A DNA stretch of 51,977 nucleotides from Candidatus Adlerbacteria bacterium RIFCSPLOWO2_01_FULL_51_16 (lineage in GTDB: Bacteria > Patescibacteriota > Minisyncoccia > Phycocordibacterales > SBAW01). Positions 1 to 51,977 of the stretch are shown piece by piece; position 1 is the stretch's first letter, and the number at the start of each line of letters is the position of its first letter. A program made the translations under genes and the position numbers. The stretch covers positions 1 to 51,977 of the forward strand of contig MEWX01000026.1 in NCBI GenBank assembly GCA_001775485.1, written 5' to 3'. The notes under the pieces are model-generated. The model ran no database searches and was not told the origin of the DNA. It worked only from the letters and a program-made list of their open reading frames with translations.

Positions 1-1482
1 TTCCGTAAAGGCGGTAGTGTTTGCATTCAAATTCGCGGAGGCGGGCTGGAGTCCTTTTATCAGAAGTTCCGCCCGGACAATACCCGGCACATTGAATTGA
101 TACAGTAAGATGACGACCGCTACTCCGACAATCGGTGCGGCGATGGCGAGTGTCTTATCGCCCGTCGGGCGGGAGAGGAACATCCATGCCGGCAATTCTC
201 TGCGCGAGAGCCCGTGGGCAAACGCAAGCAGCATGAAGAAGTAGACGGCGCTTATGAGGTTGTCAAACACAAACATGCTGTGAAAAGCGTACGCGGCTAA
301 GAGCCCCAGGAGTGCCGCTTGCTCGGGAGGTTTTAGAGTATCGGTGCGAAAAATTGCCCACGCGGAAAGTAGAAAGAATGAAATAAAAAGCAAGAAAGCC
401 GGAAGCCCCGCGGCAATCAACCAATCAAGAAACTCGTTGTGGGCACGGTCGAACCATTGCTCCTGCGCGTACATGCGCGGGTCGTAGTATTTATTGAACA
501 CAAAGTTAAAGCTCTCCTGTCCCCAACCGACGATAGGCCGCTCCTGAAAACCCTGATACGCCATGTTCCAAATAAGGAAGCGCGACTGCGTCGTTCTGTC
601 CTCAAGCGAAATGGAGGCCAAGCGCGAGAGCGCGGGAGTATTTTTAATAAACGTTGTGTCTTTGACCCCGAAGAAAACAATGACAAGAACTGCTAATCCT
701 CCGAGAACCCCCCAGGAAATTTTGCGCAATGTTTTCCACTCCGGCGTCTTTGCTTGCCAGGCGATGTAGAGAGCCATAACAACAAGCCCGCCGAGAACTC
801 CTAAGATGGTGCCTCGTGTCTCGGTAAAAAAGAGGGCGATGAATTGCAAAAGGAGTGCCGAGCCGTAAAACGCTTGGAGCCACCCCGAGCGTCGCTCCCG
901 CATGAGCATAAAGAGCGTGAGGAAGATATTGAAGAGCATAAATACCGCGAGGTAGGTTGCGTTGCCGAACGTGGTGTCAACGCGTGGACCGCTCTGAGTA
1001 CTTATCGCGAGCCAGCCGAATACCTGAAACAAGGCGTAGAGCCCCTGGAGTAGGGAGACGCCGATTGAGGTCTGGAAGAAGCGTTCCCACAGGCGATCGG
1101 CGGTCAACACCGCTCCGGCAATAACAAAATAGACAAAAAGATGGAGCACCGTGGCATAGCCTTCCATGCGCTCAAAATTGCTCCAAAAACTTTTTGTGGG
1201 GTCAACGCTGAAAATGGTCGCAACACCTACCCACACGACAAACGCGAGCATCGCCCACATAAGGTAGGAGGAGCGTGGGCGGTATTTCGGCTCGCGGAGC
1301 GCCAAAAGAATATAGAGCCCCAAAAGAATTTCAATAAGAATGCGGAATGCAAAATTTTTCCCCGTAATGTAAGGGAAATACATCGCCGGGAACATCCCTC
1401 CGCTCGCGACAATAAAGGTAACAAACGGAATAAGAAAAAGCCCGGTCAGTGTGCTCCAGCGCAAGGAAGCGGTGTAATTCAT
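1..1482 (-). CDS. O-antigen ligase/Wzy_C-family polytopic membrane protein (partial, runs off window start)
   Basis: Absent from the ORF track because its stop lies outside the window. Manual translation from ATG 1482 gives MNYTASLRWSTLTGLFLIPF...FPYITGKNFAFRILIE...SFWSNFERMEG...RVDTTFGNATYLA...TETRGTILG, the typical O-antigen-ligase/O-OTase pattern. Confidence 0.8.
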   Translation of the reverse strand, partial: MNYTASLRWSTLTGLFLIPFVTFIVASGGMFPAMYFPYITGKNFAFRILIEILLGLYILLALREPKYRPRSSYLMWAMLAFVVWVGVATIFSVDPTKSFWSNFERMEGYATVLHLFVYFVIAGAVLTADRLWERFFQTSIGVSLLQGLYALFQVFGWLAISTQSGPRVDTTFGNATYLAVFMLFNIFLTLFMLMRERRSGWLQAFYGSALLLQFIALFFTETRGTILGVLGGLVVMALYIAWQAKTPEWKTLRKISWGVLGGLAVLVIVFFGVKDTTFIKNTPALSRLASISLEDRTTQSRFLIWNMAYQGFQERPIVGWGQESFNFVFNKYYDPRMYAQEQWFDRAHNEFLDWLIAAGLPAFLLFISFFLLSAWAIFRTDTLKPPEQAALLGLLAAYAFHSMFVFDNLISAVYFFMLLAFAHGLSRRELPAWMFLSRPTGDKTLAIAAPIVGVAVVILLYQFNVPGIVRAELLIKGLQPASANLNANTTAFTE

Positions 1483-1515
1483 ACAGAAATACTATATCAC
1501 TCTGTCGCTCCTGCG

Positions 1516-2655
1516 CTACCGCCCAAGATGTTGCAGAAGATCCTCAATTTCTCTAACCACCGATTCTCGCGTGGTTGATTGTGCTTGTCGTCTTGCCTCT
1601 ACCCTGTCAATCATGGCCGCGTTCATGATGTGGAGCGCGGGCACCTTGCGCCCGGGAGGCACTACAACGCGATGTTTGGGGCCTCGGGGTGGTTGTTCAT
1701 TTTCATCCATGGGCCCGATAATATCCACTGTCGGAATGCCAAATGCCTCCGCGATATAGATGGGGCCCGTGTCGCTCGAAATAAAAAGACGTAACTGGCC
1801 TACGAGCGCTTTCAGCTCTTCAATAGAAAGTTTCCCTGCCGTATCGACAAGGCGCATACGGGGCGGTAGCGCCCTCTTCATCGCGTCTACTTCTTCTTTA
1901 TCGCCCGGAGAACCAACAAGAACAATGGTCGCGGCATGTTTACGCGTAAGCACATCCGCAAGGTAGGCAAAATGCTCCGCTCCCCATACTTTTATTTTAC
2001 TCCCCGCGCTGGGAGCAATACCAACAAGAAAATCCTTTTTAAAATCGCACCCTCTCTCAATAAGCATGCGCCGTATACGCTCAACAGTTTCCGGAGCCAC
2101 GGCAAGTTCTTTGCGGGTATCTTCGCTCATAATGCCAAGCGGTTCCAATAAACGTAGATATTCGCGCGGGGCGTATGAGCCCATGCGGTGAGGCACGACC
2201 GTCGCAAAGCGGGAGAGGATCCGGTACACCCGCGTGTTATACGACGACCATCCGTTCGTAATATACGGCACCGCAACCAGTGGAATCCGTGCACAAAGAA
2301 AAGCGGTGAGCATTTCCGGGTCGGGGCTTGTCATGCAGACGAAATCAAACTTCTCTTCGCGCAAAAACTTCAACAGCGCAAAAAACCCGGGAGGACGTAT
2401 ACGGTACATATCGATACGCGGATGCCCCGCGAGCAGTTCTTTATTGACGGCGTTCCCCATAACAGTGAGGTGCGAGTGCGGGTAGCGTTCCTTTACCGCA
2501 CGGAAGAGCGGAGTCGTGCATACCATATCGCCCAATTTTGATCCCTGTACCACAAGGATATGCCGCGGCACACCCGCCTTTTTGCGCAACATCCACGCAA
2601 CAGGAGTGACTAGGATAAAGAAGATGTTTTTTAGCAAGGCAAAAAAAGAATTCAT
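1516..2655 (-). CDS. Glycosyltransferase family 9 (heptosyltransferase-like)
   Basis: Motifs KLGDMVCTTP...AVK, APSAGSKIKVW, AGKLSIEEL and SSDTGPIYIAEAFG. Confidence 0.88.
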   Translation of the reverse strand: MNSFFALLKNIFFILVTPVAWMLRKKAGVPRHILVVQGSKLGDMVCTTPLFRAVKERYPHSHLTVMGNAVNKELLAGHPRIDMYRIRPPGFFALLKFLREEKFDFVCMTSPDPEMLTAFLCARIPLVAVPYITNGWSSYNTRVYRILSRFATVVPHRMGSYAPREYLRLLEPLGIMSEDTRKELAVAPETVERIRRMLIERGCDFKKDFLVGIAPSAGSKIKVWGAEHFAYLADVLTRKHAATIVLVGSPGDKEEVDAMKRALPPRMRLVDTAGKLSIEELKALVGQLRLFISSDTGPIYIAEAFGIPTVDIIGPMDENEQPPRGPKHRVVVPPGRKVPALHIMNAAMIDRVEARRQAQSTTRESVVREIEDLLQHLGR

Positions 2656-2656
2656 G

Positions 2657-4474
2657 CTATAGCTCTACGCGATAGTGTCGCGCCCATACCTGGAAGGTCA
2701 GTATGGCCCAAAGTAGATGGAGGTGGTAGCCCCCGCTTTCGTGCTCCAAAAACATTTTTTGAACTTCCTGCCAATCAAAGAGTGCAGCGGTAGGCGCGTA
2801 GTACTCTGCGGTGAGCGCCTCTTGCGCAAATGAGCGGAAGGGTTCAGCTCTCAACCACTTTGCGCCGGGAGAAAACCATCCGCGCTTGGGCTGCGAAAAA
2901 AGGTATTTCGGCAATCTGTACGCGAACGCTTTCTTAAGAATCAGTTTGGTGCCCCCGAGCGACACCTTCTTACTTTGGGGAATTTGTGCGGCAAGTTCTA
3001 CAACTTTTTTCCCCAAGAGCGGCACGCGCGCCTCGAGCCCCGCGGACATCGTCATTGTGTCGGTCATTGCGAGCGACTCATCCGCAAGCCAGGTCTGCCG
3101 GTCAACTTCCATGAATTCGTTTTCAAATTCTTGAGAAGAGCCCGAAGAAAGATAGGGCGCAAAAACTTCTTCCACGGGTGGAAGCGTGACTCCCGAGGCG
3201 AGAGCGCGCTGTATCGTGCTTTTTTTCTGCGCCATAAAAAGAGCGATGCGTTCCGTCCCCTTTGTATTAAGTTTGCGGAATGGCCCGTAGGAGGCGAGTA
3301 TACGGCGCAGGAGTGAGGGGGTAAAACGCCGGTACATGCTCGCGATTAAACTCCGGCGGTAACGCTCGTAGCCGCCGAAGAGCTCGTCGCCCCCGTCTCC
3401 GCCCAAAACCACAACCGCGGTTTGCCTTGCGAATTGCGCGAGCGCGTACATAGGCAGTATCGTCGGATTTGCGATTGGTTCTCCCAAATGTGCGACCGCT
3501 TCAGGAAATATCCTGACCGCATCGGAAGCGGAAAACAGCACCTCGTGATGGCGGGCGCCATACAGCTGCGCGGTTCTCCGTGCAAGATCAAAGTCGGCGT
3601 TAAATTTTTCTTTTTGTTCTTCTTCCGTTAACTCAAACCCGACCGAAAATGTATTCACATTTTTGTGCACCCGGCAAACCGAGTCGAGCACGACGCTTGA
3701 ATCAATGCCGCCGGAGAGATAGACACCAACAGGGCGGTCGGAAATAAGTTGCCGCTTAACCGACTCATCTATTTCTTTCTCAACCCGCTCCCGCCATTCC
3801 CCCGCCGCAAGCGGCCGCTTGGTGTCCCGCGCGTTCCAATAGCGCTCAAATGTAAGCGCTCCGCTCCGGACATAACCGCGCGATGCAGCCGGAAGCTTCA
3901 TAACTCCCTCAATCATCCCCTCCGGAGAGGGAGGGTAGAGAAGCTGCAGATATAGCCCGAATGATTTTTTATTGAGCCGGCGCGGAATGGGGTGCACCAA
4001 AAGCCCCGCGATTTCAGAAGAAAAAATAAACTTACCCTCTTTCTGCCAATAAAAAAATGGTTTGATGCCCTGATGGTCGCGCGCAACAAAGAGTTCTTTT
4101 TTTTCTTTGTCCCATAGCGCAAGAGCAAACATCCCGTCAAAATGTTCAACACACTCCTTACCCCAGCGAGTGTAAGCCGCAAGTATCACCTCCGTATCCC
4201 CCGTTGTTTTAAACGGATAGGGCGCAAGTTCTTCCCGCAACTCTTTGAAATTATAAATCTGTCCGTTAAAAACGATTGCGTAGCGCCCGCTTGCGTCGTG
4301 CATCGGTTGGTTAGCTTCTGCGGAGAGGTCGAGTATTGCCAGGCGGTTGTGCGCAAGCGTGATACCTTCCTGCGTGTATATCGCGGTCGCGTCCGGGCCC
4401 CGGTGTTTGGTCGCCTCATTCATTGCTCTGCCTAGCGCCTCATCGCCCCAGGTAAAGCCATTTATTGAACACAT
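2657..4474 (-). CDS. asnB: Asparagine synthase (glutamine-hydrolyzing) family amidotransferase
   Basis: N-terminal Cys2 (MCSING), HRGPD, HNRLAILDL, FNGQIYN, LSGGIDSS, GDGGDELFGGY, EARVP. Confidence 0.92.
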   Translation of the reverse strand: MCSINGFTWGDEALGRAMNEATKHRGPDATAIYTQEGITLAHNRLAILDLSAEANQPMHDASGRYAIVFNGQIYNFKELREELAPYPFKTTGDTEVILAAYTRWGKECVEHFDGMFALALWDKEKKELFVARDHQGIKPFFYWQKEGKFIFSSEIAGLLVHPIPRRLNKKSFGLYLQLLYPPSPEGMIEGVMKLPAASRGYVRSGALTFERYWNARDTKRPLAAGEWRERVEKEIDESVKRQLISDRPVGVYLSGGIDSSVVLDSVCRVHKNVNTFSVGFELTEEEQKEKFNADFDLARRTAQLYGARHHEVLFSASDAVRIFPEAVAHLGEPIANPTILPMYALAQFARQTAVVVLGGDGGDELFGGYERYRRSLIASMYRRFTPSLLRRILASYGPFRKLNTKGTERIALFMAQKKSTIQRALASGVTLPPVEEVFAPYLSSGSSQEFENEFMEVDRQTWLADESLAMTDTMTMSAGLEARVPLLGKKVVELAAQIPQSKKVSLGGTKLILKKAFAYRLPKYLFSQPKRGWFSPGAKWLRAEPFRSFAQEALTAEYYAPTAALFDWQEVQKMFLEHESGGYHLHLLWAILTFQVWARHYRVEL

Positions 4475-4545
4475 AGGACTACTATAACTCCCTGTACAAG
4501 TAAACGGTTAGCGTCCTAAACTCGTCTCTTCTAAATAGAGAGAAT

Positions 4546-5496
4546 TCATTCCGGATGCTTCACGGTTATATTTACGGAGTCCTCAACAATGTAGCGCGGA
4601 CGCCTCTTCACCTCATCAAAAATTGCTCCAATGTATTCTCCCAACACGCCCAAAAAGATCAACTGCACTCCGCCAAATATGGAGAGCAAAACCACAACCG
4701 TCGCCCAGCCGGCCGGCAAGGAGCTGCTGGTAAGAGATTGAATGACGGTAATAATGGCCACGATAAAGCCAATGAGCGCAAACAGTGCGCCAACAATAAT
4801 CGCTGCACGCAGCGGCACTTTGCTAAAAGATATAATACCCGCTACCGCAAGCTGCAGTAATCGCGCAAGAGAATATTTGCTTGCACCCGCATAGCGCCGT
4901 CCGGTGGTAAAGTGCACCTCCGATTGTTTGAAACCAACCCAGCGTATAATGCCGCGCAAGAACATGTTCCGCTCCCCTATATCGGAGCGGATAACCTCCA
5001 CCACCCGGCCGGACATGAGCCTAAAGTCGGATGCGTTCTCGCTTATGGGAACCTCTGACATCTTATTAAGAAACCAATAGAAGAGTTTGCCTATAATCCG
5101 GCGCAGTAGACCAACGCTCTCGGTATCGTTGCGCACTGTGTAGACAATATCGTTTCCCTTTTCATACTCAGCGATAAGTGCGGGTATAACCGAAGGCGGA
5201 TGTTGCAGATCAGAATCCATCGTAATGACGACATCTGAGAGCGCGTGGTCAAGACCGGCAAGAAGCGCCATTTGATGTCCAAAATTTCTTGAAAAGCGAA
5301 TAGCCCGCACGTGCGTATCGGACCGTGCGATATGACGTAAGGTCTCATACGTGTTGTCTTTGCTGCCGTCGTCGACAAAGAGAATGTACGAGTCGTAGTG
5401 AGAAAGCTTTGTAAGCTGTTCTTTAAGGACCGCCGCAAAGTGAGCGATGCCTTCCCCTTCGTTATACGCAGGGCACACTATGGTTAAGGTTTTCAT
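4546..5496 (-). CDS. GT2 glycosyltransferase (GtrB/ArnC-like, two C-terminal TM helices)
   Basis: PAYNE, VDDGSKD, SRNFGHQ, MDSDLQHPP, GEYIG...KRRPRY. Confidence 0.9.
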   Translation of the reverse strand: MKTLTIVCPAYNEGEGIAHFAAVLKEQLTKLSHYDSYILFVDDGSKDNTYETLRHIARSDTHVRAIRFSRNFGHQMALLAGLDHALSDVVITMDSDLQHPPSVIPALIAEYEKGNDIVYTVRNDTESVGLLRRIIGKLFYWFLNKMSEVPISENASDFRLMSGRVVEVIRSDIGERNMFLRGIIRWVGFKQSEVHFTTGRRYAGASKYSLARLLQLAVAGIISFSKVPLRAAIIVGALFALIGFIVAIITVIQSLTSSSLPAGWATVVVLLSIFGGVQLIFLGVLGEYIGAIFDEVKRRPRYIVEDSVNITVKHPE

Positions 5497-7709
5497 ATCG
5501 ATTTTTCTTTAACACGCATCCGCTCTTTTGAAACTTTAGAGACCGTGGGAATCTCTTCTGCAATGTAGATGCGGGGGACAATGCTCTTTCGTAACTTATT
5601 TTTGTCATAAGTCAATTCCTCATGTATTTTCTCTCCGGGCCGGATGCCTGTGATAGTAATGGGAATGTCAATGTAGGGCTCAAGCCCGTGGATGCGTATG
5701 AGGTTTATGGCAAAATCCAATATTTTTATAGGTTCTCCCATATCAAGCAGCAGGATCTGGCCGTTCTTTGCGATTATCCAGGAAAGAAGCACCAGTGAAA
5801 CCGCCTCGGGGATGGACATAAAATACCGCGTCATGTCTGCGTGTGTTATGGTGACGGCGCTGTGAGCGCGAATTTGACGCAGAAAAATCGGTAGCACGCT
5901 GCCCGATGAATTAAGCACGTTTCCGAAGCGTACCGCACAAAAGCGCTTGCCGGGGTTTTTTTGCGCGAACTCCTGCACAAGTAGCTCTGCTTTTCGCTTA
6001 CTGCTACCCATGACGCTCGAAGGATTGACCGCCTTATCGGTTGATACCAGGACAAAGTCGGCAATGTCGTATTTTTGAGCCAGATCCAGGACATTTTTTG
6101 TTCCGAGATAGTTCGTTTTATACGCTTCGTCGGAATTTTCTTCCATTAACGGCACATGTTTATAGGCGGCTGCATGTACGATGACATCAACGCGGTGATT
6201 TTTTAGTATTTCCTCTACACGCTCCCGATCGCGGATATTTCCGATGTACGCTTTAAGCAACGGTCGGTCGGCATCTTTGATCGCGCGTAGTGCTTCGAGC
6301 ATATTAAAAATCCCTTCCTCCCACGAATCGAGGATAATGACACATTTTGCTTTTGAGTCGTACAGTTGACGGACGATTTCGCTCCCGATAGAGCCTGCTC
6401 CACCCGTTACTAAAAAGGTCTTACCTTTAGCTTTTTGAGAGATGCGTTCCTGTTCGGTCTTGATAAGAGGCCTCCCCACCAGGTCGGACGGGTCAATGTC
6501 ACGCACATATGAAAAATCGACCTTCCCCAAGATGATAGAAGAGACGCTCGGCAAAACTTTGATGGATACGTGCACGGGCAGGAGGCTCGTAACCTGATTC
6601 ACCATTTCTTTACCGATCGAAGGGGTCGAAACAAGCACTTGTTCTATCGATTTTTCTTCTATTATATCCGGCAGATCGTTCACGGTGCCCAGCACCTTAA
6701 AACCGCTTATCAGTTTGCCCTGCTTCTTTTTATCGTCATCGACAAACCCGAGGACCAGAATATCGGTGCGGTTCTCCTTTTTGATCTCTTTGACGAGCAT
6801 TTCGCCGGCTACACCTGCCCCGACGATGAGCACCCGCTTTTTATTGCCCAACAGCGCGCGCACCCCTTCCTCAAGGGTTGTAGTCGCTTCCCATCCGAGC
6901 AGGCGCTTGGCTTTCGCCACATTCGCTATCGAACAGGTAAAAGTTTTTGAACCTTCGGTAATGGTGTACTCCTTATTCACGAGCGAGCCGAAGATCTTTA
7001 CCATATCGCCGAGTGTTGTTCCCCGCCCCGACCCTATGTTGATTATTTCATACCGGCCTCCCTTTTTTGTCTCAAGTGCCGCAAAAATTGCTTGCATAAT
7101 ATCCTCAAGCGCAACCAGGTCGCGGACATCGCGCTTGCTACCGATTTTTATTTCTCCGGTAAATGCAGGGCCGAACTGTTCAAACAGGGCTTCAAAAAGA
7201 GTCGGCCTGCCCGTAAGTCCCGGTGAGGATTGTTTTGGAAAACCCATCACGTTAAAGATCCGTAGCGTTTGCGTTTTTATCCGGTGCTTTTTTGCGAACT
7301 CCTTTATAAGTGCCGTTTGCGCGACCTTGCTTTGGCCGTAAACATTTACCGGTTTTTCCCTAGAGGTCTCTAAAAAAGGTTTGGGTCCGACTCCATATTC
7401 CGCGGCAGAGCCTATATGCACGAGACGCTTTATTGCCGTGTGTTTCTCAAGCACTTTTAAAAGCTTTTTTGTCTCCTCAACGTTCGCCGCATGATACAGG
7501 TCATCGTGCACTGTCCCTTTTTTTGTTTTCGAATACGGAGTCAAGCCAGCAAAATGGACAACTTCCGTAATATCGGAAGGTATGTCCTCCGGGTCTTTTC
7601 GATCATAGAGCACATAGGGAACAGCTTTTTTACGCAAAAAGGCCGCAAACGCGCCCCCCAAAAAGCCATTACCGCCCGTAATAAGCACCCTCCTGCCCTT
7701 CATCTCCAT
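5493..7709 (-). CDS. Fusion of an NAD-dependent epimerase (extended SDR) with a PglF/CapD-type nucleotide-sugar dehydratase
   Basis: N-terminal TGGNGFLG...YGQSK; middle LIVGAGVAG...GFVDDD; C-terminal VTGGAGSIGSE, HAAAYKHVP, STDKAVNP, VRFGNVL, RPGEK. Confidence 0.85.
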   Translation of the reverse strand: MEMKGRRVLITGGNGFLGGAFAAFLRKKAVPYVLYDRKDPEDIPSDITEVVHFAGLTPYSKTKKGTVHDDLYHAANVEETKKLLKVLEKHTAIKRLVHIGSAAEYGVGPKPFLETSREKPVNVYGQSKVAQTALIKEFAKKHRIKTQTLRIFNVMGFPKQSSPGLTGRPTLFEALFEQFGPAFTGEIKIGSKRDVRDLVALEDIMQAIFAALETKKGGRYEIINIGSGRGTTLGDMVKIFGSLVNKEYTITEGSKTFTCSIANVAKAKRLLGWEATTTLEEGVRALLGNKKRVLIVGAGVAGEMLVKEIKKENRTDILVLGFVDDDKKKQGKLISGFKVLGTVNDLPDIIEEKSIEQVLVSTPSIGKEMVNQVTSLLPVHVSIKVLPSVSSIILGKVDFSYVRDIDPSDLVGRPLIKTEQERISQKAKGKTFLVTGGAGSIGSEIVRQLYDSKAKCVIILDSWEEGIFNMLEALRAIKDADRPLLKAYIGNIRDRERVEEILKNHRVDVIVHAAAYKHVPLMEENSDEAYKTNYLGTKNVLDLAQKYDIADFVLVSTDKAVNPSSVMGSSKRKAELLVQEFAQKNPGKRFCAVRFGNVLNSSGSVLPIFLRQIRAHSAVTITHADMTRYFMSIPEAVSLVLLSWIIAKNGQILLLDMGEPIKILDFAINLIRIHGLEPYIDIPITITGIRPGEKIHEELTYDKNKLRKSIVPRIYIAEEIPTVSKVSKERMRVKEKSI

Positions 7710-7776
7710 GGTGTGTAGCCTACCGTATTTCCCTATAGAACTCTAGATATGCCGGAGAGGTTATACATGAGGTACT

Positions 7777-9042
7777 ATGGACACCATAATGCCACCCGAA
7801 AATCGTAAAAAAGCGCTTCGCGTTCTGATTCTTACCTATGTATATACAGACGGTGACCCGCGCTACGGAGGAGAAGGCAGGGTGGTTTGGGAGACGACAC
7901 AGGCTCTTGCGCGCGCGGGAGTTAAGGTATTTGTCGTTACCTCAATGAAAAATCTTAAAACCTCTCCTTATCCCAATATCACACTTTACAAAATCCCCTT
8001 CGCCAAGAAAGATTTTCTTAATTTCAACCACGGAGAACTCTTAAAAATATTTTTGTTTTCTATTCCGCTCCTTTTCCTCAAGCGGATAGATATCATTCAT
8101 CATCTCCCCACCAACGGCCCGAATCCGTTCGCGCGTTTTAAATTCGGCAGAATCTTTGCGGAGAGCGCGGACCCGGCGTGGGATTATATGAACCCCAAGT
8201 TCGGCAAAGAGTTACAGCTCGATAACGCGCAAAAATCGCAAGCAGCCGGCTACACTACCACTCGACGCGACCTCTCATCCCGCATAGCGCTTAGGTTTTT
8301 TAACATAATCGGAGTTAATGAAAAATTCCCCAAGGGAACGGATATATTTTTCTACCGAGCGCGAAGTTTGCGCCCAACTCTTGAGGCCGTGCGGCCGGAA
8401 AGCGAGCTCAAATATGTCCCCAATGGCGTCGATACAAAAGAATTTTCGCCTGATAGAAAGCCTCTGTTTAGCCGCACTCAAAAGGGTCTCCGGTTCCTCC
8501 ACGTAGGAAGTGTCTCCCGCAGAAAGGGGGTGCACCATCTTATACATGCCTTTATTTCAGTTCTGCCGAAACACCCCGAGAGCGAGCTGTTTATCGTCGG
8601 GAGAGGTGAATCCGGTTTCGTCGATGAGCTGAAGAAAGCCGCCTCCGCCTACCCGCAGATCAAGTTTTTTGACAATGTTTCCAATAAAGACCTTCCGGGC
8701 GCGTACACATCGGCAGATGTCTTTTGCTTGGTGCCTCTTAGCGGCTCAACCCCGACAGTCATGGGCGAAGCGTTTGCGTCGGGACTTCCTGTTCTGGTAA
8801 CCAAAGAAAGCGGGAGCGGCGAAGCGGTCGAGGAGCACGATGCCGGTTTTTTGGTTGAGCCGGGCGATGAAAAAGACCTCGCGGAAATGATGACTCGCCT
8901 GATAGAAAACAAGGACTTGTCCCGCTCAAAGGGAAAGAACGCACTCCTCGCTTCACAATTTTTTTCTTGGGATTATATTGCGCGTGCACTCATCAGCGGA
9001 TACGAACATATCCTGCAGATCAGAAAAAATTCTTCCCTATGA
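7777..9042 (+). CDS. GT4 glycosyltransferase
   Basis: VPNGVD, VGSVSRRKG, EAFASGLPVL; GT-B fold pattern. Confidence 0.88.
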   Translation: MDTIMPPENRKKALRVLILTYVYTDGDPRYGGEGRVVWETTQALARAGVKVFVVTSMKNLKTSPYPNITLYKIPFAKKDFLNFNHGELLKIFLFSIPLLFLKRIDIIHHLPTNGPNPFARFKFGRIFAESADPAWDYMNPKFGKELQLDNAQKSQAAGYTTTRRDLSSRIALRFFNIIGVNEKFPKGTDIFFYRARSLRPTLEAVRPESELKYVPNGVDTKEFSPDRKPLFSRTQKGLRFLHVGSVSRRKGVHHLIHAFISVLPKHPESELFIVGRGESGFVDELKKAASAYPQIKFFDNVSNKDLPGAYTSADVFCLVPLSGSTPTVMGEAFASGLPVLVTKESGSGEAVEEHDAGFLVEPGDEKDLAEMMTRLIENKDLSRSKGKNALLASQFFSWDYIARALISGYEHILQIRKNSSL

Positions 9043-10313
9043 CGACCGTAAATACTCCGCGAGGCAAACTCCATTCGTTATTGCGTTGGAGCGAGAAATA
9101 TATGAAAACCGATATGGTGTATCTCGCCGAGGGCGGTTTTTGGATAAGTGTGGGGACCTTTGTCACCGCCTGTTCGTCTTTTGTCCTCTCCATCGCCTTC
9201 GCCAACCTGATACCGGTTACGGTATACGGTATCTACAAATACATTATTTCGATTGCGGCGATACTTAACGCCTTCACCTTAAACGGTCTTGATATTGCCG
9301 TGACCGCGGCCGTGTCGCGCGGAAAAGAGGGGGTATTGCGGCAAGCGTTTACTACAAACTTGTGGTGGAGCATCCCAAGCAGTGTCGTTGCAATTGGGGG
9401 TGCCTCGTACTACTTTATTAACGACAATTCAGTGTTCGGGATCGCCCTTTTGTGTATTGCGCTCTTGCAACCTCTTACCGTAAGCGTCAACTTCGGAGCG
9501 GCATATCTTGTGGGGAGGCGTTCATTCAAAGAGCTCGCCCTTTTTTATACGGTCGACAACATCATACCGACTCTCGCGCTCATCGGAGTCATGCAGGTTT
9601 CAAAAAGTGCCTTGGTCATCATCGTAACCTATTTTCTCTCCAATCTCGCGACAACCGCGGCCATGTATTGGTATGTGCTGTGGCGCTTCAAGCCAAATAC
9701 TGAAAAAGACGACCACGCTATCACGTACGGCAAACACCTCTCCGCAATGAACATACTCGCAAATGTCGCGGACAACTTTGACAAAATCCTCACTTTCCAG
9801 TTGTTGGGTCCCGCCGAGCTCGCTATATACTCCTTTGCGTTGGCGCTCCCCTCGCAGACAAAACTTATTACAAAGCCTCTTTTCAATCTTATCTTTCCAA
9901 AATTTTCGGTACGGCCGGAGGGGGAACTGCGTCAGAGCATGGGTGAAAAGACACTGCGCTTTTTTATCGCCGGGGTAGTACTCGCTACTGGGTACATACT
10001 CGTAGCACCTATCGCCTTTAAGATATTTTATCCCCAGTACGAAAGCGCGGTGTTCCTCTCCCAAATATTCGCCCTATCGATGCTTGCGGTTACCGCGACA
10101 CCCATGGGCACATTCATCAGCGCGAAGCGCAAAGTCCGCGCACAATACATTATGAACATCGGCATAAGCATCTTTCAGCTTGCCTCTGCGGTTGTGGGGA
10201 TACTATTTGCGGGTCTTCTCGGGCTTATTCTTGCGCGCGTAGCGACACGGTTCGTAGGCGCCTTTTCTGCCGTCTTTTTCTATTACACCGACCGAAGTGG
10301 AGAGACCCTATGA
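9039..10313 (+). CDS. Wzx-like oligosaccharide flippase
   Basis: About 12 hydrophobic segments with YGIYKY and DKIL...LLGPAELAIYS motifs. ATG at 9039 overlaps the previous stop (ATGA), so it is preferred to the ORF-track start at 8967. Confidence 0.8.
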   Translation: MTTVNTPRGKLHSLLRWSEKYMKTDMVYLAEGGFWISVGTFVTACSSFVLSIAFANLIPVTVYGIYKYIISIAAILNAFTLNGLDIAVTAAVSRGKEGVLRQAFTTNLWWSIPSSVVAIGGASYYFINDNSVFGIALLCIALLQPLTVSVNFGAAYLVGRRSFKELALFYTVDNIIPTLALIGVMQVSKSALVIIVTYFLSNLATTAAMYWYVLWRFKPNTEKDDHAITYGKHLSAMNILANVADNFDKILTFQLLGPAELAIYSFALALPSQTKLITKPLFNLIFPKFSVRPEGELRQSMGEKTLRFFIAGVVLATGYILVAPIAFKIFYPQYESAVFLSQIFALSMLAVTATPMGTFISAKRKVRAQYIMNIGISIFQLASAVVGILFAGLLGLILARVATRFVGAFSAVFFYYTDRSGETL

Positions 10314-11290
10314 TCAAACAACTTACAACGCCTGTTGCAATTATTGTCTTTAAACGCCTTGATGCTACCAAAAAGATGTTTGAAGCCGTGCGCGCGGCAC
10401 AACCACAGGAGTTCTACATCATCGCCGATGGATGGAGAAACGACGCGGAGAAAGAAAAGTGCCTGGCGGTGCGGAAATATCTTGAAGGTGCAGTCGATTG
10501 GCCGTGCGCAGTACGTAAAAATTATGCGGATGTAAATCTCGGCTGCAAAAAGCGCGTCGTCTCCGGTCTCGATTGGGTTTTCTCGGAAGTTGAAGAAGCA
10601 ATCATCCTTGAAGACGATTGCGTGCCGGACCAGAGCTTCTTCCCTTTTTGTGAAGAGATCCTTCTGAAATACCGCAACGAGCCGCGTGTGATGCAAATTG
10701 CAGGACTCAATGTCCAGCATAAGAACAGGTATTTCAACACCAACGGCGCAAGTTATTACTTCTCGCAATTCGGGGAAATTTGGGGGTGGGCCACCTGGCG
10801 CAGAGCTTGGAGTCTTTACGACGCAAAAATGGGGGCCTGGCCTCACGCAAAAGAAGCCGGATTATTACAAGAGCGCATTAAAGACCTCGGCATAGTAGAC
10901 TATTTCGAATATCGGTTTGATTTCGTGTATGGTGCGAGAGAAGACCGGAAAAAGTCCGATGTTTGGGGAGCACAGTGGATCTTTACACAATTATTACACG
11001 GTGGGCTTTCGATCGTTCCAAAAACTAATCTCATATCTAATGTGGGCGACAGTGACGACGCAACACACAAAAAGGCGGCAACTGCAGGGAGTGAGTTTTT
11101 AAGAATGAAGACTACCCCGGTTGTATTTCCTCTCGTACACCCGCAAACTATCGAAGCGGATGAGTTAGCCGACGCGTTTAGTCTGCGCGTCGGCTCCGGT
11201 ATTAAAAAAAGGCCTATCGAAAAAGGGCTTTTCTTTCTCAAACATCATGCGCCATTCCTCCACCGCGCACTCAAGTACTTAAAACAATGA
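10310..11290 (+). CDS. GT-A fold glycosyltransferase (GT2-like, 'HlpA-like')
   Basis: IIVFKR, IADG, NLGCK, IILEDDC, WGWATWRRAW, PKTNLISNVG. Confidence 0.8.
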   Translation: MIKQLTTPVAIIVFKRLDATKKMFEAVRAAQPQEFYIIADGWRNDAEKEKCLAVRKYLEGAVDWPCAVRKNYADVNLGCKKRVVSGLDWVFSEVEEAIILEDDCVPDQSFFPFCEEILLKYRNEPRVMQIAGLNVQHKNRYFNTNGASYYFSQFGEIWGWATWRRAWSLYDAKMGAWPHAKEAGLLQERIKDLGIVDYFEYRFDFVYGAREDRKKSDVWGAQWIFTQLLHGGLSIVPKTNLISNVGDSDDATHKKAATAGSEFLRMKTTPVVFPLVHPQTIEADELADAFSLRVGSGIKKRPIEKGLFFLKHHAPFLHRALKYLKQ

Positions 11291-12024
11291 ACATAAAACC
11301 CCGAAGTAGAATACGGAATAAGATTTCTCACCTATTACTCAAAGCTCGTAAAAGAGTTGAAAATGAGATACGGGAAGATTTTGAAAAAAGCGGCGAATCC
11401 TACTTAATACACTCTATTGCCGAAGAATACGCCGGAGAAAAGATAACGGTATTTGATGTTGGAGCAAATATTGGCTCATGGAGCACTCTACTTGCTCGAG
11501 AAGTTTCCAAACACAAAAGCGTTCTCGATTTGCATGCTTTCGAGCCCGACGCAGATTATCATGGACCCGGCGAATTTATTAAAGCGGCCGTATCTTCAAC
11601 ACCAGGAACAGTGCAGATATATAAAAGAAAAGACAGTGATCAGTCGTCTTTGTACGAAAGAAGGCTGGCGCACTCAAAGCAGGGCGATGCAAAAATCCTA
11701 GAAATCCCTGCTATTCGCTTAGACGATTACATCAAGAAAAACAATCTACAGCATATAGACCTTTTAAAAATAGACGTAGAGGGGCATGAACTCTCTGTCT
11801 TAAAGAGCTTGGGTTCATATTTGAGACCATCTTTTGTTACTTACATACAGTTTGAATACGGCATCACTTATGTTGACGCGAGCACATACCTTCTGGATAT
11901 GTATGAGATTCTGAAAGAATACCGAATATGTAAACTCTTCCCTAACCACCTGGAGGAAACTCCCTACCAGAGCGATTTGGAGGATTTTATGTTTACGAAT
12001 TACGTCGCAGTAGCAAAAATCTAA
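11287..12024 (+). CDS. FkbM-family methyltransferase
   Basis: FDVGANIG, AFEP, IDLLKIDVEGHE, IQFEYG. Confidence 0.88.
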   Translation: MNIKPRSRIRNKISHLLLKARKRVENEIREDFEKSGESYLIHSIAEEYAGEKITVFDVGANIGSWSTLLAREVSKHKSVLDLHAFEPDADYHGPGEFIKAAVSSTPGTVQIYKRKDSDQSSLYERRLAHSKQGDAKILEIPAIRLDDYIKKNNLQHIDLLKIDVEGHELSVLKSLGSYLRPSFVTYIQFEYGITYVDASTYLLDMYEILKEYRICKLFPNHLEETPYQSDLEDFMFTNYVAVAKI

Positions 12025-13235
12025 TAAAATTTTCCGTACTGCGCCAACTGCCGTTCAAGTGAAAATTCTTTTGTAAGTCGCGTGCGGCCTGCAGCACCAA
12101 ACCGTGCCGCTAGAGCTTCATCTTGCAGTAGTGTAGTAATTTTTTGAGCTAATAAATCAATATCGAGCGGATTGATAATAAAGCCGGTAACCCCATTTTC
12201 AACTACCTCGCAGGAACCGCCGAAACAGGTTGCGATAACCGGTTTGCCTGCCGCCATTGCTTCAAGATTAGCTGTGGGAAATGAATCAAAAATAATTGAG
12301 GGCACCGCGACAACAGAGGCCTTACAGTATTGTTCGGGCATTTGCGGATATGGGACTGGAGGATGAAGCACGATATTTTTTCTGATATCGAGTTCATCTA
12401 TAAGAGCATCCATCACCGGCTCTTTTTGACCCACAGGAAAACCAATAACATGCAGCTGCGCTTCAGGTATTTCTTCTACAACCTTAGCAAAGGCGCGCAG
12501 TGTTACATCCCTGCCTTTGTCCGGCGTAAAGCGTCCTACAAAAAGAACCGTTGGTTCGTTGTGCGGAGGACAGTTTTTAAATCGCTCACTGTCTATGCCA
12601 TTATGTACAACAGAAACATTGCCCTTAATGCCATTGTCTGCAAGTGCTTGTTTCAGCGCCTCGCTTACGGCAAAAATCTGATCAACCTGCTTTAGACACC
12701 TCCGGATAATAAAGTTACGGAGTGGGTTGTACCGCAGACGCGCGTCTTTGAGATTCACAAGCCACGGCACATGGTAGTTGAAAGCGGTGGGAATGGCAGT
12801 TGAAGAGTAATCTATAAAATTGTGGAGCTTTTGGTAGGCGAAACTCATAACGTCGTGCGCGGTCAGAAACACCTTTGCCCCGCTTCGTTTTGCGATTGTA
12901 ATGGAACGGTATGAAAAATAATGATGAATATTGTGAAAATGCACTATGTCGGGGCTAAATGCTTTCAATTCCTTTTCAAATGCTTTGGTCAATTCTCTAT
13001 TATTCAAACTCTTATACGCCCACCACCGCGGGAGATAATCAGTATAGAAAGTGTGTACTGAAATTCCTTCGTACATACTCGCGCCAATTGGCATATTTTT
13101 GTCTTGTGTCGTAGTAAAAACCTGCACCTCAAAACCCCGCTCGAGCAATCCCTTTGCATGCAGGTAGGCAATGGTGTTGGCTCCTCCCCACCCCCGCGGG
13201 GGGAACCCGTCATTTACAATAAGAACTTTTTTCAT
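12021..13235 (-). CDS. GT4 glycosyltransferase
   Basis: MKKVLIVNDGFPP..GGA, DIVHFHN, TAHD, HNGID, FVGR..PDKG, EAMAAGKPVI. Start trimmed to ATG 13235. Confidence 0.88.
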   Translation of the reverse strand: MKKVLIVNDGFPPRGWGGANTIAYLHAKGLLERGFEVQVFTTTQDKNMPIGASMYEGISVHTFYTDYLPRWWAYKSLNNRELTKAFEKELKAFSPDIVHFHNIHHYFSYRSITIAKRSGAKVFLTAHDVMSFAYQKLHNFIDYSSTAIPTAFNYHVPWLVNLKDARLRYNPLRNFIIRRCLKQVDQIFAVSEALKQALADNGIKGNVSVVHNGIDSERFKNCPPHNEPTVLFVGRFTPDKGRDVTLRAFAKVVEEIPEAQLHVIGFPVGQKEPVMDALIDELDIRKNIVLHPPVPYPQMPEQYCKASVVAVPSIIFDSFPTANLEAMAAGKPVIATCFGGSCEVVENGVTGFIINPLDIDLLAQKITTLLQDEALAARFGAAGRTRLTKEFSLERQLAQYGKFY

Positions 13236-13348
13236 ACTAAAAGACACATAACAGTAGAACTGCTGCGCATCTTGAAGTGTAACAAACCTAATAATCAACG
13301 CGAGCTTTTGCTTTATGGTGCTGGTCGTGTTAGTTTTTGTGATGTTAT

Positions 13349-14278
13349 ATGAAATATATCGGAAGGAAATTAATTAGTCAGATTTTATACCACACCCACT
13401 CCGAAAAATATCAAAATATTTTGATGTGGCCTGTCGCTCGTCGGGTGCTGGGAGAGCAATATATAGAAACTGTGAATATCGGCGACGACATACGCATGCA
13501 TCTATATTCGGACATGCATGATATGGCAGTTAAATCACTACTATTTTACTCTGACCGCGTCCACTATGCGATGGAGCCGATCACTGCGCGGCTCTTTATT
13601 AAATTGGCAAAACATGCGTCCTGCATCGTGGCGGCAGGAGGGCATCTTGGTTATTATTCACTCATAGCAGCAAAACATAACCCATTAGCAAGCATCTATA
13701 CTTTTGAGCCGGTATCAAAAATATACGCCCGCTTAGTCGAAAACGCTAAGTTAAACAATTCCAATATTCATGCAGAACATAAGGCCCTTTCAGATACAGA
13801 AGGCGAGGTAATCATGAATGTCGATGATGGACAATCGTCAGTTCTATCTGGCAAGAAAAAAGTGCCGCAGGAGAAAGTCAGGGCTACAACTATGGACGCA
13901 TATTTCAGTCGACAAAAAAACTGGCCTAATCTTATACTTTTGGACGTGGAGGGTTACGAAGCAACCGTGCTCTCTGGAGCCAAAGAAACACTTGCGCATA
14001 AACCTGATTTGATAATGGAAATAAATCTACACATGATACGAGGTGCATACAAAGGAGAGATACAACTTACTCAAAATCTTAAAAATCTTGGGTATTCGCT
14101 CTACATTATTCGCGACAACTATAAGCATCTTTCCATGCTTACCACTCCCATGGAGGTGAGTGTGGCGCCGTTTAGGCCGGGTGATTCATCCCTATTTACA
14201 AGTACTTGGGCGAACATTTTTGCTACGATGAAGACGAGTGCAGAACTTGAAAAATTTGGTATTCAAATCACGGATTAA
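13349..14278 (+). CDS. FkbM-family methyltransferase (opposite strand to its neighbours)
   Basis: AAGGHLGYY, TFEPV, ALSD, LLDVEGYE..VLSG, IMEIN. Confidence 0.82.
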   Translation: MKYIGRKLISQILYHTHSEKYQNILMWPVARRVLGEQYIETVNIGDDIRMHLYSDMHDMAVKSLLFYSDRVHYAMEPITARLFIKLAKHASCIVAAGGHLGYYSLIAAKHNPLASIYTFEPVSKIYARLVENAKLNNSNIHAEHKALSDTEGEVIMNVDDGQSSVLSGKKKVPQEKVRATTMDAYFSRQKNWPNLILLDVEGYEATVLSGAKETLAHKPDLIMEINLHMIRGAYKGEIQLTQNLKNLGYSLYIIRDNYKHLSMLTTPMEVSVAPFRPGDSSLFTSTWANIFATMKTSAELEKFGIQITD

Positions 14279-14304
14279 AAAATAAAAAATTAATCATTAG
14301 AGCA

Positions 14305-14367
14305 TTATTGTAACTTTGCGATAGCAAGAAGTCCACTGTCCGTAACAAATCTTACATCCTTGTGGCG
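14305..14367 (-). pseudogene. Relic 3' end of a polysaccharide deacetylase allele
   Basis: Translates as RHKDVRFVTDSGLLAIAKLQ*, colinear with RHKNIRFVTNSELLTAAELP at 15555-15614 of the upstream deacetylase. Confidence 0.75.
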
Positions 14368-14397
14368 GGAACCCGTCATTTACAATAAGAACTTTTT

Positions 14398-14952
14398 TCA
14401 TAAACGCTTTAAAATAAGACCGCGATTTATTGGATGTTTGGTAAAATCCGTCAAAGCATTTATGGAGTCAACATAGTGGGGACGGTCGGCATCGTCGAGT
14501 AGTATGGATCCCCCCCGTTTCACTTTTGTCCGTGCGTGTAGCAGGCATTGTGTACGACATCTGCCGTCTACGATGATGAGGTCGAAGTAAACATCGGGGT
14601 AAGAATCTATTGCTTCCACATATTTTTTATACGTTAGGTGTCCGTATTTCCCGCTACTCCGATACGGTTCCGTTTGTTTGGATTGTCGAGATGCGGGTTC
14701 GGGCAAAATAAGCTTCAAGCGGCAGTTGAATACGAGGTTAAAAATGACACTCAACAGAACTTTTATGTACCATCGTTTACTCGATTCAATAGTAATGATC
14801 GACTTTACACGCGGAGCTATAAACAGCGTGGAGCCACCGCTCCCCCACTCAAAAACACGCATATCTTTTGTGAGATGGCTGCCGAGCCAGTCAATCATCT
14901 CTTGGGGCATATAGGGTACTCTAGCCATCGATATATTCATATCGTCATTCAC
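14398..14952 (-). CDS. Class I SAM-dependent methyltransferase-like protein
   Basis: VFEWGSGGST, FDLIIVDGRCR, GGSILLDD. Confidence 0.78.
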   Translation of the reverse strand: MNDDMNISMARVPYMPQEMIDWLGSHLTKDMRVFEWGSGGSTLFIAPRVKSIITIESSKRWYIKVLLSVIFNLVFNCRLKLILPEPASRQSKQTEPYRSSGKYGHLTYKKYVEAIDSYPDVYFDLIIVDGRCRTQCLLHARTKVKRGGSILLDDADRPHYVDSINALTDFTKHPINRGLILKRL

Positions 14953-16298
14953 GAATTGAATATAAATGAATACTCTTCTCCGTTTGGGGAGATATAAAAA
15001 ATCTTATATCCGGCTTCGTGTAGCTTCTCTATCGCCCCTTTTGTCTTATGTATACCAAGTCCTTTCCACCGATGATGAAACTCAACCAGGAGTTGTTTTG
15101 GAAATATTTTTGACGCGAACATATCGTCTATAACTTCATACTCTCCGCCTTCAATATCCATTTTGAGGACGTCAATATAAGTATGGCCAAGCTCGCGCAT
15201 GATGGTCTGTAGGCGCTTCACCGGTGCTTCTACTCCCTTGCCTTCACGCGCCGTCGAATATGAGACCCAGTGTGGTTTAAGTGGTTCTGCAAAATGTTGC
15301 ATTCCGTCTTGCGGACCGATTCCGTACTCATAAAAAATAAAATATTTTGGAAGCTTTTGTTCTTTAAGCCACACAATCGATTTCGGTGTCGGGTCAAACG
15401 CGTGCACTGTTAGATTATATTTTTCAATTAATACCTTATCCCACGAAATATCTTCTCCCACTCCAAACGAGTAAATAATGCTATCGGCAGTAAGATCTCC
15501 CCCGGTAACCCATGACCCGCCAATATGTTCGGACGGGATTACTGTCTCGATGGTCGGGAGTTCCGCGGCTGTAAGTAACTCGCTGTTCGTTACAAAACGG
15601 ATATTTTTGTGGCGTGCGATATAAGCGAGTAACTTTTCAAGATCGTCCCACATGCCGTACGCCTCAAGCTCCCACGAGTGGCCCCAAAGGTGGAATACTT
15701 CGCCGTGTTTTTGGGAATGATCAAAAGCGGATTTCGCAACCGAGAGCCAACTGGTCATACGGCTCCGCGGCACACCGAGCGCGCGGTAGAGCGAGTAGCG
15801 CTCCCGTAGCGGTTCCAGCAACCGCCGCCAATAATATCCCCCTCTCAAATTTTTTCTGAATGGGAACGGATAAACTTGGAGCGTTGTCGGCACTTCATAT
15901 GCACTCGTCGGGAGATCTATTTTTGAAGCAATCGTGGTGCGTGCCCCGCGAAAACCCGCTTCGCGGACGAGTTCTGCTGTTGCCTCATCAAAATATCCCG
16001 AAGGGTAGCAAAACATCGGGACTTCCCCGGCCGTGACACCCTGAAGCCATTCTTTGCTTCCTCGTATCTCGCGAACCTTCTCTTCTTTTAAAAGTTTGCA
16101 CAAGTCCGGATGTGTGAGCGTGTGCGCGCCCACTTCATGTGCTTTTGAAAGTACCCTGATCTCCTCTTCCGACAGACGCTCTTTTCTATACTCTTTGGCG
16201 ACATAAAAAGTCCCCTTCACGCCGTAGCGCGAAAGCAAACGGCCTAGCTTGCGGTCGAGCGTGTCGCCGTCGTCCCAGCTTGTCGTTACATATAGCAT
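14949..16298 (-). CDS. Polysaccharide deacetylase (NodB/CE4) fused to an FkbM-like methyltransferase
   Basis: TTSWDDG, GAHTLTHP, FCYPSG and HLWGHSWE, then YSFGVGEDISWD, FDPTP, LKMDIEGGE and QLLVEFH. Start trimmed to ATG 16298. Confidence 0.85.
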   Translation of the reverse strand: MLYVTTSWDDGDTLDRKLGRLLSRYGVKGTFYVAKEYRKERLSEEEIRVLSKAHEVGAHTLTHPDLCKLLKEEKVREIRGSKEWLQGVTAGEVPMFCYPSGYFDEATAELVREAGFRGARTTIASKIDLPTSAYEVPTTLQVYPFPFRKNLRGGYYWRRLLEPLRERYSLYRALGVPRSRMTSWLSVAKSAFDHSQKHGEVFHLWGHSWELEAYGMWDDLEKLLAYIARHKNIRFVTNSELLTAAELPTIETVIPSEHIGGSWVTGGDLTADSIIYSFGVGEDISWDKVLIEKYNLTVHAFDPTPKSIVWLKEQKLPKYFIFYEYGIGPQDGMQHFAEPLKPHWVSYSTAREGKGVEAPVKRLQTIMRELGHTYIDVLKMDIEGGEYEVIDDMFASKIFPKQLLVEFHHRWKGLGIHKTKGAIEKLHEAGYKIFYISPNGEEYSFIFNS

Positions 16299-16370
16299 GG
16301 TGGCACAATCAAGAATATCACTCACAGGAATGCTTGCTAACATGGCTTAATATCGGTATAACTCTCGAGG

Positions 16371-17054
16371 ATGGAAAAGGAGAACGCCATGGCTACTCTT
16401 ATTATCGGCGGCACCCGCGGCCTCGGGTTTGAAATCGGCGTACTCCTTGCCAAAAGGGGTAGCCGCGTTTTCACGACCGGTAGGTCGCAGAGAGCAATCG
16501 AGGGGTTCACTACAGTTGAACTCCCGGTAAACGAAAAAGTTGCTGAACTTCAAGCGCGGCTCGACACCATCGTATCGGAGCTGCCGCACATAGACCTTCT
16601 TGTCTTCGCCGCAGGGTTCGGCGAACAGGGCACTATCGATGAGTTGAGCGACGAGCATGTCCTTGCAATGATCAACGTCGGTCTTGTATTGCCGGCGCTA
16701 CTTCTGCAGCGGATCCTCAAAAAACAAGGCGGACTCAAGGGGCTCATTGCGATAACCTCGACCTCGCAATGGATTCCGCGGAAGAAGGAGCCCGTCTACA
16801 CCGGTGTGAAGGCGGGGCTTGCGATGCTCGCAAATTCTGTTTCGCTTGACTCGCGGGTGAAGAAAACTCTAGTTGTGGGGCCTGCAGGCATGGACACCGG
16901 CTTTTGGGCTGGCTCCGGCCGCGACACCGCCGGTATGCTCTCTCCGCAGTTTGTCGCGAAGGAAGTGTTTAAGCTCTGGAACGAGAAGTTCGTCTACCGG
17001 CTTGCACGGATACTGCGAGACCCGCCCCGTGTTGAAGTACTGGAAGCAAGATGA
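16371..17054 (+). CDS. Short-chain dehydrogenase/reductase
   Basis: IGGTRGLG, AAG, YTGVK (YxxxK), PAGMDT. An alternative ATG at 16389 follows AAGGAG. Confidence 0.85.
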   Translation: MEKENAMATLIIGGTRGLGFEIGVLLAKRGSRVFTTGRSQRAIEGFTTVELPVNEKVAELQARLDTIVSELPHIDLLVFAAGFGEQGTIDELSDEHVLAMINVGLVLPALLLQRILKKQGGLKGLIAITSTSQWIPRKKEPVYTGVKAGLAMLANSVSLDSRVKKTLVVGPAGMDTGFWAGSGRDTAGMLSPQFVAKEVFKLWNEKFVYRLARILRDPPRVEVLEAR

Positions 17055-17083
17055 ACCGCCCTCCGTGAGGGCGGTTCTTTTTT
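17053..17083 (+). terminator. Intrinsic terminator
   Basis: gaaccgccctc-cgt-gagggcggttc followed by T6. Confidence 0.8.
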
Positions 17084-17138
17084 ATTCTCCTGTGGTAAAG
17101 TGGGCGCAGACGGACATCTACACAAGAGAGGTGAGACC

Positions 17139-18374
17139 ATGCAATCCTTCAGGATTGAAGATAGGCACGATTTCGCCTCTAAACTCCGGCAAGAGTCGGA
17201 GTTCGGGCGTATGCAGGCCTACATCAATTGGCAACGGGCGGTGCGCGACGCAAAAGTTAAGGGGCTTGAGGCCCCGCGGATGCCGCAGGGGTGGGGGCCG
17301 CTTTCCCTGAACCTCGACCTCACGACCGCCTGCAACTACGCGTGCACCCACTGCATCGATTGGGACATGCTGAACAGCAGGGCAAAATACGACCACGAGA
17401 TACTCATGAAATCTTTGTGGAATTTGATCGAGCGTGGCTTGCGTTCGGTCATCCTCATCGGCGGCGGTGAACCGACACTCTACCCGAAATTCGGGGACGT
17501 CGTGCGCTTCCTCAAAGAGCACGAGGTGCAGGTAGGCATCGTCAGCAACGGCTCCCGCAATGAGAAGATCTGTGAGATCGCTCCCGTCCTTGTGAAAAAG
17601 GATTGGGTGCGGTTTTCGCTCGACTCGGGCACGGAGAAAACCTTTGCAGCCATGCATCAGCCGAAGAAGCCCATTGGACTTGAGAAGATCTGCTCCTTTG
17701 TACCGCGTATCCGGGAGCTCAATCCCCTCATTGCGGTCGGCTTCTCCTACATCATCGTGTGGGGAGGTGCCGAGCGCGAGGCGCATGTGAAGATAATCCC
17801 GAACATCGGGGAGATGGTCGCTGCGGCAAAGCTCGCTCGCGAGCATAGCTTCACGTACATCTCCTTCAAACCGTTCCTAACCCGGCACCCGGACGGAGCG
17901 GAAGTGATGGATACAGCCGCGGTTTTGCAATTCAATGAAACCGTTGCCTCAATCCGGGAAGCGCTTTCCGAGGCGAAACTCCTCGAGACCGAGGGGTTCA
18001 AGGTCGTCGAAAGCACGAACTTGCGGGTACTGCTAGAAGGCAACTGGCGGGACTACACCCGCCAACCACACATGTGCCACATGATGGCCTTCCGGCAGGT
18101 GCTCTCGCCTTTGGGGCTCTACAATTGCCCGGCACACCGAGGTGAAACAAAGGCGCGTATGGGCGATCCGACCTCCTACCGGGACGAGAGCTCGATAACG
18201 GAGTTTGAGCGCTCAACCACGAGGATGCTTGAGACCTTTGATGCAATGCACGAATGCCGCGAGGTGACGTGCCTGTATCATTCCGCCAACCACATGTTGG
18301 AGGGGCTCATTGACGGCACGCTTAACGCCGCCGACGTTGAAGCGCTCCCCGACCGGGAAGATTACTTCTTGTAA
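17139..18374 (+). CDS. Radical SAM protein with C-terminal SPASM/twitch-like cysteines
   Basis: CNYACTHC (CxxxCxxC), GGGEP, SNG, RFSLDSG, and C-terminal C...C...CxxxxC. ATG 17139 follows GAGAGGTG. Confidence 0.88.
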   Translation: MQSFRIEDRHDFASKLRQESEFGRMQAYINWQRAVRDAKVKGLEAPRMPQGWGPLSLNLDLTTACNYACTHCIDWDMLNSRAKYDHEILMKSLWNLIERGLRSVILIGGGEPTLYPKFGDVVRFLKEHEVQVGIVSNGSRNEKICEIAPVLVKKDWVRFSLDSGTEKTFAAMHQPKKPIGLEKICSFVPRIRELNPLIAVGFSYIIVWGGAEREAHVKIIPNIGEMVAAAKLAREHSFTYISFKPFLTRHPDGAEVMDTAAVLQFNETVASIREALSEAKLLETEGFKVVESTNLRVLLEGNWRDYTRQPHMCHMMAFRQVLSPLGLYNCPAHRGETKARMGDPTSYRDESSITEFERSTTRMLETFDAMHECREVTCLYHSANHMLEGLIDGTLNAADVEALPDREDYFL

Positions 18375-18390
18375 TCGTCCCACGATCACG

Positions 18391-18424
18391 ACCCCTGGGC
18401 CTACGGCCCAGGGGTTATTTTTTT
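18391..18424. terminator. Hairpin terminator between convergent genes
   Basis: acccctgggcc-tac-ggcccaggggt followed by a T-rich tract. Confidence 0.75.
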
Positions 18425-20157
18425 ATTGCATACAGTTTAAAGTCACCGCTCTCAACTACCGCCGGTTCTGTTATTAACCCCTTAAGCCGCCACTCCGGCT
18501 CCATTTTGAAGTCCCAAAGTATGAAGTCGATTTTGTGCGTCTTGATGGTCTGCGAGAGCGGTTGCGATAAGAACTTTTGATACTGCGGCACCAATGCATC
18601 AAGCACCGAGTCGGGGAAGCAACCATAGGACCCGCACAAATCGCGCCAGTAGGTTCCTATAAATAAGAGTGCGCCAACCTCATCTCTGTGTCCATATAGA
18701 TATGTCTGTACCTCGCCTGCGGCAACTCCCTGCAGCGCGAGCATGACAAAGTAGTCGTGCACGAGTTGACTCTTCGGCACCGCAAACGTTGCATCATAAC
18801 CGCCCATGTAGGTAAACCCTTGGGTATATATCGTCAGCCGTGTTGCAAGGTAGTAGTTGGTAAGGGTGACCGTGCCCGGCCCCTGTGCGCGCAGATATGC
18901 AAACATAGGCGCTAGCGCCTGATGTCTCGCAGAGTCCTCGCTGTGAGCCCTGTACGAGGCCACTTGTACACCGAGTGCAAACCATCCGCACACTACAACT
19001 AGAGCGACTACGGTAAGGACACGCCAGACCTTTGGTACGAGAGTCAACGACTCCATCGCCAAAAAGGTCATGGCGAGCACAAACATCGGAATATTGGTAA
19101 AGAAATGGAAGTGCTGTTGAAAGACGAGTTTGCCGGTTATCACTTGATGGTTTGAGACAATGACACCGGCGATCAAAAGAAGCAAAACAAAGAGATACTT
19201 TTGTGCAAACGCGGCAGCCCACTCTCCGACAACTCCCCGCCCGCGGCTCCACCAACCCCACAAAAAAATGATTGAGTAGAGAAAGAGTGGCAGGAGAATG
19301 ACTTTTTCAACAATAACGCGGTGCGTGGGAATCGCCTGCGTGAGTTGACTCCCACCCCCGTGTACAAATATAGACAAATTCGCGACCAAGAAAGGCATCA
19401 TTACAAGTGCGGCTACAAAGCCGCTTGCGCAAGTGGCAAAAAAGAGCGGCCAGTTGCGCATTGCAAGCGCATAGAGCCCCATAACGCCGAGTGCGACAAA
19501 AGCGAACATCCAAAAATAAGGGTAGATATAGGCGAGTATCCCTACACTCACACCCGCAAGTGCTATCGCCCACGCTGAACGAGGAGCGCGCAACAAATGT
19601 AGTAGCGCTCCGAGTGCGGCAAAGAAGAAAAGTCCGCTTACCTGCGGATTGACCGGGCGCGAGTAGGACAAGAATTCACTAAATTCGCCGCGAAAAATAA
19701 AATTGCGGAAAAGATTTGATATCCCATTGGGGTGCACTAGCTCGGTGCCGAGAAGCATCGCGGCTGCAACCGCAATCGCGGTAAGCCGACTCCCCGAGAT
19801 TCCATATGCGAACGCGTAAAGAAGCAGCGTGAGCAGGGCGGGGAAGAAAAATTCTGCTGCTATGGCCAGCTCATCTATGCGCAGACCGAGCGCCTTGCCC
19901 ACCTTGCCGAGCACAAATTCTATAGGAAAGTATTGAAACGGATTGCCACTGTCTCTGTATTCATAATGAAAAGGATCCCGCACTAACCCCCGGCTCTCGT
20001 AGCTTTTGTTGATGACAGTGAAGTAAAAGTCCGCGTCTCCCGAATCCGCCATGACAATGCCCTGATACCCCGGGGTATAGGTGTTATACACATCAGGGCC
20101 GACATATATCGCCCCCACAAAAAGTGCGAGTATGAATGCGGCAAAGTGTTTCTTCAT
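18415..20157 (-). CDS. Polytopic membrane protein, probable GT-C glycosyltransferase
   Basis: About 13 TM segments, an acidic DxDFY motif in the first loop, a soluble C-terminal domain, and position directly downstream of a polyprenol-P-sugar synthase. Confidence 0.5.
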   Translation of the reverse strand: MKKHFAAFILALFVGAIYVGPDVYNTYTPGYQGIVMADSGDADFYFTVINKSYESRGLVRDPFHYEYRDSGNPFQYFPIEFVLGKVGKALGLRIDELAIAAEFFFPALLTLLLYAFAYGISGSRLTAIAVAAAMLLGTELVHPNGISNLFRNFIFRGEFSEFLSYSRPVNPQVSGLFFFAALGALLHLLRAPRSAWAIALAGVSVGILAYIYPYFWMFAFVALGVMGLYALAMRNWPLFFATCASGFVAALVMMPFLVANLSIFVHGGGSQLTQAIPTHRVIVEKVILLPLFLYSIIFLWGWWSRGRGVVGEWAAAFAQKYLFVLLLLIAGVIVSNHQVITGKLVFQQHFHFFTNIPMFVLAMTFLAMESLTLVPKVWRVLTVVALVVVCGWFALGVQVASYRAHSEDSARHQALAPMFAYLRAQGPGTVTLTNYYLATRLTIYTQGFTYMGGYDATFAVPKSQLVHDYFVMLALQGVAAGEVQTYLYGHRDEVGALLFIGTYWRDLCGSYGCFPDSVLDALVPQYQKFLSQPLSQTIKTHKIDFILWDFKMEPEWRLKGLITEPAVVESGDFKLYAIKK

Positions 20158-20159
20158 AT

Positions 20160-20864
20160 CTATTTTCTAAAACGCATATGCCAAGGAGCAAGGACCGCTT
20201 CCCCTATGACACCACTGGACATCTTTGAAGCTCCCTGGTGCCTGTCCTCGAGAAGAACGGGAATTTCTACAATCCGTGCACCCTTTTTCCATAACCTATG
20301 TTTGATCTCCATCATAAACGCGTGCCCCCGGGCATTGATATCCTGCAGATGGGCTTCGCGCATAAAACTCGCGCGCATCAAGATAAAGCCCGCAGTGCAA
20401 TCATTGATTGGCATACCGGTGATGGTGCGGCAATAGCGGTTGGCAAACCGGCTTAAAAGACGCCGCCACAAGACCCAACCCACCGTGCCGCCGCCTGTGA
20501 CATAGCGCGACCCGATAACCACGTCGGCTTTGTGCGAGGCGGCAATCATTTGCGGCAAGTATTTCGGATCGTGTGAGAAGTCGGCATCGAGCATCTGCAC
20601 CCACTCAACTTCCTGATCTTTCAGCACCTCGTCAAACGCATTGAGGTACGCTTTGCCTAAGCCCTCTTTGCCCTTGCGGGACAGAAGTTTTATATGAACA
20701 TCACCCGCTATGAGCGAGCGCACAATGCCTGCCGTACCATCCGGCGAGTTGTCATCGACAACAAGTATATCAATCGTCGGCTCAAACTCGCGCACGCGCG
20801 CAATAATAGGCGCAATATTTTGCGCCTCATTGTAGGTGGGGATTATAACCACAATTTTTTGCAT
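20160..20864 (-). CDS. Polyprenol-monophosphomannose synthase (DPM1-like GT2)
   Basis: IPTYNE, VDDNSPDGT, GLGKAY, DADFSHDP, GSRY, DCTAGF, GASKM. Start trimmed to 20864. Confidence 0.9.
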   Translation of the reverse strand: MQKIVVIIPTYNEAQNIAPIIARVREFEPTIDILVVDDNSPDGTAGIVRSLIAGDVHIKLLSRKGKEGLGKAYLNAFDEVLKDQEVEWVQMLDADFSHDPKYLPQMIAASHKADVVIGSRYVTGGGTVGWVLWRRLLSRFANRYCRTITGMPINDCTAGFILMRASFMREAHLQDINARGHAFMMEIKHRLWKKGARIVEIPVLLEDRHQGASKMSSGVIGEAVLAPWHMRFRK

Positions 20865-20932
20865 GTCTGTATACTGAAAATACAGCATTATAGCTTGCGG
20901 CGCAACGATAAAAAGAGTATGATTTTCCTGTT

Positions 20933-22189
20933 ATGAAGCGCGTTACCTGCCGTATTTCAGGCGAACTACTTGTAGAACTTTTTTCACTTGGCGACTTATA
21001 CATATCTGATTTTCTTCCCAAAGACAGTTCCCCCAGTTCAGCAAAAGTCCCCTTGACCATGATGCTTGCTCCAAAATCGGGATTGGTACAGCTTGCCCAC
21101 ACGGCATCCTTTGACGATATGTACAAGCAATACTGGTACCGCTCGGGTACAAACGAGTCAATGGTCGAAGAATTGAAGCAGATTGCAACGTCTTCAGTAA
21201 AACTCATGAATATGAAACCGGGCGACATATTTGTCGATATCGCCTGCAATGATGGAACACAATTCTCCTTTGTCGACCCGAGTATCGTCCGTATCGGTTT
21301 TGACCCAGCAAAAAATACATATAAAGAGGCAGACAAGACGCGATTTGATCTCTTTGTGAATGATTATTTCTCCGCAAAAGCATACCGCGAATCAAAATGG
21401 GGCTCAAAGAAAGCAAAAGTCATAACAACGATTGCAATGTTCTATGACCTGGAGGACCCGCACGTATTTGTTGAAGATGTAAAAGAAATTATGGACGACA
21501 ACGGGTTGTGGGTAGTGCAGATGAGTTATTTGCCGCTGATGTTAAAACAACTCGCATTTGATAATATTTGCCACGAGCACTTGGAGTACTACACGCTCCA
21601 ATCCTTTAAATACCTGCTCGACCAGCACGACATGCAAATAGTCGATTGCCAGCTCAACGACGTTAACGGCGGGAGTTTCCGCGTGTATATACGGAAAAAC
21701 AAAGCAGATCCCACAATCTTTGCGACCGCCCCCTATCGAGATGTTGCCAGGTACCGTGTCGAGTCAATTCTTACGCACGAAGAGACGCTCAAACTTAAAG
21801 ACCCGAAAACCTTTTTGAAGTTTTATAAAGACGCGTGCGACTTGCGCGACAAAACACTTGCCTTTATGAAGGCCGAGAAAGCGAAGGGTAAAAAAATTTG
21901 GGCCTACGGCGCATCAACCAAGGGCAACACTCTTTTGCAGTGGTGGGGCATCGACAATACGTTGCTTGACGGTATTGCCGAACGCCAGCCGATGAAATAC
22001 GGTCTCAAGACGGTCGGCACCAATATTCCTATTTTCTCCGACGAAGAGATGCGCAAAGCGGAGCCCGACTACTTGCTGGTACTGCCCTGGCATTTTATAG
22101 AATCTTTTGTGCGACGCGAACAGGAATTTCTAAACCGGGGAGGTAAATTCATTCTCCCCTGTCCCCATTTTGAAGTGATTGGGAAATAG
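20933..22189 (+). CDS. NDP-hexose C-methyltransferase family protein
   Basis: YWYRSG, DIACNDG, AMFYDL, FDNICHEHLEYY, GGSFR, YGASTKGNTLL, LVLPWHF, GGKFILPCP. Confidence 0.88.
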   Translation: MKRVTCRISGELLVELFSLGDLYISDFLPKDSSPSSAKVPLTMMLAPKSGLVQLAHTASFDDMYKQYWYRSGTNESMVEELKQIATSSVKLMNMKPGDIFVDIACNDGTQFSFVDPSIVRIGFDPAKNTYKEADKTRFDLFVNDYFSAKAYRESKWGSKKAKVITTIAMFYDLEDPHVFVEDVKEIMDDNGLWVVQMSYLPLMLKQLAFDNICHEHLEYYTLQSFKYLLDQHDMQIVDCQLNDVNGGSFRVYIRKNKADPTIFATAPYRDVARYRVESILTHEETLKLKDPKTFLKFYKDACDLRDKTLAFMKAEKAKGKKIWAYGASTKGNTLLQWWGIDNTLLDGIAERQPMKYGLKTVGTNIPIFSDEEMRKAEPDYLLVLPWHFIESFVRREQEFLNRGGKFILPCPHFEVIGK

Positions 22190-22846
22190 TTATTGGTCTT
22201 TCAGTTTCCGCATCTCAAGAAATACAATCCCCAAAGGAAGCGGTTGGAGTAAAAATACACGCGAGTGCGGAGTGATTGCCTTGCCTACCTCGAGCAGTTC
22301 TTTGCGATCAAAAAAGCGCTGCTCTGTCCACGGCCAAAAGCGGCGAAGCATTGTAGGGCGGGTACTTTTGTACCAGAGTGTGTGATAGGAGTATTTATAC
22401 GGGACACTAATGAGCGCCACACCGCCCGGAGCAAGTGCCTTATAGTGTTCGCGCGCGACACTCGTTGAATCCTCAAAATGTTCAATGAGCCCCTGACTCC
22501 AGACAAAATCAAACTTCTCTTGCAGATTGAGTTTCGTACAGTCATCCACTACAAACCGTGCGTTTGCAATGTTATGTTGTAGTGCATATTCGGTCGCTTG
22601 CCGCACCGCAACATCTGAAATGTCTACGCCCAAAAGGTTTTTTAATTCAGGAGCCAGAGAAAGCGAGAGAGACGCACGGCCGCAGCCCAATTCAAGCATC
22701 CGGGTTTCGCGGGTTATATACCGGCGATGTATCCGACGGAAGAATATATTGTATGTCGAGCGGCCGAGGTCGATGACTTTATCCAGCATCCCCCGCCGCT
22801 CCCAGATTTTTTGCCACTCCTCTGTCTGTTCGGTACTTTTTTGCAT
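22190..22846 (-). CDS. Class I SAM-dependent methyltransferase (opposite strand to its neighbours)
   Basis: LELGCG, GVDIS, FDFVWSQGLIEH, LAPGG...VP. Confidence 0.85.
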   Translation of the reverse strand: MQKSTEQTEEWQKIWERRGMLDKVIDLGRSTYNIFFRRIHRRYITRETRMLELGCGRASLSLSLAPELKNLLGVDISDVAVRQATEYALQHNIANARFVVDDCTKLNLQEKFDFVWSQGLIEHFEDSTSVAREHYKALAPGGVALISVPYKYSYHTLWYKSTRPTMLRRFWPWTEQRFFDRKELLEVGKAITPHSRVFLLQPLPLGIVFLEMRKLKDQ

Positions 22847-22886
22847 CTAGCCAGTATAACGGTCCGCATCCGCTTTCGCCATCAGC

Positions 22887-23012
22887 GTTGAGCGCCAACT
22901 GATAAAGTACGGCCTTAAAACCAATCGTTTGTGCTACACGAAAATGAATTTTTGGATAGGGGGCGGAAAATTTATTGTCCCTTGCCCCCGCTCCAAGGTT
23001 ATAGGAAAATAA
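22887..23012 (+). pseudogene. Relic 3' end of a C-methyltransferase allele
   Basis: Reads VERQLIKYGLKT / SFVLHENEFLDRG (frameshift) GKFIVPCPRSKVIGK*, compared with AERQPMKYGLKT...ESFVRREQEFLNRGGKFILPCPHFEVIGK* of 20933-22189. Confidence 0.85.
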
Positions 23013-23016
23013 CACC

Positions 23017-23712
23017 ATGCAAGCGGTTATTTTGGCCGGAGGATTGGGCAACCGACTTCGGCCTATTACGCTTGAGATCCCCAAACCATTGGTACCGGTC
23101 AAAAAAAGACCTATACTTAACCACCATGTCGCATTTCTTATTAATGGAGGGGTTGAGGAAATTTTTGTCATTGTGAATATTGCAGAGGCAGCAGACTACG
23201 ATCGGTGGATAAAAACATGGAGCGACGAGCCGTGGATGGCTCGAGTGCGGGTTGTATATGAGAAAGAAAGTAGAGGGACATTTGGCTCCCTGCAAACAGT
23301 GCTTCCCATGCTTAATAAAGAGCGGCTCATAATAAGCAATGGCGATAGCCTGATGGATTTCGATATGCAGGAGCTAATACGCTCACACACCCAAGGCGGA
23401 ACATTAGTGACTACTGCACTTGGCACGACAGAGGACCCGTACGAGTACGGGGTAGCGATTATACAAGATGGACGGATTGAGCGATTTACAAAGAACCCCG
23501 CAGAGCCGAATAGTGGACACATTTCCATGGGACTCTATGTCGTAGAACCTGCTGTCCTGGAATTACTTGAGGACCGTATCCAAAGTTTTGAATATGATGT
23601 ATTGACCGCGCTATCCTTGCAAAAAGAGAATAATGGTGGTATAATGAAAAACAGTCGGTTCTACGAGTGCGGGACTCTCTCCCGTTGGGAACGAGCCATT
23701 AAGGAGTGGTAA
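23017..23712 (+). CDS. Sugar-phosphate nucleotidyltransferase (HddC/mannose-1-P guanylyltransferase-like)
   Basis: ILAGGLGNRLRP..PKPL, RGTFG, NGDS, YGV, GLYV. Confidence 0.85.
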   Translation: MQAVILAGGLGNRLRPITLEIPKPLVPVKKRPILNHHVAFLINGGVEEIFVIVNIAEAADYDRWIKTWSDEPWMARVRVVYEKESRGTFGSLQTVLPMLNKERLIISNGDSLMDFDMQELIRSHTQGGTLVTTALGTTEDPYEYGVAIIQDGRIERFTKNPAEPNSGHISMGLYVVEPAVLELLEDRIQSFEYDVLTALSLQKENNGGIMKNSRFYECGTLSRWERAIKEW

Positions 23713-24387
23713 ATGGACAGCGCATCGCGGGAGAAGACCCGCTATTTCTCGAAATTCGCGCTCGCCCACCTGCGGGAGATGCGAATTCTTAAAGCAGGAA
23801 AGATCCTCGGACCTGAAAGCGAAGGCTGGCGAAATGTTGCCCAGCATTGCCTAGCGGAGGCAGTCGGCGCGGATATACTGGCCGAACACCTTGGAGCAGA
23901 CCGGAGCAAGGTCGTGCGCGGAACATTACTCCACGACTGGTACAAGCGCGGCGAGATTGCGGCGCGGCGCGAGCACGGTGGAATGAAAGGGTACCTTCTT
24001 TCCTCTGCGGAGGACGAGCAATTGTTGGTACGGTTCGGGGTCACGGAGGATATCATTCGCATCGCTCACGCAAATATCCCCGAGACAGAGGATCTAGGTC
24101 GTCTTGCACAACGTCCGTTGGAGGAAAAGATCATGCACTTTATGGACATGATCACCGACCAATCCTCATTCATTGAGTCCGAGGAGCGGCTGCAGAAAGT
24201 CGAGAGAAATCCTATGACCCTGGAGTTTCTCGAATCCTTTAGGCCTAGGTATGGCGGCAAGCACCTCAATGAGATCCAACGAGAGGTGCTCACGCTCGAG
24301 CAGGCGGAGTTCGAGTCCATACTCGGCATCGAGCATGGCACGCTTGTTCCCTTTCTCAACCATGAAGTGCAAAAGAGAATAGGATGA
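23713..24387 (+). CDS. HD-domain protein
   Basis: H(C)...LLHDWYK...H...D pattern. Confidence 0.7.
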   Translation: MDSASREKTRYFSKFALAHLREMRILKAGKILGPESEGWRNVAQHCLAEAVGADILAEHLGADRSKVVRGTLLHDWYKRGEIAARREHGGMKGYLLSSAEDEQLLVRFGVTEDIIRIAHANIPETEDLGRLAQRPLEEKIMHFMDMITDQSSFIESEERLQKVERNPMTLEFLESFRPRYGGKHLNEIQREVLTLEQAEFESILGIEHGTLVPFLNHEVQKRIG

Positions 24388-24412
24388 GCGCACCGAGACC
24401 GGTTCCACTCAT

Positions 24413-24449
24413 AGCCGTCGCAGGGAGTTTACTCTTTGCGACGGTTTTT
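24413..24449. terminator. Hairpin terminator between convergent genes
   Basis: gccgtcgcagggag-ttta-ctctttgcgacggt followed by Ts. Confidence 0.7.
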
Positions 24450-25386
24450 ATTTTTCTAAATCGGCTTTGACCATCATTTCGACTAATTGTAAGAACGGGA
24501 CTTCGGGCCGCCAATTGAGATCTTTTTTTATTTTATTGTTCTCACCAAAGAATATTTTGCCTTCGCTTGGACGGTAAAATTCTTTTGAAACCTTCACGAT
24601 GACCCGTCCGTCTTCGGTCTTCCCGATTTCATTGATCCCCGTCCCGCTCCACGCAAGTTTCATACCAAGTGCTTGTGCCGCCGCTTCGACAAACTCTCGC
24701 ACGGTATGAACTTCCCCTGTAGCGATTACATAATCATTCGGTGCCTTTGCCTGAAGCATCAAATACATCGCGCGTACATAGTCACCTGCAAAACCCCAGT
24801 CACGTTTAGTGTCTAAGTTCCCGAGCGTCAGACAATCAAGTGTCCCTTTTTTAATTTTTGCGAGAGAGGAGGTAATTTTACGTGTGACAAAACGTTCGTG
24901 GCGGCGAGGCGACTCATGGTTATAAAGAATGCCGGAGACCGCAAATATTCCATGATTCTTTCGATAGCCCTCTATCGCTTGATGTGCAAGGAGTTTGCCG
25001 TATGCATAGGGTTTTTTAGGATGAAAGGGTGTTTGCTCATTCTGCGGACTTTCTACCGGCTCTCCGTACATCTCTGCCGAAGACGCTTGGAAGAAACGCG
25101 TCTTCGGTGAAAGAGAGCGAACTGCTTGAAGAAACAATAGCGGCACTTCCCCACAACTTCTCACCGTTCCTATTGGGTCTTCCCACGGATCTTGAACGGT
25201 CGAAACAGAAGCGAGATTATATATTTCATCAAATTTTTTTGAAACAAGGTTACTTATAAACAAAGGATCGAGCAGGTCGCCATCACTTCGGTCAACGCCG
25301 TGTACCTCGTACCCCTTCTCCGTAAGGAACTCCGCTAAGTAGGAGCCGTCTTGCCCAGCGACCCCCGTTATGAGTGCTTTTTTCAT
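24448..25386 (-). CDS. gmd: GDP-mannose 4,6-dehydratase-like protein (short paralogue)
   Basis: TGVAGQDGSYL, QASSAE, YAYGK, NHESPRR, FVTRKI, RDWG. Confidence 0.8.
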   Translation of the reverse strand: MKKALITGVAGQDGSYLAEFLTEKGYEVHGVDRSDGDLLDPLFISNLVSKKFDEIYNLASVSTVQDPWEDPIGTVRSCGEVPLLFLQAVRSLSPKTRFFQASSAEMYGEPVESPQNEQTPFHPKKPYAYGKLLAHQAIEGYRKNHGIFAVSGILYNHESPRRHERFVTRKITSSLAKIKKGTLDCLTLGNLDTKRDWGFAGDYVRAMYLMLQAKAPNDYVIATGEVHTVREFVEAAAQALGMKLAWSGTGINEIGKTEDGRVIVKVSKEFYRPSEGKIFFGENNKIKKDLNWRPEVPFLQLVEMMVKADLEK

Positions 25387-26420
25387 TATTTATTACGCTT
25401 GGCCAATTCAGCGGAAACCATAATCCTTATCAGCTCTTTAAAAGTAGTTTTTGGCTTCCACTTCAATTCTCTGCGGGCCTTTGAGGCGTCCCCACGGAGA
25501 TACGCGACCTCATTGGGGCGGAAGTAATACGGGTCGATCCCTATGAGAGTTCTGCCGGTTTTTGCGTCAATGCCGCGCTCTTTTCTTCCTTTGCCTCTCC
25601 ACACGATAGTGATGCCTAGGCACTTGAACACTTCCTCGACTAATTCTCGGATTGAGTGCGTCTTCCCGGTGGCGATAACGTAGTCCTTGGGTTTTTTCCT
25701 CTGCAACATGCGCCATGTCGCCTCCATGTACTCCGGCGCATATCCCCAGTCGCGCTTGGCATCGAGATTGCCGAGTGTAATCTTCTGTCGAGATCCTAAA
25801 CTTACTCCGACCGCTCCCATAACTACTTTGCGGGTTACAAAGTTTTCGCCGCGACGCGGGCTCTCGTGATTAAAAAGGATCCCGTTAACCACAAACATGC
25901 CGTAACTTTCGCGGTAGATGCGGGCTATCTCTGCGGCATACAACTTAGCAACACCGTAGGGACTGCGGGGATGAAATGGCGTTTTTTCGTTTTGGGGAGC
26001 TTCTTCTTTGTCGCCGCTGTAGAGTTCGGACGTTGATGCCTGATATATCTTTGCCTTTGGAGAGACAGTGCGCACGGCCTCAAGGAGCGTGAGTACTCCT
26101 ATGGCATCGGATTGCGCCGTATAAAACGGTATATCAAACGACACGTGTACATGCGACTGTGCCGCGAGATTATACACTTCATGGGGTTTCACCCGGCGGA
26201 GTGTTGATATGAGAGAATGCATATCTGTCATATCTCCGTAATGGAGAAAAATCTTTTTGGAATATTTACTTTTGTGTAGATGCTCAATATTGTGCCGGTT
26301 AAAGGTGCTTGTGCGGCGGACAAGACCGTGGACCTCGTATCCTTTCTCGAGCAGAAGCTCCGCCAAATAGGAACCGTCTTGCCCGGTAATACCTGTGATG
26401 AGTGCTCGTTTTTTTGCCAT
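25386..26420 (-). CDS. gmd: GDP-mannose 4,6-dehydratase
   Basis: [52 protein letters not shown]. Confidence 0.95.
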
Positions 26421-26449
26421 AAGAAGCTACAGTAACAGAAAAAAATAAT

Positions 26450-27589
26450 TTACGAAAGCTTGATAAAAGAAAGAATTCTTTTCGTCCGCTCGTCCCAGCT
26501 GTACGCAAGGACATCTCTTTTTGCCTGACGCGCGAACTCTTGCGCACGCTCCGGATGCTTGAGCAGTTCTTCTATCGCTTGTGCAAGTGCGCTCGGATTA
26601 TCGGGAGGCACGAGCACTGCATTTTTTTCATTGAGCACCTCGCGTATGGTCGGTAAATCGGAGGCAATAATGGGTCGCCCGCCCGCCATATATTCAAACA
26701 TCTTCACCGGAGACATGTTGCTTCGGTAATGCGGTGTGTCGGGAAACGGCATGAGGGCTATGTCCGCTGCCCGCTGATACAGCGCAAGCGTTGCTTGAGG
26801 TGCAAAGCCCTTTAAGATAACTCTCGACTCAACGTGGAGGTTTTTTGCCTCTTCTGTATACCGCGCAAGATCTTTTTCACTACCCCCCACCGCGACAAAC
26901 AGTACCTTGGGAATATGCGAGAGTGAGCGTAGGATATCGCTGATGCCTTTGTCCTCCCCCATCGTGGTGAAGTTGCCGCTGTAGAGAATAATGGGCGAAT
27001 CAGGCGGGAGTTTGAGTGATTGCCGCGCAGTGTCCTGGGGCGTATCAAGAGCGAAGGTGGCGAGTTCAACGCCGCTTGGCTCAACTTGTATACGCTCCCC
27101 CTTAAATCCCGCTGAGATGAATTTTTGCCGGAGCGCTTGTGAGATGGTGATGATGCCTTTTGCCCGGCGCGCAAGCCAAAAATACATTCTCTGTTTTGCA
27201 AACACATGGTGACACTCCAAAACACTGGGGATGCCGAGTACGGTGAACAAAAGGAACGGCGTGTCACGCGTATAGATAACCGTATCCTTCTTTTTTGTCC
27301 GCGCCAGCAGAAAAAAGACACTTATATAAAAGGTGGTATAGGCAATAAAAAACGCAAGACGGCTCGATGAAAAGCGCAATGCATCGAGTGTCGGCATATA
27401 ATGGACATCAAAAGTGCGCGCAACTCCATAGGTCTCAAATAAATTCTTTTCAAACTGTGTTTTGCGGCGCGGCAATACGAGCGTTACTGTCGCACCCGCC
27501 TTGGCAAACGCTTCGCATCCCTTAACTATAGTGAGCCCGTGCGCTTTTTCTGTCGGGATCCGCGCGTTTGCTATGTAAAAAATTTTCAT
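26450..27589 (-). CDS. GT4 glycosyltransferase
   Basis: ARIPTEKAH, DKG, SPVKMFEYMAGGRPII. Confidence 0.88.
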   Translation of the reverse strand: MKIFYIANARIPTEKAHGLTIVKGCEAFAKAGATVTLVLPRRKTQFEKNLFETYGVARTFDVHYMPTLDALRFSSSRLAFFIAYTTFYISVFFLLARTKKKDTVIYTRDTPFLLFTVLGIPSVLECHHVFAKQRMYFWLARRAKGIITISQALRQKFISAGFKGERIQVEPSGVELATFALDTPQDTARQSLKLPPDSPIILYSGNFTTMGEDKGISDILRSLSHIPKVLFVAVGGSEKDLARYTEEAKNLHVESRVILKGFAPQATLALYQRAADIALMPFPDTPHYRSNMSPVKMFEYMAGGRPIIASDLPTIREVLNEKNAVLVPPDNPSALAQAIEELLKHPERAQEFARQAKRDVLAYSWDERTKRILSFIKLS

Positions 27590-28020
27590 AGGAATTTTTG
27601 GTCTTTGAACACCAAAAACTTATAGCCCATAAAATTGCCACAGACCGATATCGGAATCGTAATAAGCACCGCTATGTTTGCCCACAAATGCGGGGAGATG
27701 CCTTGAGGTGCCCCGATGCCGTTTACTAACAACGAAATGACCCCCACGTTTACAAGAGCGACCGTGCCGGTAAGCACAAAAAAACGAATATACTCTTTGT
27801 GCGCCAAAGCGCGGTCGTGCGAATTAAATACAAAATATTTATTCCAAAAAAAGGAATGCGTGATAACAACGGCAAAAGTGACGGCAGAAAAAAGCGTGAC
27901 TAAGAGGCCCTGTGTAACGCCGGAGACAAAAATAAAAAAGTTGAATATACCGAAGCTCAACAGGGTATTGAGCACGCCTATCGCTCCGTAACGTATAAAC
28001 TGATAGAGGTGGTGTTTCAT
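27586..28020 (-). CDS. GtrA-family flippase
   Basis: QFIRYGAIGVLNT, SFFWNKYFVF, NFMGYKFLVF; four TM segments. Confidence 0.88.
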   Translation of the reverse strand: MKHHLYQFIRYGAIGVLNTLLSFGIFNFFIFVSGVTQGLLVTLFSAVTFAVVITHSFFWNKYFVFNSHDRALAHKEYIRFFVLTGTVALVNVGVISLLVNGIGAPQGISPHLWANIAVLITIPISVCGNFMGYKFLVFKDQKFL

Positions 28021-28199
28021 CCTAGAGGTTTTTGGGTATCAGGCTATAGCGTGACCATACTGTCCTGCTTATAACACTCGAAAAGTCCGGAACGTTCCTT
28101 GTACATACGTAGCGTTAAGAGAACTTCTATAAAATGTGTCGTCAGTGTATACCAAGTTGCTTCCCCGGGCAAAGAATATACGGTATAACATACACAATA

Positions 28200-29660
28200 A
28201 TGTCAACGATTTTTGCACGATTCTACCCATGGCTGTCAGCACATTATGTGATCATCGTGGTATCTTGTGCCTTCTTGTTTCTTAACTTTTTTTCGATCCG
28301 CACACTGACAACACAGCCGGCATTTTGGTACGACGAGGGCATCAATGTTGAACTTGCGAGAAACTTTGCCTCTTCCGGAAATCTCGACATTATCGTCGCA
28401 CCCAACACCTTCTCACAGGAAGGTGCATTTTTAGGGTCGACAGGATACACGACAACCGTACCACTCGCGTGGTTTTACCGACTGTTTGGGTTTGGGCTCG
28501 AGCAATCGCGCTTGTATATGCTTTTGTGGATGAACTTGCTCTTGTTGACGGTTTTTTTGTTTGCGAAAAAGCAGTGGGGCGACTGGATAGCGGTGTGCAC
28601 GACAATCTTTTTTGTCACCTACCCTCCATTCTACGGCAACGGCCGGAGTGTCATGGGCGAAATACCCGGATTTTTCTTCCTACTGCTGTCGCTACAATTT
28701 TTTATAGAGAAGCGATCCACTGCGCTCGTAGGCTTACTCGCAGGGCTTGCCGCTGTCAGCAAACCATCAGTGTTCGTATTTGTACTACCGGCATATGCAC
28801 TACTGTGTCTTTTTGAAAAAAAATCAATTATAGAGTCGGTAAAAAAAATATTCTTTTTGGGTCTTGGGTCCGTCGCAGCGATCATTCCTTGGATTATCTT
28901 GTACCGCGACTATGCTCTCAGTGGTAGCACCTGGCAAAGACTTGCGGAGTTTTTTGCAAACCCTTATGCATCCGCCGGTTATTCAGTGCTCGAAAATATC
29001 CAGAAAAATCTTGGCACTTTCTTTTTTACAGGAACACTGCTGTATATGCTTGCTATTGCGGCGTGTATAGCCACAGCGGCATACCTCAAGCCGGAGTGGC
29101 GTCTGGGTAATCGCACCCTGTTGCTGTTCACACTCTTGTATAGTCCCGGTGCCCTGTTCTATTACCTGAAAAGCTTTGGTTACCTGCGCTATCTTATCGC
29201 TACCCAGTTTTTACTGCTATTGCTCGTTATTCCTGCGCTTGTTGCATTGATAGAAACTATGCGTCCAAAAATCAAGAACGGTCTGCTTATTATCGGCGTT
29301 AGTGCATTGTTGCTTTTTCAAGGCGTGTATTTGTTTACCGGCGCAAAATTATTTTACTCAAACCAAGTACAAACTGCGATTACTCATGTAGAGTCTCTTT
29401 TCCCAAATTCAACATACGGGGTGATTAACGTCCCTCCCATAGCAAGCTTGCTGCCCGCTGATAGAAAATATAATTTCATTTCAACCTACGGGGTCAAAGG
29501 CACCGGCGTCAATTTTACACTGCTACCGGAGGCGGAGTTGCCTGAAATCGCATTTATTAACGATAAAAATGACCCCGCTCTTGCTCCCCTCTTTGCGCGC
29601 CGCTACATACCACTTGAAGAAAACCCTACAGGCATAAAGATTTATAGATTGCAGAAATAG
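28200..29660 (+). CDS. GT-C glycosyltransferase (GT39/ArnT-like)
   Basis: WYDEG loop motif, multiple TM segments, MGE..., SKP, RYL. Start trimmed to ATG 28200. Confidence 0.75.
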   Translation: MSTIFARFYPWLSAHYVIIVVSCAFLFLNFFSIRTLTTQPAFWYDEGINVELARNFASSGNLDIIVAPNTFSQEGAFLGSTGYTTTVPLAWFYRLFGFGLEQSRLYMLLWMNLLLLTVFLFAKKQWGDWIAVCTTIFFVTYPPFYGNGRSVMGEIPGFFFLLLSLQFFIEKRSTALVGLLAGLAAVSKPSVFVFVLPAYALLCLFEKKSIIESVKKIFFLGLGSVAAIIPWIILYRDYALSGSTWQRLAEFFANPYASAGYSVLENIQKNLGTFFFTGTLLYMLAIAACIATAAYLKPEWRLGNRTLLLFTLLYSPGALFYYLKSFGYLRYLIATQFLLLLLVIPALVALIETMRPKIKNGLLIIGVSALLLFQGVYLFTGAKLFYSNQVQTAITHVESLFPNSTYGVINVPPIASLLPADRKYNFISTYGVKGTGVNFTLLPEAELPEIAFINDKNDPALAPLFARRYIPLEENPTGIKIYRLQK

Positions 29661-29679
29661 CTGATACACTCAAGAAAAT

Positions 29680-30318
29680 ATGTCGGTTATTCGATTGTTA
29701 AGTTATCTACCGATAGATCTCGGCCAGGGTCAATACAAGCATTCGACAAAGGCGAAGCAAATTGCCTGGGAAAATGTTCCGCGCGCACGTGCCGGCGCGA
29801 CGGCACTCGATATTGGCTGCGGAGATGGATATTGGTCGGAGATGCTCAAAAGTAAGGGCTATGCGGTGACCTCTATCGATATCCCCAACGACCATTACCC
29901 GAATGTCGATGCCGATGCCCCATACGCACACATGATAGAGATGAATGCAAACGAAAAGCTCGCATTGCCTGGCGCGTCTTTTGATATTGTGTGGTCAACC
30001 GAGGTTGTGGAGCATCTTACCGGCTACCGCACAACGCTTGCGGAGATCCAACGCTTATTAAAACCCGGAGGGCAAGCAGTGCTTACAACGCCGAACTCTT
30101 ACTTTTGGCTGCATTATTTTCTAAAACTATTCGGGATGCGCAACGAGGATTGGCAAAACGAAGGTCACGTAAACTTTTTCTCTATCGACGATATTAAAAC
30201 TTTTTTCCCATCGCTAAAGATGTACGGCTACTTCTTTTATCTACCTCTCATGAAGTTCCGGATCTCCCGCGGCATATCACTCCTTTCGCCTTCATTTGTC
30301 ATTATCTATAAAAAGTAA
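29680..30318 (+). CDS. Class I SAM-dependent methyltransferase
   Basis: LDIGCGDG, FDIVWSTEVVEHL, LKPGG...TTPN. Confidence 0.88.
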   Translation: MSVIRLLSYLPIDLGQGQYKHSTKAKQIAWENVPRARAGATALDIGCGDGYWSEMLKSKGYAVTSIDIPNDHYPNVDADAPYAHMIEMNANEKLALPGASFDIVWSTEVVEHLTGYRTTLAEIQRLLKPGGQAVLTTPNSYFWLHYFLKLFGMRNEDWQNEGHVNFFSIDDIKTFFPSLKMYGYFFYLPLMKFRISRGISLLSPSFVIIYKK

Positions 30319-30339
30319 AAGTCGTTCGACAGTCCATGT

Positions 30340-31812
30340 TTACCGAACACTAAACGCGTAGGAAAGGGGAAATTTTTCGCGCCAGGCGGGGCGTGCGGCA
30401 AGCACAAGAGCATCAAGTCCGAGAATGAGCGGAAGGAGAAATAGTTTGAAGATGCGCGGGAGAATCAACTCGGTTTGTGCATACGCGGCACACAATGGTC
30501 CGCGGCCGATAGGAGAAATAGTTATGCGGACAAATCCGGCCATTTTGAAAAGCTTCATGAGCCCCTCCCCCGTCAGGCGAGTGTAATCATGCGGACTCGG
30601 ATGCACCCCAACAAGAAACGGGACGATACCCAAGAGCGTCCCGTCACGCCTTAACACGCGCCGGATGTTGCGGAGAAGTCGCTCGCGATTATGTACATGC
30701 TCAAGAACGTTAAACAGGAGCGCTGTATCAAAATGATTGTCAGGAAACGGTAAATCCCCCTTTTCGAGATCCACAAGAAAATCGGGCTTGGCCTTCGGGT
30801 CAATATCAAGCGTCGTCACGTTATGCCATCGCGCCTGACCCAAAAACCGCCAATAGCTTGCGTGCCCGTCTCCACCCACATCAAGCACACGCCCATAGGC
30901 CTCAAAATGACACACCGCGAGGTTCCCCAGTATCCGGTTAAGATCCTTCCCGCGAAGCGTCTCAACAAACAGTACATACCACGCCCGCGTCGCGAAATAA
31001 TTTTTTATGTCTCCAAACAAGACATAAAGGTGATAGCGTACGATAGTGAGCTCAATTGAGAGCGGCATAGAGTTTTTAAAGCCCCATCGCAAGTACATTG
31101 CGGGTAGGCGCCAGAGGAGATAGCCAAGAATCGTCTTTATTCTGCGATATACGCTCCAGTACAAAAACGAGGAGAGCGTTCCGTATTGTGCGGTTTGGAG
31201 CTCCCGTTTTGCATAGGTATGCAAATAATCCCAGTACCTCTCCACGCGCTCGCGCGGCCAGTGGAAATTGTAGAAATTCTGCATTTCTCCTATAGGAAAT
31301 TTTTTCTCATCAAACGCAAGTCGCTCGTGGACCGGTCCGCGGAAGTGCGCACCAACGCGCTCGTGCACCAGCCGCGTTTGGTAGGAAGGGTAGGTCGCTT
31401 CATGTTTTATTTCTCTACCGTCAATAAAAATACGGGTTGGCATGCGCCAAACAAAATGTTTCGGATTCGAATCCGAGACGATTGTCCTGATTTCTTCAAC
31501 CGCCTCTTTTGAAAGAGTATCGTCTGAATCCATAAAAAACCGCCACGGAAGTGTCGAGGAACTCATTGCACGCTCCCTAACCCTTGCCTTGTCCATAGCA
31601 CACGGGGTCTCGGGCTCGTCGGTATCGTATTGCTTAATAACGCGCGCGCCGAAGGCGCGTGCGATGTTTTGTGTTGCATCACTGGAGTTACCGTCACAGA
31701 CGATAATTTCCTCAAAATCCTTCAGTGACTCCAGACACGCCGAAAGCCCCCGAGCGCTATTGAGCGTCAGTAGTGAGACCGAGCACGGAATTTTCTTTCC
31801 CTGATTATTCAT
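30340..31812 (-). CDS. GT2 glycosyltransferase fused to a class I methyltransferase
   Basis: N-terminal CDGNSSDAT and MDSDD; C-terminal LDVGG, FNVLEHV, LRRDG, VPF..HPSPHDY.R. Confidence 0.82.
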   Translation of the reverse strand: MNNQGKKIPCSVSLLTLNSARGLSACLESLKDFEEIIVCDGNSSDATQNIARAFGARVIKQYDTDEPETPCAMDKARVRERAMSSSTLPWRFFMDSDDTLSKEAVEEIRTIVSDSNPKHFVWRMPTRIFIDGREIKHEATYPSYQTRLVHERVGAHFRGPVHERLAFDEKKFPIGEMQNFYNFHWPRERVERYWDYLHTYAKRELQTAQYGTLSSFLYWSVYRRIKTILGYLLWRLPAMYLRWGFKNSMPLSIELTIVRYHLYVLFGDIKNYFATRAWYVLFVETLRGKDLNRILGNLAVCHFEAYGRVLDVGGDGHASYWRFLGQARWHNVTTLDIDPKAKPDFLVDLEKGDLPFPDNHFDTALLFNVLEHVHNRERLLRNIRRVLRRDGTLLGIVPFLVGVHPSPHDYTRLTGEGLMKLFKMAGFVRITISPIGRGPLCAAYAQTELILPRIFKLFLLPLILGLDALVLAARPAWREKFPLSYAFSVR

Positions 31813-33035
31813 AGGGAGGAGAGCGCGTCCCGCACTATAGCATCAAGCGCTTGTTGTGAAAACAACGTTTCCGAACGGCTGCGAGCAGAGAGTGACAATT
31901 CTTTGCGCCGCGAGACACTGCGAAGCTGCAGTAGAGCCTCAACAAACTCATCCGCTGTTTTCGCCGCGATAAACTCCCTGCCGCTTGCGTATGCATATCC
32001 TGCGATTGCCCGCCGTGAGGTAATGGTCGGGATACCCCTGACAATCGGCTCAAATACTTTTTGTTGCATGCCCGCCCCCATGAGAGACGGCACAAGTGCC
32101 ACATCCATTGAAGAGAGAAACTCCTGAATGTTTTGCACATATCCCTCGTAGTGACATCCCTCTTGTTGTGCCGCACGGACAAGTCCATCGGGGAGTTTTG
32201 CTCCGAGAATATGAAAAGCAAATTCTCCCGGCGCGCGGCGATTAGCTTTGGGGATAATCTGGCGCAGAAAAAATTCTGCCGCTGCCTCGTTGTGGGTAAC
32301 ACTGTAGGAAGAACCCATAAAAAAGACATTGAGCGGCCGGTGTTCGCGGATATTCTGCAGCGGCGAAGCAAGAAATCGAGGAAGAGACCGGAGCGGCAAT
32401 ACCCCCGTACGACGAGCCCCGAGCTTGCGATACAGACGTTCTTCTTTTGGCGTTATTGCAAGGAGAGCGTCACTTAAACTGGCAGTTATAATCTCCCCTA
32501 AAAATTTTGGTACAAATTTCAAATAATTAAAAAGTGTATAGCCCCCTTCCTCCAAAAAATGTACCGGTTCAAAGTTATTGGAGCGGGTAATAATAGACAC
32601 TCCCGCTCTTCGCACCAATCTGTAGAGCGGCCAAAGGTATGTGTACTCAAACCATACGACATTAGGGCGAAATTCTTTGAGCTCTCTTGCGAGGGCCGCC
32701 CGGATTCCCGGCTCTGCATATTCGTACGCCGCGCCATCAAAGTAGAGCGGGTTGCGGAACTTTCCAAGAAATTTCCATACGCGCTCGCTTGGGGAAAGTT
32801 TTCGGTTGCTGTAGCGATACGGAACAGGCACGACTCTCACCCCCATCTCGCGCGCAGTGCGCTCAATGGCGCCCCGGTCTGCCCACTCCACTATCTTTGC
32901 AATAATCACGACCTCGCAGCCCAACCGCACAAGTTGCCGAATGCCATCCGCCCTGTCCATCTGCTCCGCCCCACTCTCAATTACAGGGAAGCTCGGGCAA
33001 ACCATGAGCACGCGTTTGTTCACAGGGTTAGACAT
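31809..33035 (-). CDS. GT4 glycosyltransferase
   Basis: SNNFE, FMGS...HN, GYV, P...GAGMQQKVFE. Start placed at ATG 33035, which overlaps the upstream stop region. Confidence 0.82.
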   Translation of the reverse strand: MSNPVNKRVLMVCPSFPVIESGAEQMDRADGIRQLVRLGCEVVIIAKIVEWADRGAIERTAREMGVRVVPVPYRYSNRKLSPSERVWKFLGKFRNPLYFDGAAYEYAEPGIRAALARELKEFRPNVVWFEYTYLWPLYRLVRRAGVSIITRSNNFEPVHFLEEGGYTLFNYLKFVPKFLGEIITASLSDALLAITPKEERLYRKLGARRTGVLPLRSLPRFLASPLQNIREHRPLNVFFMGSSYSVTHNEAAAEFFLRQIIPKANRRAPGEFAFHILGAKLPDGLVRAAQQEGCHYEGYVQNIQEFLSSMDVALVPSLMGAGMQQKVFEPIVRGIPTITSRRAIAGYAYASGREFIAAKTADEFVEALLQLRSVSRRKELSLSARSRSETLFSQQALDAIVRDALSSL

Positions 33036-33987
33036 AAAGGCCAAGAATTTTTGGTACAAGCCGCACGAGTGAGTGCCGCTCTTTAACGATCGTTGTCCGA
33101 TCCCGACTTTCCCGCTCGACTTTCAGTTCCTTTGCGATAGCTTCGGGTGTTGCCGGTACGATTTGTACCGGATAATCCCTGTATACATCACTTGTCGTAA
33201 CAACCGCGACATCTGTTGCAAGAGCTTCGAGGACCACTTTGTCCAAACTCCCGGTTTCACTCGTGTGTATCAAGAAGGATGCTTTCCGGTATTCGTCGCG
33301 TAACTGCCCTTGTGTAAGGCCGCCCAGAAAATGTACACGGGGCTTAATTGACTGCACAAGCGACTCAAGTATTTTACGCTCCGGCCCTTCCCCTATGATA
33401 TAGAGCTCTCTGTCTGCAAGTACTGCGGCGCGAATAGCCAAATCGTGCCTCTTGCTGGGCGAAAGTCTTCCAACTGAAAGTATCGCGTCGCCCCGTACAG
33501 TATTCGGGTCTGAAGTAAAAAAATCAGTGTCTATGCCGTGTCCGAGAACGGTAACTTTTTTGCTCTTGAGGCGAAAACTCTCTTTTGAGGCTGTTGCGAC
33601 GGCGTGTGCAAGTAGTGTTGCTATACGTAGTGCAAGCGTCACACTTTTGTGCGTATACCACAGCACTATTTTTTTATTCCACAAACGCCAAAATATGCCC
33701 CCGAGCACCACATATTCCGGGCTCATATGCACAAAGACCGCATCATGCTGTTTTCGAAGCACTACGATATACCGCAATGCCCGGATCCATCGCATCAACC
33801 GCGGAGTCCCTTTCTCTTTACCGAGAGAATGTACTTCAACATTTTTGGGGAGAGCGTGCTCCCCTTCCTGTAAACATATGACGACCACTTTCTCACAGTG
33901 TTTTGCAAACTCTTCTAACCAGCGGTGAAAAAACCCTAAGTCCGGGTCATTGCGATCGACGGTCTGCGTGCAAACTAAAAGACGCAT
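33028..33987 (-). CDS. GT4 glycosyltransferase
   Basis: GHGIDTD, SVGRLSPSK, TGSLDKVVLEALA. Confidence 0.88.
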   Translation of the reverse strand: MRLLVCTQTVDRNDPDLGFFHRWLEEFAKHCEKVVVICLQEGEHALPKNVEVHSLGKEKGTPRLMRWIRALRYIVVLRKQHDAVFVHMSPEYVVLGGIFWRLWNKKIVLWYTHKSVTLALRIATLLAHAVATASKESFRLKSKKVTVLGHGIDTDFFTSDPNTVRGDAILSVGRLSPSKRHDLAIRAAVLADRELYIIGEGPERKILESLVQSIKPRVHFLGGLTQGQLRDEYRKASFLIHTSETGSLDKVVLEALATDVAVVTTSDVYRDYPVQIVPATPEAIAKELKVERESRDRTTIVKERHSLVRLVPKILGLYV

Positions 33988-33989
33988 AG

Positions 33990-34823
33990 TTACTCACCGT
34001 AAACTCCGCTCAGCAGATCGGTGTCTTTACCGCTTGTTTTAAGCAGTTCGATATTTTTTTGCTCAAGAGCAGCGAGCACTGCGAGACCTTTAGTATCTTT
34101 GGGCAGAAGTTTTTTGTAGAGCTCCCGGAAGGCCGCAAAGTCCTTAATGAAGCACCCCCCACCCGCACCACGGCCGGTCTTATGCACCGGCTTGCCGTAG
34201 CGATTGGCGACATAGGGATCATGGTCAAGTGCCTCACGCACCTTCTCCCAATCGGCACTGAGTGTCTGTGCCGTGTCGTATAAAACGTTTGCAAGTATTA
34301 CTTGAAAATATCCGTTGAGGTTGTGCGAATATTTGATGAGCTCGGCTTCAGTCGAGGTGCATATCTGGACAAAAGGAGCCTCAGGTAAGACCGTTAGCAC
34401 TTTCTGTGCCGCTGCGCGATGCACCTCGTCATCAACGGAAAGTCCAACAATATTGGAGAAGGGATGTGCCGCATCGTACGCCGCGCTTCCCTCACTCAAG
34501 AACTCCGGCGCGTACAGCACAACTATGCCCGGATTTTGTTTTTGTAACTCTACCGTGCTTCCCGGGAGTACTGTCGATTTGATAACCGCTATTTTCCCCT
34601 TCCCGATGAGCGAGAGTGCCTCCTGCACGATACCGGGGTCAAAACCTTTGGGAGTAGTCGGTGTCGGCACCGCAACAAATACAATATCGCACTCTTTTAT
34701 TTTTTCTTTGTTCATGCGGTACGGCTCCTCAAGCGCGTAGCGCACGGTTTGATACCCGCGTTCTTCGAAATTGTCCGCATAGTTCTTCCCTATCCAACCC
34801 TGTCCGATGAATCCGATTGTCAT
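33990..34823 (-). CDS. UDP-glucose/GDP-mannose dehydrogenase family protein, lacking the C-terminal domain
   Basis: IGQGWIG, AVPTP, KSTVLPG, PEFL.EG, AELIKY, GGGCFIKD. Start trimmed to 34823. Confidence 0.82.
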   Translation of the reverse strand: MTIGFIGQGWIGKNYADNFEERGYQTVRYALEEPYRMNKEKIKECDIVFVAVPTPTTPKGFDPGIVQEALSLIGKGKIAVIKSTVLPGSTVELQKQNPGIVVLYAPEFLSEGSAAYDAAHPFSNIVGLSVDDEVHRAAAQKVLTVLPEAPFVQICTSTEAELIKYSHNLNGYFQVILANVLYDTAQTLSADWEKVREALDHDPYVANRYGKPVHKTGRGAGGGCFIKDFAAFRELYKKLLPKDTKGLAVLAALEQKNIELLKTSGKDTDLLSGVYGE

Positions 34824-35707
34824 ATAAGAGTATTTTTCCAATTTTGCGCCCACGCTTCTTTATTAAGCAGGGGTAATTGTATCGCACCTCGTGCTCCTGA
34901 GCGAAGTATTTCGGCAACGCCCACGGCTATTTCCGAGTGTGCTTTCACTGTAGCGCCCGCCTCTTTTGCAATACCCACATCGGGCGAGACGACCGGCACC
35001 CCCGCCGCAAGGGCCTCTACAATGCTTACGCCGTAGCTTTCGTGTTTAGAGGTCGAGAGTACCACATCAGCTGTCGCGAGATAGAGGGCCGGGTCCTGCC
35101 AGCCCGGAAATTCAATCGGAAGTCCCTGCGCCCGCTCTCGCAATTTCTTCTCCGTACTTCCACTACCGAGCATCACGAGTTTTGCATCCAGCGTCTCTCG
35201 GATTTTTTCAAACACTTCAATTGCGTACATCGGATCTTTCTCGGGCTCAAAGCGCCCTATCCATAGGATTGTTTTTGTATCGTGTGGTTGGCGCGCAATA
35301 TTTTGAAAACGGCTTACGTCAACAAAAACAGGGAGTACACGGACCGGCACTTTGATACTCATACTCTCCACTTGTTTTTTTATTCTTTCCGACACCACTC
35401 GCACCGAATCGGCACGGCGCAGAACAATTTGCGCAAGAACACGGCGAACGAAAGGTTGCGCCGAGAGATCTGTGTGCACCTGGACATTGAGTTTCGCGCC
35501 CATGCGGCGCGCTATTAGCCATCCTATAAATCCGCGCCAAAACGGGTCTTGAGCGGTTACGACGTCAAATCTCCCGCTCGCAACGCTGGGCCACAGCGCA
35601 CCGCGACCCCAATACACAACCACGAGTGTTTCCACCTGTGCCCGCTGTAGTGCAAAACGCGGGCTTGTGGCAAAGTTTTTATCACCGGTGATCATGAGAA
35701 CTTTCAT
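34820..35707 (-). CDS. GT4 glycosyltransferase
   Basis: WIGRFEPEK, ESYGVSIVEALAAGVPVV. Confidence 0.88.
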   Translation of the reverse strand: MKVLMITGDKNFATSPRFALQRAQVETLVVVYWGRGALWPSVASGRFDVVTAQDPFWRGFIGWLIARRMGAKLNVQVHTDLSAQPFVRRVLAQIVLRRADSVRVVSERIKKQVESMSIKVPVRVLPVFVDVSRFQNIARQPHDTKTILWIGRFEPEKDPMYAIEVFEKIRETLDAKLVMLGSGSTEKKLRERAQGLPIEFPGWQDPALYLATADVVLSTSKHESYGVSIVEALAAGVPVVSPDVGIAKEAGATVKAHSEIAVGVAEILRSGARGAIQLPLLNKEAWAQNWKNTLI

Positions 35708-36699
35708 ATAGTTTGCAAAAGGTCGATCAATTTGCCGAGCGTAGTATCGATCGAAAAGCGGGCTACTTTGATGCGGGCTTCCTCCGCCCGCGCACGGGCT
35801 GTCTCTCTATCCTGTTCTATTTTTTTGAGCGCGATATGTAGCGCATCGTCGTCTTTAGGCGGAATAAGCAACCCTTCGATGCCGTCGGTAATAAGTTCCG
35901 GATTGCCCCCCACAGCAGTCGCCACTATCGGCGTACCGAGAGACATGGCTTCCAGGAGCACGTGCGAGAGACCTTCGTAGGTTGAGTTGAGTACAAAGAC
36001 ATCGGCGGTTTTAACCCAACCGAGCGCTTGAGCGCGCGGAAGACCGTCTGCAACAAACAGATGCCAGCTTGGCTCCCGCCCAATGACGCGGGCAAGACCC
36101 TCAAACCCTTTCCACGGCACCTTACGCCCGACTGTAACAACTAAAAATCCGTTCGAGCGATTTTTGGGAAGTTCAACAGGCACCGGGAGCGCGATTCCGT
36201 TATATATAAGAACTGGCACCACCCCCCAACCAGAAACTATGTGCCGCATATACTCGCTCGGCACCACTACTGACCGTGCACTCCGTACAACAAATTTCTG
36301 CAGCGCGCGCAACACGCCAACCCGCCAACCATAGCTTTTGGGCTGAAACTCATCAAGAGAATCCATGACTCCCCACCGCCCCGATGCCTGCTCCCACGCG
36401 TAATCTCCCGGGACACGCACGATAAACTTCTTACCCAAGACGTGTGCGGCAAGTGCCGCCGGAAACCCAACGCTTACGGTGTCCTGCGCGAATATCACGT
36501 CAACCTTGCGCGCGAGCATAAGGCATTTCCATACATATACGAGATGACGGATCCCTTTTGGGAGGGACCTCACGGCGCGAAACGGTAGCACAGATACCCC
36601 AATCCCCCGAGCAGGCAGACGTTCTTCAAGTAATTTAGTATATGTCGCGGGCCCGCCAGTTTCTGGCGGATAGAGTCCGGTTGCTATAAGTATGCGCAT
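35704..36699 (-). CDS. GT4 glycosyltransferase
   Basis: YPPETGGPA, VGR.VPWKG, EGLSHVLLEAMSLG. Confidence 0.88.
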   Translation of the reverse strand: MRILIATGLYPPETGGPATYTKLLEERLPARGIGVSVLPFRAVRSLPKGIRHLVYVWKCLMLARKVDVIFAQDTVSVGFPAALAAHVLGKKFIVRVPGDYAWEQASGRWGVMDSLDEFQPKSYGWRVGVLRALQKFVVRSARSVVVPSEYMRHIVSGWGVVPVLIYNGIALPVPVELPKNRSNGFLVVTVGRKVPWKGFEGLARVIGREPSWHLFVADGLPRAQALGWVKTADVFVLNSTYEGLSHVLLEAMSLGTPIVATAVGGNPELITDGIEGLLIPPKDDDALHIALKKIEQDRETARARAEEARIKVARFSIDTTLGKLIDLLQTI

Positions 36700-36751
36700 G
36701 TAGTCATAGTGTATAACCTTCGGTCCAAACTACCAGTTACAATGAGCATAT

Positions 36752-37654
36752 ATGAAAGTAGTCGTAACAGGTGGGGCGGGATTTATCGGCTCACATCTGG
36801 TCAAAGCTCTTCTTGAGCGTGGAGATGAGGTACACGCGGTGGACAACTTGGCGGGAGGGAAGCGAGCTGATCGCCTGCACAAGGGAGCTGTGTATCATGA
36901 TACGGATATCCGCGACACAGGGGCACTCGATACTATTTTTTCCGGAGCACAGCTTGTGTTCCACACAGCAGCGCTTCCCCGCGTGCAGTACTCTATAGAA
37001 CATCCTGAAGAAACAAACGACGTCAACATAGGAGGCACCTTGCGTGTGCTTATAGCAGCGCGTGATGCAGGGGTTAAACGAGTAATATACTCCGGTTCCA
37101 GTTCTGCCTATGGAGACCAAGAGGTTATGCCGCTTTCTGAAGACATGCCCGCGCGCCCGAAAAGCCCATACGGACTGCAAAAACACGTGGGAGAGCTGTA
37201 TTGCCGGGTGTTCAGCGAAGTATACGGGCTCCAAACCGTATCGCTGCGCTTCTTCAATGTATATGGCCCTGCGGCGGACCCAAACGGCGCTTATGCGCTC
37301 GTGGTCTCAAAGTTTATAAAGCAAGCGTTAGAGGGTAAACCCCTTACCATCACCGGCGACGGCGAACAGACACGTGACTTCACCCATGTGAGTGATGTCG
37401 TTCGCGCGAACCTGCTTGCGGCAGAAAGCCCGCTCGTTGGAAAGGGCGAGGTCCTTAATATTGGTGCAGGGCGTCCGGTATCGATTAACACACTAGCACA
37501 ACTCATTGGTGGTAAAACTGTCCATATCGAGGCACGACTTGAGCCAAGACACACGGCGGCAGACATTACGCGTGCACAAACACTCCTTGGGTGGAAGCCT
37601 GAAATCTCTATTGAGACAGGCATCGCCGAGCTCAAAACACTTGCTAAGCTATAG
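36752..37654 (+). CDS. NAD-dependent nucleotide-sugar epimerase (WbpP/GalE-like)
   Basis: TGGAGFIGSH, SSSAYG, YGLQK, LRFFNVYGP, GDGEQTRDF. Confidence 0.9.
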   Translation: MKVVVTGGAGFIGSHLVKALLERGDEVHAVDNLAGGKRADRLHKGAVYHDTDIRDTGALDTIFSGAQLVFHTAALPRVQYSIEHPEETNDVNIGGTLRVLIAARDAGVKRVIYSGSSSAYGDQEVMPLSEDMPARPKSPYGLQKHVGELYCRVFSEVYGLQTVSLRFFNVYGPAADPNGAYALVVSKFIKQALEGKPLTITGDGEQTRDFTHVSDVVRANLLAAESPLVGKGEVLNIGAGRPVSINTLAQLIGGKTVHIEARLEPRHTAADITRAQTLLGWKPEISIETGIAELKTLAKL

Positions 37655-38797
37655 AACCTTTTTAAACACCCGCTCTTGCATCTTACCTGCAATCAAGTTC
37701 CAATCATAGTTTTCAAACACAAGTTTCTGCGCATGTTCTGCCACTTTTTTTGTTTGTTCGGGGTTGTTGAGAATTTCTTGAACCGCTTGTACGATTTGCT
37801 CCGGCGAATCTGTATCAACCGCAAAACCGGTCTGCTCTTTTCCAGGATTTCTCTTTGCATCATATAGAAAATCGGCAATGCCTCCCTCTTGTGTTGCAAT
37901 GACCGGAATTCCCGCGGCCATCGCCTCAATAAAAGAGCTACCCATTCCTTCCGAACGGCTGGGGCGCACGAATATAGTTGATGCTTGAAGATATGCCGGG
38001 AGTTCTTTGTGTGTTATGTGTCCCAAGAACCGCACGCGACTTGCCACCCCGAGCTCTTTGGAAAGTTTTTTAAGCTTTATTTCTTCAGAGCCTTCGCCGA
38101 GCACCAAAAAATGAACGGCAGGAAGTTCCGGCAGAGCACGGAGCACGTCATCAATCGCGTTTTTATGCGCCAAACGCGAGGTTGTTATAAGAATTGTTTC
38201 ATTCTCGCGGATATTTAACGTCTTGCGTACTTCAAAACGCTCTTGTGGTTTAGCAAAACGCTCTATATCTACCCCGTTGGGAATAACTTCAATTGGTCCT
38301 TTGTAATCAAACGTGCGAGCCCAACCGAGGAGATATTGCGATATGGTTTGGATGACTGTCGCGTGGCGAAAGCCATATCGCAGAAGCGGCATGAGAAGCC
38401 GTATATAGAAACGCTTAAAGACTACTTCAAACGGATCGCCATCTTGGAGGGTGAGCACGTAGGGGGTCTTCACACCAATTGGGCGTGAAAGTACGAGGGG
38501 AAAAACCATATAACTCATCATCGCCCACACAGCGTCAAAGTGGTGCTTTCGATGCAGCCGGGCCGCTGCAAACGCGGCGATCGGCACAAAAAGAATTTTG
38601 GAGAAATACGACGCCCCCCCGCCTACCCTATGTACGTACACATTGCCTATCTTTTCTCTCCGCGGCTCGTTGCGAAAACGCAGGGTGATCAAATGAAATT
38701 CAATATCCGCAATGCGGTCAGTGATTTCTTTAATAGCAATCTCCGCTCCCCCCACATGGGGAAAGTACGCGAGCGAAAAAATAAGAACTTTTTTCAT
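37649..38797 (-). CDS. GT4 glycosyltransferase
   Basis: PHVGGAE, IPNGVD, SRL..KN, EGMGSSFIEAMAAG. Confidence 0.9.
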   Translation of the reverse strand: MKKVLIFSLAYFPHVGGAEIAIKEITDRIADIEFHLITLRFRNEPRREKIGNVYVHRVGGGASYFSKILFVPIAAFAAARLHRKHHFDAVWAMMSYMVFPLVLSRPIGVKTPYVLTLQDGDPFEVVFKRFYIRLLMPLLRYGFRHATVIQTISQYLLGWARTFDYKGPIEVIPNGVDIERFAKPQERFEVRKTLNIRENETILITTSRLAHKNAIDDVLRALPELPAVHFLVLGEGSEEIKLKKLSKELGVASRVRFLGHITHKELPAYLQASTIFVRPSRSEGMGSSFIEAMAAGIPVIATQEGGIADFLYDAKRNPGKEQTGFAVDTDSPEQIVQAVQEILNNPEQTKKVAEHAQKLVFENYDWNLIAGKMQERVFKKVL

Positions 38798-39639
38798 ATA
38801 ACGCTTCGTATATAGTCGGAAAGTTTTCGTTTTGGTGCCCAGCCGAGGGCCTCGGATTTTGCGGTGTCAAGAACTGAATCCATGCGGTTGCCTTTACGCC
38901 CAGGAAGCATCACTATTTCTCCACCAAACATTTTGGCGACTTCAAGTATTGAATAGGATTCCGAGGCGCCAAGACCAAACTCGTCTCCGATCCCCCCTTT
39001 TCCGACCAACATGAGACCATCTACTATATCGTCTACGTGCGTAAAATTTCTTTTTTGTGTGCCGGGAGAAACCACCGTAAGCTTTTCTCCGGCTTGCTTT
39101 TGGCGCCGGAATGTTTCTATCAGAGTGCCGTACTCGGATGCCGGCCTCTCGCGCGGGCCGTACACGTTATAAAAATAAGTGACAGCATACGGGAGTTCGT
39201 ACCATGCTCCATAATTTTGGACGAGCTCGGTGTTGCTTGCTTTTGCCCACGCATACGGACTCTGGAGGCGGCCGAGGCCTCCATCGCCAAATTTGGTGGA
39301 AGAGCCCGCGTAAATGAGCTTGCACTTTTTTGAGCGCCAAAATTCAACGACACCGAAGGTGCCATCTTTGTTGAGATTCCACACTAACGCGGGTTCAGTG
39401 AGCGAAATTTCCACCCGCGAGTACTCGCCAAGGTGGTAGATAATGTCGGGCGTTTCGGGAATATGTTTTGCAATATCTTTTGTGTGGCCCTCGCGGTACT
39501 CAACCCCCTTTATGTGGTTATCTTTGGAGCCGGTAAAATAATTATCAAGCGAAATAACCCGGTGCCCCTCGCCTGCGAGCCGTTCACAAAGATGCGAACC
39601 AATAAAACCGGCACCACCGGTTACCACAATAGTTTTCAT
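38794..39639 (-). CDS. NAD-dependent epimerase/dehydratase
   Basis: TGGAGFIGSHL, GSS, YAWAK, FYNVYGP, RNFTHVDD. Confidence 0.88.
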   Translation of the reverse strand: MKTIVVTGGAGFIGSHLCERLAGEGHRVISLDNYFTGSKDNHIKGVEYREGHTKDIAKHIPETPDIIYHLGEYSRVEISLTEPALVWNLNKDGTFGVVEFWRSKKCKLIYAGSSTKFGDGGLGRLQSPYAWAKASNTELVQNYGAWYELPYAVTYFYNVYGPRERPASEYGTLIETFRRQKQAGEKLTVVSPGTQKRNFTHVDDIVDGLMLVGKGGIGDEFGLGASESYSILEVAKMFGGEIVMLPGRKGNRMDSVLDTAKSEALGWAPKRKLSDYIRSVI

Positions 39640-40223
39640 TCGTTTATTATTTCAAACTCATCTGCAGAGGAGAAAGTTGCTCTTTGCATTTCAGAAGTTC
39701 GTGCATAAAAGACGGCTGCAACACCAAGAACAATAATCGCCACGAGACCGAGTGCGTAGGCCATAACCGTTGATTCTGCTTGAGGCATCTCGCGCGATGT
39801 GAACACAGCGGCCTCCTGTTGTACCTTTTGTTTTGGCTCGGTAAGCGGCAAGGGCGGCGATGTCTCAACGGCGGAGCTTGCGGGAGCAGACCTCGGCGGA
39901 GCCGGCGAAACAACCGGTGCAGACGGCGGGAGCGGCTCAACACTGCCGACCGTTATCTGCTCTTTAATAGCCGCAAAGGTGACTGTACCAATGCCTTTCA
40001 CCTGCATAATATCTTCTACTTTTCTGAACGGGCCATTGTACGTGCGATAGTCGATGATTGCTTGCGCTTTTACTTCGCCAATGCCATACAGCTCTGTTAG
40101 CATCGCCCTGTCGGCGGTATTGATGTTTATAAGATCGGCAGCATAAAGCGGCGTCCACGCGCAAACCAACAGCATAAGCGCCCAAACAATAAAGAGAGGG
40201 GTGTTGCTACTCTTCGGTTTCAT
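39636..40223 (-). CDS. comEA: ComEA-like helix-hairpin-helix DNA-binding protein
   Basis: Signal/TM segment, ININTAD...LYGIGEVKAQAIIDYR..NGPF....D...VKGIG, Pro-rich linker and C-terminal TM. Start placed at ATG 40223. Confidence 0.88.
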   Translation of the reverse strand: MKPKSSNTPLFIVWALMLLVCAWTPLYAADLININTADRAMLTELYGIGEVKAQAIIDYRTYNGPFRKVEDIMQVKGIGTVTFAAIKEQITVGSVEPLPPSAPVVSPAPPRSAPASSAVETSPPLPLTEPKQKVQQEAAVFTSREMPQAESTVMAYALGLVAIIVLGVAAVFYARTSEMQRATFSSADEFEIINE

Positions 40224-41997
40224 CGACCGCAAGCATCTCACGAAGTACTTTTTCTGGCAACTCCGCGGGCTTCCGTTGCGAAGGAGAAGCTTGGGGAGCA
40301 AAAGTCTGGCCGTCCGGGGAACGGAGATCCGAGGACTTTTGCGAAGCAAGTTTCTCCGAAGCATTGGGAGCAATTTTGCCGAGCGCCTCCTTAAGGTCTG
40401 GGGCGTGCCCTGTGCCACTGGAGGAGTTATTTTTTACTACTTGTTGAAGCGCCTCGCGTAAGCTGGTAGCCCCGCCAAGGGGTGGGCGCTCGGGCTTCTC
40501 CTTCGTGGAGTGATGATGGGCTTCGTTCTTCGGCTTGTGGCTGGGAGGAACTTCCTGGTGCCTTGGAAGTTCCTGTGGGGGGGTATGCTGGGGGACCACC
40601 AGAGAAGGAATCGGCGTTGTGTGTACCAGCATTCGATGAACAGGAGTCTCTCGCCGCGGTTCTGCATGTTTATCCTTCTTTACCACAACACGGGGCGCTT
40701 CTCTATCATTTTCGTGCCACTTAGCGATTGAAGCTTCCACTTCCGCGCGGGGTTTGCTGAATTGCGTGCGGGAACTTTCTATAACTTTCGCGACAAATTT
40801 TTGCGGCGGCGGGTCAAAGGGTGGAAGTGCTGTCGCAGAGAAGGGCGGTGATCCTACCCCATCTATCATGAGGGTTAGGTACAGCTGATACGCGCCGAGG
40901 TTCACAAGGTCGGTCGCCTCAAATTGCGGGGCAAATATCACTTCCAGGGTTTCCGCGTCAAAAGGCCCGACACGGAAAGCGACGGTCGTGCCGACATTCC
41001 CGAAGACCGCGTCGCGCACCTCTTCTTCCATCTGCTCCACATACTGGTGCGCGATAATGAGGTTCAATTTATATTTGCGCGCCTCCGAGAGTATGTCCGC
41101 AAAACTCTGGTTGGCGAAACTCTGAAACTCATCAACATAAAAATAGAATGAGGGCAGGTTTTTCATAACCTGCATTGAGGCGTCCGCACGCGACATCGCC
41201 GCCAGGTAAATTTTGGTGACCAACATTGAGCCGAGGAGTGTCGCATTGACTTCCCCCACCCGGCCCTTCGAGAGGTTCATGATGATGATCTTCTTTTCAT
41301 CCATCATCTTGCGGATATCGAAGGATGATTTTGGCTGGCCGATAATATTGCGAATCAAGGGGTTGTTGGTAAACTGTCCGACTTTGTTTTGTATCGCAGG
41401 AGTCGCCTCTTGGGTATAGCGGTCAGTGTAGACGGCAAACTCCTCGACCCAAAAGGCCTTTACGGTCGGGTCTTTCACATTTTCAACCACTTTTTTACGG
41501 AATATTTTATTAACGAGCATGCGATTAACATCCAAAAGTGTCGCGTCCGGATACTCCAAAAGCGCGAGGAGTGTGTTTGAAAGGATATACTCCATGCGTG
41601 CGCTCCAGGCATCCACCCAAATTTTTCGGAATGCGGAGAGAAGCCCCGAGACAACCAAGTGCCGCTTGTCGTAGCCGACATCCTCCATGACGTTGAAGGC
41701 AATGGGGTGCTCCATATCAAACGGAGCAAAGTACACCACATCTTTGATGCGGTGCTCGGGCACGTACTCCATTATTCTGTCGGCAGTCGAGCCGTGCGGG
41801 TCAATGAACGCGAGCCCTTCGCCGTTGCGGATATCCTGGATTGCCATGTTTTCCAGCAAGGTGGATTTGCCCATGCCGGTCTTTCCGATGACATACATGT
41901 GACGCTCCCTATCTTTGCGCTTGATACCAAAGGGGGTGTTCGCCCCGCGCGAGTTCGTCGAGGCAAAATAGGTTATTTTCGCGGGATCTTCCTTCAC
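40207..41997 (-). CDS. TraD/VirD4/VirB4-like (HerA/FtsK superfamily) ATPase
   Basis: RHMYVIGKTGMGKS (Walker A), IDPHG, YVDEFQ (Walker B), EARKY, AHQY, and a low-complexity C-terminal tail. Confidence 0.85.
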   Translation of the reverse strand: MKEDPAKITYFASTNSRGANTPFGIKRKDRERHMYVIGKTGMGKSTLLENMAIQDIRNGEGLAFIDPHGSTADRIMEYVPEHRIKDVVYFAPFDMEHPIAFNVMEDVGYDKRHLVVSGLLSAFRKIWVDAWSARMEYILSNTLLALLEYPDATLLDVNRMLVNKIFRKKVVENVKDPTVKAFWVEEFAVYTDRYTQEATPAIQNKVGQFTNNPLIRNIIGQPKSSFDIRKMMDEKKIIIMNLSKGRVGEVNATLLGSMLVTKIYLAAMSRADASMQVMKNLPSFYFYVDEFQSFANQSFADILSEARKYKLNLIIAHQYVEQMEEEVRDAVFGNVGTTVAFRVGPFDAETLEVIFAPQFEATDLVNLGAYQLYLTLMIDGVGSPPFSATALPPFDPPPQKFVAKVIESSRTQFSKPRAEVEASIAKWHENDREAPRVVVKKDKHAEPRRETPVHRMLVHTTPIPSLVVPQHTPPQELPRHQEVPPSHKPKNEAHHHSTKEKPERPPLGGATSLREALQQVVKNNSSSGTGHAPDLKEALGKIAPNASEKLASQKSSDLRSPDGQTFAPQASPSQRKPAELPEKVLREMLAVDETEE

Positions 41998-42013
41998 TTC
42001 TTAATTATACTCT

Positions 42014-43291
42014 CTATTGCACGGTTGCGGTTGCTGAAAGTACCGAGCGGAGCGAGGTATATTTGTTGGCCGCATCCCAAAAGAGGTACGACTCAATCCC
42101 CGCATCGTTTGTGGCTTCTATTTGGGCGCTGACCATCTCGGGCGAGTAATGGACTGGGTAATCAAACCCCTGTAGCCAGGGGATGACTTTGCCGGAGTAT
42201 ACGGGTTTCTCGTAGAGCTGGGGAGAGGTGGAGGCGATCGGAATGAACGCAAAACTCGGCTGTCGAGTAGTGGTCGCTACTTCCCGTAGAACGGCTCCCA
42301 CAAGCGAGGTATACACAACTTTGTATGGGTCGCTGTTTACATCTGCAAGTCCCGTGAAGCCATTGTTGTAATGGGAGGGATAGACCATCGGGTAGATGTA
42401 ATCGAAATACGGCAACCCCCGCTCAAGTACTTGACCGATACCGAGATCATCTTGGTGGACGGTGACATACCCAAACAAGTCGGCAGACAAGACAGGGACT
42501 TGTCCCGAGCTTATCGAGGGAGAGCGCAAGTTTTCGGTGAGATATTTATAAAATTCCTCAAGAGCTTGCGCTTTGCTCTTGCCCGCACTCCAAGTGTAAT
42601 CAGCTTCTGCCATATTGCCGTCGGAGGGAAAACGTATGTAGTCGAAATTAAGTTCATCAAATCCAAGTTCGTAAGATTCTTTTCCAAGCTCAACCATATA
42701 GTCCCAAAAGGGCTTCGCACCTACATCGACAAACGCGAGTCCTTTGTGATCCTTCCACACACCACCGCTCTTTTTTTGTACGGCCTGTTCGGGGTGAACG
42801 CTTGTATAGTGGGGGTCCTGAAACACAGTGATGCGTCCGATGACATAAATATTTTTTGCATGGAGACGCTCCACAAACTCTTTCATATCGGAAGCCCCGC
42901 ACTCATCTGAAACCGCGCCCGCGAGTATCGCATTCTCGGTTGGGAAAGCAATGCCACCGGAAAAATCTTTAATATCGATGACGACTGCGTTGAGTGCGGT
43001 GTCGTCGATAAATTTTACGAGCGAGTCACGGAAGGAGGGTGTCCCTGCAACGCACTGCGACATATAAATTGCCTTCAGCGGTTTCGGGGTCGGGAGATGC
43101 TGTACGTATGGTGCGGCGACAACATTAGGAGAACTTGTTGCACCCAAAATATTCGCGGAATATGAAACCGAGAGAAGCGTGGGGAGCGTAACATATGCAA
43201 GTGAAACAACTGCAACAACAGCAACAGTCGCCGCCACCGCGTAGGACAGAAAATATTTAATTGAGAGGGGTGAGTCGGTTTCTTTGCTCAT
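42014..43291 (-). CDS. Membrane-anchored putative glycoside hydrolase (DUF4015-like)
   Basis: N-terminal TM, NAVVIDIKD, FDELNFDYIRFP, SADLFG, IGQ, PMVYPSHY, PWLQGF. Confidence 0.75.
   Translation of the reverse strand: MSKETDSPLSIKYFLSYAVAATVAVVAVVSLAYVTLPTLLSVSYSANILGATSSPNVVAAPYVQHLPTPKPLKAIYMSQCVAGTPSFRDSLVKFIDDTALNAVVIDIKDFSGGIAFPTENAILAGAVSDECGASDMKEFVERLHAKNIYVIGRITVFQDPHYTSVHPEQAVQKKSGGVWKDHKGLAFVDVGAKPFWDYMVELGKESYELGFDELNFDYIRFPSDGNMAEADYTWSAGKSKAQALEEFYKYLTENLRSPSISSGQVPVLSADLFGYVTVHQDDLGIGQVLERGLPYFDYIYPMVYPSHYNNGFTGLADVNSDPYKVVYTSLVGAVLREVATTTRQPSFAFIPIASTSPQLYEKPVYSGKVIPWLQGFDYPVHYSPEMVSAQIEATNDAGIESYLFWDAANKYTSLRSVLSATATVQ
42499..42520. repeat. Short intragenic repeat, copy 1
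   Basis: cttgtcccgagcttatcgaggg, related to the copies at 45970 and 47497; encodes PSISSGQ. Confidence 0.55.
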
Positions 43292-43514
43292 GCGAGACAT
43301 CTGGGTTTGCGGGGGCGCCATTTTCTACAAAGTGATGGCGGGGGGTCCTCCGCGAGCCGCCCGAGAGTGCTTCGGCCCGCAAAATAAATCCTATAACAAT
43401 AAGAGCGATGCCGGAGAGTACAATAATCGCCGTGCGCCAGGAACCGGGGATCCCGAGTTGGGTGGTAATGACGACCAAGCCACCAAGTGCAATAACAATA
43501 GCTTCCTTAGACAT
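43257..43514 (-). CDS. Small two-TM membrane protein
   Basis: Hydrophobic hairpin; fills the gap in the minus-strand gene run. Confidence 0.7.
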   Translation of the reverse strand: MSKEAIVIALGGLVVITTQLGIPGSWRTAIIVLSGIALIVIGFILRAEALSGGSRRTPRHHFVENGAPANPDVSHEQRNRLTPLN

Positions 43515-43523
43515 ACAACAATA

Positions 43524-44165
43524 CTACCTGCCTTCTACAATTACGACAAACTCCCCCCGTTGTTTTTCTGGCGTCAGCTTTTGCAGGAGCTCCTGCGGCA
43601 CGTCAACAAGATGCTCCTCGTATATTTTGGTAAGCTCGCGGAAGAGGCCAACTCGACGCCCGGGTGAAGCTTTGGAAAGAGACGTCAGGGTCTTGAGGAT
43701 CCGGTGAGGTGACTCAAAAAATATACTTGCCCGTTCATCCTTTGCGATAGACGCAAACAATTTTTCTCTTCCTTTTTTGGGAGGGAGAAATCCGTAAAAA
43801 GTGAAGCTCGGTGCCTTGAGGCCTGCAACTGCAATCGCCGCCGTGAGCGATGAAGCCCCGGGGATCGTCTCGATTTTTGTTCCACTCTCGCGGGCGTTTG
43901 AAACAATCTCAAGCCCCGGATCGGAGACCCCAGGGACCCCCGCGTCCGATACCAACGCCACATGCTTGCCCGCCTCCAGAAATTTTTCAATCTGTTTAAG
44001 ATTAACCGCAGGAGTTTTGATACCAAAATGGGACAGGAGCTTGCGCGTCATCCGCGTGTCTTCGCACGCGACATAATCCGCTTCTTTTAAAATACGGAGC
44101 GCGCGCAGAGTGATGTCTTCAAGATTCCCTATCGGGGTCGCAACGACAGAAAGTTTACCAACCAT
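43524..44165 (-). CDS. rsmI: 16S rRNA (cytidine1402-2'-O)-methyltransferase
   Basis: VATPIGNLEDITLRA, CEDTR, SDAG.PGVSDPG, FYGFLP, ESPHR, RELTKIYEE, RGEFV. Confidence 0.95.
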   Translation of the reverse strand: MVGKLSVVATPIGNLEDITLRALRILKEADYVACEDTRMTRKLLSHFGIKTPAVNLKQIEKFLEAGKHVALVSDAGVPGVSDPGLEIVSNARESGTKIETIPGASSLTAAIAVAGLKAPSFTFYGFLPPKKGREKLFASIAKDERASIFFESPHRILKTLTSLSKASPGRRVGLFRELTKIYEEHLVDVPQELLQKLTPEKQRGEFVVIVEGR

Positions 44166-44245
44166 GACTTCAACACCCTAGCACAATTCAGAAAAATATT
44201 GTATGTACATGAGTAGTCGTTGGCTCTTGCGCAGGAGATTTGTGC

Positions 44246-44452
44246 ATGAACTCCTTAACCGGCAACAAGGTATCCGAAGAGGAACGGGAGAAGATGCGCC
44301 AACAGTGGCGCAAACAGGTGGAGTTTGCCTGCCGCACATGCGGAGGAAGTGCCTATGCAGAGCGCGAGGGGTCCTGCCGATGGGGGTGCCCCAAGTGCGG
44401 CTTCTCCACTTTCACCCCTTCTCTGTTCTTCAAGGAATCGGCTGTCGCCTAG
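44246..44452 (+). CDS. Small zinc-ribbon protein
   Basis: CRTC...CPKC; AGGAG lies upstream of ATG 44246 and a terminator follows. Confidence 0.65.
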   Translation: MNSLTGNKVSEEEREKMRQQWRKQVEFACRTCGGSAYAEREGSCRWGCPKCGFSTFTPSLFFKESAVA

Positions 44453-44465
44453 CGCGATAGCTGAG

Positions 44466-44493
44466 AAAGGCCGCTCGCAAAAGCGGCCTTTTT
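44466..44493 (+). terminator. Intrinsic terminator
   Basis: aaaggccgct-cgcaaa-agcggccttt followed by Ts. Confidence 0.75.
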
Positions 44494-44556
44494 CTTTCCC
44501 CCGCCCTCGCGTATACTGCGGGCAGATTCGATCTTCTCAAAACAAAGGGCAACCAC

Positions 44557-45894
44557 ATGTGCGGATTCTTCGGCATTTACAACAAAAGGAAAGCTGCCGA
44601 GTTGGCCGTCATTGGTCTCCACGGCATTCAGCATCGAGCACGAGAATATGCAGGAATCGCCTCAAGCGACGGGTTCAATATCTTTCGAGAAGTCGGTAAC
44701 GGAATCGCCCGCGAAGTCTTCGCCGATACCGATAAACTCAACCGTTTACATGGTCGGCATGCTCTCGGGCATGTGCGTTACTCGACCACACTTCGGCAGG
44801 AGAACGATCGATATCGCGACAACACCCAACCGGTAATTGGTTGGTATAGCGGGCGGAAATTCGCACTCGCTCACAACGGGAATCTCACAAATCTCGATGA
44901 GCTTCGCCAACTGCTGCACGATCGACCGATGGAAACCACGATGGATACTGAATTCATCGTTCGTCTTATTGAGCAGCACGATACCGGAAAACTAGAATCC
45001 GATCTCGCGCGGGTTTTTGGACTGCTCCGAGGGAGTTACGAGCTTGGTATTCTCTTTCCGGACCGTCTTGTTGCCGTGCGGGACCCCCAAGGAAATCACC
45101 CTCTCTCTATCGGCAAAATGGAAGAGAGCTTCTTCATCTCATCGGAAACTACCGGCTTCAGCGGCGTGGGTGCACAGTTTGTCCGCGACGTGGAACCTGG
45201 AGAAATGGTCCTGATTGAGAACGGAGGAATCTTCTCTCGACGTTTTGCCAAGGCAACACCGAAAAAATGTCGATTCGAGGGAAATTACTTCTCCCACCCC
45301 GCGAGCCTTATCTTTGGCGAAGCGGTCGACGACTATCGTATCCGTTTAGGGCGTACCCTTGAGCAGTGTTGTCCAGCACTTGGTGCTGACATCGTAACTC
45401 CTGTGCCGGACAGCTCTAACTACATCGCCATGGGATATGCTGAAAACCAACGCTCGGGCATATACCGTCCAGTTATCGTCCGCAGTCATTACGGACGTTC
45501 ATTCATCGCTGCGACACAAGTGGAGCGTGATGAAACGGTGGCACTCAAGTTCCACTTTACTGGGCATGCGATCAGGGGTAAAAGTGTGGTAATCGTGGAC
45601 GATTCCATAGTCCGCGGCACAACACTCACCAAGGTTATCGCGGAGATACGTCGCTACGAACCACGCGAAGTACACGTCCGTAGTGGTACGCCGATGATTA
45701 AGTACCCCTGCGTCTACGGCATCGACATGCAGGAGAAAGAGAGGCTTATTGCAGCTACCCACACGAATGCAGAAATCTGCAAAAAACTAGGGGCGGACAG
45801 TGTTGAGTTCCTCCCGCTCGATGTTCAAAAACAAATGTCCCCTAACCCAGAGAGTTTCTGCTTTGCTTGCATGGACGGCAGGTACTGGCATTAG
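44557..45894 (+). CDS. purF: Amidophosphoribosyltransferase
   Basis: MCG N-terminal nucleophile, QHR, GHVRYST, AHNGNL, PVPDS, VDDSIVRGTT (PRPP site), and Fe-S ligands in CRFE, PCVYGID and CFAC. Confidence 0.92.
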   Translation: MCGFFGIYNKRKAAELAVIGLHGIQHRAREYAGIASSDGFNIFREVGNGIAREVFADTDKLNRLHGRHALGHVRYSTTLRQENDRYRDNTQPVIGWYSGRKFALAHNGNLTNLDELRQLLHDRPMETTMDTEFIVRLIEQHDTGKLESDLARVFGLLRGSYELGILFPDRLVAVRDPQGNHPLSIGKMEESFFISSETTGFSGVGAQFVRDVEPGEMVLIENGGIFSRRFAKATPKKCRFEGNYFSHPASLIFGEAVDDYRIRLGRTLEQCCPALGADIVTPVPDSSNYIAMGYAENQRSGIYRPVIVRSHYGRSFIAATQVERDETVALKFHFTGHAIRGKSVVIVDDSIVRGTTLTKVIAEIRRYEPREVHVRSGTPMIKYPCVYGIDMQEKERLIAATHTNAEICKKLGADSVEFLPLDVQKQMSPNPESFCFACMDGRYWH

Positions 45895-45904
45895 CAAAAT
45901 GGGC

Positions 45905-45938
45905 GAGGCCGCGGTTTCCCGCGGCCTCTTCACTTTTT
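45905..45938. terminator. Hairpin terminator between convergent genes
   Basis: gaggccgcgg-tttc-ccgcggcctc. Confidence 0.7.
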
Positions 45939-45963
45939 AAACGACGGGGATTTCGTTAAGGTT

Positions 45964-47199
45964 TCAGGGTTTGTCCTGAGCCTTACGAAGGGCCGCTTCT
46001 CCTGCTTTATAAATATCCCCCGCTCCCATAGTGAACACAACCGTATCAGAGGAAAATGTTTTAAGCTTTTGAGCAGCCTCCTCAAGCCCCCCGAGGGCAG
46101 TTGCCTGTCCTCCTCTTTTATTAGTGGCTTCCGCAAGCGCGGTATTTGAGACGGTCCCGTCGTACTCCTCGCGAGCGGCATAGACCGGCAACACATAGGC
46201 CTCGTCCGCCCCGGCAAGTGCCTCGGCAAAATCCTGAAACAAATCCCGAGTACGGCTGTAGAGGTGAGGGTGGAAGAGCACGACTATTTTTTTGTTAGGG
46301 AACTTCTCTTTTGCCGCCTCAATGGTTTTCCTTATCGCAGTCGGGTGGTGTGCGTAGTCATCGTAAAGCAGGGCGCCTCCCGGTAGCACTCCTTTATATT
46401 CAAACCTCCGCCAGGAGCCTTTAAATAATTTCAGGGATTTATCCATATCCGCTTCAGAAATATCGGGGGCGATGGCCCGCGCCGCAGCCTTCGCGGCGCG
46501 GGCGTTTTCTTTATTAAACTCACCCGGCACAAGAAGCTCCGGCACCGATTCATTTCCGTATTGTTCCTTTTCTATCACAATTCTCGCCTGTCCTCTTGCT
46601 TCGTTAAACGCTACGGCGAGTTCCTCCGGAGATTTGAAGTAGTCGGTGTGGTCCCACTCGATATTGGTAATGACAAGCACTTCGGGACAAAAAGTGAGGA
46701 AGTGCCTTCGATACTCGCACGCCTCAACGACGACAATGTCACTCTTGCCGGCGTGGAAATTGCTGCCAAAGTCTGTAACAATACTCCCCACAATAACTGT
46801 CGGGTCGAAACCGGCGTCAATTAAAATTTTGCCGAGCATGGCGGTTGTCGTCGTTTTACCGTGTGTGCCGGAAACCGCCACTACCCTTTTGCCTTCAACC
46901 GCTTTTCCCAATGCTTCAAAATAAGAATGTTCCGGAATCCCGAGTTCTTTACCGCGAGCGCGCTCCGGATTCTCTGCCGGCACCGCATCGCTATAGACCA
47001 GCAAATCCGCATCCGGAGGAACCTGTTCCGTTTTTTGCTCGAGACATACCTGAATCCCCTTTTTTGAGAGCATGTCTGTTGTGGGCGACGACGCTCTGTC
47101 AGAGCCCGAGACACGCGCGCCTTGTGCGGCATAAAACTGGGCGAGTGCCGACATACCAACACCGCCAATCCCGACCATGTATATTTTTTTACTGTTCAT
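45964..47199 (-). CDS. murC: UDP-N-acetylmuramate-L-alanine ligase
   Basis: VGIGGVGMSALA, GTHGKTTT, EACEY, TNIEWDH, RRFE, DDYAHHPT, PHLYSRT, MGAGDI. Start trimmed to 47199. Confidence 0.95.
   Translation of the reverse strand: MNSKKIYMVGIGGVGMSALAQFYAAQGARVSGSDRASSPTTDMLSKKGIQVCLEQKTEQVPPDADLLVYSDAVPAENPERARGKELGIPEHSYFEALGKAVEGKRVVAVSGTHGKTTTTAMLGKILIDAGFDPTVIVGSIVTDFGSNFHAGKSDIVVVEACEYRRHFLTFCPEVLVITNIEWDHTDYFKSPEELAVAFNEARGQARIVIEKEQYGNESVPELLVPGEFNKENARAAKAAARAIAPDISEADMDKSLKLFKGSWRRFEYKGVLPGGALLYDDYAHHPTAIRKTIEAAKEKFPNKKIVVLFHPHLYSRTRDLFQDFAEALAGADEAYVLPVYAAREEYDGTVSNTALAEATNKRGGQATALGGLEEAAQKLKTFSSDTVVFTMGAGDIYKAGEAALRKAQDKP
45970..45992. repeat. Short intragenic repeat, copy 2
   Basis: tttgtcctgagccttacgaaggg; encodes the MurC C-terminal LRKAQDK. 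Confidence 0.6.
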
Positions 47200-48526
47200 T
47201 GGCAACGAGTGCGTTAAATTGTTCTCCACGATCGTACTCATTTTTAAACATCCCGAAGGAGGCAAAAGCAGGGCTAAAGAGCAAAATATCGCCTGGTTGA
47301 GCCAGTTTAAAGGCATCCTTCACAGCGTCAACGACAGTATGATATATCATACTGTCGCGCAGATCGTTTTTAATCCGGTCGGTACCAGTGCCTGCAAGCA
47401 AGAGTACTTTTTTACAATATTTTGGAATCTCCTGAAGTAACTCTCTCATATCAAGCCTCTTGTCTGCCCCGCCCAAAATCAGAATAATATTCTGATTTTG
47501 CCCTGAGTCCGATCGAAGGGCACGCAGTGCCGCAATAGTGGCTTCCGGTACTGTCGCGGTCGTATCGTTGTATACTTTGACTCCGCGAATTTCTTTTATT
47601 AACTGAAGACGCCCCGGGACCCCTTCAAACGACTCGATGCCGTGTTTGCTGTGCTCCTCTTCAATACCAAGCATCTGTGCTACGGCCAAAGCTATCCCCG
47701 CGTTGTAGCGATTGTGCTCACCCGGAATCTTCAATACCCATGTGAGGGGCAGGTCGCTCCCTCTCGCCACCGTCAGGTGCGCTTTGATTGCCGGTTGGTA
47801 CCCATATTTCTTTATAAACGGTGCTGCCTGCTCTCCCACAATTAAAAAATCGTCTGCCTTCTGATTCACAAAAATATTCGCCTTGTCGGCAAAGTATGCG
47901 GCGAGATCATCGTGATAGTAGTTCAGATGATCCGGCATAAAAGTAGTAAAGACCGCCACGTGAGGACTTGTGTGCGCTTCGCCAAACCCCTGCAGCTGCC
48001 AGGAATCAAGTTCCAAAACCGCGATCGCGTCTTGGGTAACCTGCGGAAGAAGCGCGAGAGTCGAGACACCGCGCACATTACCACCCAAAAGCATTTTTCT
48101 GCCGGCAGTTTTGAGAATATGTGCAATAAGGTGCGCAACCGTTGACTTGCCGCGTGTCCCGGTAACTCCGACCGTTGAGATACCGGAGAGTTCGGCAAAC
48201 AAGTCAGCGCTCATTCGAACAGGAATATTATTTTTGCGGGCTTCGGCGATAAAGGGCGAGTTAAGCGGCACCCCCGCGGCTTTTATAATCAAATCGCGGT
48301 TTTGAAAATCCTCAAACCGGTGGCCGCCAAGATGATAGGTAATATTCGGAAATGCTTCGAGCTGGCTTACGGAAGATCCGAGCTCTACTGAAGGCTTAAG
48401 ATCAGTCACTATAAGGTCGGCTCCGCACTCGGCAAGAAAACGTGCGTCCCCCACCCCGCGCCCCAAAAGACCCAACCCCATGAGGGTTATCCGCTTGCCC
48501 TCAAAAAATGCCTTATATGCTTCCAT
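47189..48526 (-). CDS. murD: UDP-N-acetylmuramoylalanine-D-glutamate ligase
   Basis: MGLGLLG, GVTGTRGKST, GGNV, LELDSWQL, DHLN, NDTTAT, GGADK, SPAFASF.MFKNEYDRG. Confidence 0.95.
   Translation of the reverse strand: MEAYKAFFEGKRITLMGLGLLGRGVGDARFLAECGADLIVTDLKPSVELGSSVSQLEAFPNITYHLGGHRFEDFQNRDLIIKAAGVPLNSPFIAEARKNNIPVRMSADLFAELSGISTVGVTGTRGKSTVAHLIAHILKTAGRKMLLGGNVRGVSTLALLPQVTQDAIAVLELDSWQLQGFGEAHTSPHVAVFTTFMPDHLNYYHDDLAAYFADKANIFVNQKADDFLIVGEQAAPFIKKYGYQPAIKAHLTVARGSDLPLTWVLKIPGEHNRYNAGIALAVAQMLGIEEEHSKHGIESFEGVPGRLQLIKEIRGVKVYNDTTATVPEATIAALRALRSDSGQNQNIILILGGADKRLDMRELLQEIPKYCKKVLLLAGTGTDRIKNDLRDSMIYHTVVDAVKDAFKLAQPGDILLFSPAFASFGMFKNEYDRGEQFNALVANEQ
47497..47520. repeat. Short intragenic repeat, copy 3
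   Basis: tttgccctgagtccgatcgaaggg; encodes LRSDSGQ inside MurD. Confidence 0.6.
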
Positions 48527-48553
48527 TTCGCTCTATCATGCGATACTTGAGGC

Positions 48554-48775
48554 ATGTACGTCAAAGTGCGGGTGAAGGCGGGGGCAAAAAAAGAAACGGT
48601 GCTTGAGGTGTCTAAAATTCATTTTGAGATCGCCGTGCGAGAGGAAGCAAAACAAAACCTCGCTAATAAACGCGTTATTGCGCTTGTTGCCGGACACTTC
48701 CGCGTGCCTATTAAGCAGGTGCGCATCGTGAGCGGGCACCGAAGCCCTTCAAAAATACTTTCCTTGCCTGGTTGA
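48554..48775 (+). CDS. DUF167 (YggU/UPF0235) family protein
   Basis: VRVKAGAK...AN...A.HF.VP...V.IVSGH.S..K. Confidence 0.85.
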   Translation: MYVKVRVKAGAKKETVLEVSKIHFEIAVREEAKQNLANKRVIALVAGHFRVPIKQVRIVSGHRSPSKILSLPG

Positions 48776-48804
48776 TTGAAGAAAGAGAGTATTTGGTATA
48801 TACT
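48776..48804 (+). promoter_or_regulatory. Sigma70-type promoter
   Basis: TTGAAG-N17-TATACT. Confidence 0.55.
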
Positions 48805-48876
48805 CGTGATGGAAGTGTTTTTGTATTGCGTGAGCGGTAAAATTGGAAGTCAACCCAAACAAAGAGGCGTGGAACG

Positions 48877-49050
48877 ATGACAATAAAGAAGGTTTTTCCC
48901 ATGGACAAAGCCTCGCAGATGCCCAGCCACAAGCGTCCGGACACTATGCTCAGCCGAGACGCCGGCATCAACAACCCCACCAAAGTGCCGGGTCAAGCCC
49001 ATCTTGATTCTGACGACCAGGGAGGCGCCCCTACCATCACCTCACGCTGA
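48877..49050 (+). CDS. 57-aa hypothetical small protein (below the ORF-track cutoff)
   Basis: MTIKKVFPMDKASQMPSHKRPDTMLSRDAGINNPTKVPGQAHLDSDDQGGAPTITSR*, located between a promoter and a terminator. Confidence 0.4.
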   Translation: MTIKKVFPMDKASQMPSHKRPDTMLSRDAGINNPTKVPGQAHLDSDDQGGAPTITSR

Positions 49051-49073
49051 ACCATAAGTACCGCGCCGCATCA

Positions 49074-49102
49074 AAACCCCCGGAAATCCGGGGGTTTGCT
49101 TT
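49074..49102. terminator. Bidirectional intrinsic terminator
   Basis: aaacccccgga-aa-tccgggggttt. Confidence 0.75.
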
Positions 49103-49536
49103 TAGAAAAGTTTTTGTCCGTGAGCGCTCCAGCGTTGATGGAGATAGATAGCGGAGACAACATACAGGCCGGCGACAACCACAAACACAATGTAGTTTGA
49201 ACTAATTGACATGCCGATGTTTTGGCCAAGGAGCCCCACAAACCCCAAATTGAGACCCGAGACCACCATAACCGCAAAGGCGGCGCTGTCCCACGTATCT
49301 TTTTTCCCAAATAATGTTCTGTGCTCCGCCCAGCGATAGAGAAGATATGCCGCCGAGAGGCCCGAAATAATCCAACAGAGCTTGAGGCCGAGTAATACCA
49401 AAGGAAGAGCCCCGGGAATGTTTACCGCCAAAGACAACGCCGGCGGCACCCCGCCGATAAATAATGCAACCGCCGCTATGAGTAACCGCACCTCCGACCA
49501 CACAAAACTCCACCACAGAAGCTTATCGTGATTCAT
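49102..49536 (-). CDS. Four-TM hypothetical membrane protein
   Basis: Four hydrophobic segments; TATAAT lies 10 nt upstream of the ATG. Confidence 0.75.
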   Translation of the reverse strand: MNHDKLLWWSFVWSEVRLLIAAVALFIGGVPPALSLAVNIPGALPLVLLGLKLCWIISGLSAAYLLYRWAEHRTLFGKKDTWDSAAFAVMVVSGLNLGFVGLLGQNIGMSISSNYIVFVVVAGLYVVSAIYLHQRWSAHGQKLF

Positions 49537-49598
49537 AATGCCCTCAATTATACATCCAAACCTGAAGCCCTCATGAATGTGCGGGCAAGAGTTATGGG

Positions 49599-49682
49599 TG
49601 CCGGAGAGAGGATTTGAACCTCCAAGCCCTTGCGAGCACTACGACCTGAACGTAGCGTGTCTACCAATTTCACCACTCCGGC
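49599..49682 (-). tRNA. tRNA-Leu(CAG)
   Basis: GCCGGAG acceptor stem, TGGTAG D-loop, CTACG-TTCAGGT-CGTAG anticodon arm, long variable arm, GGTTCAAATCC. Confidence 0.95.
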
Positions 49683-49708
49683 GATGCACGCATTGTAGAC
49701 ATTTCTAA

Positions 49709-50113
49709 CTATTCAAGCAAAGATTGCTTGACAGCCGCGCAGTCGTCGAACATGGGTAGGTTTTTTAATTCTTCTTTTGGGACCCACTGCCATTCCTCTA
49801 CCTCAGTAGGATCAATAACGAGATCGAGGGTGTCACAGGTGCAGGTATACGCGATAAACACCTGATGCATATTGCTTTTGTAGTGAAAGGAGGGTTCGAC
49901 TCGAAACGGTTTTACATTTTTAATATCAAGACCAAGCTCTTCCTTAATCTCGCGAACTATCGACTCTTCAGGAGCTTCGCCGGCATGGAGGCGACCACCG
50001 GGAAACTCCCAGACAGTGTCTCCTATACCACGGCAAACCAAAATTTTTCCATCGCGTATGATGATCGCCTTCTGCGCAACATTACCAACAAAAAGTTCTT
50101 TATTAATTGCCAT
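49709..50113 (-). CDS. NUDIX hydrolase
   Basis: WEFPGGRLHAGEAPEESIVREIKEELG Nudix box. Confidence 0.9.
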   Translation of the reverse strand: MAINKELFVGNVAQKAIIIRDGKILVCRGIGDTVWEFPGGRLHAGEAPEESIVREIKEELGLDIKNVKPFRVEPSFHYKSNMHQVFIAYTCTCDTLDLVIDPTEVEEWQWVPKEELKNLPMFDDCAAVKQSLLE

Positions 50114-50114
50114 G

Positions 50115-50186
50115 TGCGAGCGGAAGGGATCGAACCTTCGGCCTTCCCCTTATCAGAGGGATGCTCTACCACTGAGCTACGCTCGC
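50115..50186 (-). tRNA. tRNA-Ile(GAT)
   Basis: GCGAGCG acceptor stem, AGCTCAGTGGTAGAGC, TCCCT-CTGATAA-GGGGA, GGTTCGATCC; CCA is not encoded. Confidence 0.95.
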
Positions 50187-50265
50187 GTGTGAAAAATATT
50201 AGCAAATATAACGATTATCCGCCAGCGAAGAAATTTCTTGTAAAAATAAATTTTTGGAAGAAATC

Positions 50266-50285
50266 TTGTCCACAGGTTATACACA
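50266..50285 (+). promoter_or_regulatory. Tandem DnaA-box-like pair
   Basis: TTGTCCACA-gg-TTATACACA, compared with consensus TTWTNCACA. Confidence 0.5.
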
Positions 50286-50431
50286 GTTTTGAGTTGTCAA
50301 AAAGTATTGCGCTCTCGTCCATAGACGCTACTATAAATCTCTATTGTCAGTTTTTGTCCGTTTATCCTTTCTTAAGAAAAAAGAAAGACCCGGGCAAAAA
50401 ATTAATTAATACAAGAAATATAAACTAAGAA

Positions 50432-50878
50432 ATGGAAACTCAAAGTGCGCTTCCGAAAATCAAAAGCGCCGCACTAGACGCTCTTGAAGGAGGCGACGCT
50501 GCTATACGCAGCGAGTATGAAAAAAGTGGTGCATGGGGGATGTTGACCTCTATAGACATCCACGGGTGCAACCCGGAGACCATCCGCTCTGCGGATGAGA
50601 TAAAGCGGTTCGTTGTGGAGCTATGTGACCTCATCAAAATGAAGCGCTTCGGCGAGTGCACGGTTGTAAATTTCGGTGAGGATGAAAAGGTGGCCGGTTT
50701 CTCGATGGTTCAACTTATCGAGACCTCCTGCATCAGCGCCCACTTCGCAAACCAAACAAACACGACCTACCTAGATATCTTCTCGTGCAAGTGCTACAGC
50801 CCCGTAGAGGCGGCAGAGTTTGCCAAAGAGTTCTTCGGCGGCTCCGACTACACGATGACCTACACCCTCCGAAAGTAG
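50432..50878 (+). CDS. speD: S-adenosylmethionine decarboxylase proenzyme
   Basis: WG....D.HGC, GFSMVQLIETSCISAHF, YLDIFSCK. Confidence 0.88.
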   Translation: METQSALPKIKSAALDALEGGDAAIRSEYEKSGAWGMLTSIDIHGCNPETIRSADEIKRFVVELCDLIKMKRFGECTVVNFGEDEKVAGFSMVQLIETSCISAHFANQTNTTYLDIFSCKCYSPVEAAEFAKEFFGGSDYTMTYTLRK

Positions 50879-50900
50879 ACTCTTGGACATAGGAAATTGA

Positions 50901-50928
50901 AAACCCCGACCGCAAGCGGTCGGGGTTT
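50901..50928. terminator. Bidirectional intrinsic terminator
   Basis: aaaccccgaccgc-aa-gcggtcggggttt. Confidence 0.8.
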
Positions 50929-51109
50929 ACTCTATTTTGTGCAACCACCAGAATGGCGGTGGCATATAGAAAAGAGGGTTCGCAGCGGCAAACCACAGAC
51001 GCCAGAGCTGCTCGGTGTTGCTCGTTGTCACGCTGAACCACATTGAAAGAAAGTCAATTCCTGGGGCTTGCTGATGCAGGCCCGCCGTAGCGAACTCATC
51101 CTGCGTCAT
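50927..51109 (-). CDS. 60-aa Trp/Pro-rich hypothetical protein
   Basis: ATG 51109 is preceded by GGAGG; terminators flank the ORF. Confidence 0.55.
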   Translation of the reverse strand: MTQDEFATAGLHQQAPGIDFLSMWFSVTTSNTEQLWRLWFAAANPLFYMPPPFWWLHKIE

Positions 51110-51147
51110 GACAAACCTCCGTTCTGTCCACTCTAATCGTAGCACGC

Positions 51148-51183
51148 AAAAAAGGAACGCCGACCTCGCGGTCGGCGCTTTTT
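51148..51183. terminator. Intrinsic terminator
   Basis: cgccgacc-tcgc-ggtcggcg with A/T tracts on both sides. Confidence 0.7.
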
Positions 51184-51214
51184 GTATTTCCGATTGTAAG
51201 TAGCCGAGGATTGC

Positions 51215-51418
51215 TCAGTCCCACCACTTCGCGTTTTTAAGCTTGGGCATCGTGAGCGTAAAACGGACAACGGTCCATACAACGGGAACGAGCATGATCG
51301 TCAGGATGATCCCCGCAAACCAGGTCGCCGCCGTATTGCCTTCGCCTATTTCAGCAGCCAAAGGCGGAATCCAGAAGAGCATCGCGATAGGGCCTATGAC
51401 TCCCAAAAGATAAGTCAT
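51215..51418 (-). CDS. 67-aa two-TM hypothetical protein
   Basis: GGGAGG upstream of the ATG, a TATAGT -10 element, and two hydrophobic helices. Confidence 0.7.
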   Translation of the reverse strand: MTYLLGVIGPIAMLFWIPPLAAEIGEGNTAATWFAGIILTIMLVPVVWTVVRFTLTMPKLKNAKWWD

Positions 51419-51470
51419 GACAACCTCCCTTTCTGTCGAGACTATACCACAAGCACGATAAAACCGCCCC

Positions 51471-51506
51471 TACATTAACTTTACGCTATAGTGTAAAGTT
51501 AATGTA
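51471..51506. repeat. 36-bp near-perfect palindrome flanked by a 10-bp direct repeat
   Basis: tacattaactttac-gctatagt-gtaaagttaatgta; aaaaccgccc occurs at 51460-51469 and 51513-51522. Confidence 0.85.
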
Positions 51507-51512
51507 TACGGC

Positions 51513-51536
51513 AAAACCGCCCGATGTGGGCGTTTT
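51513..51536 (-). terminator. Probable terminator of the 16S transcript
   Basis: Minus strand reads AAAACGCCC-ACAUC-GGGCGGUUUU. Confidence 0.55.
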
Positions 51537-51539
51537 GAT

Positions 51540-51793
51540 TGAGCATTGACACACTTTCAGAGAATTATCCTTCACCCCAAGGGGTTCAGGATCGTCTAGA
51601 AGACGACCTTTCTCTTGTTCCGTTCGGCTTCGCGTTCCTCCCGTTGTACTCAACGGGTACTGGCGAAACCTCTAGTCCCTAACGGTTGGGGGGGCGTACC
51701 GAGTGCAATTTGGGATTAGCACTATCATCCGAGTATCTTGCGATACCCATCGCCATTCAGTTCTATCGTCAATTGAGCGATAGAACGCATTTC
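51540..51793 (-). ncRNA. Structured 3' trailer or extension of 16S rRNA (unassigned)
   Basis: At least six hairpins plus the long-range pairing UGGCGA/UCGCCA; no ORF. Confidence 0.45.
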
Positions 51794-51977
51794 ATTTGAA
51801 TTATTCCACGACCAGCTTCCGCTAGCCGTGCCTTGTTACGACTTACTCCCTGTCACCGAGTTTACCGTGGTCCCCCTAAGGGAACTTCGGGCACTCCCGG
51901 CTTCCTTGAGTTGACGGGCGGTGAGTACAAGACTTGAGAACGTATTCACCGCGGTATAGCTGACCCGCGATTACTAG
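51794..51977 (-). rRNA. rrs: 16S rRNA, 3' end (partial; exact 3' terminus uncertain)
   Basis: Minus strand reads CTAGTAATCGCG...GGTGAATACGTTC...CTTGTACTCACCGCCCGTCA...AAGTCGTAACAAGG, then helix 45 ACGGCTAGC-GGAA-GCTGGTCGT-GGA. Confidence 0.98.

Follow-up and report, generated by a model that had tools for sequence, protein, structure and literature searches.

A probable pseudoknotted trailer domain inside the leader-trailer helix of pre-16S rRNA in Patescibacteria lacking the anti-SD

The hairpin-dense block that follows the 16S rRNA gene on the minus strand of the window (the whole stretch of DNA analysed, 51,977 nucleotides) is, on the evidence of sequence comparison and folding, quite probably a lineage-specific, pseudoknotted pre-16S trailer that lies inside an ordinary processing helix, is likely removed and would occur in the precursor only. 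The window corresponds to contig C26 of a 92%-complete genome of 608,701 bases (G000). The first 410 nt (5') of the 16S are found on contig C12 and the middle of the gene is unassembled; we infer that the leader on C12 and the 3' end in the window belong to one 16S copy. Some 70 nt of 16S sequence (338-360 region) occur a second time at the contig end C12:1-150, probably through an assembly artefact. The 23S-5S genes lie on C12, on the same strand, and precede the 16S 5' end by about 8.3 kb. The 16S is therefore unlinked; to this extent the block does stand in place of an ITS/23S, as the original prediction had it. A 16S apart from the 23S-5S is in keeping with the account of Patescibacteria in the part of Brewer et al. 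(10.1101/705046) available to us. Together with the small genome size and the lost anti-SD, the unlinked genes suggest a placement in Patescibacteria, Paceibacteria/Parcubacteria. The features of the region are as follows.

51977-51794, minus strand: 16S rRNA 3' end, last 184 nt (model positions 1335-1533; Rfam RF00177, 141.7 bits); the contig end truncates the gene
51830-51807, minus strand: helix 45 of the 16S, followed by a tail without the anti-SD CCUCC
51791-51805, minus strand: tail with a short proximal pairing element, placed where anti-SD-bearing relatives have their anti-SD-masking hairpin
51786-51760, minus strand: trailer hairpin A, with compensatory changes in the genus alignment
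51754-51749, minus strand: conserved motif GGCGAU (family pattern G-N-Y-G-R-U)
51748-51731, minus strand: trailer hairpin B, of variable length, with covarying pairs and present in the MFE fold
51730-51702, minus strand: H-type pseudoknot PK1, overlooked in the original prediction
51701-51677, minus strand: candidate tandem pseudoknot PK2 (51701-51698 with 51686-51683; loop C's with 51679-51677)
51675-51671, minus strand: strand of the proximal leader-trailer helix, CUAGA, pairing with leader UCUAG (G000:C12:414-418; probability 0.83-0.95 in the co-fold)
51670-51626, minus strand: side arm with an AGUA / GAA internal loop and an AGUA-capped hairpin (outer helix probability about 1.0)
51625-51606, minus strand: trailer strand of the main leader-trailer helix, a 20-bp duplex with leader G000:C12:420-439 and predicted RNase III substrate
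51605-51559, minus strand: genome-specific distal part, which holds the near-repeat of the tail and in which the co-fold continues the pairing with the leader on either side of a small hairpin
51536-51513, minus strand: terminator-like hairpin with a weak U-tract (4 U) on the transcribed strand

All segments quoted in the original prediction were recovered at the places given, on the minus strand and immediately 3' of helix 45 in a 16S that ends without CCUCC, and the claim that the block is hairpin-dense was borne out, as the 336-nt region folds better than 100/100 dinucleotide shuffles (z = -4.91). A DNA search of related genomes matched 48 of 61, with many congeners aligning well into the trailer, and also returned our own C12:420-446, which is the 16S leader on the opposite strand. 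The comparison with relatives that had been proposed as a check revealed a conserved, covarying and co-transcribed structure after the 16S 3' end. Counts are given for 78 order-level trailers, with L032 (a duplicate of L030) and L048 (truncated) left out. One related genome (G209) carries a second 16S 3' end at G209:C6:258-296 that is not of the Paceibacteria type and is possibly contamination.

Of the 79 order-level loci, 32 extend as far as the leader, and the leader-trailer comparison was carried out on these. A leader-trailer helix with compensatory changes (20-36 bp, score at least 18) was present in 31 of the 32 loci reaching both ends, the exception being L026, with a helix of 12 bp. 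In G000 the complementarity flanking the 16S extends over 20 bp, the threshold for such a helix being at least 17 bp. Several helix columns contained more than one pair type, so that leader and trailer covary. Columns of the distal helix were paired at 0.93 within genomes vs 0.67 across genomes, although setting the register by best pairing favours the within-genome figure. Leader and trailer co-folded gave -140.8 kcal/mol, while apart they gave -99.7 and -25.5 kcal/mol, a gain of about 15.6 kcal/mol. Two domain-closing helices of the original prediction were lost in this co-fold: UGGCGA/UCGCCA dropped to a pair probability of 0.0 once the 16S leader was included, and AGAGAA/UUCUCU likewise fell to 0.0, the AGAGAA strand being taken up by the leader with a probability of 1.0. 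The warning attached to that prediction, that its stems might be the processing stem formed with the 16S leader, proved correct for the GACUAGAG segment and, within the block, for its distal third.

The proximal strand CUAGA (51675-51671) is the segment previously described as 'group I R-like'. A counterpart of the proximal helix was found in 13 of 14 congeners with differing sequences, at a mean score of 13.4 for self pairings vs 9.8 for cross pairings. The AGUA/GAA module of the side arm, whose internal loop we take to be loop-E/sarcin-ricin-like, was detected by pattern in 14 of 23 congeners; some congeners are devoid of the arm, and where it is missing (e.g. L002, L010) the proximal and main helices run on unbroken. 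The leader strand C12:430-460 is modelled to fold back on itself into a hairpin as long as the trailer is untranscribed, which might act as a strand-displacement switch, and a leader self-hairpin was seen by eye in L002, L013, L014, L015 and L018.

Between helix 45 and the leader-trailer arm lies an inner domain in the order hairpin A, G-N-Y-G-R-U motif, hairpin B and H-type pseudoknot. The distance from helix 45 to the leader-trailer arm ranges from 111 to 255 nt with a median of 156 (69 of the 78 loci, those with an arm pattern found). Relatives upheld hairpins A and B as well as the AGUGC/GCACU and CCCGUUG/CAACGGG pairings of the original prediction, although AGUGC/GCACU turned out to be stem 2 of a pseudoknot rather than a plain hairpin. 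The covariation of hairpins A and B extends to positions changed on both sides, as at column pairs 24/44 (9 of 23 congeners) and 28/40 (11 of 23) of hairpin A, and in the motif GGCG and the final U are invariant in 23/23 congeners. An AGGUCG-like variant of the motif occurs in some anti-SD-bearing Patescibacteria. Pairing of G-N-Y-G-R-U with the 16S 5' end or its 915-925 region was considered by eye and dropped because the second position of the motif varies and the 16S does not. The tips of the trailer hairpins are often self-complementary (CUCGUACGAG, CUCAAUUGAG, CUCGAUCGAG; in the window at 51777-51769, and in L002, L024, L029, L062 and L065); these tips belong to hairpin A in this genus and to hairpin B in other families, and may represent a protein site or a dimerisation loop.

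In PK1, stem 1 is formed by 51730-51727 with 51716-51713 and stem 2 by 51723-51719 with 51706-51702, plus 51717 with 51708. Across 23 congeners 98.7% of 230 cells were paired and 8 of the 10 pairs were changed on both sides; none of 500 shuffles scored as high, and slid controls gave 18-55%. PK1 thus covaries within the genus, in a test where it was named after inspection of the sequences and where the congeners are kin rather than independent samples. An unguided pseudoknot finder was too permissive, tending to pick long hairpins whose second stem arose by chance, and an anchored search took its place. This search omitted trailers that were identical or short and 22 in which the motif or hairpin B was missing. 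The anchored search recovered PK1 in 23/24 congeners (2.0 expected), in 34 of 61 other anti-SD-less trailers (3.7 expected; one from another order) and in 6 of 20 scored anti-SD-bearing Patescibacteria (1.9 expected), with 19 more of the latter being without the motif. The last count is small, and among its calls L093, L103 and L108 look spurious. A pseudoknot-like element was also observed in the trailer of L086 (G379), which is anti-SD-bearing and has a linked 16S-tRNA-tRNA-23S operon.

The second pseudoknot is likely present in the genus. PK2 scored above threshold in 21/23 congeners vs 5.5 expected, those below being this genome, where its second stem is only 3 bp, and L006. A previous, unconstrained search had failed to separate PK2 from shuffles (mean 23.1 vs 19.6), and the test is post hoc because the search window was narrowed after inspection. 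The C7 loop of the original prediction falls inside PK2.

CCUCC was found in 0/78 order-level tails vs 30/30 tails of other Patescibacteria. The loss of CCUCCU from the 16S 3' end in a subgroup of Parcubacteria, which our sequences share, has been reported by Tsurumaki et al. (2022, PMC9297842); in the portion of that paper available to us the sequence 3' of the 16S is not discussed ('downstream', 0 occurrences). By homology, the mature 16S 3' end would be expected near 51795. A proximal hairpin was scored in 51 of the 78 order-level tails (shuffles expect 34.0) and in 29 of 30 anti-SD-bearing tails (8.5 expected); in this genome the element at 51791-51805 is weakly supported as a hairpin and, in the fold model, may pair instead with 51759-51755.

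The proposal that a UCUCU repeat at the end of the block mimics a displaced anti-SD did not survive, since the repeat occurs in 1/78 trailers and the genome displays no SD enrichment. GGAGG precedes 5 of 510 long ORFs vs 3-9 in control windows, while TATA/TATACT-like words 4-18 nt before starts were present in 75/510 vs 21-27 in controls, with start codons called mechanically for this count. This suggests that leaderless starts are widespread in this genome, and with GGAGG not enriched and TATA-like words enriched there is no demand for a displaced anti-SD. Two small ORFs 3' of the 16S, 51215-51418 and 50927-51118, both on the minus strand, each have a strong GGAGG before them and a terminator-like hairpin after them, even though this genome shows neither an anti-SD nor SD enrichment; neither ORF had a Pfam match. 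SD-led small ORFs 3' of the 16S were also seen by eye in L008, L022, L023, L030, L034 and L043.

With regard to the terminator said to follow the block, the hairpin is present, but the terminator scan passes it on the plus strand only, with 4 U on the transcribed strand. Similar hairpins with U-runs after the leader-trailer arm were seen by eye in relatives. Further behind the trailer, at 1.4-1.9 kb, lie tRNA-Ile(GAU) (50114-50186) and tRNA-Leu(CAG) (49597-49682); in several relatives a tRNA-Ile stands close after the trailer, which we read as a remnant of the ancestral spacer. Genes for an S-adenosylmethionine decarboxylase (50432-50878, plus strand) and a NUDIX protein (49709-50113, minus strand) are also near the 16S.

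The genome encodes RNase III (PF14622, 137 bits) and YbeY (39.4 bits), and RNase J, an RNB-family nuclease and RbfA were over cut-off, so that nucleases of rRNA processing are at hand. Era, which binds nt 1530-1539 during 3' maturation according to the part of PMC13000453 available to us, was not over cut-off in this 92%-complete genome. RNA-library contigs of relatives span helix 45 and 146-174 further nt (depth 3-27; length 186-236 nt); they derive from three groundwater RNA runs of one study and represent relatives only (best share 0.22). Most of the trailer had no cover, which is due to sequence divergence and carries no weight as evidence. The trailer is joined to the 16S in these libraries, in contigs that do not separate precursor, mature RNA and DNA carry-over.

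In the processing scheme that we favour, the leader would be held in its own hairpin until the trailer strand, once transcribed, displaces it with the gain of about 15.6 kcal/mol given above. The ends of the pre-16S would then be clamped by the proximal 5-bp and the distal 20-bp helix, RNase III would cut the distal helix, and an endonuclease would remove the inner domain of about 170 nt near 51795. The weakest step is the one in which the pseudoknots and the GGCGAU motif would compact the long trailer and hold off 3'-5' trimming until assembly of the 30S platform is complete; that the pseudoknots compact and protect the trailer until trimming is probable. The motif-hairpin-pseudoknot layout recurs in some CCUCC-keeping Patescibacteria, in which the anti-SD should mark the mature end, and this counts for removal. 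The trailer also behaves as a spacer, because its length varies (111-255 nt) and its loop sequences turn over freely. Against a disposable trailer, the pseudoknot is kept across many families, more than a spacer would suggest, and against trimming stand the failure to find Era in this genome, the continuity of the relatives' RNA contigs past helix 45 and the small count of anti-SD-bearing pseudoknots.

The same observations bear on a possible minority reading, in which RNase III cuts the leader-trailer helix, the inner trailer is left untrimmed and the mature 30S keeps a pseudoknotted 3' extension of about 180 nt (120-250 nt) at the mRNA exit site. Here the tandem pseudoknots would stop 3'-5' exonucleases once Era and the anti-SD had gone. 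The order-wide conservation of the pseudoknot, the absence of the anti-SD from 78/78 order-level tails, the failure to find Era, the RNA contigs unbroken from helix 45 through the trailer and the TATA-like, probably leaderless rather than SD-led, starts all speak for retention; yet a similar domain exists in anti-SD-bearing relatives, YbeY, RNase J and RNB are present, turnover of length and sequence is high, part of the domain pairs with leader nucleotides due for removal, and the RNA contigs give neither ends nor levels. On balance we regard retention as rather unlikely. Release of the inner domain during processing as a stable small RNA with a function of its own is a good deal more doubtful: the modular fold, conserved motif and pseudoknot, and its presence in RNA-library contigs, are what such an RNA might offer, but it has no Rfam family, is single copy and bound to the 16S, and its primary sequence is little conserved beyond one 6-nt motif. 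The two helices that lock the block to the leader also make an independent ncRNA unlikely.

Least probable of all, and largely refuted already, is the idea that the 16S 3' end carries a self-cleaving ribozyme or a degenerate group I intron and that a tail is restored when this is excised. What had invited it was a near-repeat of the tail (51570-51559), together with words in this genome that loosely resemble P, R and S. The near-repeat GGAUAAUUCUCU, GACUAG and GUGAAGGA were each found in 1/78 trailers, namely the window's own, so that no conserved 3' exon follows the supposed insertion, and the GACUA..UAGUC pairing (P7 R/S) was found in 0/78. The group I-like core suggested for the block had no group I or II model match and formed no P7, RF00028 was without a match genome-wide, and the R-like word pairs with the leader. 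An Rfam scan of the block at E up to 10 yielded no family, RF00028 included (best matches E 3.3-7.9, far below gathering scores), and 12 relatives' trailers gave no match at E 0.05; intron cores are thus absent, and the degenerate intron falls with them, its duplicated tail being unique to this genome. HDV-like ribozymes have nested pseudoknots, whereas those of the trailer are in tandem, and no splice-type joints were seen in the RNA-run contigs, which cover relatives only. Introns are frequent in CPR rRNA genes, as stated in the portion of PMC11270868 available to us, and the trailer resembles them as a structured RNA at a CPR rRNA locus, but it differs in having no catalytic core, no following exon and no model match. 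Identity with 5S rRNA, tmRNA or RNase P was rejected, as these lie on C12, C7 (tmRNA) and C14 (RNase P motif).

The leader-trailer helix is a known kind of element, while neither Rfam nor the literature searched yielded the pseudoknotted inner domain. In the cyanobacterial ITS, too, the 16S 3' end is immediately followed by a variable structured domain within the spacer, the D1-D1' helix, to which the trailer is alike in position; D1-D1' is a single helix, and we know of no pseudoknot in it. In the available text of two studies, leader-trailer helices are described as essential in E. coli (Warner et al. 2023, PMC10250234) and as ubiquitous, being reported from every phylum tested and accompanied by trailer-trailer helices that vary (Gemler et al. 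2024, PMC11404451). As in the bacterial hLT of these papers, we find a long duplex (20-36 bp vs 25-40 bp in Enterobacteriaceae), covariation in a variable part, a near-invariant core, extra side helices and RNase III. In contrast to the E. coli hLT as presented there, where the critical trailer strand lies about 6 nt past the mature end (1548-1570), the strand here is 111-255 nt past helix 45, and whereas the side helices are on the leader in E. coli, here a domain with pseudoknots is inserted in the trailer. The words 'pseudoknot' and 'Patesci' have 0 occurrences in the main text of PMC11404451, whose supplements may hold models of these taxa. Unlike the link drawn between unlinking and RNase III loss in the part of Brewer et al. 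(10.1101/705046) available to us, RNase III is kept in this genome. No described trailer or 16S 3' extension of Patescibacteria was found in our literature search, outside which lay most subscription papers and the PMC11404451 supplements.

What is added here is a pseudoknot domain that is order-wide, has the support of covariation and lies within the leader-trailer helix of anti-SD-less bacteria. Were the inner trailer retained after all, a long 16S 3' extension would be new for bacteria within the literature searched, and such an extension at the mRNA exit site might help leaderless initiation or replace lost 30S assembly factors. Published surveys have found these bacteria to be without many 30S assembly factors, and the trailer is a concrete object on which to ask whether, in CPR ribosomes, assembly proteins have given way to precursor RNA.
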